NCBI GenBank assembly: GCA_037924335.1
Contig: JAXSMZ010000002.1
Span: forward strand, 70,338-134,337
DNA: 64,000 nucleotides
From: Aquificaceae bacterium
Lineage (GTDB): Bacteria > Aquificota > Aquificia > Aquificales > Aquificaceae
Direction of reading: 5' to 3'
Shown in pieces: positions 1-64,000 of the stretch. Under the pieces are notes generated by a model. The model had not been told where the DNA came from and did not search any database. It was given only the letters and a program-made list of their open reading frames with translations. A program made the position numbers and the translations under genes. Positions within the stretch are counted from its first letter, which is position 1; every line of letters starts with the position of its first letter.

Positions 1-60
1 AAGTGTCAAGGGGTCTTTATGTTTCTAAACTTCTATATGCGTCTATAAACTTCTATATAT

Positions 61-453
61 TCAGTGATTAGTTTCTAATACCGCTTCTCTCTTGTCGACA
101 GCCAAAAGTAGGGATGGGTCTGGATACCTGTGGCTTTTCTTGTTCCTCCTCCATACAAATAATCTTTTGTAATAGTCTTCTGTGTCTATTGACTTTCTCT
201 CTACTATGCTTTCAACAAGCAAGATTGTTATTCTCGTCTCGTCGGATACCTCTTGGGACGAACATCCATAGGCAGGGCTTAGAGGATGAGGCTCTACAAA
301 ACTCTCTACTCTGCCTTTATAGAACTCGTAGACTTCTTCCTTATTTATTTCCTCCACGCATTTACCTATAGCATCGCCTATAGCTTCTCCCAACATGGTG
401 CCCCTGAACTTACTATAATGCTTTCGTAGAAGTAACTTACCACATCTTTCCAA
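61..453 (-). pseudogene. ADP-ribosylglycohydrolase (DraG/ARH family), N-terminal fragment
   Basis: KFRGTMLGEAIGDAIG and VSDET motifs; only ~130 aa versus ~300 aa typical; start uncertain, overlaps the topA 3' end. Confidence 0.7.
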
Positions 454-1988
454 TCCTTTTTCCCCTCCTCAACAGCGTCTAAGGACAGTTCCATAAGTTT
501 AGTAAAGTTATAATCCATGAGCTTTTCAAAGTTATCGCTTAGGTACTTAGTCACATGGAAGGCTATCTCCGTAGGCTTTAAGATACCACCTTCAGCCGTG
601 ACATAACCCCTCCTCAACAGCGTGCTTACTATACTGCTGTAAGTGGATGGCCGACCAATGCCAAGCTTTTCCAATGTTTTGACGATCGTCCCTTCTGTGT
701 ACCTTGGTGGAGGTTCCAATGACCTCTCTTCCACGTAAACCCTTTTGGGCTTTAGAATCTCACCTTTTTCCAGCTCAGGAAGATGCCTTTCTTCGACCTG
801 TGGCCTTTCTATTTTTGAGAAACCATCGAAAAGAACCTTCATCCCATCGCACTCAAAAGGAGCATCAAAACCTACGGTAGATAGGATAACAATCTCCCTT
901 TTAACTTCCATGGGAGATGAGAGGCTTGCCAAGGTTCTTCTTTTGATGATATCAAAAAGCATGAGCTCCATCTCCTCTGTTGGGGTTTTGTAAAGAGAAG
1001 TTGGTCTTATGCATTCGTGAGCTCCCTGAGATAGAGACCTCTCTTTAAACTTTCTGAGCGTTCCTATGTACTTCTCACCGTAAAACCTTCCAATAAACTC
1101 CATAAACTCTTTTGCTTTCTTCTCGTTCATCCTGTAGCTGTCTGTCCTTGGATAGGTTATGTAACCCTTCTCAAAGAGTTTTTGGGCTATCTTTTGAACC
1201 TTTTCTACGCTTACATGGAGCTCTTTGGAAGCTACAGCTTGAAGGCTTGCTGTGTTAAAAGGTCTTGGTGGTGGTGATTTGAGGACTTTTGTTATTTTTT
1301 CTTTCACTTCAAAAAGGGAACCTTCAAACTTTTCCATGTGTACCTTTGCATCCCCGGGTTTTTCAAACCTTGTCTTGAAGGTAGCTTCAAACTCTATTCC
1401 ATCCTTCTCAAACGTAGCCTTCAAATAGTAATACTTCTTTCTCTTAAAGTTTTTTACCTCCATCTCCCTTTCCACTATGAGCTTCAAAGCTGGGGATTGT
1501 ACTCGTCCAACGGATAGATTGTTTTTACCAAACTCTCTCCATAGATAGGGTGATAGCCTATAGCCAATGAGCCTATCTAAAACCCTCCTTGCAAACTGAG
1601 AGTAAACAAGGTTTATGTCTATATCCCCAGCATTCTTTATGGCATCCTCTATCGTTTCTTTTGTAATCTCGTAAAATCTTATCCTCTTTACACTCTGTGC
1701 TTTGAGCTCTTCCTTCAAAAAGTAAGATATGGCTTCTCCCTCCCTGTCTGGGTCTGTCCCAAGGTAGACTACCCTGGCTCTTTTGGCAAGCTTTTTTATC
1801 TTATCCACCATCTTTTTCTTGCCAGCTATCCATACGTATCTTGGAGTCAAGGTTTTAAGGTCAACTCCCATGCTATCTTTTGGTAGGTCCTTTATGTGTC
1901 CAAGAGAGGCTACAACCTTCCAACCACTACCAAGATATTTAGCTATGGTTTTTGCCTTTGTTGGTGACTCAACTATGAGAAGGTTCAT
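378..1988 (-). CDS. topA: DNA topoisomerase I (type IA), short form without C-terminal Zn ribbons
   Basis: LLIVESPTKAKTI, TDPDREGEAI, GRVQSPAL, ITYPRTDS, GIGRPSTY. Confidence 0.97.
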   Translation of the reverse strand: MNLLIVESPTKAKTIAKYLGSGWKVVASLGHIKDLPKDSMGVDLKTLTPRYVWIAGKKKMVDKIKKLAKRARVVYLGTDPDREGEAISYFLKEELKAQSVKRIRFYEITKETIEDAIKNAGDIDINLVYSQFARRVLDRLIGYRLSPYLWREFGKNNLSVGRVQSPALKLIVEREMEVKNFKRKKYYYLKATFEKDGIEFEATFKTRFEKPGDAKVHMEKFEGSLFEVKEKITKVLKSPPPRPFNTASLQAVASKELHVSVEKVQKIAQKLFEKGYITYPRTDSYRMNEKKAKEFMEFIGRFYGEKYIGTLRKFKERSLSQGAHECIRPTSLYKTPTEEMELMLFDIIKRRTLASLSSPMEVKREIVILSTVGFDAPFECDGMKVLFDGFSKIERPQVEERHLPELEKGEILKPKRVYVEERSLEPPPRYTEGTIVKTLEKLGIGRPSTYSSIVSTLLRRGYVTAEGGILKPTEIAFHVTKYLSDNFEKLMDYNFTKLMELSLDAVEEGKKDWKDVVSYFYESIIVSSGAPCWEKL

Positions 1989-2004
1989 AATATATTAAAG
2001 ATAT

Positions 2005-4275
2005 ATGAGGGATAAGGATTTAGAAAGGCTTGAGTTTTTTAAACTTTTGGAAAGAGTTGGGGAGTTTGCACATTCTAAGGCAACGGAGAGGTTCATAAGA
2101 AGCATAAGACCCATCGTGGACTGTGAGGGTTTGAAAAGAGAGATGGGTCTTGTAAGTGACTTCTTTGCTATAGAGGAAGAGCTTAGCCTTTACGCTTTTG
2201 ATGATGTGGAGGAGATAATAAAGAAGTCCAGCATAAAGGATTACGTTTTAAGCGTAGAGGAGATAATATCTCTTCTAAAAGTAATGAAACTCATAAGAGA
2301 CATAAGGAAGGTGTTAGGGGGACACGTAAACACATACTCTAACCTGCATCAACTCATCAGGGGACTTCCACTTTTTTCAAACCTTGAGAGCATCATAGAA
2401 TCTGCTATAGATACGAGAGGTTTCGTAAAGGACTCGGCCAGTGAGGACCTTAGGGAGATAAGACACAGGATAAGGAACACTGAGAGAGAGGTCATGAGAA
2501 GGCTTGAAGGTTTACTTTCCAGGCCTGATTCTCCTGCCATCTTCTCGGATAAGTTTGTAGCCTTTAAGAATAACAGGTATGTCCTTCCTGTGAAAGCTAC
2601 AGAGGCTAAAAAGATAATAGGTGTGGTTCATGGTACTTCATCATCTGGTTTTACAATTTACATAGAACCCCACAACGTGGTGGAGTTAAACAATCAGTTG
2701 GTAGCTCTCAGGGGTGAGGAAGAGGATGAGATAAAAAGAATCCTGAGACGGATAACGGCTTACATAGGTGAGCAATCCAGTAAGCTTCATGAAGCCTTTC
2801 TTACCCTGCTGAAAGTAGATTATCTCAAAGCCCTTGCAAAGTTTTCCAAACTCATAGACGGTAGGATCATAAGGATCGGTAATAATGTGGAGTTAAAAGG
2901 GGTTAAGCATCCAATCCTGATGCTTATAAAGGAGGATGTGACCCCTATAGACCTTATCATCTCAGGAAAAAGAGGGCTTTTACTGACTGGCCCCAACACT
3001 GGTGGGAAAACACTGGCTCTAAAGACCCTTGGGCTTGTATGCCTTATGTTTCAATGTGCAATGCCAGTTCCGACGGATGAGGAGAGCTCCCTTCCTGTGT
3101 TTGAAAACATCTTCACAGATATAGGAGACGAGCAGAGTATGGAGCAAAACCTTTCCACTTTTTCTGCTCACGTATCCAACATAGGAGAGTTTTTATCACA
3201 GCTGAACCAAAGAACTTTGGTGCTGATAGATGAACTTGGAGCTGGTACAGACCCAGTCGAGGGGTCTGCCCTTGGAATAGGGCTTTTGGAGTACTTTAAA
3301 AAGAGCAATGCCTATGTCTTTGCAATCACACACCACACACCCATAAAGCTCTATGCTCTTGGGTCTGATTATTACACTCCAGCCAGCGTATCCTTTGATA
3401 AGGAAACACTAAGACCACTCTACGTTATCCATTACAACGTTATAGGAGAGAGTATGGCCTTTGAGGTAGCAAAAAGACACGGTCTGCCCCAAGACTTGCT
3501 TGAGATTTCTCAAAAGTATCTTCCAGCTGGGACCTTAGAGTACATTACAGCTAAAGAGAATTTAGAAAGTTGCATAAGGGACTATCAAGAAAAGCTCAGA
3601 GACGTGGAAAACATGAAATTGGAGCTCCAACAGAAGAAGGCAGAGCAGGACAAGGCTCTTTATGAGCTTGAAAAACAAAAAGAAGATGTTTGGAACAAAG
3701 TTATGGAGGATGCCCTCAATTACTTAGAAAAGCTCAAAAGGGAAGGTGAGGAGCTTCTAAAAAGTGCAAAAGAAAGGCAGAGGCTTAGGGATTTTGTCCA
3801 AGAGAAAAGGAAGGAAGTCATAACTACGATGAAAAAAGAAGAGATAAGAGTTGGTGACTGGGTAGAGTTCATGGGTTCAAAGGGAAGAGTGATAGAAATA
3901 AAAAAAGAAAAAGCATGCGTGGTTTTTGGTGGTGCTAAAGCATGGACACCCCTGTCTGAGTTAAAAAGGTCTGAGCCTCCTCCAAAAGGGGCTGAGGAGA
4001 ACATTGCAGTAAGCTTCGAGGTCAGGCGTGGGACCATGTCGGAGATAAACCTAATAGGATTGCCTGTGGATGAAGCCCTCCGCAAGCTTGAGCTTTTCTT
4101 GGAGGAGGCAAGCAAACTATCCATCAAAAGCGTCAAAGTGGTACACGGTCATGGCTTCATAAAAAAAGCCGTGGAGGAGTTCCTTTCCAATTCAGACCTT
4201 GTTGTTTTCCACAGGGAAGGTTATCCAAAGGAAGGAGGTAGCGGAACCTCCATCCTTTACTTGAGAAAAGATTAG
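2005..4275 (+). CDS. mutS2: MutS2 endonuclease / ribosome-collision factor
   Basis: TGPNTGGKT, DIGDEQSMEQNLSTFS, DELGAGTDP, C-terminal Smr domain (VVHGHG...GGSG). Confidence 0.96.
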   Translation: MRDKDLERLEFFKLLERVGEFAHSKATERFIRSIRPIVDCEGLKREMGLVSDFFAIEEELSLYAFDDVEEIIKKSSIKDYVLSVEEIISLLKVMKLIRDIRKVLGGHVNTYSNLHQLIRGLPLFSNLESIIESAIDTRGFVKDSASEDLREIRHRIRNTEREVMRRLEGLLSRPDSPAIFSDKFVAFKNNRYVLPVKATEAKKIIGVVHGTSSSGFTIYIEPHNVVELNNQLVALRGEEEDEIKRILRRITAYIGEQSSKLHEAFLTLLKVDYLKALAKFSKLIDGRIIRIGNNVELKGVKHPILMLIKEDVTPIDLIISGKRGLLLTGPNTGGKTLALKTLGLVCLMFQCAMPVPTDEESSLPVFENIFTDIGDEQSMEQNLSTFSAHVSNIGEFLSQLNQRTLVLIDELGAGTDPVEGSALGIGLLEYFKKSNAYVFAITHHTPIKLYALGSDYYTPASVSFDKETLRPLYVIHYNVIGESMAFEVAKRHGLPQDLLEISQKYLPAGTLEYITAKENLESCIRDYQEKLRDVENMKLELQQKKAEQDKALYELEKQKEDVWNKVMEDALNYLEKLKREGEELLKSAKERQRLRDFVQEKRKEVITTMKKEEIRVGDWVEFMGSKGRVIEIKKEKACVVFGGAKAWTPLSELKRSEPPPKGAEENIAVSFEVRRGTMSEINLIGLPVDEALRKLELFLEEASKLSIKSVKVVHGHGFIKKAVEEFLSNSDLVVFHREGYPKEGGSGTSILYLRKD

Positions 4276-5564
4276 CAGGGAGAACCGGGTGAACCGCTAC
4301 AGTCTTTGCAAAGGTGTATGGGATGAACACCAAATATGGTATTTAGCATGCTCTCTTCGAAGAAGGGAGCTACGTCTCCACGCTTTACCTTCCATAGAAA
4401 GTACTTTTCAAAAGCTGTCTTAAACCAATGCATCCATACAGCTTTTTTGTACTTTACCACCGACCTTGGTGGAAGCACTGGGGATGCAAAAAATCCCATT
4501 GCATCACCTCCCATGTCTGCTATGCATATGGCAGAGAGCTCTGGTGCGTATCTATCCGTTGAGTTTCTTATGTCATTTACTATGTTATGAGCAACGGCAA
4601 GTGCCATCTGTTCTATCATCATCCCTGTCTTTGGAGCTCCAGTAGGTATGGGTGTTTGTTCAACTGGTGGTATGGCTGTTACAACTCCAACGCCGTATAT
4701 GTTTTTGTAAGTTGGGTTTTGGAAGCATCTGTTGACCAGGACCATCTTGTTGGCTGGGTTTGCCACCTTATCACCGGCAGAAGCAACCACATCTGGACCC
4801 ATAAACCTGGGCATGATCATGGAAAGCTTGCATGGTACTTCGTAAGTTTTTCCTTCTAAGTCTTCGTATATCACCTTATCCTGTTCTACCTTTGTTATCT
4901 TTACGTTAGTTATGTACTTTATACTCCTCTCTGCCATGATGTCTTCCATGAGCCTCCTTGATGGTCCTACACCACCAAGTCCCATGTGTCCTACGTAAGG
5001 TTCTGATGTTATATAGGTTATGGGTACTTTATGTCTTAGTCCCCTCTTCTTGAGTTCGTGATGTAGCATAAAGGCAAACTCGTAGGCTGGACCAAAACAG
5101 CTAACGCCAGGTATTGCACCAACAACCACTGGTTCAGGGTTCTTGTAAAACTCCTCAAGCCTTCTGTTTAGTTCCATGGCATGTTCTGCTGTACAAACTG
5201 ACGTGGAGTTCTGCTCCTGTCCCTCTGCACCAAAGACCAGTTTGGGTCCCGTAGCAATTACCAGATAATCGTAAGATATCTCTTTGCCACCTTTGGTTTT
5301 TAGCTTGTTTGCATCTGGGTCTATGCTTTCACCGTCTTCGTTTACAAAGTCTATGCCATGTTTTGAAAGCAGTTGTGCTAACGGAAGCGTTATGCTGTCA
5401 AAGGTTCTCCAACCTAAAGCAAGGTGAGGATAGGCAGGTGTAAAACCAAAGTAGGGCCTTCCTGACACTACAGTTATCTTTACGCTTTTATCCAACTTCC
5501 TGAGGTCATAGGCAGTGGCTATTCCGCCCATTCCACCGCCTAATATGACTACATGCTTACTCAT
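4272..5564 (-). CDS. sqr: Sulfide:quinone oxidoreductase
   Basis: GGGMGG FAD fold, SVCT, SCFGPAYEF, PKTGMMIE, AICIADMG. Confidence 0.95.
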   Translation of the reverse strand: MSKHVVILGGGMGGIATAYDLRKLDKSVKITVVSGRPYFGFTPAYPHLALGWRTFDSITLPLAQLLSKHGIDFVNEDGESIDPDANKLKTKGGKEISYDYLVIATGPKLVFGAEGQEQNSTSVCTAEHAMELNRRLEEFYKNPEPVVVGAIPGVSCFGPAYEFAFMLHHELKKRGLRHKVPITYITSEPYVGHMGLGGVGPSRRLMEDIMAERSIKYITNVKITKVEQDKVIYEDLEGKTYEVPCKLSMIMPRFMGPDVVASAGDKVANPANKMVLVNRCFQNPTYKNIYGVGVVTAIPPVEQTPIPTGAPKTGMMIEQMALAVAHNIVNDIRNSTDRYAPELSAICIADMGGDAMGFFASPVLPPRSVVKYKKAVWMHWFKTAFEKYFLWKVKRGDVAPFFEESMLNTIFGVHPIHLCKDCSGSPGSPC

Positions 5565-5712
5565 AACTTCACCTCCTTAGAGTTTTGATCAAACCAGCTT
5601 ATAATTATATAATAATTTCTGTCAAATGTAAAAAATATTTAAAACTCTTTTTATCATTTTTATGCTTTGGTAGTATAATTAATTTTATGAACTCAGTCAG
5701 GAGGTAAGTAAA

Positions 5713-6231
5713 ATGGAATCCTCAAGGAGAGACATGCTCAGCCTGGCCATTGGTGGCCTTGGAGCTGTGGGGGTGTTAGGAGTTCTTTATCCTATAGTAA
5801 AGACCCTTGCTCCCAGTGCAGCTTCCTTGGCAGGTGCCAAAGTAGAAGTGGATATTTCACAGATCCCAGAAGGGAACGTAAGGGTTGTGTCATGGAAGGG
5901 GAAGCCAGTGTTTGTTGTACATCTCCCTGCAGACTTTCAGTGGAATGGAACAACAAAAGAGGATACAAACAAGAAGCTGTTACAAGGGCATAATGCTTAT
6001 GCTCTTATAGCTGTATGCACGCACTTGGGCTGTGTACCCCTCTGGAAGCCTCAGGGTGAAGCAGAGTATAATTACCCAGTCTTTCACTGCCCCTGTCATG
6101 GTGGCTTTTATTCTCCATGGGGTGACAACATAGCCGGACCTCCACCCAGACCTCTTCATATACCGCCTCAGAACATAAACGGCAACAAGCTAGTCATTGG
6201 AGAATCTGGGTTCATAAAAGAACAAACCTAA
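5713..6231 (+). CDS. petA: Rieske Fe-S subunit of cytochrome bc complex
   Basis: Tat signal SRRDML; CTHLGC and CPCHGG. Confidence 0.96.
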   Translation: MESSRRDMLSLAIGGLGAVGVLGVLYPIVKTLAPSAASLAGAKVEVDISQIPEGNVRVVSWKGKPVFVVHLPADFQWNGTTKEDTNKKLLQGHNAYALIAVCTHLGCVPLWKPQGEAEYNYPVFHCPCHGGFYSPWGDNIAGPPPRPLHIPPQNINGNKLVIGESGFIKEQT

Positions 6232-6243
6232 GGAGGTGTTAGC

Positions 6244-7434
6244 ATGCTTGGAAGGATAGGAAGATGGATAAATGAAAGGGCTCATTTTGACGAACTCTGG
6301 AAGTCTCAGATGGTTGACTATAAAGTTCCTAAGAATTTAACCTTTCCCTATGCCTTTGGAGTCATGGCCATTTTGGCCTTTGTCATTCAGATAATATCTG
6401 GTATATTCCTCACCATGTACTATCAACCCAACGTACATGCAGCCTTTGACAGCGCCAATTACACCATATTGAAAGAAACACCTTTCATGTGGCTTTTCAG
6501 AAACGTACACGCAGCCGGTGCCAACTTCTTCTTGGCCATTGTCTACCTTCATATGTTTACTGGTATATACTACAACGCTTACAAAAAGCCAAGAGAACTC
6601 ACATGGATAGTAGGTTGGTTCATATTCTTTGTTCTTCTTGCAACTGCCCTTTCTGGCTACCTTCTTCCTTGGGGACAGCTCTCCTACTGGGGTATGGTAG
6701 TTACAACGGAGATACCGACGGCAATTCCTGGAGTCTTGGGAGAGACCATATCCATATGGATGAAGGGTGGGTACGAGCTTGGGCAGATAACCCTTGGAAG
6801 GTTCTTCGGTCTTCATATATGGCTTTTACCTCTTATCCTCCTTGGTCTTGTTGCTTTTCACCTTTATCTTGTTAGGGCTGCTGGCATATCAAACCCAGAG
6901 GGTGTGGAGATAGATAAGAAGAAGGAAGGGGTTCCATTCCATCCTTACATGACATTGAAAGAGGGTGCTTACGTTATGGGCTATTTAGCTGTATTCTTCT
7001 TCTTTGTTTTCTTCTACATGCATCACTTTCTACCAGCGGATAACTTTGAGCCTGCTGACCCATTCAAAACACCAGCACATATAGCCCCCGAGTGGTACCT
7101 TCTTGCCTTCTACACCATATTCAGGTCCATACCAGAAAAGTTTCTTGGTTTTATAGCCTTTAGCCTGACTCTCTTTTTGCTACTTTTACTTCCTTTCCTT
7201 GATTTTTCCCCACAGAAGAGTGCAAGGAAAAGGCCCATCTTCTTTGTTATGTTTATCGTGCTGATAATTTCTTCTATGGCTCTTACCATACTTGGGACCA
7301 TGCCACCGACGCCCGTAAACGCCAAGCTTGGACTTTTGTTTACAGCGTTGCTCTTTGCATTCTTTTTGTCTTTACCCATCATCTCAGTTATAGAAAACAG
7401 CCGCATCAAAGGTAAAAGGGAGGTAAAAACATGA
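6244..7434 (+). CDS. petB: Cytochrome b
   Basis: GYLLPWGQLSYW, PEWY motif, heme His pairs. Confidence 0.97.
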   Translation: MLGRIGRWINERAHFDELWKSQMVDYKVPKNLTFPYAFGVMAILAFVIQIISGIFLTMYYQPNVHAAFDSANYTILKETPFMWLFRNVHAAGANFFLAIVYLHMFTGIYYNAYKKPRELTWIVGWFIFFVLLATALSGYLLPWGQLSYWGMVVTTEIPTAIPGVLGETISIWMKGGYELGQITLGRFFGLHIWLLPLILLGLVAFHLYLVRAAGISNPEGVEIDKKKEGVPFHPYMTLKEGAYVMGYLAVFFFFVFFYMHHFLPADNFEPADPFKTPAHIAPEWYLLAFYTIFRSIPEKFLGFIAFSLTLFLLLLLPFLDFSPQKSARKRPIFFVMFIVLIISSMALTILGTMPPTPVNAKLGLLFTALLFAFFLSLPIISVIENSRIKGKREVKT

Positions 7435-8060
7435 TAAAGACAGTGTTCTTTACTGCTTTAGCCCTTATCTTCTTTTATATAATATGGATAAACAACATCT
7501 TTGCTCCCCATGAAAAGTACGAAATGCCAGTCCAGTATGCTAAAATAGCGGAGGACGTAAAGTACGCAAAGGAGGGTAAAGAACTTTTTGAACAGAACTG
7601 TACGGCATGCCATTCTGTCAGGTACGATGGGGTATATCCATCGACCATGCAAACAAACCCCAATCTAAAAGCCCTTCAGGAAAAATACGGTAAAGTGCTC
7701 CCAAGGGAAGTTTACGAATCTACTTTCAATACAGAACTGAGCCAGCTAAAAGAGTCCTTTGGAAAAATTCCCCCTGATCTATCAACCATCTACTTATCAA
7801 GGGGAAAAGAGTACCTCTTCAACTTTATACTGGAACCACAAAAGGTGCTGCCTGGGACAACTATGCCCCCAGTGATGACTGGAAGGCCAGAAGAAACGGC
7901 CAAGATAATAGCTTATCTTGGCTCTGTCTCAGAACCTTCTCCCTCTGAAAAAACAAAAAGAAACATCATGGGTATAGCAGTTATAGCTTACTTGGTGATT
8001 ATGGGTTTGCTCCTTTGGGTTTGGAGAGGCAGTTTGCTTAAGAGGATGGGCTTGCACTGA
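7431..8060 (+). CDS. petC: Cytochrome c1
   Basis: CTACH, PPDLS, PGTTMP, C-terminal TM helix; operon position. Confidence 0.93.
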   Translation: MIKTVFFTALALIFFYIIWINNIFAPHEKYEMPVQYAKIAEDVKYAKEGKELFEQNCTACHSVRYDGVYPSTMQTNPNLKALQEKYGKVLPREVYESTFNTELSQLKESFGKIPPDLSTIYLSRGKEYLFNFILEPQKVLPGTTMPPVMTGRPEETAKIIAYLGSVSEPSPSEKTKRNIMGIAVIAYLVIMGLLLWVWRGSLLKRMGLH

Positions 8061-8682
8061 CACACATATACCTTATAGGACATCCCCCACATAGGGGGAT
8101 GCTTCTACAATAAACCTTTGCATGTTCGTCCATCAAGGCATGGAACTCTTTGTAAACTTCAATATCCTCTGGTAAATTCTCTTCAAAAACGGTTTTTAGA
8201 CCCTCATAAGAAAGACTCAGATTGTAAAACCTTTGGAAGAACCGCTGTGTATATCTATCTATCACAAAGGTAAGCCTGTCCCCTGCATAGAGGAGTATAA
8301 CGTCGGCAGTCTCATTCCCTATACCCTTCAATCTCAAGAGTTCATCCCTTTTCACAGTCTTCAGGGACTCTATTGGATTGAAAAATTTGGCAAGGAGCTT
8401 TAACCTTTCTGCTTTCTGGTTGTAAAATCCAGCAGGTCTTATAAGTTCTTTTAATCTCTCCTCATTTTCTCTGCGAACGTAATCTAAGGATAGCTCTCCA
8501 TACACTTTCAGGTTATATAGTGCCTTTTCTACGTTTTTCCAGCTTGTGTTCTGTGTGAGCAAAGCACCTATTATTATCTCCTCCCTTGGGTCTGTGCCTC
8601 TTTTTAGGTGATACTCTCTGTCTATTGGCCACCATCCTTGGTAGCCATAGAATTTCAAGAGCATGTCATAGACTCTTATCAA
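8038..8682 (-). CDS. Endonuclease III-related HhH-GPD glycosylase
   Basis: GALLTQNTSWKNVEKA, LKGIGNETADVIL, C-X6-C-X2-C-X5-C cluster; TTG start inferred. Confidence 0.9.
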   Translation of the reverse strand: MIRVYDMLLKFYGYQGWWPIDREYHLKRGTDPREEIIIGALLTQNTSWKNVEKALYNLKVYGELSLDYVRRENEERLKELIRPAGFYNQKAERLKLLAKFFNPIESLKTVKRDELLRLKGIGNETADVILLYAGDRLTFVIDRYTQRFFQRFYNLSLSYEGLKTVFEENLPEDIEVYKEFHALMDEHAKVYCRSIPLCGGCPIRYMCVSASPSS

Positions 8683-9256
8683 GCTTCCTTTTAAGCTTCT
8701 TGAAGACTCTCTCTGGACTTTTGCCATAATCCTTACCCAATTTTATGGCTTCATCAAGGCTTATGTATCCTTCCCTTCTGAATAGCTGGATAAGCTGTGT
8801 TACGTTCTTCTTTCTTTTACAGCTCAAATTCCCCCTTTCAAAGTCTATGATGTAGACTTCTCCCCTTTTGTCTATTATCACGTTCCTGTCAAGTCTTTGA
8901 AATTCCTCCTTTGATATGCACATCTCATCAAGGAGAAAGGCAAGCTCCAGTACTCTTTTATAAATCCTTTTCTTCTTTTCAAAGGTCAAGGGAAATCTCT
9001 CGAATGGCAATCCTTCTATAAACTCGTAGGCTATAAAGTCCTCTCCTTCTAAGATGAGCTGTGGAAAACCCTTTATGCCCTTTAGCTTTCTTAGTATCTC
9101 CCCTTCCTTTTTTATGGCGTACTCAAGATGCTTACCCCTTGCCACCTTCACTGCAACTTTTTTGCCGTCAAAGAGAGCCTTATAAACATAACCTCTCCAC
9201 CCCTTACCTACAAGCTCAATATGTGTAAGCCTCTCTCTAAACTCTTCAAACCTCAC
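8666..9256 (-). CDS. Small Ser/Thr kinase-like protein (RIO/Bud32-like fold)
   Basis: GKGWRG loop, VAVK, IIDFE. Confidence 0.8.
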   Translation of the reverse strand: MRFEEFRERLTHIELVGKGWRGYVYKALFDGKKVAVKVARGKHLEYAIKKEGEILRKLKGIKGFPQLILEGEDFIAYEFIEGLPFERFPLTFEKKKRIYKRVLELAFLLDEMCISKEEFQRLDRNVIIDKRGEVYIIDFERGNLSCKRKKNVTQLIQLFRREGYISLDEAIKLGKDYGKSPERVFKKLKRKLDKSL

Positions 9257-9458
9257 CTATAACTTTGTATCCCCACTCTTCTATAGCTTCTTTGAGAGCT
9301 TCCTCAGGTATGTCTTTTTGCATAAGGATCCTCACTTCCCCGCTTTCTAAATCAACCTTTACTTCAGACACACCATCCATAGACATGAGGGCTTTTATAA
9401 CAGTGTTTACACAGTGCTGGCATGTCATACCGCTCACTCTTAACCTTTTCTCGCCCAT
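9246..9458 (-). CDS. copZ: Copper chaperone (HMA domain)
   Basis: GMTCQHC, 70 aa. Confidence 0.9.
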   Translation of the reverse strand: MGEKRLRVSGMTCQHCVNTVIKALMSMDGVSEVKVDLESGEVRILMQKDIPEEALKEAIEEWGYKVIGEV

Positions 9459-10033
9459 AGGTATTTAATTATAGCTTTTAGGTCTTCCCTTGTGTTCATG
9501 TTTATGAAAGAGCAGAGCTCTGGGTCAAGGGAAAGTACCTCATCTTCCTTTATACAGTTGTATCTTACCCTTTCAATAAACTCTATCACCCTCCTTTTCC
9601 CTTCAGAAAGATAAATTTCCAGCTCTGGAAGAACTCTCTTTGAGTAAATACCCAACAGAGGATAAAGTTTACCTCTTATCAAAAAAACTGTTATAGGCTC
9701 TTGAAATCTTCTGAAGATGTAATCCACAACCTGAGGCTCTAAAAGGGGAGTGTCGACAGCAACCACAAGAACCTTATCGCTCTTTGCATTCTTTAATGCA
9801 GTATGAATACCTATCAAAGCTCCTTGGTCCTGAAGTGTATCATGTATAAACTCCACACCTTTTAAAAACTCAAACTTTTTCTCCTCCTTCCCTACAACAA
9901 CCAAACGGTCGCAAACTCCTTTAAGTCTGTCCGTTAGGTGTTCTATGCAGCTTTTCCCCTCTATCAGAAAAGTAGCTTTGTCCTTCCCGAACCTTCTGCT
10001 CTGACCACCCGCTAAAACAAAACATTCCCTCAT
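9440..10033 (-). CDS. mobA: Molybdenum cofactor guanylyltransferase
   Basis: VLAGGQSRRFGKDK, VDTP, FINMNT. Confidence 0.93.
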   Translation of the reverse strand: MRECFVLAGGQSRRFGKDKATFLIEGKSCIEHLTDRLKGVCDRLVVVGKEEKKFEFLKGVEFIHDTLQDQGALIGIHTALKNAKSDKVLVVAVDTPLLEPQVVDYIFRRFQEPITVFLIRGKLYPLLGIYSKRVLPELEIYLSEGKRRVIEFIERVRYNCIKEDEVLSLDPELCSFINMNTREDLKAIIKYLWARKG

Positions 10034-10881
10034 TCTCTTATGATAACCTTAGCACCGTTGCTGAGCGTTATTGTTCTCTCCTTTATAATAACGTTTGAAG
10101 CTTTTCTTTTATACCCTTGCGTAGTATCTTCTAAAATCTGAGCTTTTACTACGCTTATGTCCATCTGGTCTGCATTTATACCATACTTGTAAGGACCTTT
10201 TGCCAACAGAAGCACACCAAAGAAAGCTGGAACATAATTCCTTGTCTCCATGGGTAGCATATCCTTTGTAACCCAAAAGTCTACGCCTCCAGTTTTTGTC
10301 AGTACACAGTTTTCACCACAGTTATAAGCAGCTAAGGCAAGCTCCCAATTTCCAAACATAGAGTAAAGGTCTTTCAGATATTTAGCCGCTGCCTCTGTAG
10401 ACTTGATAACGTCGAACCTCTCATCCACGCTTGAATCCACCCTTAGCCCATATTTCCTCGCAGTTGACGGTATAAACTGCCAAAGTCCAGCTGCCCCAGA
10501 CCGTGATACAGCAGAAGGATTGAATGCACTCTCAATGACTGGAAGGAACGAAAGCTCGGGTGGCAAACCGTACCTCTCTATTATAGGCCTTATCAAGGGC
10601 ATATAGTAGCTGGCTCTCTGAAGGGTTTTTTCAAAGTAAGGCTTGTTTTGAAGATAGTATAACATGTACTTTCTTATTTCCTCACGGTCGGGAACAGGTA
10701 TACCAAAATTTCTTGCCTCGTATCTAACAAACTCCTCCTCTTCTTCTGAGAAAGTAAAGCTACCCTTCTGAATCAGCTGTATGTTATCTTTACTCCTCGG
10801 CATTATAGCCTGTTTGACCGTTGCTGTGCAAGAAAAAGTAAACAGGAGTACAACAGTTGTCCCTAATCCCCTTTTTTTCAT
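10030..10881 (-). CDS. Lytic transglycosylase (MltD-like SLT) lipoprotein
   Basis: IESAFNPSAVS, GLWQFIPSTA, ALAAYNCG, ETRNYV; lipobox-like FSC. Confidence 0.92.
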   Translation of the reverse strand: MKKRGLGTTVVLLFTFSCTATVKQAIMPRSKDNIQLIQKGSFTFSEEEEEFVRYEARNFGIPVPDREEIRKYMLYYLQNKPYFEKTLQRASYYMPLIRPIIERYGLPPELSFLPVIESAFNPSAVSRSGAAGLWQFIPSTARKYGLRVDSSVDERFDVIKSTEAAAKYLKDLYSMFGNWELALAAYNCGENCVLTKTGGVDFWVTKDMLPMETRNYVPAFFGVLLLAKGPYKYGINADQMDISVVKAQILEDTTQGYKRKASNVIIKERTITLSNGAKVIIRE

Positions 10882-11046
10882 CTCTCCTCCTTAGGATTAT
10901 TATAAGGCAAGATACACCAAATGTGAAATTCAAACACCCCAGACTGCTAAACTGATGTTAAGAACCCATAATACAATAGTTTATAAACAAAAGGTATCTG
11001 TAGGAATATGTAAACCATCACTCTATCTTTAATCCTTCATCATGGC

Positions 11047-11631
11047 TATACTGTCTCATCCATTGTGTAAAAAAAATACAAACGCTCCAATAACCCTAAC
11101 TCCAGAAATGGCTCATACGAAAAAACCATCAACACACCATCAGGACAGGTCAAAGTCTCTATACCAAGAGATAGACTATCTGAATTTGAACCAACGCTTG
11201 TCCCAAAAGGTGAAAAAGTCTTGCTTACTATACTCCAAGGGTCTATCCACAAGAGATATTCAAGATATCCTTGAAGACATCTATAGATACTTGGCTTTTG
11301 GCTTGCAAAACAGGAAAGTGCCAGCTTTTGGGTAAATGTTCTGAATGACCTCAAGGCAAGAGGAGTAGAGGACATATGAGCGACCATCAGAAGTGTTTGG
11401 TGCATAAGGTAAGGAACAGTCTCAAATTACAAGTATCCGTATGAGATAAAGAGGATGCTTGCGACGACTAACTTTGTGTAAACAGCAAGATAAGGAAGGT
11501 GATATATGGCAAGAGGATATTTCCTACAGATGAAGCTTTACTGAAAGTGTGTTATGGGATAGCGATGGACTTAGAGGAGAAGGGTAGGTTATGAGGTATG
11601 GTAGAATTTACACAAATTTTGAAACAGTCCC
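11047..11631 (+). mobile_element. Internally deleted IS256-family element (transposase pseudogene with both ends)
   Basis: Fragments in different frames: RNGSYEKTINTPSGQVKVSIPRDRLSEFEP, YSKGLSTRDIQDILEDIY, FWVNVLNDLKARGVEDI, QKCLVHKVRN, RIFPTDEALLK; imperfect IRs ACTGTCTCATCCATTGTGTAAA (11050-11071) and TTTACACAAATTTTGAAACAGT (11607-11628). Confidence 0.88.
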
Positions 11632-11832
11632 GCTTAACTTGAAAAGGACACAGAAGATAAAGAGGTATAGGAGAATAAGGCGAAGGAACAACAGCAGGTG
11701 GTGGAAGGTGTGATAAGTCAGATAAAGCTTTTTAATGTTGGCAGTGGATGAGGGACTTTAACTTGTGTGCTTGTGTACGTAATAGCTATTACAGGAGGTG
11801 GGCTTGATAATGCCTAATTTCTCACCCGGCGT
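11632..11832 (+). mobile_element. 3' remnant of a second IS (IS982-like DDE transposase C-terminus plus right end)
   Basis: QQVVEGVISQIKLFN followed by an in-frame stop; ends in TTCTCACCCGGCGT, whose reverse complement recurs (13/14) at 26404. Confidence 0.5.
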
Positions 11833-11859
11833 ATTTTACCTTATATAATTCTGTAAGCT

Positions 11860-13233
11860 ATGTTGATGTTGTCTGTATTACTGTACATACTGGCAAGCCT
11901 AATGGTTGGTATGATGGCAAGCAGATGGGTTAAAAATTCCGGAGATTTTCTTCTCGCAGGTCGTAGGTTGCCCCTTTACTTATCAGCTTCTGCCCTTTTT
12001 GCCACATGGTTTGGCTCTGAGACTGTGCTGGGTGCATCATCAAAGATGGCTAAGGATGGGCTCTATGGCGTTATAGAGGACCCATTTGGTGCTTCCCTCT
12101 GCCTCTTTTTAATAGGGATCTTCTTTGCAAAACCTCTATATAGGATGAACCTTCTGACCTTTGGTGACTTCTACAGGGTAGTTTATGGAAGGAGGGTTGA
12201 GGTGCTAGCAAGTCTTATTCTTGCTCTGTCTTACTTAGGATGGATAGCAGCTCAGATGGTTGCCATGGGGATAGTCTTAAGCATTACTCTGTCAGTACCA
12301 AAATATGTAGGTATGGTAATAGGCTTTAGCGTTGTGCTTCTTTACACATTCTGGGGTGGCATGTGGGCTGTTTCTCTCACAGACTTCTTGCAAACCCTAA
12401 TGATCCTTTTTGGTCTTACATTCACTCTCTACGAAGTATCCCAAGGTTTTTCTCAACTGATGCCTACCCTTTCATCACAACCAAAAGAGTTCTACAGGTT
12501 CTTCCCTGAGGTGGACCTTCACGATGTCGCTCTTTATATATCTGCCTGGATCACGATAGGGCTTGGGTCTATACCGCAGCAGGATGTTTTTCAACGTATT
12601 ATGTCTGCGAGGTCAGAGAGGGTGGCAGTCCTATCTTCGCTTACTGCTGGCTTTATGTATCTCACTGTGGCAATGATACCCATTGCGTTGGCCATCTTTG
12701 CCAAGAATTACTATCCTAAGGAAGAGGATGCCCAGATGCTTCTTCCTAAGCTTGTTACAGAGCATACAAGCTTTTTTACTCAAGTTCTCTTCTTTGGGGC
12801 GCTTCTTTCGGCCATAATGAGCACTGCAAGCGGTGCCATACTTGCACCATCTGCTGTACTAAGTGAAAACTTAGTAAGACCTATATTCAAAAACATATCC
12901 GACAGAAGGTTTCTTTGGATAACACGTGGGTGCGTCTTGGTTGTATCCTTTTCTTCTTTAGTTCTCGCCTTTCTGGGGGAGTCTATTTATGAGCTGGTGG
13001 GAAGTTCATCAGCCCTTAGCCTTGTGTCCCTTTTTGTTCCTCTAACCGCCGGTCTCTATTTTAAGGGTTCAAACCCTACAAGCGCCATAGTTTCCATGGT
13101 CTGTGGCCTTTTTGTTTGGCTTTATCTTGAGTATGCTCTAAACTCTGAGTACTCCCTCTTGTTGGGTTTATTGGCTAGCCTTTTGGCTTACCTTTTATCC
13201 TCAGCTTTTACTAAACTACGGTATAAGTTCTAA
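11860..13233 (+). CDS. Sodium:solute symporter (SSS family, choline-transporter-like)
   Basis: DFLLAGRRLP, ATWFGSETVLG, GGMWAVSLTD, QDVFQR, SAIMSTAS. Confidence 0.93.
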   Translation: MLMLSVLLYILASLMVGMMASRWVKNSGDFLLAGRRLPLYLSASALFATWFGSETVLGASSKMAKDGLYGVIEDPFGASLCLFLIGIFFAKPLYRMNLLTFGDFYRVVYGRRVEVLASLILALSYLGWIAAQMVAMGIVLSITLSVPKYVGMVIGFSVVLLYTFWGGMWAVSLTDFLQTLMILFGLTFTLYEVSQGFSQLMPTLSSQPKEFYRFFPEVDLHDVALYISAWITIGLGSIPQQDVFQRIMSARSERVAVLSSLTAGFMYLTVAMIPIALAIFAKNYYPKEEDAQMLLPKLVTEHTSFFTQVLFFGALLSAIMSTASGAILAPSAVLSENLVRPIFKNISDRRFLWITRGCVLVVSFSSLVLAFLGESIYELVGSSSALSLVSLFVPLTAGLYFKGSNPTSAIVSMVCGLFVWLYLEYALNSEYSLLLGLLASLLAYLLSSAFTKLRYKF

Positions 13234-13234
13234 G

Positions 13235-14026
13235 CTACTCCCATCCCCCACCTTCTATTCCTTCCTCAAGGGTTTTTGGTATTTGAACTTTTATACCAAA
13301 GAGAAGCTTCATCTGTAAAGCATTGTAAACGGCCTGCGCCCTTGCCGTGTTATTAAAAAAAATGTAAGTGTCCTTATTACCGAGCTTTTTTATTTTTTCC
13401 CTCAACCTTTTCAGCTCATCTAAAGAGTAAAGATAGTCATATAGCCTCTCTGGGTCTCTTCCATGAAGCCTCACGTAGTTAACATTACCGTATGGTTTCC
13501 AAGGTCCTACCAGAAATCTGCTTTCTTTCGGTGCGTCCGTGTTAACAAGGGAGAAACCCAGTTCCTCCAAAAATTCATAAAAACTAACTTTTTTAAAGCT
13601 TTTGCTCCTTACCTCAATAACCTTCTCAGCACCCCTAAAATCTTCGGAAAGCTTTTTTATGTAATCGAGGTTCTCCTGATTGTAATGAAAGCTTTCTGGA
13701 AACTGAAAAAGCAAAGCTATAAGCCTATCCTCCTCGAGAATAGGTCCTACGCTGTCTAAGAATCTTTTTGCATTTTCCTCAGTATAGTTTCTGTAGTGTG
13801 TAAAGGACCTATGCGCTTTTACTGAGAACTTGAGGTTTCTCGCCTTTGATGATAAGCTCTTTATAACAGACTTCTTTGGAAAGGAGTAAAAGGAAAAATT
13901 AAGCTCAACAACGTCAAAGTACTTTGAATAGTAGGTTATAAACTCACCCCTTTCTAAGTTTCCAGGGTAAAAAACCCCTTTCCAATCTAAGTAGGAAAAG
14001 CCACTGCAACCTACGTAAACCCTCAA
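13235..14026 (-). CDS. DUF72 family protein
   Basis: [32 protein letters not shown]. Confidence 0.92.
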
Positions 14027-15534
14027 GGTATAAACTTAGACTTGAAGTCCTTAAGAGCTTCCTCCAGTTTTTTCTTGAGCTCGTCGTCAAGAGCTTTCTT
14101 TTCCTTTATCTCCTTGAGAATATTTAGCCTTTCCCTTTCCATATAAGCATAGAGCTCTTTCTCAAATTTTCTCACAGCATGAACGGGGATATCATCCAAG
14201 TAGCCATTTGTACCTGCATATATGGCAACTATCTGCTTCTCCACCGGTATGGGGCTGTAAGGCTCTTGCTTTAGCAGTTCTACAAGCCTCAGTCCTCTGT
14301 TTATAGTTTGCTGTGTAGCTTTATCCAACTCAGAAGCGAATTGAACAAAGGCCTCAAGCTCTCTGAACTGTGCCAAGTCAAGCCTCAGTGTACCCGCAAC
14401 TTGCTTCATTGCCTTTATCTGAGCAGCTCCACCGACACGGGAAACGGATAGACCTACGTTTATGGCTGGCCTTACACCTTTGTTGAAGAGGTCTGGCTCT
14501 AAGTATATCTGCCCATCTGTTATGGATATAACGTTGGTTGGTATATAAGCTGCAACGTCACCAGCCTTTGTTTCCACTATGGGAAGGGCCGTAAGAGATC
14601 CTGCACCTAAATCATCGCTTAGCTTGGCAGCTCTCTCTAGGAGCCTTGAATGAAGGTAGAAAACGTCACCTGGGTAAGCCTCCCTTCCTGGCGGCCTTCT
14701 CATGAGAAGGGAGAGCTGTCTGTAAGCTTCGGCATGCTTTGAAAGATCATCGTATATGACAAGGGCATGTCTTCCGCTGTCCCTAAAGTACTCTCCTATG
14801 GTGCATCCTACAAAGGGTGCCAGATACTGCAAAGAAGCTGGGTCCGTTGCAGAAGCCACAACAACGCATGTGTAATCCATAGCACCGTATCTTTCGAGTA
14901 TCTCTATTATCCTTGCGGTTGTTGAACGCTTTTGCCCTATAGCGACGTATATACAGTAAACATCCGTATCCTTTTGGTTTAGTATGGTATCTATGCATAT
15001 GGTGGTCCTTCCCGTGGAACGGTCGCCTATTATTAGCTCCCTCTGCCCTCTGCCTATGGGGATCATGGCATCTATGGCTTTTATTCCAGTCTGCAGGGGT
15101 TCATGTACAGATTTCCTCTTTACAACTCCAGGTGCTATCTTCTCTATGGGAGACCTATACTCGTACTTTATGGGACCCTTTCCATCTAGGGGATTTCCAA
15201 GCGGGTCTACAACTCTGCCTATCAACCCTTCACCAACTGGTGTATCAAGGATCCTTCCAGTTCTCCTTACTATAGAACCCTCTTTTATACCGCTCTCACT
15301 ACCAAGAACTATAAGACCCACATTGTCTTCTTCAAGGTTAAAGGCAAGTCCCATAACACCGCCTTCAAACTCAACCAACTCGTTTGCCATCACATTATCA
15401 AGTCCATAAGCCCTTGCAACACCGTCACCGACGTAATAAACAACGCCTATCTCTTCCATCTTTGCTGTAGTTTCAAAACCTTTTATCTGCTCTTTGAGCA
15501 GCTCAAGAGCCTCTTGATAGGTAAGCATTGCCAT
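14023..15534 (-). CDS. atpA: F1Fo ATP synthase alpha subunit
   Basis: [35 protein letters not shown]. Confidence 0.98.
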
Positions 15535-15571
15535 AATATACCTCCTTGTATAACTTTATACTAATTATACC

Positions 15572-17137
15572 ATGTTAATTCGTATAAATTTGCAGGATTT
15601 TTTCCTGATAAAAGGAGAAGAGGTAGAGTTTGGTCCAAGTCTTAACGCATTGACAGGTGAATCGGGTACTGGTAAGTCTCTTACAGTTTCTTCCATGCTT
15701 TTCCTTATGGGGAGACAAGGAGATTATCCGGATGGTACATGCGTTGAGGCTACCTTTTTGGATGGAAGTGAAGAGGTTGTGGTCAGAAGGGAGGTCATTA
15801 ATGGAAAGAGTAAGTATTACGTAAATGGTAAGGGTAGCGTTCAAAAGGTTGTGAAGGACATAGTATCCCGTATGGTACTTCTGCAGGGACAAAACGACAG
15901 ACTTAAGGTCCTAAGAAAGGACTTTCAAAGGGATGTTTACGACAAGTTCAGCGGGGTATTAGAAAAAAGAAAAGAATACGAGAGACTATACTCTGAGCTT
16001 GAAAGCTTGAGGGAAGAGTTGAAAAACCTACATCAGTTGGAGAGGGAAAGGAGCATAAGGTTGAGATTGCTTCAAGAGGAGCTAAGGGATATAGAAAGCG
16101 TTGGACTAAGCTGGGAGGATTATGAAGAGATAAAGGATAAGCTGGATAGGCTTTCGCACGCGGAGAAGATAAATTCCATCATCTGCAGAGCCATAAGCCA
16201 CATGGAAGATGATGAGGGGGTCCTTTGGAGGATGGGAGAGATAAAGAAGGCAGTGCAACAGCTTTATCAATACGACAGGTCTGTGGAAGACATCCTAAAG
16301 AACATAGAAGGCATCAAAGAGGAAATGGTATACATAAAAAACGTATTAGAATCAAGGCTTCTTGATGTAGACATTGAAGAGTTAAACAGGCTTAACGAAA
16401 GGGTCTACTTGGTACAAAGGTTGGAAAGACGTTACAACGTGAAGTACAGAGAGATTCTGAAGCATGCCGAGGAGCTAAAGGCACAGATAAACATGCTCAT
16501 GGAGGGTCAGACAAACAGAGAACTTTTAGAGAGGGAGATCCATGCTTTGGAAGAAAGATCAAAGAGCTTAGAAGAAGTACTAACAAAAAACAGACTGGCT
16601 TCAAGGGAATCTTTTGAGGGAAAGGTCATGGAGATACTAAAGGAGGTAGGTTTAGAAAGATCTTCCTTTAAGGTGGATATCTTTGAGGAAGCCGGAAGGT
16701 ATGGAAGGGAAGGTATAAACTTCCTCTTTTCATCTTACGGTGGGGAAGAAAAGCCCTTGGAGCATATAGCCTCCGGTGGTGAGATATCAAGACTTGCCTT
16801 GGCCCTGTTCTTCCTTTTCCCATCATCTGAGACTTACGTGCTTGATGAGATAGACACTGGAATAAGCGGAGAGACATCCATAAAGCTTGCAAAGCTTCTG
16901 AAGAAACTCTCCAAGAATATGCAAGTTATAGTAGTTACGCATTCACCAGCCATAGCCAGTGCAGCGGACAGACATATAACAACGAGTAAGGAGTTTATTG
17001 GAAACATAGCCTTTGTAAGAATTAGGGAGTTGGATGGCGAAGAGAGGCTAAAGGAAATAGCAAGGCTTATGGGGGTAGTTTCTGAAAAGACCTTAGAAGG
17101 TGCAAGAGAGCTTATAAAAGAGGTATGCAATGTTTGA
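15572..17137 (+). CDS. recN: DNA repair protein RecN
   Basis: TGESGTGKS, coiled coil, ASGGEISR, LDEIDTGISG, VTHSP. Confidence 0.94.
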   Translation: MLIRINLQDFFLIKGEEVEFGPSLNALTGESGTGKSLTVSSMLFLMGRQGDYPDGTCVEATFLDGSEEVVVRREVINGKSKYYVNGKGSVQKVVKDIVSRMVLLQGQNDRLKVLRKDFQRDVYDKFSGVLEKRKEYERLYSELESLREELKNLHQLERERSIRLRLLQEELRDIESVGLSWEDYEEIKDKLDRLSHAEKINSIICRAISHMEDDEGVLWRMGEIKKAVQQLYQYDRSVEDILKNIEGIKEEMVYIKNVLESRLLDVDIEELNRLNERVYLVQRLERRYNVKYREILKHAEELKAQINMLMEGQTNRELLEREIHALEERSKSLEEVLTKNRLASRESFEGKVMEILKEVGLERSSFKVDIFEEAGRYGREGINFLFSSYGGEEKPLEHIASGGEISRLALALFFLFPSSETYVLDEIDTGISGETSIKLAKLLKKLSKNMQVIVVTHSPAIASAADRHITTSKEFIGNIAFVRIRELDGEERLKEIARLMGVVSEKTLEGARELIKEVCNV

Positions 17138-17804
17138 AGATATACTGGAAGCTAAGCATAAAGTAGAAAAGTATGTAAAGAAAAGAATGGAAGAGTTTTC
17201 AAGCCTAAAAGAGAAAGGAATAACTCACTACGACTTTAGGCCCTTTCTCCAGGTAGACTTTTACGCAGATACTTTTTCTGAGCTTTGCTTTTGTCTGCTA
17301 ACGGCAAACTCCTCTGCAAGCATGGGGATAAAGATCCAAAAGGAGATAGGCATAGATGGATTTAAGAGTTTGAGCAGCGATGAGCTTGGACGTATTCTTT
17401 CAAAACATGGCCACAGGTTTGCACTTCAAAGAGCAGAGAGAATAGTAAAAGCTCGGGACCTCTTTGATGATATCCTTGACCTTATAAAGAAAGCGAAGAG
17501 TGGAAAAGAGGTCAGAGAACTTCTCAGCGATAGCTGTTCCAAATACAAAGTGGAAGGCTTTGGTCTAAAGGAGGCTTCTCACTTTTTGAGGAACATAGGT
17601 TTTCAAGACGTTGCCATAATTGACAGACATGTCTTCAGATACATAAAAGAGAAGGACATGCTATCAGACCAGAAGACTGTTACCAGGAGAATTTACCTTA
17701 GGGCTGAAGAGGAGCTTGAGAAGGTTTGCAGTAGCTTAGGAATGGTGCAAGCTGAGCTTGACCTTTACATATTCTACATAAAAACGGGCAAAGTGTTAAA
17801 ATAG
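17130..17804 (+). CDS. ogg: 8-oxoguanine N-glycosylase/DNA lyase (Ogg2 type)
   Basis: ELCFCLLTANSSA, GLKEASHFLRNIG, C-terminal KTGKVLK. Confidence 0.92.
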   Translation: MFEDILEAKHKVEKYVKKRMEEFSSLKEKGITHYDFRPFLQVDFYADTFSELCFCLLTANSSASMGIKIQKEIGIDGFKSLSSDELGRILSKHGHRFALQRAERIVKARDLFDDILDLIKKAKSGKEVRELLSDSCSKYKVEGFGLKEASHFLRNIGFQDVAIIDRHVFRYIKEKDMLSDQKTVTRRIYLRAEEELEKVCSSLGMVQAELDLYIFYIKTGKVLK

Positions 17805-17810
17805 TTTACC

Positions 17811-18380
17811 ATGGCAGTGAGGATAGACATAAACAGTGTGCAAAGGGATATGTTCATTGAGTACAACGGACAACCATACAGGGTTATGGATTACGAACAT
17901 GTCAAGCCAGGAAAAGGGCAAGCCTTCGTGAGGGTCAAAGCCAAAAACATGACAACGGGTAACGTGATAGAGATAACTTACAAATCTTCTGATACCATTG
18001 AACTCGCAGACTTTGAACAGGTTTTTGCCGAATACTCTTACAACGATGGAAGCAACTATTACTTTATAAGCCAACAGACCTACGAGATGATACCAGTTCC
18101 AGCGGACAACGTAAAGGATGAAGGGAAGTTTTTGAAAGAGGGTATGACGGTGGTTGTGTTCCTTTACAGAGGACAACCGATAGGCATTGAACTTCCAAAG
18201 CATGTAGAGTTAAGAGTTGTAGAGACTGAGCCAGCCTTTAAAGGTGATACAGCTGCCGGTGGTTCTAAGCCAGCAAAGTTGGAAACTGGTGCGGTTATCC
18301 AGGTTCCTTTCTTTGTATCGGAGGGAGACATAATAAAGGTGGATACAAGAAAAGGTGTATACGTGGAGAGAGTAAAGTAA
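17811..18380 (+). CDS. efp: Elongation factor P
   Basis: HVKPGKGQAFVR, KPAKLETG, VPFFV. Confidence 0.97.
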   Translation: MAVRIDINSVQRDMFIEYNGQPYRVMDYEHVKPGKGQAFVRVKAKNMTTGNVIEITYKSSDTIELADFEQVFAEYSYNDGSNYYFISQQTYEMIPVPADNVKDEGKFLKEGMTVVVFLYRGQPIGIELPKHVELRVVETEPAFKGDTAAGGSKPAKLETGAVIQVPFFVSEGDIIKVDTRKGVYVERVK

Positions 18381-18820
18381 TGGATAAGGAGTTTATAAAA
18401 GAGATCATAGCTCTTTTAAAAGGGTCTGACATAAAAAGCTTGAGCATAGAAACGGAAGGGTTAAAGCTTCTAATAGAAACGCATCAAAAAGAGTACGTAC
18501 AAAGAGCAGAAACCCTCAGAGAAGTCAAACACATAGAAATAATGCCTACATCTGAGCCTGTTAGTGAAGAGGAGAAGCTGCATGTTATAAAGAGCCCTTT
18601 GGTTGGCACTTTTTACAGGTCTCCATCGCCTGGTGCACCACCCTTCGTTGAAGTAGGGGACCTGGTTTCCCCTGGCCAAGTGCTTTGCATCATAGAAGCC
18701 TTAAAAGTTATGAACGAGATAGAAAGCGATGTGAGGGGTAAGGTCATAAAGGTCCTTGTGGAAAACGGGCAGACGGTAGAGTATGGACAACCCCTCTTTT
18801 TGATAGATACAAAGTTATGA
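18380..18820 (+). CDS. accB: Biotin carboxyl carrier protein
   Basis: SPLVGTFYRSPSP, IEALKVMNEI. Confidence 0.95.
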   Translation: MDKEFIKEIIALLKGSDIKSLSIETEGLKLLIETHQKEYVQRAETLREVKHIEIMPTSEPVSEEEKLHVIKSPLVGTFYRSPSPGAPPFVEVGDLVSPGQVLCIIEALKVMNEIESDVRGKVIKVLVENGQTVEYGQPLFLIDTKL

Positions 18821-19242
18821 ACATGGAAGAAAAGAAAGTCTCTTTTAGACTCTCCCAGCTTGAGAACACTTACAAAGCCCAGACATCCTCTGGAGAAATA
18901 CTCGTGGGTGAAAAAGCTTTCCGCCCCATGGAACTGGTCCTCGTTGCTCTCGGTGGTTGTTCCGGCGTTGATGTATCAAACATACTCAAGAAAAAGAGGC
19001 AAAAGGTGAAGGATATAAGGATAGAGATTGTTGGAAAAAGAAGGAAAGAATTCCCAAGGGTTTATGAGAGCATAAAGCTCAAATATATCGTGATAGGAGA
19101 GGGTATGAGCAGGAAGGCTGTTGAGGATGCCATAAGATTGTCCATTGAAAAGTACTGTAGTATCTATGCCATGCTAAAGGAGGCTGTCAACATAGACGTG
19201 GAGATGGATGTATGGGAAGAGAAAGACTATCAGCCAAGCTAA
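18817..19242 (+). CDS. OsmC/YhfA family protein
   Basis: RPMELVLVALGGCSGVDV, EKYCSI. Confidence 0.9.
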   Translation: MNMEEKKVSFRLSQLENTYKAQTSSGEILVGEKAFRPMELVLVALGGCSGVDVSNILKKKRQKVKDIRIEIVGKRRKEFPRVYESIKLKYIVIGEGMSRKAVEDAIRLSIEKYCSIYAMLKEAVNIDVEMDVWEEKDYQPS

Positions 19243-20024
19243 ATCATCTCAGAGAGGAGAAGGAGAAAGCTTTAGTTTCTTACCTTCTTGCTGGATATCC
19301 GGAAAAGGAAACATCCCTATTGGCCTTTAGAAAGGTCTTGGAAGGTGGAACGGATATTTTGGAGATAGGTTTCCCCTTCTCAGACCCAGTGGCAGATGGC
19401 CCAACCTTACAGGAGGCTCACGACGTAGCACTGAGGAAGGGTACAAAGTCAAGGGATGTGTTTGAGATAAGCTCTAAGCTTAGGGAGGAGTTCAAGGATG
19501 TTCCCTTCCTGCTCATGACTTACTACAATCCCATGTTCAAAATTGGATTGGAAAGGTTTTGTAAGCTCTCCAAATATAGCGGCATAGATGGGTTCATCGT
19601 CCCTGACCTTCCAGCAGAAGAGTCAAAGGAGCTTAAAGTTTACACAGAGAAGAATGACCTTGCTCTTGTGATGCTTGCTTCTCCCACAAGCAATGAAAGG
19701 AGGTTGAATCTCATATGCAGAACTACCGATTGCATGACCTACTTCATATCCATAACGGGGACAACTGGAACAAGGGACAGCTTGCCCATAGAAAGCCTGA
19801 GGAAGAATGTGGAGAGATACAGAAAGAGCTGTGAAAAACCAGTGGTTGTTGGATTTGGCATCTCAAAGGGAGAGCAGGCGAGCCAAATAGCGGAGTTTTC
19901 TGACGGCGTTGTTGTTGGCAGTGCTTTAGTCAGACTCTTAAAGGAAGGTAGTTTAGAGAAGCTTCTGGAAAAAGTTGTTGAGTTAAAATCATCGTTAAAG
20001 TTCTGTAAAAACTCAGATAAATAA
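19212..20024 (+). CDS. trpA: Tryptophan synthase alpha chain
   Basis: LEIGFPFSDPVADGP, LMTYYNP, VGFGIS, DGVVVGSA. Confidence 0.96.
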   Translation: MGRERLSAKLNHLREEKEKALVSYLLAGYPEKETSLLAFRKVLEGGTDILEIGFPFSDPVADGPTLQEAHDVALRKGTKSRDVFEISSKLREEFKDVPFLLMTYYNPMFKIGLERFCKLSKYSGIDGFIVPDLPAEESKELKVYTEKNDLALVMLASPTSNERRLNLICRTTDCMTYFISITGTTGTRDSLPIESLRKNVERYRKSCEKPVVVGFGISKGEQASQIAEFSDGVVVGSALVRLLKEGSLEKLLEKVVELKSSLKFCKNSDK

Positions 20025-20064
20025 ATACATTGAATTGAACAGCTTTAGTGGATATTCTAAAAGT

Positions 20065-22107
20065 ATGAGGCTCTCCATAAAAGTGGAAGGTATGACATGC
20101 GTAAACTGTGCAAGGGGTATAGAGATAAACCTTAGAAGGCTAAAAGGTATAAAAGACGTACAAGTCTCCTTTGAACTTGGATACGTTTACGTAGAATTTG
20201 ACGAAAATATACTAAAGAAGGAGCAAATAAAGGAAGTCATAGAATCCCTTGGTTATAAAGTCTCTAAAAGTGAGTACGGAGAAAGATTGGACCTTTTTTT
20301 CCTTTTTACCTACATGATCCTCAGCATTCCACTCATACCTTTGATGTTCATTCATGAACCATGGAGTGTTTATGTTCAGTTTATCTTGGCATCCTTAGTT
20401 CAGATTTTTGGAGGATACGGATTTTATAGGTCAGCGTACTGGTCCTTGCTCTCTGGCGTTGGAAACATGGACCTACTTGTGGCCATTGGTAGCACATCAG
20501 CATATCTTTATAGCCTTTTTGGTATGTTAGGACTTCTGCATGTACACCCATTTTTTGAAACCCCAGCCTTGCTCATAACCTTTGTAAAGATAGGTAAGTA
20601 TTTGGAAAGCAAGGCAAAAGAAAAAGCCACAGAGTCACTGAGGGAGCTTTTTGGTTTGCAGACTAGAAAAGTAAGTGTTATGGAAAAGGGTAAGGAGGTT
20701 GAAAAGCCTGTTCAGGATGTTTTTGTTGGAGACATCATAGTTCTCAAGACTGGAGAGGTTGTCCCGTTAGATGTTGTTGTTTCTGAAGGAAGGCTTGAGG
20801 TGGACGAGTCTCTTATAACTGGTGAGAGCATTCCAGTTTTGAAAGATAGAGGGGAGAAGGTGCTTTCTGGAAGCTTTGTGATAAGTGGATACGCAAAGGC
20901 AAAGGTGGAAAAGAGGATTGGGAGTAGCTACGTATCTTTTCTTATGAGGCTTGTGGAGGATGCTTTAAAGAAAAAGCCAAAAGTGCAGAGGTTGGCCGAT
21001 AAGGTTTCTCATTACTTTGTACAGTTTGTAGTGGTTTTATCCATCGTTGTTTTTACCCTCTGGTATCTCAAGAGTGGGGACATTCAAAAGAGCTTTAGCT
21101 TTGGACTCTCCGTCCTTGTTGTATCGTGCCCTTGCGCTTTTGGTATAGCTGTACCCCTTTCCGTAACAGTAGGCCTTCTTAGAGCTTACAGAAAAGGTCT
21201 TCTGGTGAAAAATCCTGAGGTTTTCGAAAGACTGAGCGAGCTGAACCTTATAATCTTAGACAAGACAGGAACTCTGACGGAGGGAAAATATAAAGTTACA
21301 AAGGCTCAACTCGACAAAGAAGAACACATAAACTTAGCATACTCTCTATCAAAAGTCTCTAACCACCCCTACGCCAAAGCTATAAAAGAGTACTGCAAAG
21401 GGTTTGGAGCCAATGAAATGTCCCTGCACACATGCAAGGAGGTTCCGGGGAGAGGCATTTACTGCGATGAGTACTTCTTAGGTAATCCAAAGGAGATAGG
21501 GGTGGACTCTTCAAACTCAACGGTAGTCCTTGCAAAGGATGGAAAACTTCTAGCCTCCTTTCATATTCAAGATAGGGGTATATCGGAGGGAACATATCAA
21601 GCTGTGAACTACTTGAAAAAAAGAAACATAAAGGTAGTGATGGTAACTGGAGATAACGAAGATAGAGCTAAAGAAGTTGCAAATCTGCTGGGTATAGAGA
21701 GTTTTTATGCAAAAGTTAGCCCAGAAGGGAAGCTTGAACTGCTCGAGCTTTATCAAAAAGAGGGTTATAAGGTTGGTATGGTCGGGGATGGAATAAACGA
21801 CGCACCGAGCATGGCTAAAGCTTACGTCTCTTTTGCGGTTGGGTCTGGTGCAGATATAACTAAAAAGGTATGCGATATTGTCCTTCTCTCTGGCATAGAA
21901 GGGCTGAAGGATGCCTTTGAGCTTGGTGATAAAACATACAGGCGCATAAGACAGAACATCTTCTGGGCTTTGATCTATAACGTGCTTAGTATACCCATAG
22001 CTGGAGGTTTGCTATCTCTTTATGGCATAGCGTTAAAGCCTGAGATAGCCGGTCTTATGATGGCACTTTCATCTCTCAGTGTGGTACTAAATTCTGTCAG
22101 AAGATAA
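20065..22107 (+). CDS. copA: P1B-type heavy-metal (Cu) translocating ATPase
   Basis: GMTCVNC HMA, TGES, CPC, DKTGTLT, GDGINDAP, YN and MALSS motifs. Confidence 0.92.
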   Translation: MRLSIKVEGMTCVNCARGIEINLRRLKGIKDVQVSFELGYVYVEFDENILKKEQIKEVIESLGYKVSKSEYGERLDLFFLFTYMILSIPLIPLMFIHEPWSVYVQFILASLVQIFGGYGFYRSAYWSLLSGVGNMDLLVAIGSTSAYLYSLFGMLGLLHVHPFFETPALLITFVKIGKYLESKAKEKATESLRELFGLQTRKVSVMEKGKEVEKPVQDVFVGDIIVLKTGEVVPLDVVVSEGRLEVDESLITGESIPVLKDRGEKVLSGSFVISGYAKAKVEKRIGSSYVSFLMRLVEDALKKKPKVQRLADKVSHYFVQFVVVLSIVVFTLWYLKSGDIQKSFSFGLSVLVVSCPCAFGIAVPLSVTVGLLRAYRKGLLVKNPEVFERLSELNLIILDKTGTLTEGKYKVTKAQLDKEEHINLAYSLSKVSNHPYAKAIKEYCKGFGANEMSLHTCKEVPGRGIYCDEYFLGNPKEIGVDSSNSTVVLAKDGKLLASFHIQDRGISEGTYQAVNYLKKRNIKVVMVTGDNEDRAKEVANLLGIESFYAKVSPEGKLELLELYQKEGYKVGMVGDGINDAPSMAKAYVSFAVGSGADITKKVCDIVLLSGIEGLKDAFELGDKTYRRIRQNIFWALIYNVLSIPIAGGLLSLYGIALKPEIAGLMMALSSLSVVLNSVRR

Positions 22108-22152
22108 AAATTCATGTTATAATTTATAAACTCACTGCAGCAGGAGGTAAAT

Positions 22153-22389
22153 ATGGCTTTGAGGATAAGGCTTGCAAGGTTTGGAAGGACACATCATCCT
22201 ATATACAGGATAGTTGTGATGGATGCACGTTCACCAAGAGAAGGAAAGTACATAGATATACTTGGAACATACGACCCTATAAGGAGAGACCTGAGCATTA
22301 AAGAAGAAAAAGTAAAGGAATGGATATCAAAGGGTGCGAAGCTTACAGATCGCACAAAAAGCCTTTTCAAAAATGCAAAAATACTCTAA
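22153..22389 (+). CDS. rpsP: 30S ribosomal protein S16
   Basis: IRLARFG...YRIVV.D.RSPREG. Confidence 0.97.
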   Translation: MALRIRLARFGRTHHPIYRIVVMDARSPREGKYIDILGTYDPIRRDLSIKEEKVKEWISKGAKLTDRTKSLFKNAKIL

Positions 22390-22401
22390 AGGAGGTAAAG
22401 G

Positions 22402-22641
22402 ATGAGCCAGCTAAGGGATATTGTAGAAATAACTGCCAAGTCGCTTGTAGACAACCCAGAGAACGTGAACGTGGTCGAGATCGAAGGAGAAAAGACAGTT
22501 GTCATCGAGCTGAGGGTAAACCAGAAAGACCTGGGTAAAGTTATAGGTAAGCAGGGGAGGATAGCCAGGTCATTGAGAACCATACTCTCAGCTATGGGGA
22601 GGAGAACAAACAAAAGGGTGGTTCTTGAAATACTAGAGTAG
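22402..22641 (+). CDS. khpA: KH-domain RNA-binding protein
   Basis: DLGKVIGKQGRIA; follows rpsP. Confidence 0.93.
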   Translation: MSQLRDIVEITAKSLVDNPENVNVVEIEGEKTVVIELRVNQKDLGKVIGKQGRIARSLRTILSAMGRRTNKRVVLEILE

Positions 22642-22650
22642 GCTTCTTTT

Positions 22651-22666
22651 GGGGCTTTGCCCCTTT
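22651..22666. terminator. Short hairpin between convergent genes, possible intrinsic terminator
   Basis: GGGGC-TTT-GCCCC followed by TTT. Confidence 0.5.
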
Positions 22667-22670
22667 AATC

Positions 22671-25469
22671 TTAAAAACTACCACTCGTTCTATCGACTAT
22701 ATCCTTCACAATCTCCCTCTCCAGGGGTGAACTTATCTTTGGAATTATGGTGCTGAGGACTGATTCTTTAGCACTCCCAAACTTTTCAAGCCTTCTGGCA
22801 CATCTTATAGTATCCCTTATAGAGAAGACAAACTCCACTGGCTCCTCCGAAAGTTGCGATTGATAGGCCCTGTAGGCCTTCCTTATGGCGTTGGCTATGC
22901 TGAGAAGGTCAAACAAAAGCCGAACCATCCTCTCCCTTTCTGATGATAAAAGACTTGCACCTCTTTCTGTTTTCACGCCGTTGACCACGTAGTACCAAAG
23001 GTAAGTAAAGTCCTCCTTTGATAGGTCGTTTAGCCCTTTAATCTGGTCCTTGAGTATTATGGCCTCGTCCGGTTGGTAGAAGCTTCCATCTGACTCGAAG
23101 GGTGGGTAGTCTATGTAGAGGATGTCAGCCCTTGACTTTATATCCTGGGGAAGCTCAGAAACTCCCAAGTAGTTTTGTGGGTTCATACCACCCAAAAGTA
23201 TCACATCTCTCTCTGCTTTTATAACCTCCCCAGAAGATAGCACGAGGTATCTTCTGTAGTCAAAGAGAGGGTTAAACATCTTCACCAATGAAGGAGGAAG
23301 TGTGTTTATCTCATCGAAGTACACTATGGCACCGGGTGTCTGCAGAGCTTTTACAAGGTCTGAATAAACCTTCTTTGTTCCTCTTTTGGGGTCAAACTCG
23401 TACATGTACGTTAAGTCCTCTTTTTCCATCTTGGAGTTGCAAGGTATTATGTAAAGGGGTCTGTTTGTTAAGGCAGAAAATACCTCCACAAGGAAGTTTT
23501 TTCCAACGCCTGCATCACCTTCAAGTATGAGAATTCCCTCTCTGTAAAGGAGCTGCTCTTTGATAAGGGATGTAAACTTCTCCAAGTTTCGAACGAACCA
23601 AGGGGTCTCTTCGTAAGATACAAAGAGGGGAAGCCTATACTCCTGGTAAGAGAAAAGACCGTTTAGATGTCTAAGGTAGTTCTTTATCCATTTTGGTGGA
23701 TGTTGAAGCTCCTGAGCCCTTAGTATGTTTATGTACCTTTTGGGTTCTCTTAAAATCCCATCTTCCCTCTCAAAAAAGACCCTTACATAAACTTGCCCAT
23801 CTTGAAGGTACCTATCCTCTAAAGAGAGTTTCCAAAGGAATCTCCTTTTGCTACCGATGAATCTCTCAAACTCCTCCTTTCCAAAAACCACCCTTTCTTC
23901 GCTCACAACTATACGGTAGGTGTTTATTAAATTCTCGAGCAACCTCTCATGAACCATTCTGGAAAGCTCTTGGTTGGCGTAAAGCCTCATACTCTCAGGA
24001 AGATTTATAAACATTTCCTTTGTTTGCTTTATTTCGTCTATGCTCTCCATCTCGTCCGTACTTGAACCATGTGCATCCTTGAGCGCATGTCTTACCCTCT
24101 CAAGAGCACTTTTTATCTCTCTTTCAAAATGCTCCATGCAAGCATCCTTCAAGCTCTCCAGCAGTTCTTTTTCCCCTTGCTCTGAGTGCCTTATGCGTTC
24201 CTCTATGTGCTTTACGTCATCTCCAGTGAGCGTAGAGTTCTCCATTTTCTTCTTTACATTCTCCATAAAGAGGTGTAGCTTTTTTCTCCTTATATCTTCT
24301 TGAGCGTTGCTTATAAGTTCCCTTACCCTTTTTATTGGAGCATCGGAGAGTAAAAGCTCCCTGTACTCTTTCATGCTTTCGACCCCTTCTTCCGAGTTCA
24401 CAGCTTGAAGCTTTCTCTGAAACTGTGCATAAAGTTTTTCTGCGTTCTTTATGAATTGCCTTTGCCTCTCCTTTGGATAGTAAAAGTCCAAAAGGTTGGA
24501 GCCAAACTTGGCAAGGTAATAAAAGCTACTGCCTTCTACCTCCTTGCGTATGCATGTGTATATGCCCCCATCAGGACTTACCTTTACAAGGGAGTAGCCC
24601 AAACCTTCAAGAGTGGTAACGTGAGATATGCTCCTTAAATCGATCACATCAAGCTTGTTTTCCTGAGCATCTGCCACAAAAGCTATCCTACCATCTGGGG
24701 ATATATCCACACTGGCTGGATTTACCTGAATGTCTATCCTTCCTACCTCTTCGTAACGTTCAAGGTCATACAGGACTATCTGGTTTTCATCCCCAAAGAG
24801 GGCCATTTTATCAGTAAGGCAGAAGACTCCAGAGTAAGGTAGTCTCTTTATGAGATTCCCACCTATTCCGTAAATGCTGGATGCTTCTTTACCCCCAAGG
24901 AGCAACCTGTTGCCATCGATGAACCTTACATTTTTCACCTCACCCATGTTGGATTCTTTGTAGTCCAAGGTTCTAAGGCTGACTTCACCACCAAGGGTTA
25001 CAAGGTATAATCTCTCTCCTACAACACCAAAGACCAGAGTGCCATTTCTTATATCGAGTCCAGAGGAAGCTCTCATCCCTTCTTGAGATAGCTTGCTCAG
25101 CTTCCAACTGCTTGGCTTCTCTTTCTGTGTTATGCTGTAAATGATAACGGAAGGGGGCATAAGAAGTGCAAGGTAGTTGCCTCTAAAAAGTATATCTGTT
25201 ACGGTATGTGCTGGTGGTCTTGGTGGTAACTTATGAAGGGAGCCCTTCCAATCGTAAAGCTGTAGTATACCGTGCCTTCTTCCTACCAGTGTCCAGAAAC
25301 CGTCCTCTGAAATTCCAATGCTTTCGACCCAAAATTCCTCTATTCGTGTATCTCTGTCACTTTCTAAGTTTTCCTCCCAAAGTCTTAGCTCCTCATCCCC
25401 AAGCTGTATGACTGTATACTCTCTTCTTTGTTCCTTTTTCTTCTGTAGAATCCTCTGTAAAAAGCTCAT
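22671..25469 (-). CDS. Large AAA+ ATPase (MoxR/dynein-related) with N-terminal beta-propeller-like region and helical linker
   Basis: GDAGVGKN, YFDEINTL, GGMNP, FSIRD; N-terminal ISEDG/ISPDG/VSPDG repeats. Confidence 0.85.
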   Translation of the reverse strand: MSFLQRILQKKKEQRREYTVIQLGDEELRLWEENLESDRDTRIEEFWVESIGISEDGFWTLVGRRHGILQLYDWKGSLHKLPPRPPAHTVTDILFRGNYLALLMPPSVIIYSITQKEKPSSWKLSKLSQEGMRASSGLDIRNGTLVFGVVGERLYLVTLGGEVSLRTLDYKESNMGEVKNVRFIDGNRLLLGGKEASSIYGIGGNLIKRLPYSGVFCLTDKMALFGDENQIVLYDLERYEEVGRIDIQVNPASVDISPDGRIAFVADAQENKLDVIDLRSISHVTTLEGLGYSLVKVSPDGGIYTCIRKEVEGSSFYYLAKFGSNLLDFYYPKERQRQFIKNAEKLYAQFQRKLQAVNSEEGVESMKEYRELLLSDAPIKRVRELISNAQEDIRRKKLHLFMENVKKKMENSTLTGDDVKHIEERIRHSEQGEKELLESLKDACMEHFEREIKSALERVRHALKDAHGSSTDEMESIDEIKQTKEMFINLPESMRLYANQELSRMVHERLLENLINTYRIVVSEERVVFGKEEFERFIGSKRRFLWKLSLEDRYLQDGQVYVRVFFEREDGILREPKRYINILRAQELQHPPKWIKNYLRHLNGLFSYQEYRLPLFVSYEETPWFVRNLEKFTSLIKEQLLYREGILILEGDAGVGKNFLVEVFSALTNRPLYIIPCNSKMEKEDLTYMYEFDPKRGTKKVYSDLVKALQTPGAIVYFDEINTLPPSLVKMFNPLFDYRRYLVLSSGEVIKAERDVILLGGMNPQNYLGVSELPQDIKSRADILYIDYPPFESDGSFYQPDEAIILKDQIKGLNDLSKEDFTYLWYYVVNGVKTERGASLLSSERERMVRLLFDLLSIANAIRKAYRAYQSQLSEEPVEFVFSIRDTIRCARRLEKFGSAKESVLSTIIPKISSPLEREIVKDIVDRTSGSF

Positions 25470-25514
25470 GGTATAATCATAGGTTATAAGATCCACCAAA
25501 TAGTATGATATTTC

Positions 25515-25946
25515 TTAGCATAGTTTCTCTGGAATGTAAAGATAACCTAAGACTGCTCCCCATATCACGTGGAGCAAGAATAAAGATACATGAAAGCTGT
25601 AAGAGGAGTAAATTAAAGACCTCATAAAAGTAGCTCCACCTTGAGAGGTTAAGAAGGCAAATAGTATAACGCATACATGCCAGATCACTCCAAACACTAA
25701 TCCTTTTTTCAGTCCCGAAGTCCCAGGCAACATGCTGTAAACCTTTGGGTTTACAAAAACAAGAGACAGTATGGAAGAGTTTATCGTATGTCCAATAACT
25801 ACAGCAAGACCTTCAAAGCCCTCAAACATTCCAAAATGCCTTACTATATCTTCGTACTTTACATAAGTACCAAAGAGTCCAAGGAACCCATCCAACATAA
25901 TGTCTATACCCATCATCACGTATCCAGCAACAAAGGAAGAGAACAA
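25515..25946 (-). CDS. Hypothetical 4-TM membrane protein
   Basis: Four hydrophobic segments with intramembrane His; start uncertain. Confidence 0.7.
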   Translation of the reverse strand: MFSSFVAGYVMMGIDIMLDGFLGLFGTYVKYEDIVRHFGMFEGFEGLAVVIGHTINSSILSLVFVNPKVYSMLPGTSGLKKGLVFGVIWHVCVILFAFLTSQGGATFMRSLIYSSYSFHVSLFLLHVIWGAVLGYLYIPEKLC

Positions 25947-25968
25947 ATAACTCCAGAAATTTACTCCT

Positions 25969-26385
25969 TTAACTACCCCAAGGTACTTTTACACCTCCAT
26001 GCTTCTCGGAGAGAAGATTATCAAGGATCAGTTTTGCTTGATGTTGCACGATAGGGTATCTATGACGTGTGAGTTTTTGAAGAAGACTTAGAATCTCAGG
26101 GATTTTCATCAAGGCAAGAGCCTTGACCATCTCTACAAGAACCATGGGATTTTCTTCTTCTTCCATGATCTTCTCTATGTCTGGCAGAGCATTATAAAGG
26201 TTCTTCTTAACTATGGTATAAAAAACAGACAGCTTCACTTCTCTTATTGGATGCCTAAGGCCCATTACTAACTTTTTCTCATAAGGTAATCTGTGGAAAA
26301 GTGTAAGATCGTACCCGCAGTGCGGACACTTTTTGTCTTCCTCAGACACCGTATGCCAACAGTTCGGACAGAAGTAAGTGATCAT
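25969..26385 (-). CDS. Zinc-ribbon plus HEAT-repeat protein
   Basis: CPNC...CPHCG, then amphipathic helical repeats. Confidence 0.75.
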   Translation of the reverse strand: MITYFCPNCWHTVSEEDKKCPHCGYDLTLFHRLPYEKKLVMGLRHPIREVKLSVFYTIVKKNLYNALPDIEKIMEEEENPMVLVEMVKALALMKIPEILSLLQKLTRHRYPIVQHQAKLILDNLLSEKHGGVKVPWGS

Positions 26386-26469
26386 ACCCAAAGTTTAATA
26401 TATACGCTGGGTGAGAACATCTCAACTACTTCATAAGAAGGTTCTTTATTATCTCAGCAACCACATCTA

Positions 26470-28161
26470 TCAAGATGATCCGGACAGATACTTTTTGACC
26501 TCCTGCTTCAAACTTGGGTTTATGCCTAACCTTTTGAGCCTTTGCTCGTCAGCTTCCAAAAACTCGTATAGGTTCTCAAAATTTCTGTATATTAGCTTTC
26601 TTTTTACTTCACCTATACCTTTTATATGACTAAGAACGTCCTTCATTCCTTCCTTGAGCCTAAGGGACCTGTTGTAAGCAAGGGCAAACCTGTGAGCCTC
26701 ATCCCTTATCAGTCCAAATACCCTGTAGAGAAGCAGGTTATCCTTTAAAGACACCTCCATACCCTTTTCGCTCAGAAGCATCTCCTTCTCCTTTGCAAGG
26801 GCAAAGACATGAATGGGAAGTCCAAACTCTCTTTTTATGCTCACGGCAACATTGAGCTGCGCATAGCCTCCGTCAATAAGCCATGCATCGGGCATAACCT
26901 CATCCTTGTACCTTAGCCTCTTGGCACGCCTTGTGAGAACCTCTCTAAGGGATGAATAATCATCCATCATCTTTGAGCTTTTTATTCTGTACCTTCTGTA
27001 TCCTCTTTTGTCCATAATGCCTCCTTTCCAGACTACGCACGAGCCAACTGTATACTCTCCGTAAAAGTGGGATACATCAAAACCTTCAATGACCTTAGGC
27101 ATTGGTACATGGAGTTTTCTCATAAACTCCTCTTCTAAAGCTTTCAGGTCTATGTGATGTCCTACGTTCTTCCTTATTATGTCCTCAATCTCTCTGTCTA
27201 TTTTTATTAAAAACTCTGGATTTCCCCTCTTCTTTAGCCACTCTTTTACATCATCAGAGAGTTCAAAGTTGGTTATAACTCTCTCGCTCAGAGGGTTTGC
27301 ATAGTAAAAGCCAAGAAGTACCTCTTCCCTCTCTTCTTCTCTCTCTAAGTATACTATCTGTTTATCAACAAGTTTTGATGTTCTTATAAGAAAGATACCG
27401 AGCATTTTACCAACTGAGTAAAAGATGTCTCCATGCCTGAGAGGTATGCCAGAGACCTTCTGACCCTTTGCAAGGTTTTCCAAAGCATATATCTGGTCCC
27501 TTATCTGGGCGCATTTTTCAAACTGTAAGTTCGATGAGTACTCCTCTATAGCCATATAGAGCTCCTCCAGTACGCTTGAGACATCTCCAGAGAGCAAAGA
27601 CATGGCAGACCTCACAGCAAGGTTGTATTCCCTCTTTGATATGTAGCCACAGCATGGGGCGGAGCATAGTCCCAAGTGGTAATCCATGCATGGTTCTCTT
27701 CTTATGGGCATAGGGTCGCACGTTCTGATCTTAAACAGTTTGTGGATGAGCTTTTTTATCTTCCTTGCCTTTCCCACGCTAAAGAATGGACCAAAAGCCT
27801 TCTCCTGCAAGTCCTTTCCCCTTGACACCTTAACAGTGGGATAATCTTCTCCTGTTATTACAAGCAGGGGATAGCCGCTACCGTATTTGTGTAGCACGTT
27901 ATATTTTGGCTTGTGAAGCTGTATAAGGTCTATCTCTAAGGTGAGAGCTTCAAACTCATTCCTTGTGAGTATCCACTCAACGCTGTCAGAGCCCTTTATA
28001 ATGCTTCTCTCCTTGTTATCTTTTTCCATCTGCCTGAAGTGCTGAAGGAGTCTGTCTTTTATGTTTTTTGCCTTCCCTACGTAAAGCACCCTGCTCGTCT
28101 TCTTAAAAAGGTAAACACCAACTTTCTCAGGAGCCGTCTGGATAACTTCCAAAGATATCAT
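26470..28161 (-). CDS. uvrC: Excinuclease ABC subunit C
   Basis: GVY/YVGKAKN GIY-YIG, IEGFDVSH, IDGG, RDEAHRFA, HhH. Confidence 0.97.
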   Translation of the reverse strand: MISLEVIQTAPEKVGVYLFKKTSRVLYVGKAKNIKDRLLQHFRQMEKDNKERSIIKGSDSVEWILTRNEFEALTLEIDLIQLHKPKYNVLHKYGSGYPLLVITGEDYPTVKVSRGKDLQEKAFGPFFSVGKARKIKKLIHKLFKIRTCDPMPIRREPCMDYHLGLCSAPCCGYISKREYNLAVRSAMSLLSGDVSSVLEELYMAIEEYSSNLQFEKCAQIRDQIYALENLAKGQKVSGIPLRHGDIFYSVGKMLGIFLIRTSKLVDKQIVYLEREEEREEVLLGFYYANPLSERVITNFELSDDVKEWLKKRGNPEFLIKIDREIEDIIRKNVGHHIDLKALEEEFMRKLHVPMPKVIEGFDVSHFYGEYTVGSCVVWKGGIMDKRGYRRYRIKSSKMMDDYSSLREVLTRRAKRLRYKDEVMPDAWLIDGGYAQLNVAVSIKREFGLPIHVFALAKEKEMLLSEKGMEVSLKDNLLLYRVFGLIRDEAHRFALAYNRSLRLKEGMKDVLSHIKGIGEVKRKLIYRNFENLYEFLEADEQRLKRLGINPSLKQEVKKYLSGSS

Positions 28162-28175
28162 CTTTACACAAGTTA

Positions 28176-29498
28176 TTAATCTAACCCGCTTTTAGAACCT
28201 ATCAAAGATAAAGCTCTGTCCATCTCCTCCCTTTTCCTCTTTTCCGTTACTGCTATAAGGAGAGTGTCCCTGTAACCCCATCTTTCCAAGGATACTCCAA
28301 AGAGAAAGCCATGGTCTAAGAGCTCTTTACGTATACGGTTGGCTCTGGGGTGCTTGAGGGGAAATTCCCACAAGTGCTTACCGCTGAAGACATCTTCAAA
28401 ACCTAACTCTAATAGTTTACTCTTTAGATAAAGGGCCTTTGATATACTCTGATGAGCAACCTCTCTGATACCTTCTTTCCCCAAAAGAACCATGTAAATG
28501 GCGTTGGCAATAACCATCAAGTTTTGATTGGTACAGATGTTTGATGTGGCTTTCTCCCTTCTTATGTGCTGCTCCCTTGTTTGAAGCACTAAGGTGAAAG
28601 CCCTTCTTCCCTCAATGTCTTCGCCAAGACCAGTGACCCTTCCAGGCATCTTCCTTACGTACTCTTTCTTTGTTGCAAAAAAGCCTGCGTAAGGACCGCC
28701 AAAGCTCAAGGGTATACCGAGCTGTTGCCCTTCTCCAACAACTATGTCTGCTCCAAATTCACCTGGAGGCTTTAGAAGAGCAAGAGCTATTGGGTCTGCC
28801 ACAACTACAAAGAGAACAGACCTCTCTTTTGCAAGCTTGCCTATTTCTGTAAGGGGCTCAACAAAACCTAAGAAGTTGGGATACTGAACAGCTATAGCAT
28901 AAGCGTCATCCAAGCTCTTCTCAAGAATATTCAGGTCAGTATACCCATCATGGTATAAGGGAACCGTTAGAATTTCATCCTTATGCCCCATAAGATAGGT
29001 GTGCACAACGCTCTTGTAGAAGGGATGCACACCTTCTGAAAGTACAACCCTTTTTCCACTCCCCTTTATAGACCTTGCCATGAGTATAGCCTCTGCTAAG
29101 GCTGATGCACCATCGTAAACACCGGCGCTTGCTACATCCATACCAGTAAGCTGACAGATTAGCGTTTGGTATTCAAAAAGGGCTTGAAGAGTTCCCTGTG
29201 ATGCTTCAGCTTGGTAAGGAGTGTAAGATGTTAAAAACTCCCCCCTGTTTAGGATCTGCCATATGGCGGATGGCACTATCCTATCGTAGGCTCCAAAGCC
29301 AGCAAAGGTTATCAATACCCTGTTCTTTGAGGAGATCTTTCTAAAGGTTTCTCTTATCTCCTCCTCAGATAGGGGTAGGTCAAGCTTTGGAGGTATTAGC
29401 AAGCCTTTTTCTATATGTGAAAAGAGGTCCTCAAGGGAAGAAAGGCCTAAGCTTTTGAGTATTTCCTTTACTTCTTCATCCGAATGGGGAATGTACAT
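28176..29498 (-). CDS. gcvPA: Glycine dehydrogenase subunit 1
   Basis: TSYTPYQAEASQGTLQ, TREQHIRREKATSNICTNQ. Confidence 0.96.
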   Translation of the reverse strand: MYIPHSDEEVKEILKSLGLSSLEDLFSHIEKGLLIPPKLDLPLSEEEIRETFRKISSKNRVLITFAGFGAYDRIVPSAIWQILNRGEFLTSYTPYQAEASQGTLQALFEYQTLICQLTGMDVASAGVYDGASALAEAILMARSIKGSGKRVVLSEGVHPFYKSVVHTYLMGHKDEILTVPLYHDGYTDLNILEKSLDDAYAIAVQYPNFLGFVEPLTEIGKLAKERSVLFVVVADPIALALLKPPGEFGADIVVGEGQQLGIPLSFGGPYAGFFATKKEYVRKMPGRVTGLGEDIEGRRAFTLVLQTREQHIRREKATSNICTNQNLMVIANAIYMVLLGKEGIREVAHQSISKALYLKSKLLELGFEDVFSGKHLWEFPLKHPRANRIRKELLDHGFLFGVSLERWGYRDTLLIAVTEKRKREEMDRALSLIGSKSGLD

Positions 29499-30019
29499 TA
29501 TTTCTCTCTTTCCTCATAACCGAGCTCTTCTTCCGGTAGCGATTCAATGGACTCTTCGTAAGATGGTGTTATCTCCTCTTCCAAAAGCACCTCTTCTCCC
29601 TTCTCGTCTTTTATAACTTCAACTAGAAGCTCCGCATAATCCTGCGCTGGCATCAGGTCTTCTATCTCTATTGGGTCTGATATCTCTATAACGGCTATCC
29701 ATCCATCATCGTAAGGGGACTCATTTATAAGGTGAGGCTCATCAACAAGCTGTTCATTTACCTCCACAACAGTTCCAGATAGCGGGGAGTAAACTGGGGA
29801 AATGTTCTTAACAGATTCTATGTTTGCCATGGTGTCCGCACTTTCAAAGCTCTGTCCTACAGAGGGCAAATCCACATAGACTATATCCCCAAGCTCCTTC
29901 TGAGCATAGTCCGTTATTCCTACCCAGGCTCTGTTACCCTTAACAAGCACCCACTCATGCTCTTTTGTGTAATACCTATCCGTCCTAACTGTATACTTAC
30001 CTACAGTTATCTCATCCAT
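29498..30019 (-). CDS. gcvH: Glycine cleavage H protein with acidic C-terminal extension
   Basis: YTKEHEW, GITDYAQKELGDIV, IESVK lipoyl Lys, NESPYDDGW. Confidence 0.94.
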   Translation of the reverse strand: MDEITVGKYTVRTDRYYTKEHEWVLVKGNRAWVGITDYAQKELGDIVYVDLPSVGQSFESADTMANIESVKNISPVYSPLSGTVVEVNEQLVDEPHLINESPYDDGWIAVIEISDPIEIEDLMPAQDYAELLVEVIKDEKGEEVLLEEEITPSYEESIESLPEEELGYEEREK

Positions 30020-30512
30020 TTTCCAAACCTCCTAAAACTTCATAATCTATTCCATAATCTTCCTTTACCAACCTCATAACTTCTAAGAAGTCTCTCTCTT
30101 CGCTTAAAAACCTTTCCATTGTTCTGATCACATAATCCAAGTCTATAAGCTTTATCATCGCTATCCCTTTCCAACCAATCTCAGCAACGGATAGTATGTT
30201 CTTCCTCCTCTGACTTATAAATTTTATTATCTTCTCTTTTGTAGGCAATTCTTTACCGTCAAGGACAAGAACGTCGTTGCCCCTTAGCTTCCTAAAGCCT
30301 TTGTATATGCCATAGAATAGAGTATCCTTGTCATTTTTTATAAATACAAGGTCGGGGAATTTATCGATGAAGTTTTTCATCTCAGAAGTTATGACAGCAT
30401 ACAAACTGTCCGGTCCTATTAGCTTTTTCAGGAGTTTTATATTCTCCTCAAGCCTGCCAACAAAATCTTTATCCCCAAGCAGTTTTGAGTAAAGCACTAT
30501 CAGAACTCTCAT
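30012..30512 (-). CDS. Hypothetical protein (possibly degenerate NTP-transferase/GT-A-like fold)
   Basis: 166-aa ORF overlapping the gcvH start; alpha/beta pattern with NDVLVLDG. Confidence 0.65.
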   Translation of the reverse strand: MRVLIVLYSKLLGDKDFVGRLEENIKLLKKLIGPDSLYAVITSEMKNFIDKFPDLVFIKNDKDTLFYGIYKGFRKLRGNDVLVLDGKELPTKEKIIKFISQRRKNILSVAEIGWKGIAMIKLIDLDYVIRTMERFLSEERDFLEVMRLVKEDYGIDYEVLGGLENG

Positions 30513-30557
30513 AAGTTGTATAATATTATAAAGCTTTTTACTTCTGTGGAGGTTGAA

Positions 30558-31664
30558 ATGCCCGAAAGGATAAGGATAGCCATAGCCGGCGTGGGTAACT
30601 GCGCAAGTTCTCTGATCCAAGGTATATACTACTACAAAAAAAGGCAGAATACGGACGTTAACGGTTTGATGTTTGAGGATGTTGGGGGTTACAAACCTTG
30701 GGATGTGGAGGTTGTTGCTGCCTGGGACATCGATGAAAGGAAGGTTGGAAGAGATATCTCAGAGGCAATATTTGCACTACCCAACTGTACAGCTGTCTTT
30801 GAATCGGATGTCCCAAAGGCAGGGGTAAAGGTAAGGATGGGGAAAGTGCTTGATGGGTTTGCCCATCACATGGCTGATTATCCAGCAGACAGAAGCTTTG
30901 TACTTTCTAAAGAGAAGGAGGACGAGCTGGAGGATGTGGTAAAGGTTCTCAGAGATACTCAGGCCGATATACTGATCAACTACGTACCAGTAGGGTCTGA
31001 GAATGCTGCTAGGTTCTATGCGGAGGCATGCCTCAAAGCTGGTGTATCTTTTATAAACGGTATGCCAACCTTTATAGTATCAGACCCAGTTTGGGCTGAA
31101 AAGTTTGAGAAAGAGGGTATACCTGTGATAGGTGACGATATAAAATCCCAGCTGGGAGCTACCATACTCCACAGAACTTTAGTCCAACTCTTTACAGATA
31201 GGGGTATAAAGATAGAAAGGACTTACCAGCTCAACTTTGGAGGAAACACTGACTTTCTCAACATGCTGGAGAGGAGCAGGCTAAAGACAAAGAAACAGTC
31301 CAAGACCCAAGCCGTATCCTCCCTAATACCTTACGATTTGGAAGATTACAACATACACATAGGTCCTTCAGACTGGGTTCCATGGCTCAAAGACAGGAAG
31401 ATAGCCTATATAAGGATAGAGGGCAGACAGTTTGGAGATGTACCTATGTACGTGGAGCTAAAGCTTGATGTGGAAGATTCCCCAAACAGTGCTGGTTCTA
31501 TGATGGATGCCATAAGGTGCTGCAAGCTCGCAAGGGATAGGGGTACAGGTGGTCCCCTTTACTCTATAAGCGCTTACACGATGAAGCATCCACCAGTGCA
31601 GTATCCAGACTGGAAGGCAAGAACCATGGTAGAAGAGTTTATAAGAGGAAAAAGAGAAAGGTAG
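30558..31664 (+). CDS. ino1: myo-inositol-1-phosphate synthase
   Basis: GVGNCASSL, GDDIKSQLGAT, GGNTDFLNM, EDSPNSAG; GGAGG RBS. Confidence 0.96.
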   Translation: MPERIRIAIAGVGNCASSLIQGIYYYKKRQNTDVNGLMFEDVGGYKPWDVEVVAAWDIDERKVGRDISEAIFALPNCTAVFESDVPKAGVKVRMGKVLDGFAHHMADYPADRSFVLSKEKEDELEDVVKVLRDTQADILINYVPVGSENAARFYAEACLKAGVSFINGMPTFIVSDPVWAEKFEKEGIPVIGDDIKSQLGATILHRTLVQLFTDRGIKIERTYQLNFGGNTDFLNMLERSRLKTKKQSKTQAVSSLIPYDLEDYNIHIGPSDWVPWLKDRKIAYIRIEGRQFGDVPMYVELKLDVEDSPNSAGSMMDAIRCCKLARDRGTGGPLYSISAYTMKHPPVQYPDWKARTMVEEFIRGKRER

Positions 31665-31665
31665 G

Positions 31666-31947
31666 ATGGACTTAGCGAATTTTATAAAAAATCTTAAAAA
31701 CTTCGATGGGATGTTAGGTCAAATAAAAGAAGACCTAAGACAAAAAAAGGAAATGATTGAAAAGAACGGAATAACCATAACCTTTAACGGCTTTGGAGAG
31801 ATCGAAGACATAGAATATTTACAGGATAAGAATATTTCCGAGGTCAAGGACACACTCATAGAGCTTTTGAACCTTGCTCAGGATCTTTCAAGGGATATGA
31901 TGCTGGAAGCTGTAAAGAGAAAGTTTGGAGGCATATTTGGCTTTTGA
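31666..31947 (+). CDS. YbaB/EbfC family nucleoid-associated protein (divergent)
   Basis: Size, ITITFNGFGEIEDI pattern, directly upstream of recR. Confidence 0.75.
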   Translation: MDLANFIKNLKNFDGMLGQIKEDLRQKKEMIEKNGITITFNGFGEIEDIEYLQDKNISEVKDTLIELLNLAQDLSRDMMLEAVKRKFGGIFGF

Positions 31948-32545
31948 GGATGTTTTCCCAAAACCCTTAAAGGATGCTCTAGAAAACCTAACAAATATAC
32001 CAACTTATGGAGAGAGGGGAGCAAGCAGGTTCTTATACAACCTTCTAAAGCTCGGTCAAGAAGAGAGAGTAAACATAATCAATTCCTTAAAAAATGCTGT
32101 GGAGAATATAAAGAAGTGCTCAGAATGCGGGCTTTTAACGGATAGGGATGTATGTTATGTATGCTCCGATGAGAAGAGGAACAAGAGATTCATATGCGTG
32201 GTGGAAGAATCGCAGGATTCTTTTGCCATTGAGAAGCTCGAAAGGTATACAGGTGTGTACCATGTTCTCGGTGGTAGAATAGCACCCCTAGAGGGCATAT
32301 CACCCCAAGACCTTAACATTGATAGACTGCTTGAAAGAATAGAAACGTACAGAGCAAAGGAGGTAATAGTGGCTACAAACCCCAACTTGGAAGGAGAAGC
32401 CACAGCCAATTACCTTATCAAGCTCTTAAGAAAGAGGTTTCCATCGCTAAAAGTCACTAGGATATCTTACGGATTGCAGTTTGGAACCCTTATAGAGCTT
32501 GCTGATGAGCTTTCTTTGGAAAAGTCCATAGAGAACAGAAGATGA
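31925..32545 (+). CDS. recR: Recombination protein RecR
   Basis: C4 Zn finger, ICVVE, YHVLGG, EVIVATNPNLEGEATA. Confidence 0.96.
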   Translation: MEAYLAFEDVFPKPLKDALENLTNIPTYGERGASRFLYNLLKLGQEERVNIINSLKNAVENIKKCSECGLLTDRDVCYVCSDEKRNKRFICVVEESQDSFAIEKLERYTGVYHVLGGRIAPLEGISPQDLNIDRLLERIETYRAKEVIVATNPNLEGEATANYLIKLLRKRFPSLKVTRISYGLQFGTLIELADELSLEKSIENRR

Positions 32546-33249
32546 CCATCTTCCCTTTTTAGTATCATCTGCTTCACGCCAGGTTTTAGGAGGCTAACCC
32601 TGTAAGGTATACCCATTTTCAGACTTTCAGCATGCCCTCTTCCAACCAATACAACAACCTTCTTGTCTGGATGATGGCTTAGAATTCTCACAACAGCATA
32701 AGCCATGACATTGTCCCAAGCATTTTGCGCATCAAAAAAGGAAGATGCGTCCATCTTTGGGTGTGTCTCTAAAACCTTTTCAAGCCTTTTCTTCTCCTCC
32801 TGCGTTAAGCCTATGATTGGATCTGGAATGATGGGATCCTGTACGCTTCCCAAGCCTTTTTCCCTTATCCTCATTAAAAGCTCTGTAGGTAAGTTAAGGG
32901 CATAAACCTTTATGTTTTTTCCCCTTGCGTACCTCCAAATGGGTGCGTAGAGCGATGGGTCAAAGCCCCATCTTTTCCTGTACTCTGTCTTTTCTAACAT
33001 TTCCTGCTCTGTTATTTTGCAATCTATGTAATCGTCAAGGTACCTTTGAAAGGGCTGTTGGAACATCTCCATACCTATGGAAAACTTATAACCTTCTTTA
33101 TAAAAGTACTCAATAACCCTAAGCTGAAACTGATGGTCTTCCTCGCTTGTATGCTCCTCTGGAAGGTATATTACATCCACATCATCGAAGGCTTTTACAT
33201 ACTTAATGGCTGATATCATAAAAAATATTAGCAAAATTTTAAAAAACAT
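32467..33249 (-). CDS. ChaN/PhuW-like (EreA-ChaN superfamily) exported protein
   Basis: IYLPEEH, IGMEMF, AQNAWDNVMA, LVGRGH; signal peptide. Confidence 0.85.
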   Translation of the reverse strand: MFFKILLIFFMISAIKYVKAFDDVDVIYLPEEHTSEEDHQFQLRVIEYFYKEGYKFSIGMEMFQQPFQRYLDDYIDCKITEQEMLEKTEYRKRWGFDPSLYAPIWRYARGKNIKVYALNLPTELLMRIREKGLGSVQDPIIPDPIIGLTQEEKKRLEKVLETHPKMDASSFFDAQNAWDNVMAYAVVRILSHHPDKKVVVLVGRGHAESLKMGIPYRVSLLKPGVKQMILKREDGHLLFSMDFSKESSSASSIRVPNCNP

Positions 33250-33286
33250 GTTAACATAAATATAATATCTCAATAAGGAGGAAAAA

Positions 33287-33538
33287 ATGGCGAAAAGAGG
33301 TAGAAAAAAAGGAGGTCCAAGGTACAAAAGGGTAGTACTTTCCCTTCCAAAAAGACTCTATTATGTACTCAACGGTATAGCCATGGGGGATGAAAGAAGG
33401 CTAAACAGACTTATAAAGGGTATACTGGAGGATAAATTAACCGAATCAACTGTTGCTGAGCTTGAGCTCTACCTTGGGAGAATTGAGGAAGAGGAGGAGA
33501 AAGAAGGGGCAACTGAGGAGGAACAGGCTCAACCGTGA
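33287..33538 (+). CDS. Small hypothetical protein, possible ribbon-helix-helix
   Basis: AGGAGG RBS; basic N-terminus, RVVLSLP strand, acidic tail. Confidence 0.75.
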   Translation: MAKRGRKKGGPRYKRVVLSLPKRLYYVLNGIAMGDERRLNRLIKGILEDKLTESTVAELELYLGRIEEEEEKEGATEEEQAQP

Positions 33539-34590
33539 TAAGCAAAAGAATAAAAGAACTTGTACCTTACAAGACAGAAACCACAAAGGCTAACATAAGG
33601 CTCTCTTCCAACGAAATGCCCATTGTGTTCCCAGACTATGTAAAAAGGAGAATATGCGAAGAGATAGCTCAGTTACCAATAAACAGATATCCAGACCCAA
33701 AGGCTGATGAGCTTAAAGAGGTGCTGGCTTACCGCTTTGGTGTAAAGGAAGAGAACTTAGTTTTGGGAAATGGTTCCGATGAGCTAATATACTATCTAAG
33801 CATAGCCATAGGTGAGCTAAACAGGGGTATATACTACCCCGTCCCCACTTACAGCATGTATCAGATATCTGCAAAGATGCTTGGAAGGGAAAGCGTAGAA
33901 GTAAAGGTTGACGACAAAATGGACATAGACTTAGAGAGTTCCCTAAGGACTATAGAAGAAAAAAAGCCTGTCCTTTCCTTCTTCTCTTATCCTAACAACC
34001 CTACAGGTAACTGCTTTAGCACAGATAGAATAGCAAGGGTCAGAGATACTGGGCTTTTCACTGTTCTGGACGAAGCTTATTATCACTTTTCAAAAAAAAC
34101 CTTTTTAGAGGATGCCATAAGTAGGGAAGATACTGTAGTTTTGAGAACCCTCTCAAAAATAGGTATGGCTGGGATAAGAGTCGGTATTTTGATAGCAAAA
34201 GATTCCGTAGCTTATGAGATAAACAAGATGAGACTTCCCTTTAACATAACCTATCCTTCTCAAGTTATAGCCAAGCTTATGCTTACAGAGTTCTATCCCA
34301 TCATAGAAGAAGCTATAAACATGGTAGTAAGAGAGAGGGAAAGGCTCTTTCATGAACTCTCAAGGCTGGATGGTATAAAACCCTATCCATCAGAGGCAAA
34401 CTTTATACTCTTTGAATCCCTTCTCCCACCCAAGACCCTTCATAGAGAGCTGATAAAAAGGAATATACTCATCAGAGATGTATCCTATATGCCAAGATTA
34501 GAAAGTTGTCTTAGGGTGAACGTAGGCTTTCCAGAGGAGAACGATGCCTTTCTTGAAGCTCTAAGCCATATTATGAAAACTCAATTATAA
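33535..34590 (+). CDS. hisC: Histidinol-phosphate aminotransferase
   Basis: LSSNE, NRYPD, GNGSDELI, PNNPTG, DEAY, RTLSK. Confidence 0.94.
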   Translation: MISKRIKELVPYKTETTKANIRLSSNEMPIVFPDYVKRRICEEIAQLPINRYPDPKADELKEVLAYRFGVKEENLVLGNGSDELIYYLSIAIGELNRGIYYPVPTYSMYQISAKMLGRESVEVKVDDKMDIDLESSLRTIEEKKPVLSFFSYPNNPTGNCFSTDRIARVRDTGLFTVLDEAYYHFSKKTFLEDAISREDTVVLRTLSKIGMAGIRVGILIAKDSVAYEINKMRLPFNITYPSQVIAKLMLTEFYPIIEEAINMVVRERERLFHELSRLDGIKPYPSEANFILFESLLPPKTLHRELIKRNILIRDVSYMPRLESCLRVNVGFPEENDAFLEALSHIMKTQL

Positions 34591-34598
34591 TAGAAACC

Positions 34599-34976
34599 AT
34601 GCTGGATACAAAAAAGGAGAGGCTCATTGAAAGATATTACAGGGACATAGACCAACAAGAGCTGAAGAGACTTTTCCTTAAAAAGTTAAACTCTGTACCC
34701 CCTACTATGGAGTACGTTAGAAACCTAATCATGAACGCAAAGCTTCTCTTCAGGATGATAACAGACCCCAACTTTGAACTAAAAGAGGACACAAAAAAAG
34801 ACTTCATATCAGCTCTTCTGTACTTTATAGAGGACAAGGACACCATCCCAGACTGGATACCAATAGTAGGCCTTTGGGATGACCACAAGCTCATCGCTTA
34901 CGTTAAGGAAAAGCATAGGGAAGAGATAGAGAAGTACTTCTCTCAGATAAAATACTTTGTGGCCAACTACTTCTGA
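34599..34976 (+). CDS. YkvA/DUF1232 family protein
   Basis: ALLYFI...DTIPDWIPIVGLWDD. Confidence 0.88.
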   Translation: MLDTKKERLIERYYRDIDQQELKRLFLKKLNSVPPTMEYVRNLIMNAKLLFRMITDPNFELKEDTKKDFISALLYFIEDKDTIPDWIPIVGLWDDHKLIAYVKEKHREEIEKYFSQIKYFVANYF

Positions 34977-35953
34977 TGATAAGATTTCTTCTTTTCAGAG
35001 TTTTACAAGCCTTACCCACACTTTTAGGCGTTACATTCCTCTCTTTTCTTATCATAAAGCTGGCACCTGGAGATTACTTGGACCAGCTCAGGTTAAACCC
35101 ACAGATATCCCCAGAGACGATAGAACTTTTGAAGAGGCAGTATGGACTTGACCAACCCATAATAGTTCAGTACATAAGGTGGCTAAGGTCTGCCATCTTC
35201 TTAGACTTAGGTTACTCTTTTCAGTATCATGCCCCCGTTACAGAGTTAATAAAAGAAAGGGTTGGGAACACTCTTCTTTTGACGCTTACCTCTGCTTTTC
35301 TGTCTTGGATATTTGCCCTGATGCTTGGATTCTTGGCTGGGCTAAAAGAGAACTCCCTCTTGGACAAGGTTATAAAGGCTTACGCTTACATATTTATGTC
35401 CATTCCCTCCTTCTTTTTAGCTTTCATTCTCCTTCTCTTTGCATCCAAAGCAAACATTTTACCCGTGGGTGGCATACACAGCCCTGGGTTTGAAAGCATG
35501 AACACCCTTGAGAAGCTCTTTGACATTATAAAACATCTTCTTGTTCCATCAGCTACTCTCACGCTTGTTTCTACGGCAAGCCTTGTGAGATTGGTAAGGA
35601 GTAGCGTCATAGAGTTTCTAAACAGCCCCACAGCTGTGCTTCTCATCTCAAAGGGAGTACCCGCAAGAACCTTTATAAAACATACTTTCAGAAACGTGAT
35701 GAACCCCTTTACCACACTTATAGGCTATGAGATAGCTGGGCTTCTCTCTGGTGCAGCTTTGATTGAGATCATATTAGATTGGCCAGGGCTTGGATCTCTT
35801 ATGCTTGATGCTGTACTCTCCCAGGACCTATTTTTAGTGATGGGGGGCCTTTACATAGGGACCATAATGCTCCTCGTTGGCAACTTCGTAGCCGACATCA
35901 TGCTTGCTATAATAGACCCAAGGGTGAGGGAGCGTGAGATAATTAGGGGCTAA
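34976..35953 (+). CDS. Peptide/nickel ABC transporter permease (OppB/DppB)
   Basis: LAPGD, YGLDQP, DLGYS, WPGLG, DPRVR. Confidence 0.93.
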   Translation: MIRFLLFRVLQALPTLLGVTFLSFLIIKLAPGDYLDQLRLNPQISPETIELLKRQYGLDQPIIVQYIRWLRSAIFLDLGYSFQYHAPVTELIKERVGNTLLLTLTSAFLSWIFALMLGFLAGLKENSLLDKVIKAYAYIFMSIPSFFLAFILLLFASKANILPVGGIHSPGFESMNTLEKLFDIIKHLLVPSATLTLVSTASLVRLVRSSVIEFLNSPTAVLLISKGVPARTFIKHTFRNVMNPFTTLIGYEIAGLLSGAALIEIILDWPGLGSLMLDAVLSQDLFLVMGGLYIGTIMLLVGNFVADIMLAIIDPRVREREIIRG

Positions 35954-35984
35954 AATTATAATATTATTAGTTGGAGGTTGAAAG

Positions 35985-36530
35985 ATGAATGATGAAGAAA
36001 AATTGTCTCAAGAGGTTGAGGAAGTCAAAGAAGAATTAAAGGAAGAAGAAAAGAGGATAAAAGAGCTTGAGGAAAAGCTAACCAAGCTGGAACAGGTCGC
36101 TCGCTTTGCAAACCAAAGATACATAGAGCTTCAGAGGGACTTTGAACTCTTCAAAGAAAGGTACAGAAAGGACTTGGAAGAGCAAAAAAAGTTTGGTTAT
36201 GAGAAGTTTGCGCTGGACCTTCTTGAAATAGTTGATAACTTTGAGAGAGCTTTTGTTAGCGCACCAGAAGGGTCGGGTGCTGTCCTTAAAGGATTTGAAC
36301 TTGTCTACAGAGAACTAAAAAGGATATTAGAAAAGTATGGAATAAGGGAGATAGAAGCTGAAGGGAAGGAGTTTGACCCTTACACAGCAGAAGCAGTTGA
36401 TAAGGAATACAATCCAAACGTACCATCAAACACTGTCATTAAAGTGCTCAGGAAAGGATACTCTCTGCACGACAGAGTGCTAAGACCAGCAAGGGTCATA
36501 GTCTCCATATCAGAAGAAGAGATAACTTAG
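35985..36530 (+). CDS. grpE: Nucleotide exchange factor GrpE
   Basis: DNFERA, FDPY.AEAV, KGYSLHDRVLRPARV. Confidence 0.96.
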   Translation: MNDEEKLSQEVEEVKEELKEEEKRIKELEEKLTKLEQVARFANQRYIELQRDFELFKERYRKDLEEQKKFGYEKFALDLLEIVDNFERAFVSAPEGSGAVLKGFELVYRELKRILEKYGIREIEAEGKEFDPYTAEAVDKEYNPNVPSNTVIKVLRKGYSLHDRVLRPARVIVSISEEEIT

Positions 36531-36545
36531 CAAACTTTTTAGAAC

Positions 36546-37043
36546 ATGAAGAGAAGAGCTGGTATATTTATAGACGGTGCTAACTTTTACTTCATACAGA
36601 GAAACATCCTGCATCAAAAGATAGACCTTATAAAGCTCATTGACTTTTTCAAGGAGAGCTACGATGTTTACAACACCTTTTTTTACTTAGCTTACAGGGA
36701 AGGGGATGAAAAACAAGAAAACTTTATAAGGCTATTAGCCTTCAGCGGAGTGACAGTTGTAAAAAAACCAATAAAGCATCTCAAAGATGGGAGTTATAAA
36801 GGGAGTCTTGATGTTGACATGGCAATTGACATGCTTTTGACAAGGGAAAACTACGATGTGGCCATACTCTGTTCTGGAGATAGCGACTTTGAAAAACTGG
36901 TCTGGGTGCTTAGAGATTTTGGAAAGGAAGTTATATGCGTGTCAACTAAGGAAAGCTCTGCCGTTGAACTTGTGAACGCATGCGATAAGTACATAGACTT
37001 ATCTGACATAATACATTCTATAAAACTTGAGGAAAAGGAATGA
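36546..37043 (+). CDS. NYN domain (LabA/DUF88) protein
   Basis: FIDGANF, KGSLDVDMAIDM, SGDSDF, LVNACD. Confidence 0.93.
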   Translation: MKRRAGIFIDGANFYFIQRNILHQKIDLIKLIDFFKESYDVYNTFFYLAYREGDEKQENFIRLLAFSGVTVVKKPIKHLKDGSYKGSLDVDMAIDMLLTRENYDVAILCSGDSDFEKLVWVLRDFGKEVICVSTKESSAVELVNACDKYIDLSDIIHSIKLEEKE

Positions 37044-37957
37044 ACTTCTTAGTGGTTGGTGTTGGTGCCTTGGGTAGTGTTTTTCTATCCTTTTTGACAA
37101 GAGCTGGACACAGAGCAGTGGGACTTGTGAGGCAAAAAAAACGCATAAAGAGAATAAAAGTGGATGGCATATGGGGAGAGTTTGAGCAGGATGTAAAGAC
37201 TACAGATAACATCTCTGAAGTTGACTTTAAACCCCATGTTGTTATCCTATCAGTTAAGAGTTACGATACGGAGGAGGCTCTTCAAAAAGTTGCACCTTTT
37301 ATAGATGATGCATACATAATGCTAGCCCAAAACGGTTATGGCAATTATGAAAAAGCTGTGAACTTCTTTGGGAAAGAAAGGGTTATACTGTCAAGGATAA
37401 TCTTTGGTGCAAAGCTTCTGAGTCAAGGTAATGTAAGGGTAACCGTTTGTGCTGACGATGTGGTCATAGGTAATCCTGACAGAGCTATAGATAGGGATTT
37501 TCTCAAAGAACTATCTCAAATACTTAGCCAAGCTGGTATTCCCACAAGGTACGAGGATGAAGTCTATAAATTTCTTTGGGATAAGGTGCTGTACAATTGC
37601 TGTTTGAACCCTCTTGGTGCCTTGTTTGAAGTAAGTTATGGGGAGCTTGTCAGCAATGAATACACAAGGGAGGTCATAGACAAGGTAATAGAAGAAGCCT
37701 TTGATGTTCTTCTGGTAAAGGGGATAGAGACCTTCTGGAAGTCTTCTAAAGAGTACAGAGAACACTTCTATAAAAGACTTGTCCCTCCAACAGCTGAGCA
37801 TCTACCCTCCATGCTTGAAGATATTAGAAAAGGGAAAACCGAGATAGATGCTTTAAATGGAGCTATAGTCAAGCTTGCAAAGGATGTATCCTTAGAAGTA
37901 CCAACCAACGAGCTTATAGTTAAGCTTGTGAAGGCAAAGGAGAACTTATTAAAATAA
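37040..37957 (+). CDS. panE: 2-dehydropantoate 2-reductase
   Basis: GVGALG, VKSYD, QNG, WDK..N...N, SMLED, TEIDALNG. Confidence 0.92.
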   Translation: MNFLVVGVGALGSVFLSFLTRAGHRAVGLVRQKKRIKRIKVDGIWGEFEQDVKTTDNISEVDFKPHVVILSVKSYDTEEALQKVAPFIDDAYIMLAQNGYGNYEKAVNFFGKERVILSRIIFGAKLLSQGNVRVTVCADDVVIGNPDRAIDRDFLKELSQILSQAGIPTRYEDEVYKFLWDKVLYNCCLNPLGALFEVSYGELVSNEYTREVIDKVIEEAFDVLLVKGIETFWKSSKEYREHFYKRLVPPTAEHLPSMLEDIRKGKTEIDALNGAIVKLAKDVSLEVPTNELIVKLVKAKENLLK

Positions 37958-37961
37958 TAGC

Positions 37962-38894
37962 ATGGGAGAAGCTCTGAAGGTACTTGTCACAGGTGGTGCT
38001 GGCTTTATCGGGTCCAACATAGCTAAGCATTTGGAAAGTGTAGGTTACTCAAAGGTTTATGTTCTTGATGATTTCTCCTCAGGCCACTTTAAGAATCTCA
38101 TAGGTTTTAAAGGTCAAGTGATAACTGGGGATGTAAGGGACAAAAACCTATGGGACTGGCTTATCAAAGAGTTTAAGTTCGATGTCATCTTTCACCAAGC
38201 GGCCATAACAGACACTACCATAATGGACCAGAGGCTGATGATGGAAGTAAACGCTGAAAGCTTCAGAAACGTACTGAAAGCTGCCTTAGCTTGGGGTTCA
38301 AAGGTAATATACGCATCCTCCGCCGGCGTTTATGGAAACACGCCACCACCCATGAGGGAGGATGGTCTCTTTAAGCCAGAAAACATATACGGATACTCTA
38401 AGCTTTCCATGGATAGCATGGCTAAGGACTTTATGAAGGAGAGAGAGGACATATACATAGTTGGGCTTAGATACTTCAACGTCTATGGTATTGGTGAGAG
38501 CTACAAGGGCAGATCTGCAAGCATGATATACCAGCTTTACAGCAGGATGGTCTCCGGACAAAAGCCAAGACTCTTCAAATGGGGAGAGCAAAGAAGGGAT
38601 TTTGTTTACATAGAGGATGTTGTAAAAGCCAACATGCTCGCCATGGAAAAGAATGTAAAAGGCATATTCAACGTAGGCACAGGTCAGGGAAAGAGTTTCA
38701 ACGAAGTTGTAGAAATATTGGGTGAAAACCTTGGAACAAAACCCGATATAGAGTACTTTGATTGCCCTTATGAGTTCTATCAAAAGCATACAGAGGCAGA
38801 CCTAAAGAAGGCAAGAGAAATACTCGGCTATAAACCTGAATTTCCCTTAGAGGATGGTATAAAGGACTATGTGAGAAGGCTCATGTCCCTTTGA
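37962..38894 (+). CDS. hldD: ADP-L-glycero-D-manno-heptose 6-epimerase
   Basis: TGGAGFIGSN, FHQAAITDT, YGYSK, LRYFNVYG, YQKHTEAD. Confidence 0.88.
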   Translation: MGEALKVLVTGGAGFIGSNIAKHLESVGYSKVYVLDDFSSGHFKNLIGFKGQVITGDVRDKNLWDWLIKEFKFDVIFHQAAITDTTIMDQRLMMEVNAESFRNVLKAALAWGSKVIYASSAGVYGNTPPPMREDGLFKPENIYGYSKLSMDSMAKDFMKEREDIYIVGLRYFNVYGIGESYKGRSASMIYQLYSRMVSGQKPRLFKWGEQRRDFVYIEDVVKANMLAMEKNVKGIFNVGTGQGKSFNEVVEILGENLGTKPDIEYFDCPYEFYQKHTEADLKKAREILGYKPEFPLEDGIKDYVRRLMSL

Positions 38895-39597
38895 GCCTCT
38901 TCGCACACTCCCACATGGCTATGGCACCGGCAGAAGCAACGTTGAGAGAGTTTATTCTCCCCCTCATGGGTATGCTAAGAACCGTATGGCATACGTCAAG
39001 GACACCCTTTGACACTCCTTGACCTTCTGAACCAAGAACAAGGGCGCATGGGAAGGGTATATCCACAGAGTCTATGTCCTTTCCACCCCTTTCTATTCCA
39101 ATGACCCATCCACCCAAGCTTTTGAACTCCTCAAGATGCTTTGGCAAGCTGGAAACTTTAGCTATCTTCAGATAGAAAACTCCACCGGCTGATGCTTTTA
39201 CAACAACCTCGTTTATGGGGCTGGCTCTGTACTTTGGCACAAGAGCTCCAACCCCCCCAAAAACTTCACACGTCCTCAGTATGTTTCCCACGTTCTGAGG
39301 GTCTGTTATATGGTCAAGTACCACGAAGAATCCAACTTTTTGGATAGTTTCTCTGAAGAGCTCAGTAGGTAATACGTAGTTGACTGGACTTATAACGGCA
39401 AGTATACCTTGAGTTTTTTTTGTTTTGGCCAACTGCTCTATCTTCTGTCTTGGTACCTTTTGAATCTTTATACCCCTCTCTTTGCAGAGCTTGACAACCT
39501 GATGGGGTGGATGGGAATCGTGGGCTATAAGCACTCTCTCCACATCTCTACCAGACCTCAGAACCTCTATCACTGGGTTCTTACCGTAAACTATCAT
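38881..39597 (-). CDS. rlmB: 23S rRNA (G2251-2'-O) methyltransferase, TrmH family
   Basis: MIVYGKNPV, DPQNVGNILR, GSEGQG, SLNVA; start overlaps the permease stop (ATGA). Confidence 0.92.
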   Translation of the reverse strand: MIVYGKNPVIEVLRSGRDVERVLIAHDSHPPHQVVKLCKERGIKIQKVPRQKIEQLAKTKKTQGILAVISPVNYVLPTELFRETIQKVGFFVVLDHITDPQNVGNILRTCEVFGGVGALVPKYRASPINEVVVKASAGGVFYLKIAKVSSLPKHLEEFKSLGGWVIGIERGGKDIDSVDIPFPCALVLGSEGQGVSKGVLDVCHTVLSIPMRGRINSLNVASAGAIAMWECAKRLKGT

Positions 39598-40556
39598 GAT
39601 ACCTGGAAAAGGAAGTTGATAAGATAGCCAGCTACAATAATGGAGCTTCCTACAATGGTTGCAAAAATAGCTATAAGCCTTGGCTTCATGATCTGTTTGA
39701 GTATTATGAACTCGGGAAAAGATAGAGCTGTAGTTGCCATCATAAAAGCCAGTGCAGTACCAATGGGTACACCCTTTGATATAAGAGCCTGTATAACTGG
39801 CAGTATACCAACGGAGTTTGAGTATAGAGGTATACCAATAAGCGTTGCAAGGGGCACTGCAAGGAGTCCACCGCTTTTTACAATACCTTCTACGAAATCC
39901 TGTGGAACATACCCGTGTATAAAACCACCTATAAATATGGCTACGATTATATATATCCAAATCCTCCCAATTATTTGCTTTACATTATTTATGCTGTGTT
40001 CTATCCTATCCTTCATGGTCATACTCTGCCTACTTTGTGCACCCAGTTTAACTTCAAAAACATAGCTTTCTATTACCCTTTTGGGGTCAAGCCTTCCTAT
40101 CAAGAATCCTGAAAACATGGCAACCAACACACCAAAAAGAAGATAAGCAATGGCAATTTTTAACCCAAAAAGAGATAAAAGCATTCCTAAGGCGATCTCA
40201 TTTACCATAGGAGATGCTACTAAAAAGGTAAAGGCTGCACTAAGCGATATACCAGCTTCAACAAATCCAATAAACATGGGTACAGCAGAACACGAGCAGA
40301 AAGGGGTCAAAACTCCTAAAAAAGCTGCAAGGGGCATAGCAATGGTTTTATTTTTTGAAAGTATATCCCTTGTCCTCTCTATAGGAAAGTAGCTTCTTAT
40401 AAAGGATATAACAAAGATGATAATTGTGAGAAGAGTAAATATTTTCAAGCTATCATGGATGAAAAATTCAAGAGCTTCCGATAGCCTTTCCCCCTTTTCC
40501 ATGCTTAGTAGAGAATATACCATGTAGTTTGATATATGTTCATAGATTTCAAACAA
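39594..40556 (-). CDS. ArsP/DUF318 family permease
   Basis: TPFCSCSAVP, ASPMVNE, ALSFPE; next to arsC. Confidence 0.9.
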   Translation of the reverse strand: MFEIYEHISNYMVYSLLSMEKGERLSEALEFFIHDSLKIFTLLTIIIFVISFIRSYFPIERTRDILSKNKTIAMPLAAFLGVLTPFCSCSAVPMFIGFVEAGISLSAAFTFLVASPMVNEIALGMLLSLFGLKIAIAYLLFGVLVAMFSGFLIGRLDPKRVIESYVFEVKLGAQSRQSMTMKDRIEHSINNVKQIIGRIWIYIIVAIFIGGFIHGYVPQDFVEGIVKSGGLLAVPLATLIGIPLYSNSVGILPVIQALISKGVPIGTALAFMMATTALSFPEFIILKQIMKPRLIAIFATIVGSSIIVAGYLINFLFQVS

Positions 40557-40560
40557 TTAA

Positions 40561-40806
40561 TCAATCCTCCATTAAAAGCTCTTCTATCCTTTGAGGTGCG
40601 GGTATTGGTGCTCCAAAGTGTTTTAATTTACCATCCACTACCAAAAGTGGTGTAGTCATGACGCCGTACTTTAAAACTTCCTTTACATCTATAACTTTTT
40701 CCACGGTTGCTTGTAAATTTTTAGCCTCTACAATCTTGGATACTATTTGGTAGAGTAGCTCGCAGTTCTTACAGTTGGACGTACTTATTATTTGTACATT
40801 TTTCAT
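40561..40806 (-). CDS. Small thioredoxin-like redox protein (Thioredoxin_3)
   Basis: CKNC, YGVMTTPLLVVDG. Confidence 0.88.
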   Translation of the reverse strand: MKNVQIISTSNCKNCELLYQIVSKIVEAKNLQATVEKVIDVKEVLKYGVMTTPLLVVDGKLKHFGAPIPAPQRIEELLMED

Positions 40807-40808
40807 GG

Positions 40809-41225
40809 CTATACCCGCTCCAGAAGTTTCTTTACTCTACTCTTTATTTCATCTCTTATCTTTCTAAAAAAGGCCATCCTCTCATCCTCCGAACCAGAAG
40901 CCTTTGCTGGGTCTGGAAGGTTCCAATGTTCAGTGCGTGCACCTGGAATGTACGGACAATTCTCGGCAGCGTCTCCACACAGAGTTATTATAAGGTCCAT
41001 TTCAGGGTATGGTATCTCATCAAGAGGTTTGGAGATCTGTTTTGATATGTCTATACCATCCTCTTCCATAACTTTTATGGCCAAAGGATGAACGTATCCC
41101 ACTGGATTTGACCCAGCAGAATACACTTCTACGTTCTTCCCAAAGAGCTTTGCAAAATACTTGGCGTAGCCTTCTGCCATCTGACTTCTTGCAGAGTTAC
41201 CAGTGCATATAAATCCTATCTTCAT
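40809..41225 (-). CDS. arsC: Arsenate reductase (thioredoxin-coupled, LMWP fold)
   Basis: CTGNSARSQMAEG, TLCGDAAENCP, DP. Confidence 0.92.
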   Translation of the reverse strand: MKIGFICTGNSARSQMAEGYAKYFAKLFGKNVEVYSAGSNPVGYVHPLAIKVMEEDGIDISKQISKPLDEIPYPEMDLIITLCGDAAENCPYIPGARTEHWNLPDPAKASGSEDERMAFFRKIRDEIKSRVKKLLERV

Positions 41226-41226
41226 C

Positions 41227-42066
41227 TTAGTACCCAAAAAGCTCTTTATGGAGAAAACCATCAAAGACCTTACAGACGCTTCCTTCCAGAAACACCTCTC
41301 TTAGCTCATCATCAAAATCTATCTTCAAAACGTCCCCACCTTTTGTTACAACATCTATTGGCTTATCCTTTACCAGCCCCTTTTTATAACTCACAATGGC
41401 AGCAGATGCAGCTCCAGTACCGCAAGCAAGGGTTTCACTCTCTACTCCCCTCTCGTAGGTTCTTATTCTAACACTCTTCCCAGAGGTAACCTTTACAAAG
41501 GTGGCGTTTGTCCCATAGGGTTTGAACTCTTCATGAAACCTTATACTTCTTCCGTATTTTACCACATCAAAGTTTTCAATGTCCTCAACCAGCATTACAA
41601 AGTGAGGTACTCCAGTGTTTATAAAGCTACCATCCAGTTTTTCACTATTTATCCATACTGTCATATCCCTATAGCCATGTGGCTGTGTAAGAAGAACTTT
41701 TACCCTTTTACCCTTTTCTAAAACTCTTGCTTTGACGACACCTACCAAAGTTTCGAATCTTACATCCTCTCCAGTTATACCGTTCTCGTAGGCGAACCTA
41801 ACGGCACACCTTGAACCATTCCCACACATACCAGCAACGGAACCATCAGAGTTAAAAAATTGCCACTTGAAATCGTTCTGTGGGTCATCTGGGTCTTCTA
41901 TAAGAATGAGTCCATCAGCCCCAACCCCTGTATGCTGTGCGCAGACTTTTACAACAAACTCCTTCATGCCTATACCAAGAGCTTTTATAAACTCTTCAAC
42001 TTCTCCCCTTCTGTTGTCAAAAACAACAAAGTCGTTCCCAGAACCGTGAAGTTTTATAAACCTCAT
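41227..42066 (-). CDS. dapF: Diaminopimelate epimerase
   Basis: HGSGNDF, MCGNGSRC, YERGVESETLACGTG. Confidence 0.97.
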   Translation of the reverse strand: MRFIKLHGSGNDFVVFDNRRGEVEEFIKALGIGMKEFVVKVCAQHTGVGADGLILIEDPDDPQNDFKWQFFNSDGSVAGMCGNGSRCAVRFAYENGITGEDVRFETLVGVVKARVLEKGKRVKVLLTQPHGYRDMTVWINSEKLDGSFINTGVPHFVMLVEDIENFDVVKYGRSIRFHEEFKPYGTNATFVKVTSGKSVRIRTYERGVESETLACGTGAASAAIVSYKKGLVKDKPIDVVTKGGDVLKIDFDDELREVFLEGSVCKVFDGFLHKELFGY

Positions 42067-42094
42067 ACTTTAATTTTAGCTTAAATTATTATTT

Positions 42095-42667
42095 ATGGAC
42101 AGAAAAGAGGAGATACTGAGGCTGATAGAGGAGGGTTATAACAACGTAAAGTCTCTTTCTCAGCACTTTGGCGTTTCTCTTATGACAATATACAGGGATG
42201 TAAGGGACCTAGAGAAGGAAGGGAAGATAGTAAGAAAGCATGGAGAGCTAAAGCTTAAAGAGGAAGAAGCCAAAGATGAGAAAGTGGATGTCTGTTTTTA
42301 CTGTACCAAGCAGGTAGACAAGAGGCTTGAGTTTATTTATCATCTAAAGGGGAGGAAGATAAAAGCCTGTTGTGCTCACTGTGGGCTTTTACTGTATAAG
42401 GATATAAAAGAGGATGATGTGGAATCTTGCATGACTTGGGACTTTATAACTGGAAACCCCATAAGTTGCTACTCTGCCTGGTACGTGGTAGGGTCATCGG
42501 CTCTTCCGTGCTGTAGCCCATCCGCTATAGCTTTTGCCAACAGAGAGGATGCTCAGAAGTTTGCCAAGGGTTTTGGTGGTGCGGTTTTGGACTTTGAAAG
42601 GGCCGTTAAGGGAATAGTCGAGCTTATGAAAAGGGGACAGAGGGTGGAGTTTATAGCAAAAGGATGA
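42095..42667 (+). CDS. DeoR-type HTH regulator with Cys-rich NosL-like metal-binding domain (YcnK-like)
   Basis: FGVSLMTIYRDV HTH; CFYC, CCAHCG, PCCSP, AF...AQKF..GFGG. Confidence 0.85.
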   Translation: MDRKEEILRLIEEGYNNVKSLSQHFGVSLMTIYRDVRDLEKEGKIVRKHGELKLKEEEAKDEKVDVCFYCTKQVDKRLEFIYHLKGRKIKACCAHCGLLLYKDIKEDDVESCMTWDFITGNPISCYSAWYVVGSSALPCCSPSAIAFANREDAQKFAKGFGGAVLDFERAVKGIVELMKRGQRVEFIAKG

Positions 42668-43266
42668 TGTACATAGCAATACTTCTTATCTTGTTCCTCA
42701 GCGCTTGCGCTCCAGTCCCTAAGCTTGTACCGAGGGAAAGCCAAGTTGTGAAGAAGGAAGACAATGCCCTTCTTTATCAGGAGGATAACGTAAAAGTTCT
42801 TGTACGCTCTAACGCATGGAAGTATTCCCCATCAGACCTCACAAGCTATATAACACCCATTTACATAGAGGTCAAAAACCTCTCCAACAAAGAACTCATC
42901 ATAAACAGACAGGACGTATACCTAATGGATGAAAAGGGCAACCAGTACAACGCCCTTTCTCCATCGGATGTTGTCTCCGCTGTTGCTGCATGGCCAGACG
43001 TGAGTTTCTCTATAGGCATGGCTTACTACTCCTCCCCCTTCTGGTTTGGCTGGTATCCTTACTATCCTTACCCAACTGCCAGGAGCTATCCAGACATCGC
43101 CAACTACGCCTTTATATACGGTAGCATAGAGCCAGGAGCTGTGTTAAAGGGTTTTGTGTACTTTCAGAAGGTTCCCAAAGATGTAAAGAGTCTGTCTTTA
43201 AAACTTGTCTATCATATATCAGGAGAGAGGAAAGCCGTCAGCTTTCCTTTTGATGTGATAAGGTAG
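42664..43266 (+). CDS. Hypothetical lipoprotein
   Basis: Lipobox LSAC; Tyr/Pro-rich segment; GFVYF. Confidence 0.85.
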   Translation: MMYIAILLILFLSACAPVPKLVPRESQVVKKEDNALLYQEDNVKVLVRSNAWKYSPSDLTSYITPIYIEVKNLSNKELIINRQDVYLMDEKGNQYNALSPSDVVSAVAAWPDVSFSIGMAYYSSPFWFGWYPYYPYPTARSYPDIANYAFIYGSIEPGAVLKGFVYFQKVPKDVKSLSLKLVYHISGERKAVSFPFDVIR

Positions 43267-43274
43267 TTTTTAAC

Positions 43275-43502
43275 ATAAATCTTGCAAGAAGTCTCCATCC
43301 TCTATAGGGTGGAGATGAATTGCAAAAACTTGACAAAGTTCATATGTCAGTCTATAATTATTTGTAGCTCTGAAAACCAAAGAGTTGGGCTCACCCACCT
43401 AACGGGTGGTAGGGCTGGAACGGTCCGAACTGAAGCCTGTGGAGAGGTGAAAAGCCTCCATGAAGCAGGAAGCTCCATCTTCTATAAGATGGAGTAGTTC
43501 AC
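43275..43502 (+). mobile_element. Non-autonomous IS200/IS605-type mini-element A
   Basis: Follows TTAAC; left hairpin CTCCATCCT-CTAT-AGGGTGGAG; right hairpin CTCCATCTT-CTAT-AAGATGGAG, then TTCAC; homolog at 59859-60072. Confidence 0.85.
43330..43358 (+). promoter_or_regulatory. Consensus sigma70 promoter inside element A
   Basis: TTGACA-17 bp-TATAAT. Confidence 0.85.
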
Positions 43503-43522
43503 ATATACTGTCCTTACAGGGA
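43365..43522 (+). ncRNA. Putative TnpB omegaRNA/reRNA (scaffold plus ~16-20 nt flanking guide)
   Basis: GGTAGGGCTGGAACGGTCCGAACTGAAGCCTGTGGAGA...GAAGCAGGAAGC-hairpin resembles IS605 tnpB 3'/right-end RNA; stems covary with copy B; 5' and 3' ends estimated. Confidence 0.65.
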
Positions 43523-44513
43523 ATGGTATCTTTATGTTCTCCTCCTCGTATCTCTTTTTAAGCCTTTTTATGAACTCATGTCTTACCAAAAACTGGGCAT
43601 CAGGGTCCATTACTCTTAAGATGACGCTAAAGTTTATGCTAAAGTCTCCAAAGCTCGAGTACCTTATGAAGGGTTCAAATTCTGGGTCTGCTCCCTCTAC
43701 AGTCTTTTGAACCTCCCTTGCCACATCTACCGTCACGCTTTCCACCTTCTCAAGGTCCGAAGAGTAGCTCACACCTACAGGGATAATCAGAGCCATGGAT
43801 GGCTCTGGTTTTCTGTAGTTTACCACCACAGAGCTAACAAGCTTTGAGTTTGGTACTACAACTATGTTGTTGTCCCTCCTTTTTATTACAGTATTCATCC
43901 AAGTTATATCCACAACAAAGCCCTCTTCCCCATCCTCTAACTTTACAAAGTCCCCTATCTCTACCTGTCTCGATGCGATTATATTAAGCCCAGAAAAGAA
44001 GTTGGACAAAGTTCCTTGGAGTGCTAAAGAAATAGCAAGAGCACCTATGCCTAAGGTTGTTATAAAGTGTGTGACTGGAACACCTAAGAAGTTGAGCAAA
44101 GTTATCACACCAAGGGCTATTACGGTAGCCCTTATAAGAGCGTATATCAACGCTGTTGGTGGTAAAGATATGTTGGACTTCTTTATATAAAGTTTTATTA
44201 GCCCTACAGTTAGCTCAGAAGCGGCAAAAGTAAAAGAGAATATCAGCAAACCTTCTATAAGTTTTTCTAAAAGTGATGCGTACCTTGTGTGTTTTTGTAA
44301 ATATTCGGAAAAATAGATAGCCAAGTAGAGTGAAAAAGAGAGGATCCAAAGTACAGATGGTAGCCTTACAGCTCTATGTAGAGTCTCAAATAAAGATACT
44401 CCTTTTAGCTTTTTCTTGAGAATGTGGAAGGTAATATATCGTAAGAAGAGAAGGAAAAAGGAAGAAACAAAGAAAATGAGCAAAGGTGATACATACACTT
44501 CCCAGTAATTCAA
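43482..44513 (-). CDS. mscS: Small-conductance mechanosensitive channel
   Basis: LALQGTLSNFFSG, IGDFV, VPNSKL, VGVSYSSD, IPFP. Confidence 0.93.
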   Translation of the reverse strand: MNYWEVYVSPLLIFFVSSFFLLFLRYITFHILKKKLKGVSLFETLHRAVRLPSVLWILSFSLYLAIYFSEYLQKHTRYASLLEKLIEGLLIFSFTFAASELTVGLIKLYIKKSNISLPPTALIYALIRATVIALGVITLLNFLGVPVTHFITTLGIGALAISLALQGTLSNFFSGLNIIASRQVEIGDFVKLEDGEEGFVVDITWMNTVIKRRDNNIVVVPNSKLVSSVVVNYRKPEPSMALIIPVGVSYSSDLEKVESVTVDVAREVQKTVEGADPEFEPFIRYSSFGDFSINFSVILRVMDPDAQFLVRHEFIKRLKKRYEEENIKIPFPVRTVYVNYSIL

Positions 44514-45169
44514 AAATAATACCTCCCCTTTTTATAAAAGACCCTTGCCAGAATATAGCCCACTCCAAAACCTCCAATGTGAGCAAACCATGCAACACCT
44601 CCAAACTTAGCAAAGGGCAAAGTAAGAATACCGTTTATGACCTGAATGATTATCCAGAAACCTATGAAAAAAACGGCAGGAACTTCCATAAAGGTCAGTA
44701 CAAAGAACACAGGTACCAAAGAAAGTACCCTTGCATGTGGGAACATCCAAAGGTACGCTCCCATAACTCCGCTGATGGCACCGCTGGCTCCAACCATAGG
44801 CACAGATGTCCCACCCAAAAGGAAGCTAACAAAAGTTTGCAAAAAAGCTGCACCAACACCAGACAATAAATAGAAGGTCAAGTACCTTATCTTTCCAAGC
44901 CTGTCCTCTACGTTATCCCCAAAAACCCAAAGAAACCACATGTTCCCTATAATGTGTAGCCAGCTACCGTGTAAAAACATATGCGTTAAAAGGGTGTAAG
45001 GCTTGTGGAAGACTTCAGCAGGAACAAGTCCATAAGAATAAACAAAAGCGTTCATCCTCTGTTCGTCTAAGCTAACCTCAAAAAGCCACACCAGAGAAGA
45101 AACAACTATCAAGGCTATGTTCACAAGGGGAAAACTTCTGCTCCTGTTTATATCCCTTATTGGAATCAT
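44510..45169 (-). CDS. Rhomboid intramembrane serine protease
   Basis: HMFLHGSWLHIIGNM, GASGAI, AHIGG. Confidence 0.95.
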   Translation of the reverse strand: MIPIRDINRSRSFPLVNIALIVVSSLVWLFEVSLDEQRMNAFVYSYGLVPAEVFHKPYTLLTHMFLHGSWLHIIGNMWFLWVFGDNVEDRLGKIRYLTFYLLSGVGAAFLQTFVSFLLGGTSVPMVGASGAISGVMGAYLWMFPHARVLSLVPVFFVLTFMEVPAVFFIGFWIIIQVINGILTLPFAKFGGVAWFAHIGGFGVGYILARVFYKKGRYYF

Positions 45170-45343
45170 AGAAATAGTATAAAAAATTTCTTTAATTCTA
45201 AATGGCAGTGTCAGGGTGTTTCAAAAATACGTCCCTGCAGTAAGCACGGGACCATCTTCTCATTTTGAAAAGCCTCATGAAATATTAACAAATTCTTCAC
45301 CAAAGTATATATTATATTCTTTTATATCGCTGGAGGTTATGTT

Positions 45344-47098
45344 ATGACAAGGAAAGGAGCGGATATAGTTATAGAGACTCTTAAGGAAGAGGGTGTTGAA
45401 CATATATTTGGACACCCTGGTGGTGCCATAATGGAAGTGTACGATGCCCTTTACAGAGATGGAAGTATAAAACATATATTGACTAGGCATGAGCAGGGGG
45501 CTGGCCATATGGCAGAAGGTTATGCAAAAGCCACAGGAAAGGTTGGAGTTGCCATGTCTACATCGGGACCAGGAGCAACAAACCTTGTTACAGCCATAGC
45601 GGACGCTTACATGGACTCTGTCCCCGTTGTCTTCATAACTGGGCAGGTACCAACTCATCTTATAGGAAACGATGCTTTCCAAGAGGTTGACATAGTTGGA
45701 ATAACAAGACCTATAACAAAGCATAACTTCCTTGTAAAGGATATAGAATCCCTGCCCCTTATAATAAGGGAGGCCTTTTACATAGCAAGGGCAGGAAGAC
45801 CTGGACCAGTTCTCATAGATATACCGAAGGATATAACTCAGAAGTTTTCGGATGTTGCCATACCAGACATGGAAAAGGTCATAAATTCCCTTCCAGGTTA
45901 CAAGCCACACACAGAAGGAAATCCACAGCAGATAAGAAAGGCTGCAAGGCTAATAATGGAGGCAAAGAGGCCTGTTTTGTACGTGGGTGGTGGAGCCATC
46001 CATGCTGAGGCTAATAAGGAAGTTTTGGAACTTGCAGAACTGATGAACATACCAGTCACCACCACAAACATGGGAAAGGGTGCTTTTCCAGAAACCCATC
46101 CCCTTGCACTCCATATGCTTGGAATGCATGGAACTTACTATGCCAACATGGCTGTTTACAACTGCGACCTCCTTATAGCAGTAGGGGCAAGGTTTGACGA
46201 TAGAGTAACTGGTAAAGTGGAGGAATTTGCGCCGCAGGCTACCATTATACACATAGACATAGACCCAGCATCCATATCGAAGAACATAGTTGTTGATGTG
46301 CCCATAGTAGGAGATGTAAAAATTGTCCTTAGAAAGCTTATGGATGAGATAAAGAAGGAAGGTGCCAAGGTGCTTTTCTTAGAGGAAAGAAACAAATGGG
46401 TAGAACAGATAGAGAGATGGAAAAAGCTACATCCTTTGACCTACAGAAACTCTGACAAAGTCATAAAGCCCCAGTACGTTATAGAACAGATATGGTACGC
46501 AACAAAGGGAGATGCCATAATAGCAACTGGTGTAGGACAGCACCAGATGTGGTCAGCTATGTTTTACAAGTACTCCTTTCCAAGGCAGCTCATAAACTCC
46601 GGTGGGCTTGGTACTATGGGGTTTGGTCTGCCTGCCGGCATAGGAGCAAAGATAGGCAGGGAGGATAAAGAGGTCTTTGTGATAGATGGAGATGGCTCTT
46701 TTATGATGACCATGCAAGAGCTTATAACTGCAGTTCAATACCGTGTGCCTGTAAAGATAGCGATAATAAACAACGGATACCTTGGTATGGTGCGCCAATG
46801 GCAAGAGCTCTTCTATGAAAAGCGTTATTCAGAGGTGGACCTTAGCGTACAGCCAGATTTTGTCAAACTTGCGGAAGCGTGCGGTGCAGTAGGCTTTAGA
46901 GCCCAAAAGCCATCTGAGGTGAGGGAAATAGTAGAGGAAGCTCTAAAGGTTCAGGATAAGCCTGTAGTTATGGACTTTCATGTGGACAGGGAGGAAAACG
47001 TCCTTCCTATGGTACCAGCAGGAAAGTCTTACAAGGATATGATACTTGAGGATGGCAAAAAGGGTGTAGAAGCAGATACAATGTATCTTGTAGGTTGA
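45344..47098 (+). CDS. ilvB: Acetolactate synthase large subunit
   Basis: RHEQGAGH, TSGPGATN, RFDDRVTG, GDGSF...NN. Confidence 0.97.
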   Translation: MTRKGADIVIETLKEEGVEHIFGHPGGAIMEVYDALYRDGSIKHILTRHEQGAGHMAEGYAKATGKVGVAMSTSGPGATNLVTAIADAYMDSVPVVFITGQVPTHLIGNDAFQEVDIVGITRPITKHNFLVKDIESLPLIIREAFYIARAGRPGPVLIDIPKDITQKFSDVAIPDMEKVINSLPGYKPHTEGNPQQIRKAARLIMEAKRPVLYVGGGAIHAEANKEVLELAELMNIPVTTTNMGKGAFPETHPLALHMLGMHGTYYANMAVYNCDLLIAVGARFDDRVTGKVEEFAPQATIIHIDIDPASISKNIVVDVPIVGDVKIVLRKLMDEIKKEGAKVLFLEERNKWVEQIERWKKLHPLTYRNSDKVIKPQYVIEQIWYATKGDAIIATGVGQHQMWSAMFYKYSFPRQLINSGGLGTMGFGLPAGIGAKIGREDKEVFVIDGDGSFMMTMQELITAVQYRVPVKIAIINNGYLGMVRQWQELFYEKRYSEVDLSVQPDFVKLAEACGAVGFRAQKPSEVREIVEEALKVQDKPVVMDFHVDREENVLPMVPAGKSYKDMILEDGKKGVEADTMYLVG

Positions 47099-47108
47099 GG
47101 TGAAGATC

Positions 47109-47684
47109 ATGAGTGATACAGTTGGGAAAGCACAGATAGAGGCTGTAAAAGCTCCAATGCTTAGAGAGGTCAAGAAGGGTCAAACAAGAAAGCACATTAT
47201 AACCCTTCTTGTCAGGAATGAGCTTGGTGTTCTTGCGAGGATAGCTACTCTCATAGCTGGCAAAGGATATAACATAGAAGGGTTGTCTGTAGGAGAAACT
47301 CATGAAAAGGGGATTTCCCGCATGACCATAGAGGTCATAGGGGACGATGTGATTATAGACCAGGTAGTCAAACAGCTTAGAAAGCTCATAGATACCATAA
47401 AGGTTAGAGACCTAACAGATGCATCCCATGTGGAGAGGGAGCTTGTTTTAATAAAGGTTCATACCTCCACACCAAGAGCAAGAGACGAAGTCTTAAGGCT
47501 TGTGGAGATATTCAGGGGGAAGGTAGTAGATGTGTCCCCAAACACTTATACAGTGGAGATAACAGGCACAGAAGACAAAATAAAAGCTTTTATAGACTTG
47601 GTTAAGCCCTATGGAATAGTAGAAATGGCAAGCACAGGGAAGGTAGCGTTGAGGAGAGAAATATCAGGAAACGAGGAGGATTGA
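47109..47684 (+). CDS. ilvN: Acetolactate synthase small subunit
   Basis: ACT domain NELGVLARI, YNIEGLSVG, RELVLIKV. Confidence 0.95.
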   Translation: MSDTVGKAQIEAVKAPMLREVKKGQTRKHIITLLVRNELGVLARIATLIAGKGYNIEGLSVGETHEKGISRMTIEVIGDDVIIDQVVKQLRKLIDTIKVRDLTDASHVERELVLIKVHTSTPRARDEVLRLVEIFRGKVVDVSPNTYTVEITGTEDKIKAFIDLVKPYGIVEMASTGKVALRREISGNEED

Positions 47685-47685
47685 T

Positions 47686-49158
47686 ATGGACGTGATCTCG
47701 CACAAGAAAACCTATAAAGAGATAATGGAGTTTCCAGTTGGAGTGTTTGTTTTTGAGGAGGATTTTGAAAACCTCGGATACATAGGGAAGTATCAGGAAA
47801 AAGTCAAAAAGGTTCTCTCCGTAGAGAACTTCAAAGGGAAGGAAGATACCATTATCAAAGTTCCGACAGTTGAGGATGATAGGGTAAGTGTCTTTTATAT
47901 AATGGGGCTTGGTAAAAAAGATAAAGTGGGGCTTGACCAGTACAGGAGAGCTTCGGCCATCTTTGTGAAAAGGCTCAGGAAGGACAATGTGCTTAAAGCT
48001 TACCTTTACGCTGGGGAGGATATGGATCACAGAAAGACAAAGGCCATAACGGAAGGTCTTATCTTAGGAAATTACAGCTTCGATAAGTACAAAACGAAGA
48101 AAGATGAGGAAAAACTTACAAAGGTGGAAAGCGTAAGCATATACGGAGGGGATGAAGAGGGTATAAGGGTTGGAAGCATACTGTCTGAAGCTCAAAACTT
48201 TGCCAGGGACCTTGTAAACGAGCCAGGTAACGTGATAAATCCCATAACCTTAGCAGAGATGGCTCAAAAGTTAGCAAAGGAGTACAGTATAGAGTGCAGA
48301 GTTTACGACGAGAGAGAGATCCAAGAGATGGGAATGAACGCCCTTTGGAGTGTAGGGAAAGGCTCTTCAACTCCACCAAGGTTTATACATCTCCTTTACA
48401 AACCAGAAGGGGAGCCAAAGGATAGGATAGTCATAGTGGGAAAGGGGCTTACCTTTGACAGTGGGGGACTGAACATAAAGACTGGCGATTATATGAGAAC
48501 TATGAAGATGGATAAATCTGGAGCTTGCGCCGTACTTGGAATTATGAAGGCTCTATCCTTGCTAAAACCAAACATAGAGGTTCATGGGGTCATAGGTGCT
48601 GCTGAGAACATGCCAAGCGGTAGCGCTTATAGACCTGATGACATAATAAGGGCTATGAACGGAAAGACCATTGAAGTAGATAATACGGATGCGGAGGGAA
48701 GAATAACGCTGGCAGATGCTCTTTCGTACGCTTCCAACTTAAAGCCATCTTTTATCATAGACTTGGCAACGCTTACAGGTGCATGTATAGTTGCCCTTGG
48801 CGAATACACAGCAGGCCTTTTCACCAACGATGATGAGTTTGGAGACCTCCTTCTGGCAGTTTCAAAGGAAACAGGAGAAAGGCTATGGAAACTACCCATG
48901 GATGACAAAAAGCTAAGGGAAAAGCTTAAAAAAGCTGATGCGGACGTTGTAAACACCGCTGGCAGGTACGGAGGCGCAATAACAGCTGCCATGTTTTTGG
49001 AAGAGTTTGTAGGAGAAGGTATAAAATGGGCTCACATTGATATTGCTGGACCAGCTTACTTTAAGGAGGAGTTCGGATACTACTCAAAAGGTGCAGCTGG
49101 CTTTGGTGTTAGAACATGTCTTGAGTGTATACTCAGATTAGACAAGGTCAACCCTTAA
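47686..49158 (+). CDS. pepA: Leucyl aminopeptidase (M17)
   Basis: VGKGLTFDSGG, NTDAEGR, DLATLTGA, HIDIAG. Confidence 0.96.
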   Translation: MDVISHKKTYKEIMEFPVGVFVFEEDFENLGYIGKYQEKVKKVLSVENFKGKEDTIIKVPTVEDDRVSVFYIMGLGKKDKVGLDQYRRASAIFVKRLRKDNVLKAYLYAGEDMDHRKTKAITEGLILGNYSFDKYKTKKDEEKLTKVESVSIYGGDEEGIRVGSILSEAQNFARDLVNEPGNVINPITLAEMAQKLAKEYSIECRVYDEREIQEMGMNALWSVGKGSSTPPRFIHLLYKPEGEPKDRIVIVGKGLTFDSGGLNIKTGDYMRTMKMDKSGACAVLGIMKALSLLKPNIEVHGVIGAAENMPSGSAYRPDDIIRAMNGKTIEVDNTDAEGRITLADALSYASNLKPSFIIDLATLTGACIVALGEYTAGLFTNDDEFGDLLLAVSKETGERLWKLPMDDKKLREKLKKADADVVNTAGRYGGAITAAMFLEEFVGEGIKWAHIDIAGPAYFKEEFGYYSKGAAGFGVRTCLECILRLDKVNP

Positions 49159-49869
49159 TATGCTTATGTTGTCTCTTCCCCCTCTTTTAAGCGCCAACAG
49201 CAAAAGCTCAGAGGGTGATAAAAAAAGCTCATAGTCTTGAGTTGCTTCCCAAAGTCCATCGGAGCATATTAAGAAACTTTTGTAACTGTTGGCTTTCCCT
49301 ATGTGAACCTCAAACTCTTCAAAGCTTGGGCTGCCTATCAAGGCAGATGTCAATAAGTGCCTGTTGGGATGAGTTTTTGCTTCTTCTTCTGATATGTAGC
49401 CAAGGCGTACAAGCCTTTCTACCTCTGTATGGTCAACTGTAAGCCTTTGTATTTTCTCATCCTCCAACCCATAAACTCTACAATCCCCCACATTGAAGAC
49501 AAAAGTTCCTTCATCACTCAATACCAGACCAGCCAAAGCAGTACCAAGACCGTATGCATAGGCATTTTCCCTTGCAAACTCTTCCAATCTATCCCTAGCC
49601 TTATGTAAAGCACGGATTATATCCTCCGAGCCTTTTGGTCTCAGCTCCATCAGAGTTTGAAGTGCAAACCTGCTTGCCATCTCCCCAGCTGCGTGTCCAC
49701 CAAGACCGTCCGCAACGGCAAATATAAGATGATCACCCTCCCTTTCGAAGCAAAGGGGTGAGGTCATAACTTCCTCCTGCACTACCATATCGTTCAAAAG
49801 CAACGCATCCTCATTCCTATCCCTCAACTTTCCTCTGTGAGTTATACCGCATACCTTCACCCTATACAT
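49138..49869 (-). CDS. PP2C-family Ser/Thr phosphatase
   Basis: RDRNED, VADGLGGH, NVGDCR, CSDGL, GGRDN. Confidence 0.94.
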   Translation of the reverse strand: MYRVKVCGITHRGKLRDRNEDALLLNDMVVQEEVMTSPLCFEREGDHLIFAVADGLGGHAAGEMASRFALQTLMELRPKGSEDIIRALHKARDRLEEFARENAYAYGLGTALAGLVLSDEGTFVFNVGDCRVYGLEDEKIQRLTVDHTEVERLVRLGYISEEEAKTHPNRHLLTSALIGSPSFEEFEVHIGKANSYKSFLICSDGLWEATQDYELFLSPSELLLLALKRGGRDNISILRVDLV

Positions 49870-50735
49870 TACCCACCGATTACACTCCCTATCCTTACAG
49901 TTCCGATGTCTGTAATCTCCATATAATGCGTCCTTGTGTCATGCCCACACATCCTACAGCCATCTATCCTGAAGAATCTCACCATCTCACCTATTGGCTT
50001 TTTATACAGCCTTGACTGAGAAGCCGTCATCACCAGATCCTTGGAAAGAACTAAGGAGCAATCCACTATGTGACTGACGGCATAACCTCCTGCGGCCTCT
50101 GCCGTTAGCTCCTCATGCCCACTTCTCTTCTGCGACACAAATATGGCTGTCTGATACCACTTTTTCATAAAGTTAAAAAGCTGTCTTACCACAACCCTTG
50201 CCAGCATCTCCCTTGCTTCGTAAAGCCCAGTTACAGAATCTATGATCACATGCTTTACCCTGTAAGTTTTTATGGCATAGGCTAAGGTAGCCAAAAGGTC
50301 TGGTATGTTCTCCCTTAGCTTGGAATGGGTTGCCGCATCTATTAGGACTATCTTGTCCTGCACTTTATCGAAATCCACTTTCATAGCCTTTGCCCTTTGA
50401 CTCAAGCCAACCGTCATAAAAGGGGCTGGCGACTCAACAGTGACAAAAGCTACAACCTCCCCCCTGCTTGCCTGCATTACAGTATACTGCTCTGCTATCA
50501 AGGTCTTACCAGTATCAGAAACTCCCGTTATGTTTGTTACAGAGTAGGCTGGTATACCACCCAAAGGCACTCTTTCCACCTTACCATCCCTGAGCTCAGC
50601 ATTAAAGAAAAGCCCATCCAAACCCTCAACACCAGTAGGAATGCCATACATCTTTGGAGCTTTCTTTACAGCCTCCCCCGCTATCCATATGCTCTCCTCT
50701 ACAACCTCTGGCTTCTTCTCTCCCAACTCATCCAT
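49869..50735 (-). CDS. Single-domain KaiC-like (RecA-family) ATPase
   Basis: IPTGVEGLD, GVSDTGKT, IIDSVT, VSHIVD, DGCRMCGHDT. Confidence 0.9.
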   Translation of the reverse strand: MDELGEKKPEVVEESIWIAGEAVKKAPKMYGIPTGVEGLDGLFFNAELRDGKVERVPLGGIPAYSVTNITGVSDTGKTLIAEQYTVMQASRGEVVAFVTVESPAPFMTVGLSQRAKAMKVDFDKVQDKIVLIDAATHSKLRENIPDLLATLAYAIKTYRVKHVIIDSVTGLYEAREMLARVVVRQLFNFMKKWYQTAIFVSQKRSGHEELTAEAAGGYAVSHIVDCSLVLSKDLVMTASQSRLYKKPIGEMVRFFRIDGCRMCGHDTRTHYMEITDIGTVRIGSVIGG

Positions 50736-50816
50736 AGTTAAATAGTATAAAAGACTCAACCCTTTGAAAAATTAGAACCTTGAACTTTTAATGCAAGCTA
50801 AGTAAATTAATTATCT

Positions 50817-52136
50817 ATGAAGTACTACATAAGGACCTTTGGATGCCAGATGAACTTTAACGACACAGAGAGGATAAAGGGTTTGCTCAAGAGCGTGGGT
50901 TATCAGCAAGCAAACAGCTGGGAAGAGGCAGACCTTATACTCATAAACACATGCACCATAAGGGAAAAACCAGACCATAAAGTTTTCTCCCATCTGGGGG
51001 AGTACAGGAAGATAAAGGATAAAAACCCAAAGGCTTTGATAGGTGTGTGCGGTTGCTTGGCTCAGAGGATGGGACATGACCTTGTACAGAAAGCCCCAAT
51101 GGTAGACCTTATGTTTTCAAGCTTTAACATACATCAGCTTCCTGACCTTGTAAGGCAAGCACAGGAGGGATACAAAGCCATAGCCATCTTAGAAAATCCA
51201 CCTTCCGATGAAGAAAAGATGTGGGAGTATCCAACTGTTAGGGATAACGAATACTGCGCTTATGTGACGGTTATGAAAGGATGCGACAAGAGTTGCACTT
51301 ACTGTGTTGTGCCAAAGACAAGAGGAAGGCAAAGGTCAAGAAGCATAGAGAGCATTCTAAGAGAAGTGAAGGAGCTTATAGCCGATGGTGTCAAGGAAGT
51401 TCATATTTTGGGACAGAATGTCACGGCTTGGGGAGAGGATAAAGGCAGTTATTTCTCTGAGCTTCTTTACAGGATAGCCGAGGTGGATGGAGTTGAAAGG
51501 ATAAGGTTCACGACAGGGCATCCAAAAGACTTGGATGAGAGGATAGTAAAAGCTATGGCTGATATACCCCAAGTTTGTGAGCATATACACCTTCCAATTC
51601 AAGCTGGTTCTGATAGGATCCTGAAGCTTATGGATAGAGGGTACACAAAAGAAGAGTACTTAGAAAAGGTCCAAATGTTAAGAGAGTACGTTAAGGGTAT
51701 AACCTTTTCAACGGACATAATAGTAGGCTTTCCATCGGAAGAGGATGAGGACTTTGAAGAAACACTTGATGTTCTCAAAAGGGTAAGATTTGAACAGGTA
51801 TTTTCCTTCAAGTTCTCTCCAAGACCAGATACGCAAGCTTACACTATGAAGGGTCAAGTTTCCGAAGAGATAAAGACAAGAAGAATGGCAAAACTGCTTG
51901 AAGTTCAGAAGTCCATACTGGATAAGATGGCAAAGTCTTATGAGGGTACAGTTCAGGAGGTACTTATTGAAAGCTGTGAAGATGGAAATAAATTAATAGG
52001 AAGGACGAGGACAAACAGGTGGGTCAGTATGAAAGGTAGACCAGAATTACTTGGTAAAGTTGTGAAAGTTAAGGTCCTGAGGTCTAAGCCTTACAGTATG
52101 GAAGGTGAGGTCCTCAGTCAGGAGGTAAAAAGATGA
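50817..52136 (+). CDS. miaB: tRNA methylthiotransferase MiaB
   Basis: TFGCQMN, NTCTIRE, GCDKSCTYC, TRAM domain. Confidence 0.96.
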   Translation: MKYYIRTFGCQMNFNDTERIKGLLKSVGYQQANSWEEADLILINTCTIREKPDHKVFSHLGEYRKIKDKNPKALIGVCGCLAQRMGHDLVQKAPMVDLMFSSFNIHQLPDLVRQAQEGYKAIAILENPPSDEEKMWEYPTVRDNEYCAYVTVMKGCDKSCTYCVVPKTRGRQRSRSIESILREVKELIADGVKEVHILGQNVTAWGEDKGSYFSELLYRIAEVDGVERIRFTTGHPKDLDERIVKAMADIPQVCEHIHLPIQAGSDRILKLMDRGYTKEEYLEKVQMLREYVKGITFSTDIIVGFPSEEDEDFEETLDVLKRVRFEQVFSFKFSPRPDTQAYTMKGQVSEEIKTRRMAKLLEVQKSILDKMAKSYEGTVQEVLIESCEDGNKLIGRTRTNRWVSMKGRPELLGKVVKVKVLRSKPYSMEGEVLSQEVKR

Positions 52137-52615
52137 TAGAGATGGTTGTTCATGGAGTAACTTTGGACCCAGTTTCTCAGATGCCCATAGTGGTACTAAA
52201 GGCAAAGGAGAATGAAGAGATAATTCTTCCCATCTGGATAGGTATATTTGAAGCGGACAGTATAGTGAGAGAGATTCAGAATATTGAACCACCAAGACCT
52301 ATGACCTATGAACTGATGAAGGACATAATACAGCAGATGAACGGGTCAGTTGATAAGATAGTAATAAACGACCTAAAGGATAGCACTTACTATGCAGAGA
52401 TATACCTCAATGTAGGAGCCAACACTCTTGTAATAGACTCAAGGCCGAGCGATGCTATAAACTTAGCCCTCAGGTTTGAATGTCCCATATACGTTGACCC
52501 AGGAGTGCTTGAAAAGTCAAAAGTACCAAAACCGGAGGAAGAGGAAGAGAAAGAGCAAATTAAAGAATGGTTAGAGAACATAAAACCGGAAGACTTTGAA
52601 AAGGGACTAAGCTAA
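52133..52615 (+). CDS. Bifunctional nuclease family protein (DUF151)
   Basis: LPIWIG, PRPMTYEL, DSRPSDAI. Confidence 0.92.
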   Translation: MIEMVVHGVTLDPVSQMPIVVLKAKENEEIILPIWIGIFEADSIVREIQNIEPPRPMTYELMKDIIQQMNGSVDKIVINDLKDSTYYAEIYLNVGANTLVIDSRPSDAINLALRFECPIYVDPGVLEKSKVPKPEEEEEKEQIKEWLENIKPEDFEKGLS

Positions 52616-52623
52616 AGGTATGC

Positions 52624-53274
52624 TCAAAACACTGCTGACCCAATAATAAGGCCATAAAGAAAAATTATAATGGGAAGCATAACTCTACCAAGTATTCCAG
52701 TGAACAAAAGCAAGGTTATTATAAGAAATCCATAAGTCTCAAACCTGTAGAATGTCTCCCAGTACTTTAAGGAGAAGAAGCTCATAAGAGCCCTTGAACC
52801 ATCCAAGGGCGGTATGGGTATGGCGTTAAAAACTGCCAGAACTATGTTTATAAGCACAGACTTAGCAGAAAATATTGCCAAAGGCACAAACACACTTTTC
52901 CCAAGAAAATCCAAGTAACCTATGTCTATAAGTCTGTACATGAAACCAAAGAGAAAAGCAAGGGAAAGGTTCATTGTAATGCCCGCTATTGATACGAGAA
53001 AGGTACCAAGCTTGAGGTCTCTAAACCTTAAAGGGTTTATGGGTACTGGCTTTGCCCATCCAAAGAGTATAGGAGAACCAAGGAGTATGAACATGGCTGG
53101 TAGTATAAGCGTACCAAAAGGGTCTATATGAGGTAATGGGTTCAGTGTGAGCCTTCCAGACTCCTTTGCTGTTGGGTCTCCCATCCTGTAGGCCATCCAT
53201 CCATGAGCATACTCGTGCAGTATAACCGCCATCATTATTGCAGGTACTGTTATTATCGCTTCTCTTATATCCAT
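52624..53274 (-). CDS. Site-2 protease (M50)
   Basis: HEYAH, GRLTLNP, FNAIPIPPLDG. Confidence 0.94.
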   Translation of the reverse strand: MDIREAIITVPAIMMAVILHEYAHGWMAYRMGDPTAKESGRLTLNPLPHIDPFGTLILPAMFILLGSPILFGWAKPVPINPLRFRDLKLGTFLVSIAGITMNLSLAFLFGFMYRLIDIGYLDFLGKSVFVPLAIFSAKSVLINIVLAVFNAIPIPPLDGSRALMSFFSLKYWETFYRFETYGFLIITLLLFTGILGRVMLPIIIFLYGLIIGSAVF

Positions 53275-53324
53275 GTGAACTATTATAGAACAGGTGGTTA
53301 AAAAGCTTATGGTATAATCTTCTC

Positions 53325-54074
53325 ATGCTCTCCATAGACCTAAAGGGAAAGGTGGCTCTAATTACCGGTTCTACAAGAGGAATAGGAAGAAGTATAGCAG
53401 AACATATGGCTATGGCTGGTGCGGACGTAGTTATAACCGGTAGAGATGGGATAAAGGCTCAAGAAGTAGCAGAGCACCTTTCTGAGAGGTACTCTGTAAA
53501 GGCAATGGGGATAGAGCTGAGGTTGGATGAGCCTGATTCTATAAGGTCTGGTTATGAAAAGATAGAAAAGCAAATGGGGAAGGTTGATATACTTGTAAAC
53601 AACGCAGGGATCACAAAAGACAGACTGTTTTTGAGGATGTCTTTGGAAGATTGGGAAGAGGTCCTGAGGGTTAATCTCACGGGGACTTTTCTAACAACTT
53701 CGTTGGCTGTAAAAGGGATGCTAAAAAACAGGTGGGGAAGGATAATTAACGTATCCTCAGTAGTTGGGTTTATTGGAAATGTGGGACAGGTGAACTACTC
53801 CTCTACAAAATCAGCCCTTATTGGCTTTACCAAGAGCCTTGCCAAAGAACTTGCCTCAAGGAATATAACGGTTAACGCAGTGGCTCCAGGTTTTATAGAG
53901 ACGGATATGACTGCCGTACTGTCCGAAGACGTGAAGCGGGAGTATTTAAAGAGTATACCCATAGGTAGGTTTGGAAAGCCTGATGATGTTGCGGGTGTTG
54001 TGCTTTTTCTATGTACAGGCTTTGCAGATTACATAACTGGAGAGGTTATCCATGTAAACGGGGGCATGTATTAA
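53325..54074 (+). CDS. fabG: 3-oxoacyl-ACP reductase
   Basis: TGSTRGIG, NNAGITKD, YSSTK, VAPGFIETDMT. Confidence 0.95.
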   Translation: MLSIDLKGKVALITGSTRGIGRSIAEHMAMAGADVVITGRDGIKAQEVAEHLSERYSVKAMGIELRLDEPDSIRSGYEKIEKQMGKVDILVNNAGITKDRLFLRMSLEDWEEVLRVNLTGTFLTTSLAVKGMLKNRWGRIINVSSVVGFIGNVGQVNYSSTKSALIGFTKSLAKELASRNITVNAVAPGFIETDMTAVLSEDVKREYLKSIPIGRFGKPDDVAGVVLFLCTGFADYITGEVIHVNGGMY

Positions 54075-54083
54075 CTTTATTCT

Positions 54084-54578
54084 ATGCCCATATGCTATGT
54101 ATCCTTTGGAAGCAATTGGGAAGACAGAATAGGAAACATACTAAAAGCCATAAGCCTGTTGAAAAAAATTGGAAAAATAAAGAGCATATCTACTGTTTAC
54201 GAAAGCGAGCCATGGGGTGTAGAGAGCCAACCATCCTTTTTGAACGGTGTTTTAAAGCTTGAAACCCATCTGAACCCCATAAGCCTTCTAAGAGCTTTAA
54301 AAAACATTGAGGAGCAGGTAGGAAGAGTAAAAAGGTACAGATGGGGACCAAGGGAGATAGACTTAGACATAGTTCTCTATGAAAACTACGTAATAATGCT
54401 TAGTTTTTTAAAGGTACCGCATCCACACATGCTGGAAAGGGACTTTGTCCTTTTCCCACTCGTTGAGATAGATAGGGACATTGCATACCCCATAACTAAA
54501 GAAAGAATAAAATCCTATGCAGAGAGGTTAGAGAACAGGTTAAAGCCTTACTGCTGTATACTTCTTGATAAGGCTTGA
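54084..54578 (+). CDS. folK: 6-hydroxymethyl-7,8-dihydropterin pyrophosphokinase
   Basis: FGSN, FLNGV, WGPREIDLDI, PHP...ERDFVL. Confidence 0.95.
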   Translation: MPICYVSFGSNWEDRIGNILKAISLLKKIGKIKSISTVYESEPWGVESQPSFLNGVLKLETHLNPISLLRALKNIEEQVGRVKRYRWGPREIDLDIVLYENYVIMLSFLKVPHPHMLERDFVLFPLVEIDRDIAYPITKERIKSYAERLENRLKPYCCILLDKA

Positions 54579-54579
54579 C

Positions 54580-55800
54580 TCACTTTTTACCTTTTACGTA
54601 CTGTTCCCAGTTCTCTGGTGTAAAGGGCGATATCTCCCTGAGAAGCTTTATGACCTTTGGAAACTCTTCTATAACATAATCCACGTCCTCTTCTATGTTT
54701 TCCCTTCCAAAGCTAAAGACAAGAGAGCCATTGGCAACCTCTTTTGGAACACCTATAGCAAAAAGGACATGGGATTGTTTTAGTGCCAGAGACACACAGG
54801 CAGAACCGGAAGCAGTCTCTATGCCCATCAGGTCAAGTCTCAGAAGCATTGCCTCTCCCTCTATGAGCTGTATAATAAGGGAAAGATGATGGGGAAGCCT
54901 CTGTGTAGGATGTCCTGTGAATTCTATGTAGTTTACCTTCTCCTCAATAGCCTTTCTTAGTTTATCCCTGTAATTGGAAAGTCTTGTCATTCTGTCCTGA
55001 AGTTCCTTCATAGTCAGTTCTGCTGCTGCTCCAAAACCTACAATACCTGGTACGTTCTCCGTCCCAGCCCTTATTCCCCTTTCTTGAGTCCCCCCTTCTA
55101 TTAGAGGTCTTACCTTTATTCCCTTCTTAGTCCAAAGAGCTCCAACACCTTTTGGTCCATACATAAGATGAGCTGTAAAAGATGCGGCATCTACTCCCCA
55201 GTCTTTGACGTCTACGGGATAGTGTCCAAGGGTAGGAGCGGCGTCCGTATGGAATATAACCTTTGGGTTCTTTGCTTTTGCAGCCTGAACTAAACTCTTT
55301 ATATCCTGGACTGTTCCTATTTCTCTGTTAGAGTGTCCTATGCTAACGAGCACTGTATCCTCTCTTATAGCCTCGGAGACCTGCTCTGGATGTATGAGCC
55401 CATACTTATCAGGCTTGATATAGCTAACTTCCCATCCTTCCCTTTCTAAGCTTTTGAGAGGATGAAGCACTGAGTGATGCTCTATTTCCGTTGAAACTAT
55501 ATGTCTTCCTCTCTTCTCATAAGCCTTTGTTATCCCCTTTATTGCCAAGTTGTTTGCCTCTATTCCGCCGGATGTAAAAAGGACCTCCTCTGGGGAGTTT
55601 GCGTTTACAAGATGAGCTATCTTCTCCCTTGCTGAGTTTATGGCCTTTTTTGCAGTTTGACCAAAGCTATGAAGGGATGTTGGGTTTCCAAAGTTCTCCC
55701 TAAAGTAAGGGAGCATAGCCTCAAGAACCTCCTCAGCCAAAGGTGTTGTTGCTATATGGTCAAGGTACACAACCCTTTTTCCAGTTTTCTTTATAAACAT
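54580..55800 (-). CDS. iscS: Cysteine desulfurase (NifS/IscS type)
   Basis: YLDHIATTP, FGNPTSLH, RAGTENV, SGSAC; the PLP lysine motif reads TAHLMYGPKG. Confidence 0.85.
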   Translation of the reverse strand: MFIKKTGKRVVYLDHIATTPLAEEVLEAMLPYFRENFGNPTSLHSFGQTAKKAINSAREKIAHLVNANSPEEVLFTSGGIEANNLAIKGITKAYEKRGRHIVSTEIEHHSVLHPLKSLEREGWEVSYIKPDKYGLIHPEQVSEAIREDTVLVSIGHSNREIGTVQDIKSLVQAAKAKNPKVIFHTDAAPTLGHYPVDVKDWGVDAASFTAHLMYGPKGVGALWTKKGIKVRPLIEGGTQERGIRAGTENVPGIVGFGAAAELTMKELQDRMTRLSNYRDKLRKAIEEKVNYIEFTGHPTQRLPHHLSLIIQLIEGEAMLLRLDLMGIETASGSACVSLALKQSHVLFAIGVPKEVANGSLVFSFGRENIEEDVDYVIEEFPKVIKLLREISPFTPENWEQYVKGKK

Positions 55801-55802
55801 GT

Positions 55803-56825
55803 TTACCTCCTTAAAAGTTTATCGCTTATAAGCTTTGCAATGCTTAGGAAGGCCTTTGATACTTCCGAATGGGGTTCGCTTTTGACGATCGGAAAACCCA
55901 TATCAGACCTTTCTGCCACTTGGGGGTCTATGGGTATGGAACCCAAAACCTGCAAACCGTAAGATGCTGCAAACTCAAGCACTTTCCCTTTGCCAAATAT
56001 GTAGTATTTTTTTTCGCTTTCTGGACATACAAAGTAGGCCATATTCTCTATGATACCAAGGATCGGGATGTCAACCTCCCTAAACATAGCAGTGGCCTTC
56101 CTAACATCGGCAAGGGCAACATCCTGAGGTGTTGTAACAACAACAGCACCGGATATTTCCACATTCTGAGCAAGCGTTAGCTGAACATCACCAGTACCGG
56201 GTGGAAGGTCTAGGAGAAGAATATCCAGCTCACCCCACTTTACATCAAAGAGAAACTGGGTAAGAGCCTTCATAAGCATGGGGCCCCTCCATATGATGGG
56301 AGTGTCCTCCGATGGAAGCAAAAAGCCTATGGAGAGCACCTTTATTCCGTACTTCTCAAGGGGGATTATTCTGTTATTCTCGTCCACGCTTACCCTCTCA
56401 CCCCTTAGGCCCAACAGAGTGGGGATGCTCGGACCGTATATATCAGCATCTAAAAGCCCTACTTTATAGCCCATACTAGAAAGGGCTAAAGCGAGGTTTG
56501 CAGAGACAGTTGATTTACCAACACCTCCTTTACCGCTACCTACTGCTATAAGGTGTTTGACCGATGGGACACGCCTTCTCGTAAAAGCTGCTTGCGAAGC
56601 AGGAGGCTCTTCCACAAACCTTACGTTTACACTCTTTACATCTGGAACAGACTCAAGAGACCTGTAAGTTCTCTGCCTTATCTCATCTTCCAAACCTCTC
56701 TTTGGAAGCCTGTAAACTAGCTCAAGGGTAGACCCGATAAGCTTTACATCCTTTACAAGCTCCGAAAGCCTTTTGCCGTCTACAAGCTCCTCCTTGAGTG
56801 CATCCATAATGTCCTTTACAGCCAT
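55803..56825 (-). CDS. mrp: Mrp/ApbC/NBP35 Fe-S carrier ATPase
   Basis: GKGGVGKST, DADIYGPS, WRGPM, DLPPGTGD, ENM. Confidence 0.94.
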   Translation of the reverse strand: MAVKDIMDALKEELVDGKRLSELVKDVKLIGSTLELVYRLPKRGLEDEIRQRTYRSLESVPDVKSVNVRFVEEPPASQAAFTRRRVPSVKHLIAVGSGKGGVGKSTVSANLALALSSMGYKVGLLDADIYGPSIPTLLGLRGERVSVDENNRIIPLEKYGIKVLSIGFLLPSEDTPIIWRGPMLMKALTQFLFDVKWGELDILLLDLPPGTGDVQLTLAQNVEISGAVVVTTPQDVALADVRKATAMFREVDIPILGIIENMAYFVCPESEKKYYIFGKGKVLEFAASYGLQVLGSIPIDPQVAERSDMGFPIVKSEPHSEVSKAFLSIAKLISDKLLRR

Positions 56826-56907
56826 TAAATCCTCCTTTATTTTTGTAATATAATTTATTTTGCAGCATGTGTTTATGAGGATGGTCAAATAACGTAGAGG
56901 AGAGGCT

Positions 56908-57771
56908 ATGAATTACTTGCCCCAGGTTATTAAATATTTGAGTAGCACACAGGATATAGCAGAGATATATATGGTGCCTAAGGCTCCACCCGTAGATAGG
57001 AAAGATGAAAAGCTTGTAAAGGTCATGGATGTTATCCTAAATCCGGAAGATATAAGAGATACCCTTTTGGCTTTGAGAAGCTACGTATCATCCAGCCCAG
57101 GTCCTCTTGGCAACGAGGGAGTCTTTTCCTTTGGAATAAGCAACGTAGGAAGGTTTAAGGTCAGCTATACAGCTCAAAGAGGTAGCTATGCTGTGAATAT
57201 AGTAAGAACACCTTACAGTATACCAATGTTAGAAGATCTATGCGAGGATAACAGGCAGGTGAATAAACTGGACGAGATGGTAAGATTGCATAGGTCTGGC
57301 ATGATCTTAGTTTTAGGTAAAAACCCACCAAGAGTTAGTACTTTTGTATACTCCTTGCTTCAGCACGTATCCAAACATTATACAAAGGTCATATTAACTC
57401 TCGAAAAGCCCATATCCTTTTTGCTAAAGCATGATAGGTCTTTAGTCATACAGATAGAGGCGGGGACAGACACACCCACCTTTGAAGACGGACTCAGGAG
57501 CATATTTTATATGAACCCTGACGTTGTGTACATAGATTACAGAGGCATTGCTCTTGATAGGAAGATTTTACAAGGGCTTTATCATATCGTACAACTGGAC
57601 ACGTTGGTATTTTTCTATCCCTCCTTTATGAACGAGGATACAGTTATGGAAAATCTTAAACAGCACAAGGAACTTATAAAGGCCATTGTGAGAGTCGAAG
57701 GGTCAAAGACAGGGGGAAAGTTAAACATCAGGATCACAGACACAGAACTTCAGGCTTCGGAAAACCATTAA
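56908..57771 (+). CDS. Degenerate PilT-like protein
   Basis: PilT-like FSFGISNVGRFKV..QRG, ILTLEKPISF, VIQIEAGTDTPTFEDGLRS..PDV; Walker A/B lost. Confidence 0.75.
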   Translation: MNYLPQVIKYLSSTQDIAEIYMVPKAPPVDRKDEKLVKVMDVILNPEDIRDTLLALRSYVSSSPGPLGNEGVFSFGISNVGRFKVSYTAQRGSYAVNIVRTPYSIPMLEDLCEDNRQVNKLDEMVRLHRSGMILVLGKNPPRVSTFVYSLLQHVSKHYTKVILTLEKPISFLLKHDRSLVIQIEAGTDTPTFEDGLRSIFYMNPDVVYIDYRGIALDRKILQGLYHIVQLDTLVFFYPSFMNEDTVMENLKQHKELIKAIVRVEGSKTGGKLNIRITDTELQASENH

Positions 57772-58906
57772 AGTTGGCCGCATAGACGGTAGTATAGGCT
57801 CCAGATGAGAGTATATAAACATAGTCTCCTACTTCTGGTTCTGGAAGGGCTACACCTTTGGCTATAACATCCATGCTGTCGCAGGAGATACCACCTATGG
57901 TCCAATCCTTTAGCTCCCCTTCCCTTTCTACGTAGATGGGATACCTTATTCCACCCAAAGCTTCTGCAAGACCGTTAAAAACTCCTGTGTCTATGTATAT
58001 CCAATCCTCGTTGTCTCTTTTAGCTTTTCCTATAACCCTTGCTATCATCAATCCCTGGTCTCCCACCATACCCCTTCCCGGTTCTATCTGTAGCTCGTGT
58101 GGGTTGTTTGGGAAAAATTTCTGTAAAAGCCCCTTTATGTAGTAAGCTATATCCTCTATACGAAGAGCTTCGTACATGTACTTTATGGGAATCCCACCTC
58201 CCATGTTTAGCATCTGCAGTCTAAACCCCCTCTTTGCAGCCATTGTCCAAAGTTCAGCAGATTTTTTAATAGCTATTAGCCAGTTCCTGTAGTTGTTGCA
58301 CTGAGAACCCACATGGAAGGTAATACCGTAAGGTATGAGCCCTTTCTCTCGAACAAACTCAAGAATCTCCAAAGCTGTGTCCGCATTCACTCCAAACTTT
58401 CTGGAAAGTGGCCAGTCGCTTCCCTCGTTGGGAACGGAGATCCTCACATAAACCCTCGCTCTTTTGGCCACTTTTGCTATCTTTTCCACCTCTGCAAAGG
58501 AGTCCACGCAGAACCTATCAGCTCCAACAGAGTAAGCATGCTCTATAAAGTTAATGGGTTTTACTGGATTGCTGGATATTATCCTCTCTGGCTTTATTCC
58601 TAAACTCAGAACTTTCTGAAGCTCATCTGAGGAAGCCACCTCAAAGCCTGAACTCAACTCAGAGAGCGCCCTAAGTATGTTTATATCGTCATTTGCCTTT
58701 ACAGCATAGTAGACCTTAAACTGGGGCATATGGTACTTAAGCTGTGAATACTTCCTTTGAACACCCTTTAGGTCTATGAGAAGGAGTGGCGTTCTCTGAG
58801 GCTTTAGGTGATGTATAAAATGCTCTCTTTCCGAGATGAACTCCTCAAAGTACCTTTTAGCAAAACCAAACTGAAGGTCTCTGTAGTCCAAGGTTTCTTT
58901 AACCAT
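57734..58906 (-). CDS. Fold-type III PLP decarboxylase (ornithine/lysine decarboxylase-like)
   Basis: YYAVKAN, FEVAS, KFG, FHVGSQ, EPGR, CDSMD, GAYT...FNGF. Confidence 0.92.
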   Translation of the reverse strand: MVKETLDYRDLQFGFAKRYFEEFISEREHFIHHLKPQRTPLLLIDLKGVQRKYSQLKYHMPQFKVYYAVKANDDINILRALSELSSGFEVASSDELQKVLSLGIKPERIISSNPVKPINFIEHAYSVGADRFCVDSFAEVEKIAKVAKRARVYVRISVPNEGSDWPLSRKFGVNADTALEILEFVREKGLIPYGITFHVGSQCNNYRNWLIAIKKSAELWTMAAKRGFRLQMLNMGGGIPIKYMYEALRIEDIAYYIKGLLQKFFPNNPHELQIEPGRGMVGDQGLMIARVIGKAKRDNEDWIYIDTGVFNGLAEALGGIRYPIYVEREGELKDWTIGGISCDSMDVIAKGVALPEPEVGDYVYILSSGAYTTVYAANFNGFPKPEVLCL

Positions 58907-58981
58907 AATAGATGGTATATTAATGCAGGTTTATGATATTGCAAGAGTTTTGTTCTATGGGGGCGTGGAAGCCCCTCTTCT

Positions 58982-59449
58982 TTATTTGAGTATGTTTATT
59001 ACATTCCTCCCCGTCTTGCTGGCTAGTTCAGCCATGCCACCTTTTAGCATGAAGGCATTGTCAAACCCTATCATTCTCAGAGCCATCGTGACAGGCGCTG
59101 CTCTTGTACCCGTATGACACACTACTACTATCTTCTTATCCTTTGGAAGCTTTCTGAGATTCTCTTCTTTAAACAGTTCATGCATTGGTATTCTTAGAGC
59201 GTTTTTATAAGTTATTCCAACAACTCCCATCTCCTGAGGCGTCCTTATGTCCAAAATAACAACTTCATCCTTACTCATAAGCTCATGGAGCTGTCTAGAA
59301 TCAATCTCACACGGCTTTTTTGCAACTACTTCAGGCGTTAACTGCGAAAACATACCGTCAAACTTCTTGGCAAGGTCGGCATCAAAGCTGTAAGCCTTTC
59401 CTACAAATAAGAAGGTCAAAAAGGCAACGACCAATTTCGCTTTTCTCAT
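58982..59449 (-). CDS. Exported rhodanese-domain protein
   Basis: Signal peptide (AYS), LDIRTPQE, VVCHTGTRA, LKGG. Confidence 0.9.
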   Translation of the reverse strand: MRKAKLVVAFLTFLFVGKAYSFDADLAKKFDGMFSQLTPEVVAKKPCEIDSRQLHELMSKDEVVILDIRTPQEMGVVGITYKNALRIPMHELFKEENLRKLPKDKKIVVVCHTGTRAAPVTMALRMIGFDNAFMLKGGMAELASKTGRNVINILK

Positions 59450-59574
59450 AGCATAACCCCCTTTAAGTTTTAATGGTTATATCTTAATATAAGAATTCAA
59501 TTATGTCAAGCAAAAGCAAGGGTGCACTTAACCTCTTGCAATTTTCTCCAGCTGAGAAAGTTTATCCGTTTTAC

Positions 59575-59792
59575 GAAACCTCCACAAGAAGGCTCTCCTT
59601 TTCAAAGGAGAGATGAATTGTGGAAATATGATTAAAATCATACAACAAAAACAAAGAAAAAATTATTATAATAATAATAATAATAATAATATCCTCTGGT
59701 ATGCGGGATATAGCATACCCTACCGTTGGACTGACGGGAAGTTAAGCCCTGAGGAAGGGAAGCTCCTCATTTTAATGAGGAGAGGAAGTCAC
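59575..59792 (+). mobile_element. Non-autonomous IS200/IS605-type mini-element C (different subfamily)
   Basis: Follows TTTAC; left end TCCACAA-GAAGG-CTCTCCTT..AAGGAGAG-ATGAA-TTGTGGA; TACCGTTGGACTGACGGGAAGTTAAGCC; right hairpin CTCCTCAT-TTTA-ATGAGGAG, then GTCAC. Confidence 0.75.
59670..59690 (+). repeat. (AAT)7 microsatellite
   Basis: Read directly from the sequence. Confidence 0.95.
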
Positions 59793-59858
59793 CTACAACG
59801 ATGAGAATATCTCCTTCCTTAATTATTGTCTGCGATGATTGTATGAGCCATTTTTAAC

Positions 59859-60072
59859 ACAACTTTTTGCAAGAAGTCTCCGAGATGAATTGCAAAAAAC
59901 TTGACAAAGAAAGGAAAATAAAATACAATATAAAAAGTCCTGATAACCAAAGGAATGGGCTCACTCACCTAACGGGTGGTAGGGCAGGGACTGTCCGAAC
60001 TCAAGCCTGTGGAGAGGTGAAAAACCTCTATAAAGCAGGAAGCTCCCACTTCTATAAGTGGGAATAGTTCAC
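59859..60072 (+). mobile_element. Non-autonomous IS200/IS605-type mini-element B (homolog of A, left hairpin deleted)
   Basis: Follows TTAAC; colinear with 43275-43502; TTGACA(59901)-17-TACAAT(59924); right hairpin TCCCACTT-CTAT-AAGTGGGA, then TTCAC. Confidence 0.85.
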
Positions 60073-60145
60073 CTTTTCAATTATCATATATCCAATAGTA
60101 CCGAAGGCTAAGACTACAAAAAGTAAATCCTTAGATGACTATTCA

Positions 60146-60928
60146 TCACATGTTTTTAAAACCCAGAAGCTCTCTTAGCTTTTCAGCTGGATCCTCACTC
60201 CTCATTAGACTGGTACCTATCAGGAAGGCATCCACTCCCAAGCTTTGGATCTCTTCTATCTCCTGCCTTTTGCTTATGCCACTTTCAGCTATCAAAAAAG
60301 GAGCTCCCATTCTCTTTATATGAGGTGCCAACCTTTTGGAAAGACTTATGTCCACTTTTAGGGTCTCCAAGTCTCTGTTGTTTATGCCTATGACCCTTGC
60401 TCCGTGCTTTAGGGAAAGCTCCGCCTCTTGAAGGCTAAAGACTTCAACTAATGGCATGAGGGAAAGCTCATAGGAGTAAGCTATGAGGTCTTTTAGCCTT
60501 ACCTCATCTAGCATACGGACTATCAAAAGTACTCCATCTGCTCCAAATGCTTTTGCCTCTTCTACCTGAACTTCATCAATGATAAAGTCTTTTCTAAGTA
60601 TAGGTATGCTGACCTTCCGTCTTACCTCTTTTATGTCTTCCAGAGATCCTTTGAAAAAGCCTCTGTCTGTCAAAACAGATACAGCCACTGCACCAGCCCT
60701 TTGATATATCTGTGCTTGATCACTTGCAGACACATCCTTTATATCACCAGCAGATGGAGACGCTCTCTTTACCTCTGCTATGACCTTAGTCCCTTCCTTT
60801 TTTAACGCATCTTCAAAGGATGGAAAAACCTCCCTCTCTTCTATAAGCTCCCAGAGCTTTTTTCTGTAATCTCTTTCCCTATTTATCTCTTCCCTCTTTA
60901 CTTGTGCTATCCTCTCAAGAAAGCTCAT
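60146..60928 (-). CDS. trpC: Indole-3-glycerol phosphate synthase
   Basis: IAEVKRASPS, SVLTD, LRKDFI, GINNRDL, AESGI. Confidence 0.97.
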   Translation of the reverse strand: MSFLERIAQVKREEINRERDYRKKLWELIEEREVFPSFEDALKKEGTKVIAEVKRASPSAGDIKDVSASDQAQIYQRAGAVAVSVLTDRGFFKGSLEDIKEVRRKVSIPILRKDFIIDEVQVEEAKAFGADGVLLIVRMLDEVRLKDLIAYSYELSLMPLVEVFSLQEAELSLKHGARVIGINNRDLETLKVDISLSKRLAPHIKRMGAPFLIAESGISKRQEIEEIQSLGVDAFLIGTSLMRSEDPAEKLRELLGFKNM

Positions 60929-61515
60929 TCAGGATAAACCTTTCTGTAAGACCTACCTTCCTTCCTGTATATGGCCTCTACTCCAAAACCTTCGGACTGG
61001 AGTTCTTTGTAAACCTTTCTGGCTTCATCATAGCCCCTTATGGCCAATACTACGCCACACCTTGGGTCTATCTCGTCTGGGATCGGTATTAGCTTTGCTC
61101 TCCCTTTGAGGAACTTTTCAGCCCTTGTTCCTTCCGATATGGCAACAAAGGTTATAAAATAGTCTGGCTTTTTTATGAAAGGGTTTATACGTATTAGGAA
61201 CTCCCTTATGTGAAGCTTTACACCCAAGGAATGAAACTTTATCCAGTATATGAGAGACGGCTCTTGGGAGGAAGATGTCTTCTTTATGACAGCTATAGTC
61301 TTTTCTCCTTCCTTACTTAAGCTTAAAAGCTCATTGCCCGTCTGCTGGCACCAGCTCATTATGTCCCTTTCAAAGCCTGGGTCTGTAGACACAACCTGCA
61401 AAGCTTGCCCCTCTTCTAACCTCTTTACATGCTCCGATGTCATAACAATGGGGAGGGGGCACACAAGTCCAGAAAGGTCAAGCACTTTAACTTCCTCTTT
61501 TTCTATAACTTGCAT
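60925..61515 (-). CDS. TusA-family sulfur carrier fused to a DUF3343-like domain
   Basis: LDLSGLVCPLP, TDPG..DI..WC; C-terminal LIPIPDEIDPRCGVVL. Confidence 0.85.
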   Translation of the reverse strand: MQVIEKEEVKVLDLSGLVCPLPIVMTSEHVKRLEEGQALQVVSTDPGFERDIMSWCQQTGNELLSLSKEGEKTIAVIKKTSSSQEPSLIYWIKFHSLGVKLHIREFLIRINPFIKKPDYFITFVAISEGTRAEKFLKGRAKLIPIPDEIDPRCGVVLAIRGYDEARKVYKELQSEGFGVEAIYRKEGRSYRKVYPE

Positions 61516-61524
61516 GATAGCACC

Positions 61525-62382
61525 TCACACAGCAAGCCTTTCCGTATCTTTTTTAACATTGTCATCAAAACCTACTATATATAAATTTAACAGCTTTGCA
61601 GACTTTTCAAGACTCCTCATCTTATCCTTATCATGGACTTCAAAGGGATTCTCCATATAGAAGACCACATAGGCGCATCCTTTTTCAAAAAAAAGGGGGA
61701 CATAAAGCGCCGAGTTGGCAGTATCCACGATGGACTCCCTGTGAGAGATCTCTTTTTTGGGAACTATGGCTATCTTTTTGAGTGAAAATCTCTCCTTTAT
61801 ATGCTTGAGATACTCCTCCGGTGATGTGTCTTTAAATGCACTCTCCAGTATGAAAGATAAATCCTCCTTCTCCTTTTTCTCTCTTTCAAGGGTTGGTATG
61901 TACCTTGTAAGCTCCCTGTAAGATGACCTTAGTTTTTTTATGTAGTACCTCTCCTTACGTAGGCTTTCCGTCAAATCTGGGGACAATGGAGCTAAGAATA
62001 GGGCTAAAAGGAGGGGGATATAAAAAGCGTTTGATATGCCACCCATATAAAGAAGGAGGACAGCACTACCCCAGAAGAGAAGGAGAGAAACGGCTATATC
62101 CCTGTTTATGTAAAAGACAGCTGGCACGTAAAGGGAAAATACAGTCCTTACATCCCCTGAGGTCAAGCAAAGTGCTGGAAGCATAATAACGTCAACGAAC
62201 TTCTTGAGCTTTCCCCCCCTTGAAGGGTGAAGGTAGAAGAGTATGGAAAGGCTTATGTAAAGGGTGCTTAGAACAAGGAGGGTGGATTTTGGACCTATGG
62301 GCTTACCAAAAGCTATGAGAACAAAGAAGAGTGCTATAAGAAGCCTTACAGTAAGTAATACAATGTTTACATCTCTAAACAC
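61525..62382 (-). CDS. Hypothetical membrane protein (N-terminal TMs, coiled coil, soluble C-domain)
   Basis: 285-aa ORF in an apparent operon; TTG start. Confidence 0.75.
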   Translation of the reverse strand: MFRDVNIVLLTVRLLIALFFVLIAFGKPIGPKSTLLVLSTLYISLSILFYLHPSRGGKLKKFVDVIMLPALCLTSGDVRTVFSLYVPAVFYINRDIAVSLLLFWGSAVLLLYMGGISNAFYIPLLLALFLAPLSPDLTESLRKERYYIKKLRSSYRELTRYIPTLEREKKEKEDLSFILESAFKDTSPEEYLKHIKERFSLKKIAIVPKKEISHRESIVDTANSALYVPLFFEKGCAYVVFYMENPFEVHDKDKMRSLEKSAKLLNLYIVGFDDNVKKDTERLAV

Positions 62383-62391
62383 AGTAATATT

Positions 62392-62655
62392 TTATTCAAC
62401 CTCCACCTTTTTGACTCTATCCTTCTTCTTTTCTTCCTTCCCCTCGACCTTCTTTTCAATTTCAGATACCTTATAGTCCATTAGAGTTTTGAAGACCTTA
62501 AGTATTGAAAGTTCAGCCATGTAGAGATTCTTTATTACCTCTCTCCTTACCTCTTTTGGTGGCAAAAAAAACTCAAAAAGCTTAAGGAAGCTCTTTTCAA
62601 GCTCTTTTACTTGCTCCTCCAAGCTCTCCGGTTTCAACTCCTCCTTCTCTGCCAT
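62392..62655 (-). CDS. Hypothetical charged coiled-coil protein
   Basis: 87-aa ORF in an apparent operon. Confidence 0.7.
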   Translation of the reverse strand: MAEKEELKPESLEEQVKELEKSFLKLFEFFLPPKEVRREVIKNLYMAELSILKVFKTLMDYKVSEIEKKVEGKEEKKKDRVKKVEVE

Positions 62656-62665
62656 ACTATAAAAT

Positions 62666-63394
62666 TTATTCCTTCATAAGCAGCATAAACTCCCTTATTG
62701 CCCTCTCAAGACCAAATATGACAGAGTTGGACACAATTGAGTGCCCAACGTTTAGCTCCTCCACTATTCCAGAAAGTTCTTTTACAAAAGGCTTTACGTT
62801 GTAATAGGTGAGTCCATGTCCAGCGTAAACTTTCAGTCCCAAGTCCTTAGCTTCAAGCCCAGCTTTTTTTATCCTCTCTATCTCTTCTTTGGCTTCGTCA
62901 AAACGATGGTTTGCCCAAAGGTTCGCATACCTTCCAGTATGAATCTCCACAGCATAAGCTCCAACTTCCTTAGAAGCCAATATCTGACCTCTTTCTGGCT
63001 CGACAAACAAAGATACTTCTATGCCTGCCTTGATAAAGTCCTTTACATACTCTGTAAGGTACTCTTTCATGGCTGATATGTTCAGGCCACCCTCTGTGGT
63101 TATCTCCTCCCTTCTCTCTGGAACTAGAGTCACTCTGTCTGGTTTAACTCTTAATGCTATAGACTTCATCTCCTCTACTGGTGCCATCTCTAAGTTTATA
63201 GGTATGATGCAAAGGTTCTTTATAAGCTCTAAGTCCTTGTCCTGTATGTGCCTCCTGTCTTCCCTCAGGTGAAGAGTGATCTGATCTGCTCCAGATTGTT
63301 GAACAATAAGGGCTGCAAAGACAGGATTTGGTTCAAAAGTCTTTCTAACCTGCCTCAACGTAGCAACATGGTCTATGTTCACACCCAACCTCAT
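62666..63394 (-). CDS. pdxJ: Pyridoxine 5'-phosphate synthase
   Basis: LGVNIDHVATLR, HLREDRRHI, TTEGG, AGHGL. Confidence 0.97.
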   Translation of the reverse strand: MRLGVNIDHVATLRQVRKTFEPNPVFAALIVQQSGADQITLHLREDRRHIQDKDLELIKNLCIIPINLEMAPVEEMKSIALRVKPDRVTLVPERREEITTEGGLNISAMKEYLTEYVKDFIKAGIEVSLFVEPERGQILASKEVGAYAVEIHTGRYANLWANHRFDEAKEEIERIKKAGLEAKDLGLKVYAGHGLTYYNVKPFVKELSGIVEELNVGHSIVSNSVIFGLERAIREFMLLMKE

Positions 63395-63433
63395 ATAATG
63401 CAATTATAAACAAATAGAATTAAACTATTATTT

Positions 63434-63739
63434 ATGGACTTTCCAGAGATTGCACTCATACTGATCGTGGCTCTTATATTCCTTGGACCGGAGAAAATGA
63501 TGGAGCTTGCCACAAAGCTGGGAGAACTCCTAAGAAAGTTAAGAGAAACGTGGGACGAGCTAAGGTACCAAATGTACATGGAAGAGATAAACAGAAAGGT
63601 TATGAAAGAACAAGAAGATATGTCCATAGATGATGTAAAGGAGGAGCAACAAAAAGAGGTAGAAGATGATGGAAAAGCAAGAACTTCCCAAGATGCCCCT
63701 GACGGAACATCTGAAGGAACTCAGAAGCAGACTGATTAA
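63434..63739 (+). CDS. tatB: Tat translocase TatA/B subunit
   Basis: EIALILIVALIFLGPEKM; upstream of tatC. Confidence 0.88.
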   Translation: MDFPEIALILIVALIFLGPEKMMELATKLGELLRKLRETWDELRYQMYMEEINRKVMKEQEDMSIDDVKEEQQKEVEDDGKARTSQDAPDGTSEGTQKQTD

Positions 63740-64000
63740 ATCCATACTTGCTCTGCTTGTAGCTACAGGAGCTGTTTTTTACTTTGCAAGCTATCTGTTT
63801 GAAGTGCTTAAAGAACCAGTCAAGAAGTCCTATCCTAATGTAGAGCTCATAACTCTTTCTCCCACAGAACCTCTCTTTATACTTATCAAGATCTCATTAG
63901 TATTTGGATTTATAGTAGCTTCACCAGCTATACTCTACCAAGTATGGCGATTTGTAGAACCAGCCATGTATCCCAACGAAAAGAAGCTTATTCTACCTTT
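63666..64000 (+). CDS. tatC: Tat translocase TatC (runs off window end)
   Basis: MPLTEHLKELRSRLI, SPTEP, YQVWRFVEP; not in the ORF track because it is incomplete. Confidence 0.93.
   Translation, partial: MMEKQELPKMPLTEHLKELRSRLIKSILALLVATGAVFYFASYLFEVLKEPVKKSYPNVELITLSPTEPLFILIKISLVFGFIVASPAILYQVWRFVEPAMYPNEKKLILP

Follow-up and report, generated by a model that had tools for sequence, protein, structure and literature searches.

Gene-less PATE-like elements and standalone omegaRNAs, the original examples of which in OMEGA systems were reportedly IscB RNAs, are the closest described counterparts of the locus analysed here. Meers et al. (PMC10055086) reported that gene-less PATE-like elements often encode omegaRNAs that depend on TnpB supplied in trans, and a donor-joint cleavage model was set out in the same article. 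The ISGst PATEs of Geobacillus stearothermophilus (PMC10055086) are, like the present element, gene-less IS605 derivatives with both ends and an omegaRNA, but the passages of that text devoted to them describe neither a fused promoter nor a retained internal tnpB hairpin, both of which were found here. Standalone omegaRNAs of OMEGA systems (PMC10691335) are likewise mobilised, have no effector or transposase, and are said to act in trans; their role is given as unknown and the corresponding section mentions no hairpin element, whereas a hairpin is present here. The omegaRNAs of typical-clade IS200/IS605 TnpB proteins (orthologs 11, 21, 23, 31 and 68 of PMC10278001; NF038281) have the same core or right end, but according to that study they are cut from the tnpB mRNA, whereas the RNA of the present element is a predicted primary transcript with an internal hairpin at its 5' end. 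Further literature (10.1101/2023.11.20.567912, PMC7290912, PMC13639567 and PMC12558985) also served as background. A sequence-only reading had interpreted the locus as an omegaRNA cassette served in trans by a TnpB encoded elsewhere. This concept is partly supported by the sequence comparisons below, but PMC10055086 and PMC10691335 already contain it, and it is not new. The new part is the retained tnpB-internal hairpin, which that reading overlooked.

The window is a stretch of 64,000 nucleotides from an Aquificaceae genome (contig C2 of a 39-contig assembly), and all positions without a contig label refer to it. The grouping of named records with relatives of this genome, together with the hot-spring runs, likewise points to an Aquificaceae host. 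The features of the locus are as follows.

43269..43273, plus strand: target and transposon-adjacent motif (TAM) TTTAA, host DNA outside the element, from the empty sites and the left ends of the family
43274..43502, plus strand: gene-less IS605/IS1341-derived element (PATE), whose 229 nt are skipped at the X8 junction, with further copies in the genome
43282..43325, plus strand: left-end subterminal hairpin, core 43293-43314, ssDNA fold z -5.3
43330..43358, plus strand: sigma-70-type promoter, TTGACA (43330-35), 17-nt spacer and TATAAT (43353-58), 12/12 match
43365..43387, plus strand: 5' hairpin with the 9-nt loop GAAAACCAA (43372-43380), pair probabilities 0.53-0.74, with covariation
43388..43411, plus strand: optional hairpin from the last tnpB codons (GLTHLTGG), missing in some relatives
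43412..43471, plus strand: omegaRNA core, with a GAA-loop hairpin (43412-43426), a predicted pseudoknot arm (43427-43431) and a RAGATH-18-like stem (43436-43471)
43472..43502, plus strand: right end, with a hairpin (43472-43495, ssDNA fold z -3.0), a predicted pseudoknot arm (43496-43500) and the end motif TTCAC (43498-43502)
43503..43520, plus strand: predicted guide in the flank, antisense to the 3' coding end of mscS
43482..44513, minus strand: convergent MscS-family gene, the 3' end of which overlaps the element's right end, MscS models scoring below their curated cut-offs
59858..60072, plus strand (C2): second, diverged copy of 215 bp, 77% identical

The boundaries of the element were determined from its empty allele. 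A 12.6-kb contig of run X8, with flanks about 95% identical to those of the element, fused 43273 to 43503, with exactly 229 nt missing and no duplication; the same empty site was found in genome G006, from which the element was absent. The element therefore spans 43274-43502 (229 bp) and starts at C43274. The sequence-only reading was correct that a discrete element existed, and its length of 228 bp was replaced by the value from the junction. Its proposed TAM, TTAAC, was excluded by the empty site in X8. Because the X8 and G006 empty sites join 43273 to 43503, the TAM is TTTAA, which also preceded 22 of the 26 left ends of the family. The insertion lies 3' of a 4-5-nt motif with the target not duplicated, a subterminal hairpin is present at each end, neither tnpA nor tnpB occurs among the open reading frames of 43274-43502, the ends are common to the coding parent, and multiple copies occupy unrelated sites. 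The left hairpin, promoter, structured region, right hairpin and TTCAC were all present in the order that had been read from the sequence, and the description as a protein-less mini-element of IS605 type was borne out by its terminal hairpins, its precise insertion and the ends shared with tnpB-bearing copies. By these sequence features, 43274-43502 is a gene-less IS605/IS1341 derivative (PATE). The element was mobile in the recent past, and it is a selfish transposon derivative rather than a host system.

The left end (43274-43323) was identical to that of a tnpB-bearing copy on C16. The promoter matched the TTGACA-17-TATAAT consensus perfectly and lay directly 5' of the scaffold region, as had been claimed; only 16 such perfect sites were present in the genome, and three of them were copies of the mini-element. 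An RNA start was predicted near 43365, downstream of TATAAT. The structured part then measures 138 nt (43365-43502), in agreement with the estimate of about 135 nt, and 43365-43522 folded at z -2.45. Full elements, with tnpB or with tnpA and tnpB, had a promoter at the same place behind the left hairpin. Hence, the promoter was inherited, and its new acquisition was excluded. As a separate observation, a cognate tnpB element at C1:215960-216255 is inverted and lies just behind a perfect promoter of a different left-end family; the left end of that promoter family recurs in the gene-less element at C19:520-726.

A genome-wide search for copies and for a tnpB-bearing parent with the same ends found both. 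The gene-less copies lay at unrelated sites and formed a multi-locus family with different guides, as had been suggested. The copy on C4 was 96% identical, with a 3-nt deletion in the stem of the 9-nt-loop hairpin; the copy on C23 was 91% identical and contained a gap of N; the copy on C20 had lost the promoter and the 9-nt-loop hairpin; and the copy on C19 had a different left end. The diverged copy at 59858-60072 was preceded by TTTAA and retained TTGACA-17-TACAAT, the omegaRNA core and the TTCAC end, with the loop GATAACCAA at 59942-59950 and a left hairpin shorter by 15 nt. Two positions were recorded in addition: the C4 copy (C4:2101-2326) is located between the ends of open reading frames, and the C23 copy (C23:8380-8604) appears to disrupt a host open reading frame.

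The last 117 bp of the element were 94% identical to the 3' half of a tnpB on C37. The TnpB zinc-ribbon family had 23 matches in the genome, with several TnpB families represented, and no complete cognate tnpB was found in the 39-contig assembly. The 5' half on C16 carried a frameshift and was cut off at the contig end, the pieces on C37 and C27 were without their 5' parts, and the tnpB elements on C1, C14 and C39 were interrupted by contig ends. The public contigs likewise yielded fragments of the cognate tnpB only, with no contig spanning the stretch. Uninterrupted cognate open reading frames (L055 and L049) were found in relatives, and G003 and G004 of the same genus contained such frames. 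The best-scoring model for the cognate TnpB was NF038281, and the 392-aa product of L055 scored 419.9 bits against it (cut-off 425). The cognate pieces retained the RuvC residues D, E and D, leaving the suggestion of a TnpB-derived or TldR protein unsupported. A TldR guide RNA was rejected on the same catalytic residues and on the absence of a second genomic target. oppF-TldR shares the TTTAA TAM with the element, as described in 10.1101/2023.11.30.569447, but in contrast to the TldR guide RNAs covered there, a nuclease-dead cognate, a fixed locus and a conserved target were all missing here. The same right end was also present on an element with tnpA and tnpB, L048 in G038. Neither a Y1 TnpA nor a resolvase was found in the 39-contig assembly and Y1 TnpA was present in one of seven genomes of the genus, so the element system may be dormant in this genome.

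The scaffold was compared with those of relatives and of tested omegaRNAs. The identity to the tnpB 3' end of the same genome, covariation, and a core common to tested omegaRNAs together bore out the proposal of an omegaRNA scaffold; it is homologous to that of the cognate tnpB and terminates at the right end. In 25 gene-less cores chosen from 60 non-coding rows, 89.7% of 735 cells were paired, compared with 40-48% in slid controls, and two-sided changes occurred in 14 of the 30 core pairs. Pairing of the predicted pseudoknot held in 82% of cells, and two-sided changes were absent there. Of the 178 genomes examined in the phylum, 41 contained the compact core, and a reversed-pattern control gave none. 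The GCCUGUGGAG...GAAGCAGGAA core of the element recurs in the in-vitro-active omegaRNAs of orthologs 11, 21 and 23, and the TAM TTTAA is used by orthologs 31 and 68, whose ends are GUAGUUCAC (file S2 of PMC10278001, for the entries concerned). The covariance-model scan that had been proposed gave only a sub-threshold match. The central stem matched both ends of the RAGATH-18 model (RF03064; IS607 TnpB reRNA, PMC11061315) at 31.5 bits, below the gathering score of 44.9, and relatives, including tnpB-bearing copies, scored 29-36 bits and were likewise below threshold. The element differs from RAGATH-18/IS607 reRNAs in lacking the long apical stem and in having IS605-type hairpin ends; moreover, the TAM given for those systems in the pertinent part of PMC11061315 is AGGAG or GAGGG. 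Identity with a RAGATH-18/IS607 reRNA was therefore rejected on the sub-threshold score, the better fit of the cognate protein to NF038281 and the TTTAA TAM. No HEARO match up to E 5 was found with Rfam in 40000-47000, and a HEARO or IscB omegaRNA was rejected on this basis.

The predicted RNA begins with 23 nt (43365-43387) that do not derive from the 3' end of tnpB; these nucleotides form the 9-nt-loop hairpin, with the loop consensus GAWAACCAA. Within 120 nt of the core, the loop motif was present in 19 of 38 gene-less loci that had not been chosen for it, some of these rows being remnants or misclassified tnpB ends, and at that position in 0 of 49 tnpB-bearing loci (11 rows that were short or contained N were left out of this comparison). 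After the gene-less loci were collapsed, the motif remained in 12 of 31, against 2.3 expected; all counts given here are inflated by kinship. A further 16 loci were selected by the loop, and none entered the 38-locus count; 12 of them form a separate set, and three rows each occur in alignments A1 and A3. In rows with an adjacent promoter called by script, the motif began 13-17 nt past the -10 box. All seven stem pairs had two-sided changes across 14 motif-bearing rows. A metagenome pattern consisting of a -10 box, the loop and the core, in which the stem was not required, retrieved 21 loci, and the remaining scaffold parts were present in 18 of them; in 16 of those 18, at least six of seven pairs closed the loop, compared with 2 of 167 background loops. 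The 18 loci fell, by eye, into about 10 sequence families with unrelated ends. The loop-selected genome scan added Campylobacterota and two Thermoproteati archaea. In a tree of 86 core segments, built on 95 columns with imperfect, script-assigned labels, a single clade for the 19 loop-bearing elements was rejected (p-AU 6e-5); alternatively, ends may have been exchanged with parents by recombination. The hairpin is not obligatory, being absent from the other 19 of the 38 loci, lost from the C20 copy and damaged in the stem of the C4 copy. No Rfam family matched the internal hairpin near its gathering score, and no pairing partner of the loop inside the scaffold was seen by eye across variants.

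Several further gene-less loci were noted. G014, also of the Aquificaceae, contains many gene-less elements with a GTCAC right end and the same promoter-hairpin-scaffold order (L012, L027, L038, L102, L116 and L120-L122). Tandem gene-less elements occur at L073 in a Campylobacterales MAG. The loop-bearing elements of the two Thermoproteati archaea are L069 and L071, where a bacterial promoter was not evident. The 3' parts of the promoter-hairpin-core elements L229 and L234 are without an IS605-type terminal hairpin, and these two are possibly IS607-derived.

The same loop was found inside tnpB genes, where it is read as E-N-Q or D-N-Q codons seven codons before the RuvC-II glutamate, about 405-475 nt ahead of the right end, and caps a long stem. 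The hairpin formed in 14 of 34 non-redundant tnpB windows, against 4.9 expected from synonymous shuffles. Codon usage at the site was biased, with AAC in 17 of 19 cases (258/606 elsewhere) and CAA in 17 of 17 (269/433 elsewhere). Of 66 tnpB windows, 37 had the motif in frame and 10 had it in a shifted frame, and 19 lacked it; peptides from the shifted frame include A-I-T-K-Q and A-K-T-K-P. The loop sequence was present in 7 of 10 distant plasmid tnpB genes, and the exact loop was folded in three. Furthermore, all three IS607-annotated tnpB genes (Thermus and Rhodothermus plasmids) folded a 9-nt loop with variant letters in a shifted frame; two of the three carry it 366 nt upstream of the same core, and two adjoin an IS607 transposase. 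That the hairpin is kept in different reading frames argues for a nucleotide-level signal. Since the hairpin occurs beside both transposase types, it would go with TnpB. The retained hairpin is thus well supported by sequence comparison, and it likely aids TnpB RNA loading or stability. It is not needed for cutting, because it is missing from the processed omegaRNA (152 nt) of an ortholog with the ENQ peptide (PMC10278001) and scaffolds without it were scored active (PMC10278001, file S2, for the entries concerned).

The retained tnpB-internal hairpin appears to be undescribed; no description was found in a literature search that covered the text of openly accessible papers. Recoding of tnpB would destroy the hairpin, and ISDra2, the best-studied TnpB, has no ENQ peptide and appears to lack the hairpin at the peptide level; possibly it was overlooked for these two reasons, and repeated natural deletions point to these 23 nt. 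The finding bears on how TnpB finds its own RNA and on what standalone omegaRNAs do. The locus also provides a compact cassette for guide expression; it comes from a hot-spring organism, and its predicted TAM is TTTAA.

The predicted guide fitted only the empty site of the element itself. None of the guides of 12 right ends had a perfect 12-mer next to the TAM at another site of the genome, the best having 2-4 mismatches in 12, and a second target of the predicted guide was likewise absent from the genome. With the one guide tested on viral contigs, L240:201-220 matched TTTAA and guide bases 1-15, where the identity ended; this match is probably due to chance (rough chance estimate 0.1-0.5). 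The right end of the element supplies the last codons and the stop of the convergent mscS, and the predicted transcript would extend antisense into the mscS 3' end. The neighbour on the opposite side from mscS is a gene without an NCBIfam match.

The reading favoured here, which we consider somewhat better than an even bet, is that a gene-less PATE carries a promoter, a tnpB-type hairpin and a scaffold that produce a guide RNA, which TnpB would use in trans to cut the empty site and thereby promote retention. Two internal deletions would have left the promoter, hairpin and scaffold in place. RNA polymerase would start at about 43365, pass TTCAC and run on into the flank, giving an RNA of about 140 nt plus the guide, and a cognate TnpB made elsewhere would bind this RNA in trans and trim its 5' end; in vitro, trimming by TnpB affects the 5' end of the RNA and leaves the 3' end as it is, as reported in the relevant part of PMC10278001. 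The hairpin would mark the RNA for TnpB loading or stabilise the precursor and would then be trimmed off. The complex would cut TTTAA plus the right flank at the excised site or at an incoming empty allele, and repair after the cut would restore the element, so that its retention would be favoured. Mobilisation would be carried out by TnpA in trans. A broader proposal is more tentative and, in our estimate, falls somewhat short of an even chance: the 9-nt-loop hairpin may be a second TnpB RNA signal that is overprinted before the RuvC-II codon, is kept in different frames and in both IS605 and IS607, and serves as a loading tag. Gene-less elements of bacteria and archaea would then have been reduced repeatedly to promoter, tag and scaffold, as minimal TnpB parasites and natural templates for better guide expression.

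Other explanations were weighed against the favoured reading. The element may be an inert product of deletion, namely a PATE that was mobilised by a TnpA in trans, in which promoter and scaffold are passengers adjoining the ends and from which no functional guide is made. The inherited promoter, the promoterless and damaged copies and the lack of an assembled intact tnpB or tnpA are compatible with this, but it leaves unexplained why, in many end families, two deletions spared an internal tnpB hairpin lying about 400 nt from the right end and why its stem covaries in a non-coding context, and we regard it as unlikely. Alternatively, the RNA may be made and the hairpin may act as a regulatory module that serves as a decoy for TnpB or inhibits it, recruits an RNA-binding protein of the host or blocks an RNase; the elements would then titrate or dampen TnpB. 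Its position at the predicted RNA 5' end, 13-17 nt past the -10 box, would suit such a module, and the part of PMC10278001 on AmaTnpB describes an mRNA segment beside the RuvC-II codon that inhibits cleavage and is proposed to pair with the omegaRNA. Like the tnpB-internal hairpin, this segment is a feature of tnpB mRNA near that codon, and it affects TnpB, but it lies 3' of the codon, belongs to a TnpB with another scaffold and shows no matching 9-nt loop in that account, and by this analogy it is a lead only for the role of the hairpin. The entire scaffold and the guide junction are also conserved, which speaks against a regulatory module, and this explanation is held to be improbable.

A role of the hairpin in DNA, for example in the excised ssDNA circle, in priming or as a protein-binding site kept for transposition, seems very improbable: IS200/IS605 elements move as ssDNA and their hairpins are recognised (as outlined in PMC10055086), but the hairpin also occurs in IS607-type tnpB genes, following TnpB and scaffold rather than the Y1 enzyme, and its stems include pairs of G-U type. 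Host domestication, as a TldR-like regulator, an anti-phage guide or an antisense RNA against mscS, could draw on the antisense overlap and on the L240 match. The insertion is missing in the approximately 95% identical strain, copies lie at unrelated sites with the C23 copy apparently interrupting an open reading frame, the cognate pieces keep their catalytic residues, none of the 12 guides has a perfect second target, and the viral match ends at base 15. The domestication or mscS antisense reading is therefore largely refuted and is given hardly any weight.

Some neighbouring features were also observed. A right-end remnant of a different TnpB family, with a GTCAC end, lies at 59705-59792 on the plus strand of the window, about 65 nt before the 59858-60072 copy, and a similar remnant occurs on C4 near 54900. 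A further multi-copy TnpB family was seen at C2:70158-70334, just before the window start, at C18:239, at C4:55091 and at about 10 contig ends. It has distinct ends, with the right end GAGGAACTAT, and its internally deleted copies retain the left end, the tnpB tail and the right end; we take this family to be IS607-like. Upstream of the element, 42095-42667 on the plus strand encodes a small HTH protein whose C-terminal part is rich in cysteine, presumably DeoR/NosL-like, and 42664-43266 on the same strand encodes a probable lipoprotein that has no NCBIfam match and is degenerate in G006.

Follow-up and report, generated by a model that had tools for sequence, protein, structure and literature searches.

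The 215-nucleotide (nt) mini-element at 59858-60072 is quite probably a protein-free derivative of an IS605-type element, namely, a PATE with a standalone omegaRNA, that has lost the tip of its left end, is probably immobile, and is starting to decay. The element (copy B) lies in a 64,000-nt stretch of an Aquificaceae contig, here called the window; the source genome (G000) is an assembly of 1.53 Mb in 39 contigs. From 5' to 3', copy B consists of a left end, a sigma-70 promoter, a 5' hairpin, a TnpB omegaRNA, and a right end. A sister element in the same window (copy A) and copies in related genomes were used for comparison.

Anatomy and boundaries of the mini-element

59858-60072, + strand: mini-element (copy B), 215 nt, protein-free IS200/IS605
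59853-59857, + strand: target motif (TAM) TTTAA, host DNA directly outside the element
59858-59900, + strand: left end, from alignment to copy A, DNA folds, and the left end on contig C35
59901-59929, + strand: sigma-70-type promoter, TTGACA-17-TACAAT, with a predicted start at about 59936
59936-59956, + strand: 5' leader hairpin with loop GAUAACCAA (59942-59950), from fold and covariation
59957-60072, + strand: TnpB omegaRNA scaffold, including the right-end hairpin (60044-60063) and terminal TCAC; shared with tnpB 3' ends, and supported by fold and covariation
60073-60092, + strand: predicted guide, which is host flank between the element and the 3' end of a trpC-like gene
43274-43502, + strand: copy A, sister mini-element with an intact left end; near-identical copies on contigs C4 and C23
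59575-59792, + strand: second, unrelated IS200/IS605 mini-element, 65 nt upstream, with a TTTAC target and its own left and right hairpins

No protein-coding gene lies between the ends of copy B, as in a PATE; its only open reading frame (ORF) encodes 66 aa and ends in a remnant of the tnpB C-terminal tail. Because its ends and scaffold are shared with elements that carry tnpA and tnpB, copy B is interpreted as an internal-deletion derivative of an IS605-type element. Rfam gave no match at gathering score in the 64-kb window, and none of the four subthreshold hits in 59500-60200 falls on the element.

The boundary was decided by empty orthologous sites in the closest sister species (G006), where the sites corresponding to copy A and the C4 copy have TTTAA immediately before the right flank. 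Copy B therefore starts with the C at 59858 and has TTTAA as its target motif, which corrects the TTAAC motif proposed by a sequence-only reading of the window. With the TTTAA boundary, the ORF that the C23 copy interrupts stays open over 355 codons; with the extra C, it does not. The frame test at the C4 site favored the opposite boundary (364 codons with the C); in keeping with the G005 sequence, this conflict is put down to an overlap of two genes. TTTAA is found 5' of 23 of the 45 matches to a left-end-like pattern, and most of the other 22 are located in unrelated host sequence. Insertion 3' of a fixed motif, with no target duplication and a scarless empty site, is seen at the G006 sites and at the joint in the X8 contig described below.

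Left-end damage and the locus in other strains

The sequence-only reading noted that 15 nt of the left-end hairpin are deleted in copy B, and this deletion is present, between 59881 and 59882. The missing letters form the apical part of the subterminal hairpin, which is intact in a C35 left end with a near-identical 5' segment. The predicted DNA fold of the left end drops from -11.8 kcal/mol in copy A to -6.8 kcal/mol in copy B, and the inner stem has 4 pairs instead of 11. Copy B retains the outer stem together with AAGT (59874-59877), the putative guide tetranucleotide. The rule by which AAGT pairs with TTAA, position by position, we take to be that of the IS608 work. The earlier statement that this copy probably cannot be mobilized by TnpA holds insofar as the hairpin is crippled; immobility itself is only probable. 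Copy A, for its part, is inserted in the 3' end of a minus-strand mscS-like gene (43482-43502), which now ends inside the right-end hairpin.

Left-end damage was surveyed across the 64 scaffold matches from the source genome and the fetched loci of its relatives, after 20 coding copies, 2 copies cut by contig ends, 7 with another upstream type, and 1 unclassifiable copy were set aside. Sorted by eye, the remaining 34 minis comprise 20 with a whole left end, 10 in which the left end is damaged or missing but the promoter region remains, and 4 in which the promoter is deleted too; damage thus affects 14 of the 34 classifiable minis. A promoter match was present in 18/20 minis with whole left ends versus 7/14 damaged ones (7/10 where the promoter region remains); these seven include copy B, and L186 and L205 may have a different short left end. 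Given these counts, loss of the left end that spares the promoter is common, and one deletion is enough to produce it. Independent deletions that run from the left-end hairpin into an omegaRNA hairpin, removing promoter and leader, were observed in three genomes (L131 on contig C20, L038, and L041). A multicopy class in G014 and G019 (L029, L193, L195, L198, L199, L201, and L202) has the same scaffold start, preceded by a different long conserved sequence without a recognizable tnpB end or sigma-70 match.

In G006, 53 nt separate trpC from the decarboxylase gene, with neither the rhodanese gene nor either of the mini-elements present; the intergenic sequence beside trpC is likewise absent from 29 other fetched trpC loci. 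The locus was further compared in four sequencing runs (X1, X5, X8, and X9). In X1 and X5, the filled form is unchanged. X8 yielded a 4,703-nt contig from a strain that is ∼96% identical (63 differing letters in 1,584, over four pieces of two contigs). This contig skips the upstream mini-element exactly (218 nt) and joins 59858 to 60073, with a short side of 21 letters and the interval flagged as "between: not known"; an additional ∼790 letters separate the piece at 59837 from that at 60073. The joint is read as an empty site, given that its two breaks coincide with element ends, and the flag may be explained by a one-letter overlap at the junction C. X9, an RNA run from another study (record 27), yielded a contig over 59830-60012 with six differences and no gap, from a strain that differs by ∼3%; it begins ∼100 nt upstream of the predicted start, does not show strand or ends, and is not counted as expression. 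Since the X9 contig is gap-free, the deleted form is common to another strain and is not very young. A search of 90 family genomes with 60073-60200 returned only the trpC end or weak matches and no genome with an empty site, and JGI metagenome scans for the right flank returned nothing.

Two neighboring features are also of note. The rhodanese-domain gene (58982-59449), located between the decarboxylase gene and trpC, has an N-terminal hydrophobic stretch; G006 lacks it, and the X8 strain has it. Left ends of the 59575-59792 type occur eight times in the genome, seven of them with a right end nearby, and the copy in the window contains an expanded AAT run. No tnpB with a right end of this type was clearly found in the genome, where one loose match is located on C4.

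Promoter, leader hairpin, and omegaRNA scaffold across the family

The element profile has matches in 13 of 41 genomes. In the source genome, it detects whole protein-free elements (copies A and B and those on C4 and C23) and deleted ones on C20 and C19; copies A and B and those on C4, C23, and C20 are dispersed, with different flanks. A matching left end heads tnpA/tnpB elements in G007, G065, G002, and G003 and on contig C16, and the omegaRNA scaffold lies directly 3' of tnpB on contigs C37, C39, and C1. On C37, tnpB is also followed by a matching right end. The G007 element is arranged as left end, TTGACA-17-TATAAT, tnpA (with one stop), tnpB, RNA, and right end. In G003, the family TnpB is 411 aa long and reaches 346 bits against the RNA-guided TnpB model (cutoff, 100) and 410 against the IS200/IS605 TnpB model, slightly below the cutoff of 425, and all three RuvC acidic residues are present, as read by eye. 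A combined leader and scaffold pattern matched seven stretches in the GTDB collection, all seven titled Aquificaceae, Aquifex, or Aquificales.

The source genome contains 23 TnpB zinc-finger matches, many at contig ends. TnpB pieces at contig ends keep the catalytic residues, the C16 copy being frameshifted and those on C37, C39, and C1 partial, and no intact full-length cognate tnpB is present in the assembly. No Y1 TnpA was detected in this genome by hidden Markov model or by tblastn with the TnpA of three relatives, nor was an IS607-type resolvase; Y1 TnpA is present in 15 of 90 family genomes. The missing tnpA and tnpB may reside in collapsed repeats at contig ends. On C16 (positions 1-691), tnpB follows an intact left end, is frameshifted near codons 80-85, and runs off the contig. 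On C1 (215962-216255) and C35 (1-143), a family tnpB element is inserted in reverse into the promoter-leader region of a mini with another left end (TTTAG); because of the reverse insertion, the guide of the inserted element is antisense to the promoter region of that mini.

The -35 box (TTGACA, 59901-59906) and the -10 box (TACAAT, 59924-59929) of copy B, separated by 17 nt, match 11 of the 12 consensus positions, and a consensus promoter scan taken alone is at chance (2 sites versus 2.3 expected). As the sequence-only reading stated, the boxes and the spacing are kept relative to copy A while the spacer has changed: 11/12 box positions are identical versus 5/17 in the spacer (Fisher P = 0.002; for the -10 box alone, post hoc, 5/6 versus 2/14, P = 0.007). 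Among 14 distinct family promoters, column identity is 0.79 for the -10 box versus 0.48 for the spacer, with the -35 box, the alignment anchor, left uncounted; position and spacing recur. The spacer of copy B matches the others at 1 to 6 of 17 positions. A second copy with the same A-rich spacer was not found, and a JGI metagenome scan for the promoter of copy B returned nothing.

These 14 promoters follow the same left end in coding and protein-free elements alike. Since this left end and TTGACA-17-TATAAT also head relatives that carry tnpA and tnpB, the promoter constraint is not specific to copy B. To judge from the sequence comparison, the position of the promoter is inherited from a coding parent, and the several unrelated spacers of constant length indicate selection for transcription in the mobile family. 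Of the proposed selection on the boxes and stems of this copy, the family-wide constraint is borne out, but not a constraint on copy B after its loss of mobility.

The leader hairpin begins at the predicted +1, between promoter and scaffold. Its loop consensus, GAUARYCAA, occurs in protein-free elements of 14 genomes, which belong to two families. The promoter-plus-loop pattern occurs at 40 places in 24 of 148 genomes versus 8 for the reversed control; 30 loci were fetched, of which 17 (14 genomes, two families) have a downstream scaffold and 13 do not, one of the latter being a left end, promoter, and hairpin in front of a host gene. In 12 chosen sequences (10 of these 17 loci, copy A, and the C19 copy), 6/6 stem pairs show two-sided change, with a score of 0.84 against at most 0.27 for slid controls; the score is optimistic, the 7 loci left out being 5 from the second family, with stems of 2 to 3 pairs, and 2 further G002 copies, 1 of them degenerate. 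The second-family loci (L172, L174, L176, L183, and L184) combine the GAUAACCAA loop and this short stem with another conserved stretch, ∼50 nt long, ahead of the scaffold. No leader hairpin was seen in tnpB-bearing copies, where the ORF occupies its place, and minis of G007, of G018, and of one G004 type lack it as well. In copy B, the hairpin is weak, with one mismatch and -3.2 kcal/mol.

The leader hairpin has no Rfam match, and the literature searched contained no description of it, although PATE promoters or leaders may be listed in preprint supplements; a covarying GAUARYCAA hairpin in protein-free copies appears to be new. Our best guess is that it protects the 5' end. At L149/L164 (G074:C1, ∼901400-901500), left end, promoter, and leader occur without a scaffold, directly 5' of the ribosome-binding site and start codon of a host gene, possibly as a donated promoter.

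The scaffold folds with a z-score of -2.8. In an alignment of 16 scaffolds, 4 of them tnpB bearing, 94.1% of cells are paired and 17 of 36 pairs have changed on both sides; slid controls reach 43 to 50%, and none of 500 shuffles attains the observed level, a test inflated by relatedness. A de novo consensus recovers four of the same helices. The two compensatory stem swaps that had been reported between copies A and B are both real and preserve pairing, but the larger alignment identifies this covariation as a property of the whole family. A GAACU/AGUUC pseudoknot, which lacks two-sided change, is not claimed, and a predicted pairing between guide and leader is regarded as fortuitous, since copies that have other guides share the conserved loop.

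Between 59955 and 60072, copy B differs from copy A at 14 positions, and 12 of these differences occur in other family rows; the well-kept promoter and RNA folds are therefore interpreted as inherited from the mobile family. Within the genome, each stem half of copy B is found in the tnpB-bearing copies on C1, C37, or C39. The two private differences are G-to-A changes at 60032 and 60064, both G in 15/15 other rows; in a wider set, the first position is G in 33/35 sequences and the pair at the second is kept in 33/35. The change at 60064 breaks a C-G pair at the foot of the right-end hairpin, and neither private change is compensatory. Together they look like a signature of early decay, though two sites are few. 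The RNA unit previously described as intact is indeed a structured TnpB-type omegaRNA behind its own promoter, but these changes hit invariant sites. A tree of 18 omegaRNA cores, which neither dates copy B nor names its parent, places it in an unresolved group with copy A and those on C4, C20, and C37. As a separate observation, the right-end hairpins of two tnpB copies (C37:832-948 and C39:134-286) have one arm of each allele, mismatched, suggesting gene conversion among copies or chimeric assembly.

Guide, alternative explanations, and known systems

The sequence-only reading pointed to a different guide in copy B and proposed a search for its targets. The guide does differ, as different insertion sites ensure automatically, which lends no support to a function; because the X8 contig joins across the element, the "guide" is mere flanking DNA. 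A search for TTAAC followed by the guide used the wrong junction (12 viral hits versus 2 and 13 for shuffled controls). With TTTAA, no target above chance was found: the best match at 5,509 sites of the own genome was 12/16 with a 4-nt seed (longest seed, 6); TTTAA plus 13 nt gave 7 hits in viral contigs, none exceeding 16/20 guide letters, versus 2 and at least 120 for two shuffled controls; and 148 genomes of the order gave 1 hit versus 7 control hits. The sole real target of the guide, as for any TnpB element (PMC8612924), is the empty allele.

These observations can be accommodated in a simple life cycle. While mobile, minis would be moved by TnpA in trans. The promoter of a mini would yield an omegaRNA whose last ∼16 to 20 nt are flanking DNA, with which TnpB from other copies would cut the empty site (TTTAA plus flank), and repair would copy the element back. 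Protection would extend only to minis with a working promoter and fold, keeping boxes and stems conserved family-wide while spacers turn over. Copy B would have been inserted at 59857/59858, after which one deletion removed the tip of its left-end hairpin; it may remain transcribed.

Copy B could instead be locked in place and still home: TnpA would no longer excise it, the omegaRNA with TnpB in trans would still cut incoming empty alleles, and selection would continue. An empty allele, the exact predicted target, does appear to exist in the X8 strain, the deleted form appears to be shared with the X9 strain, and most damaged minis that hold the promoter region (7/10) keep the promoter match. 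We nevertheless regard continued homing as decidedly unlikely, since both private core changes are at invariant positions, the leader is the weakest of the eight folded, the promoter is kept in only half of all damaged minis compared with 18/20 whole ones, a single promoter-sparing deletion is expected without selection, and an intact cognate tnpB is unassembled. That the copy is still mobilizable is less likely again. The shortened hairpin on its 9-bp outer stem, together with the intact guide tetranucleotide, would have to be enough for TnpA; the left end does still fold (z = -2.4), and the motif on the 5' side of its hairpin is the same as before, but the inner stem has only 4 pairs left, and TnpA binds subterminal hairpins of ∼20 to 25 nt, alongside recognition through the guide tetranucleotide (PMC6006769). 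Moreover, no second copy with the deletion was found, and the foot pair of the right-end hairpin is broken.

The sequence-only reading favored a functional or domesticated noncoding RNA, an immobilized guide RNA kept by the host for regulation or defense, for which the near-consensus promoter, the foldable scaffold, and the damaged left end could be cited. This view is largely refuted and retains hardly any credibility: every stem allele and the promoter layout recur in tnpB-bearing mobile relatives, the locus is polymorphic, the element is absent beside trpC in the 29 other genomes with fetched trpC loci, the ∼96% identical strain skips it, no guide target above chance was found, and the TnpB pieces, unlike TldR, keep their catalytic residues. 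The preferred reading, of an immobilized PATE in early decay, makes copy B an ordinary life stage of a known kind of element and not evidence of domestication.

A more speculative, and on balance rather improbable, extension concerns the family as a whole. Minis of this order may have evolved a dedicated expression module for guides acting in trans, consisting of a sigma-70 promoter, rebuilt several times with unrelated spacers, and a 5'-terminal hairpin whose GAUARYCAA loop is recognized to stabilize the RNA or to load it on TnpB, with copies that lack a left end becoming TnpA-independent homing drives. If so, copies such as B would mark a step from a transposon to a fixed guide-RNA gene. 

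The family-level result does not depend on this extension. Across genera, boxes, spacing, and leader are conserved but spacers are not, evidence at the sequence level for selection on protein-free copies to express their guides. Because copy A is whole, copy B has its left end cut, and both the empty sites and the TTTAA motif are known, the two form a natural pair on which this idea can be tested directly; they also supply a compact design of promoter and guide from a TnpB family of thermophilic origin.

An IS605 remnant resembling a PATE is described in PMC7290912, and strong native promoters in IS605 elements are reported in 10.64898/2026.09.24.754181. In the homing model for ISDra2, TnpB and its reRNA cleave the donor joint (PMC8612924); the family studied here shares with ISDra2 a 5-nt TAM and an RNA formed by the right end and ∼16 nt of flank, whereas ISDra2 encodes TnpA and TnpB, uses TTGAT rather than TTTAA, and has an RNA overlapping the tnpB ORF in place of one with its own promoter. 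TldR guide RNAs are similar in being of TnpB origin and in that they may have left mobility behind (10.1101/2023.11.30.569447). TldR loci, however, are without transposon ends, have a dead RuvC, and have conserved promoter targets, whereas here the ends are recognizable, the RuvC residues are present, an adjacent protein is absent, and no target was found. Standalone omegaRNAs of OMEGA systems, which are reported to act in trans and whose biological role is stated as unknown (Altae-Tran 2021, as summarized in PMC10691335), are likewise mobilized, lack an effector and a transposase of their own, and occur in genomes with effector loci. Gene-less PATE-like elements often encode omegaRNAs that need TnpB in trans (10.1101/2023.03.14.532601). 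The Geobacillus ISGst PATEs of that report are similar to copy B in lacking ORFs and in combining ends of a tnpB family, a right-end omegaRNA, a need (predicted for copy B) for TnpA and TnpB in trans, and a guide from the flank; the internal sigma-70 promoter with several unrelated spacers and the covarying leader of copy B and its relatives are not mentioned for those PATEs, and copy B further differs in its partly deleted left hairpin. The element is thus of a kind already known, a PATE or standalone omegaRNA.
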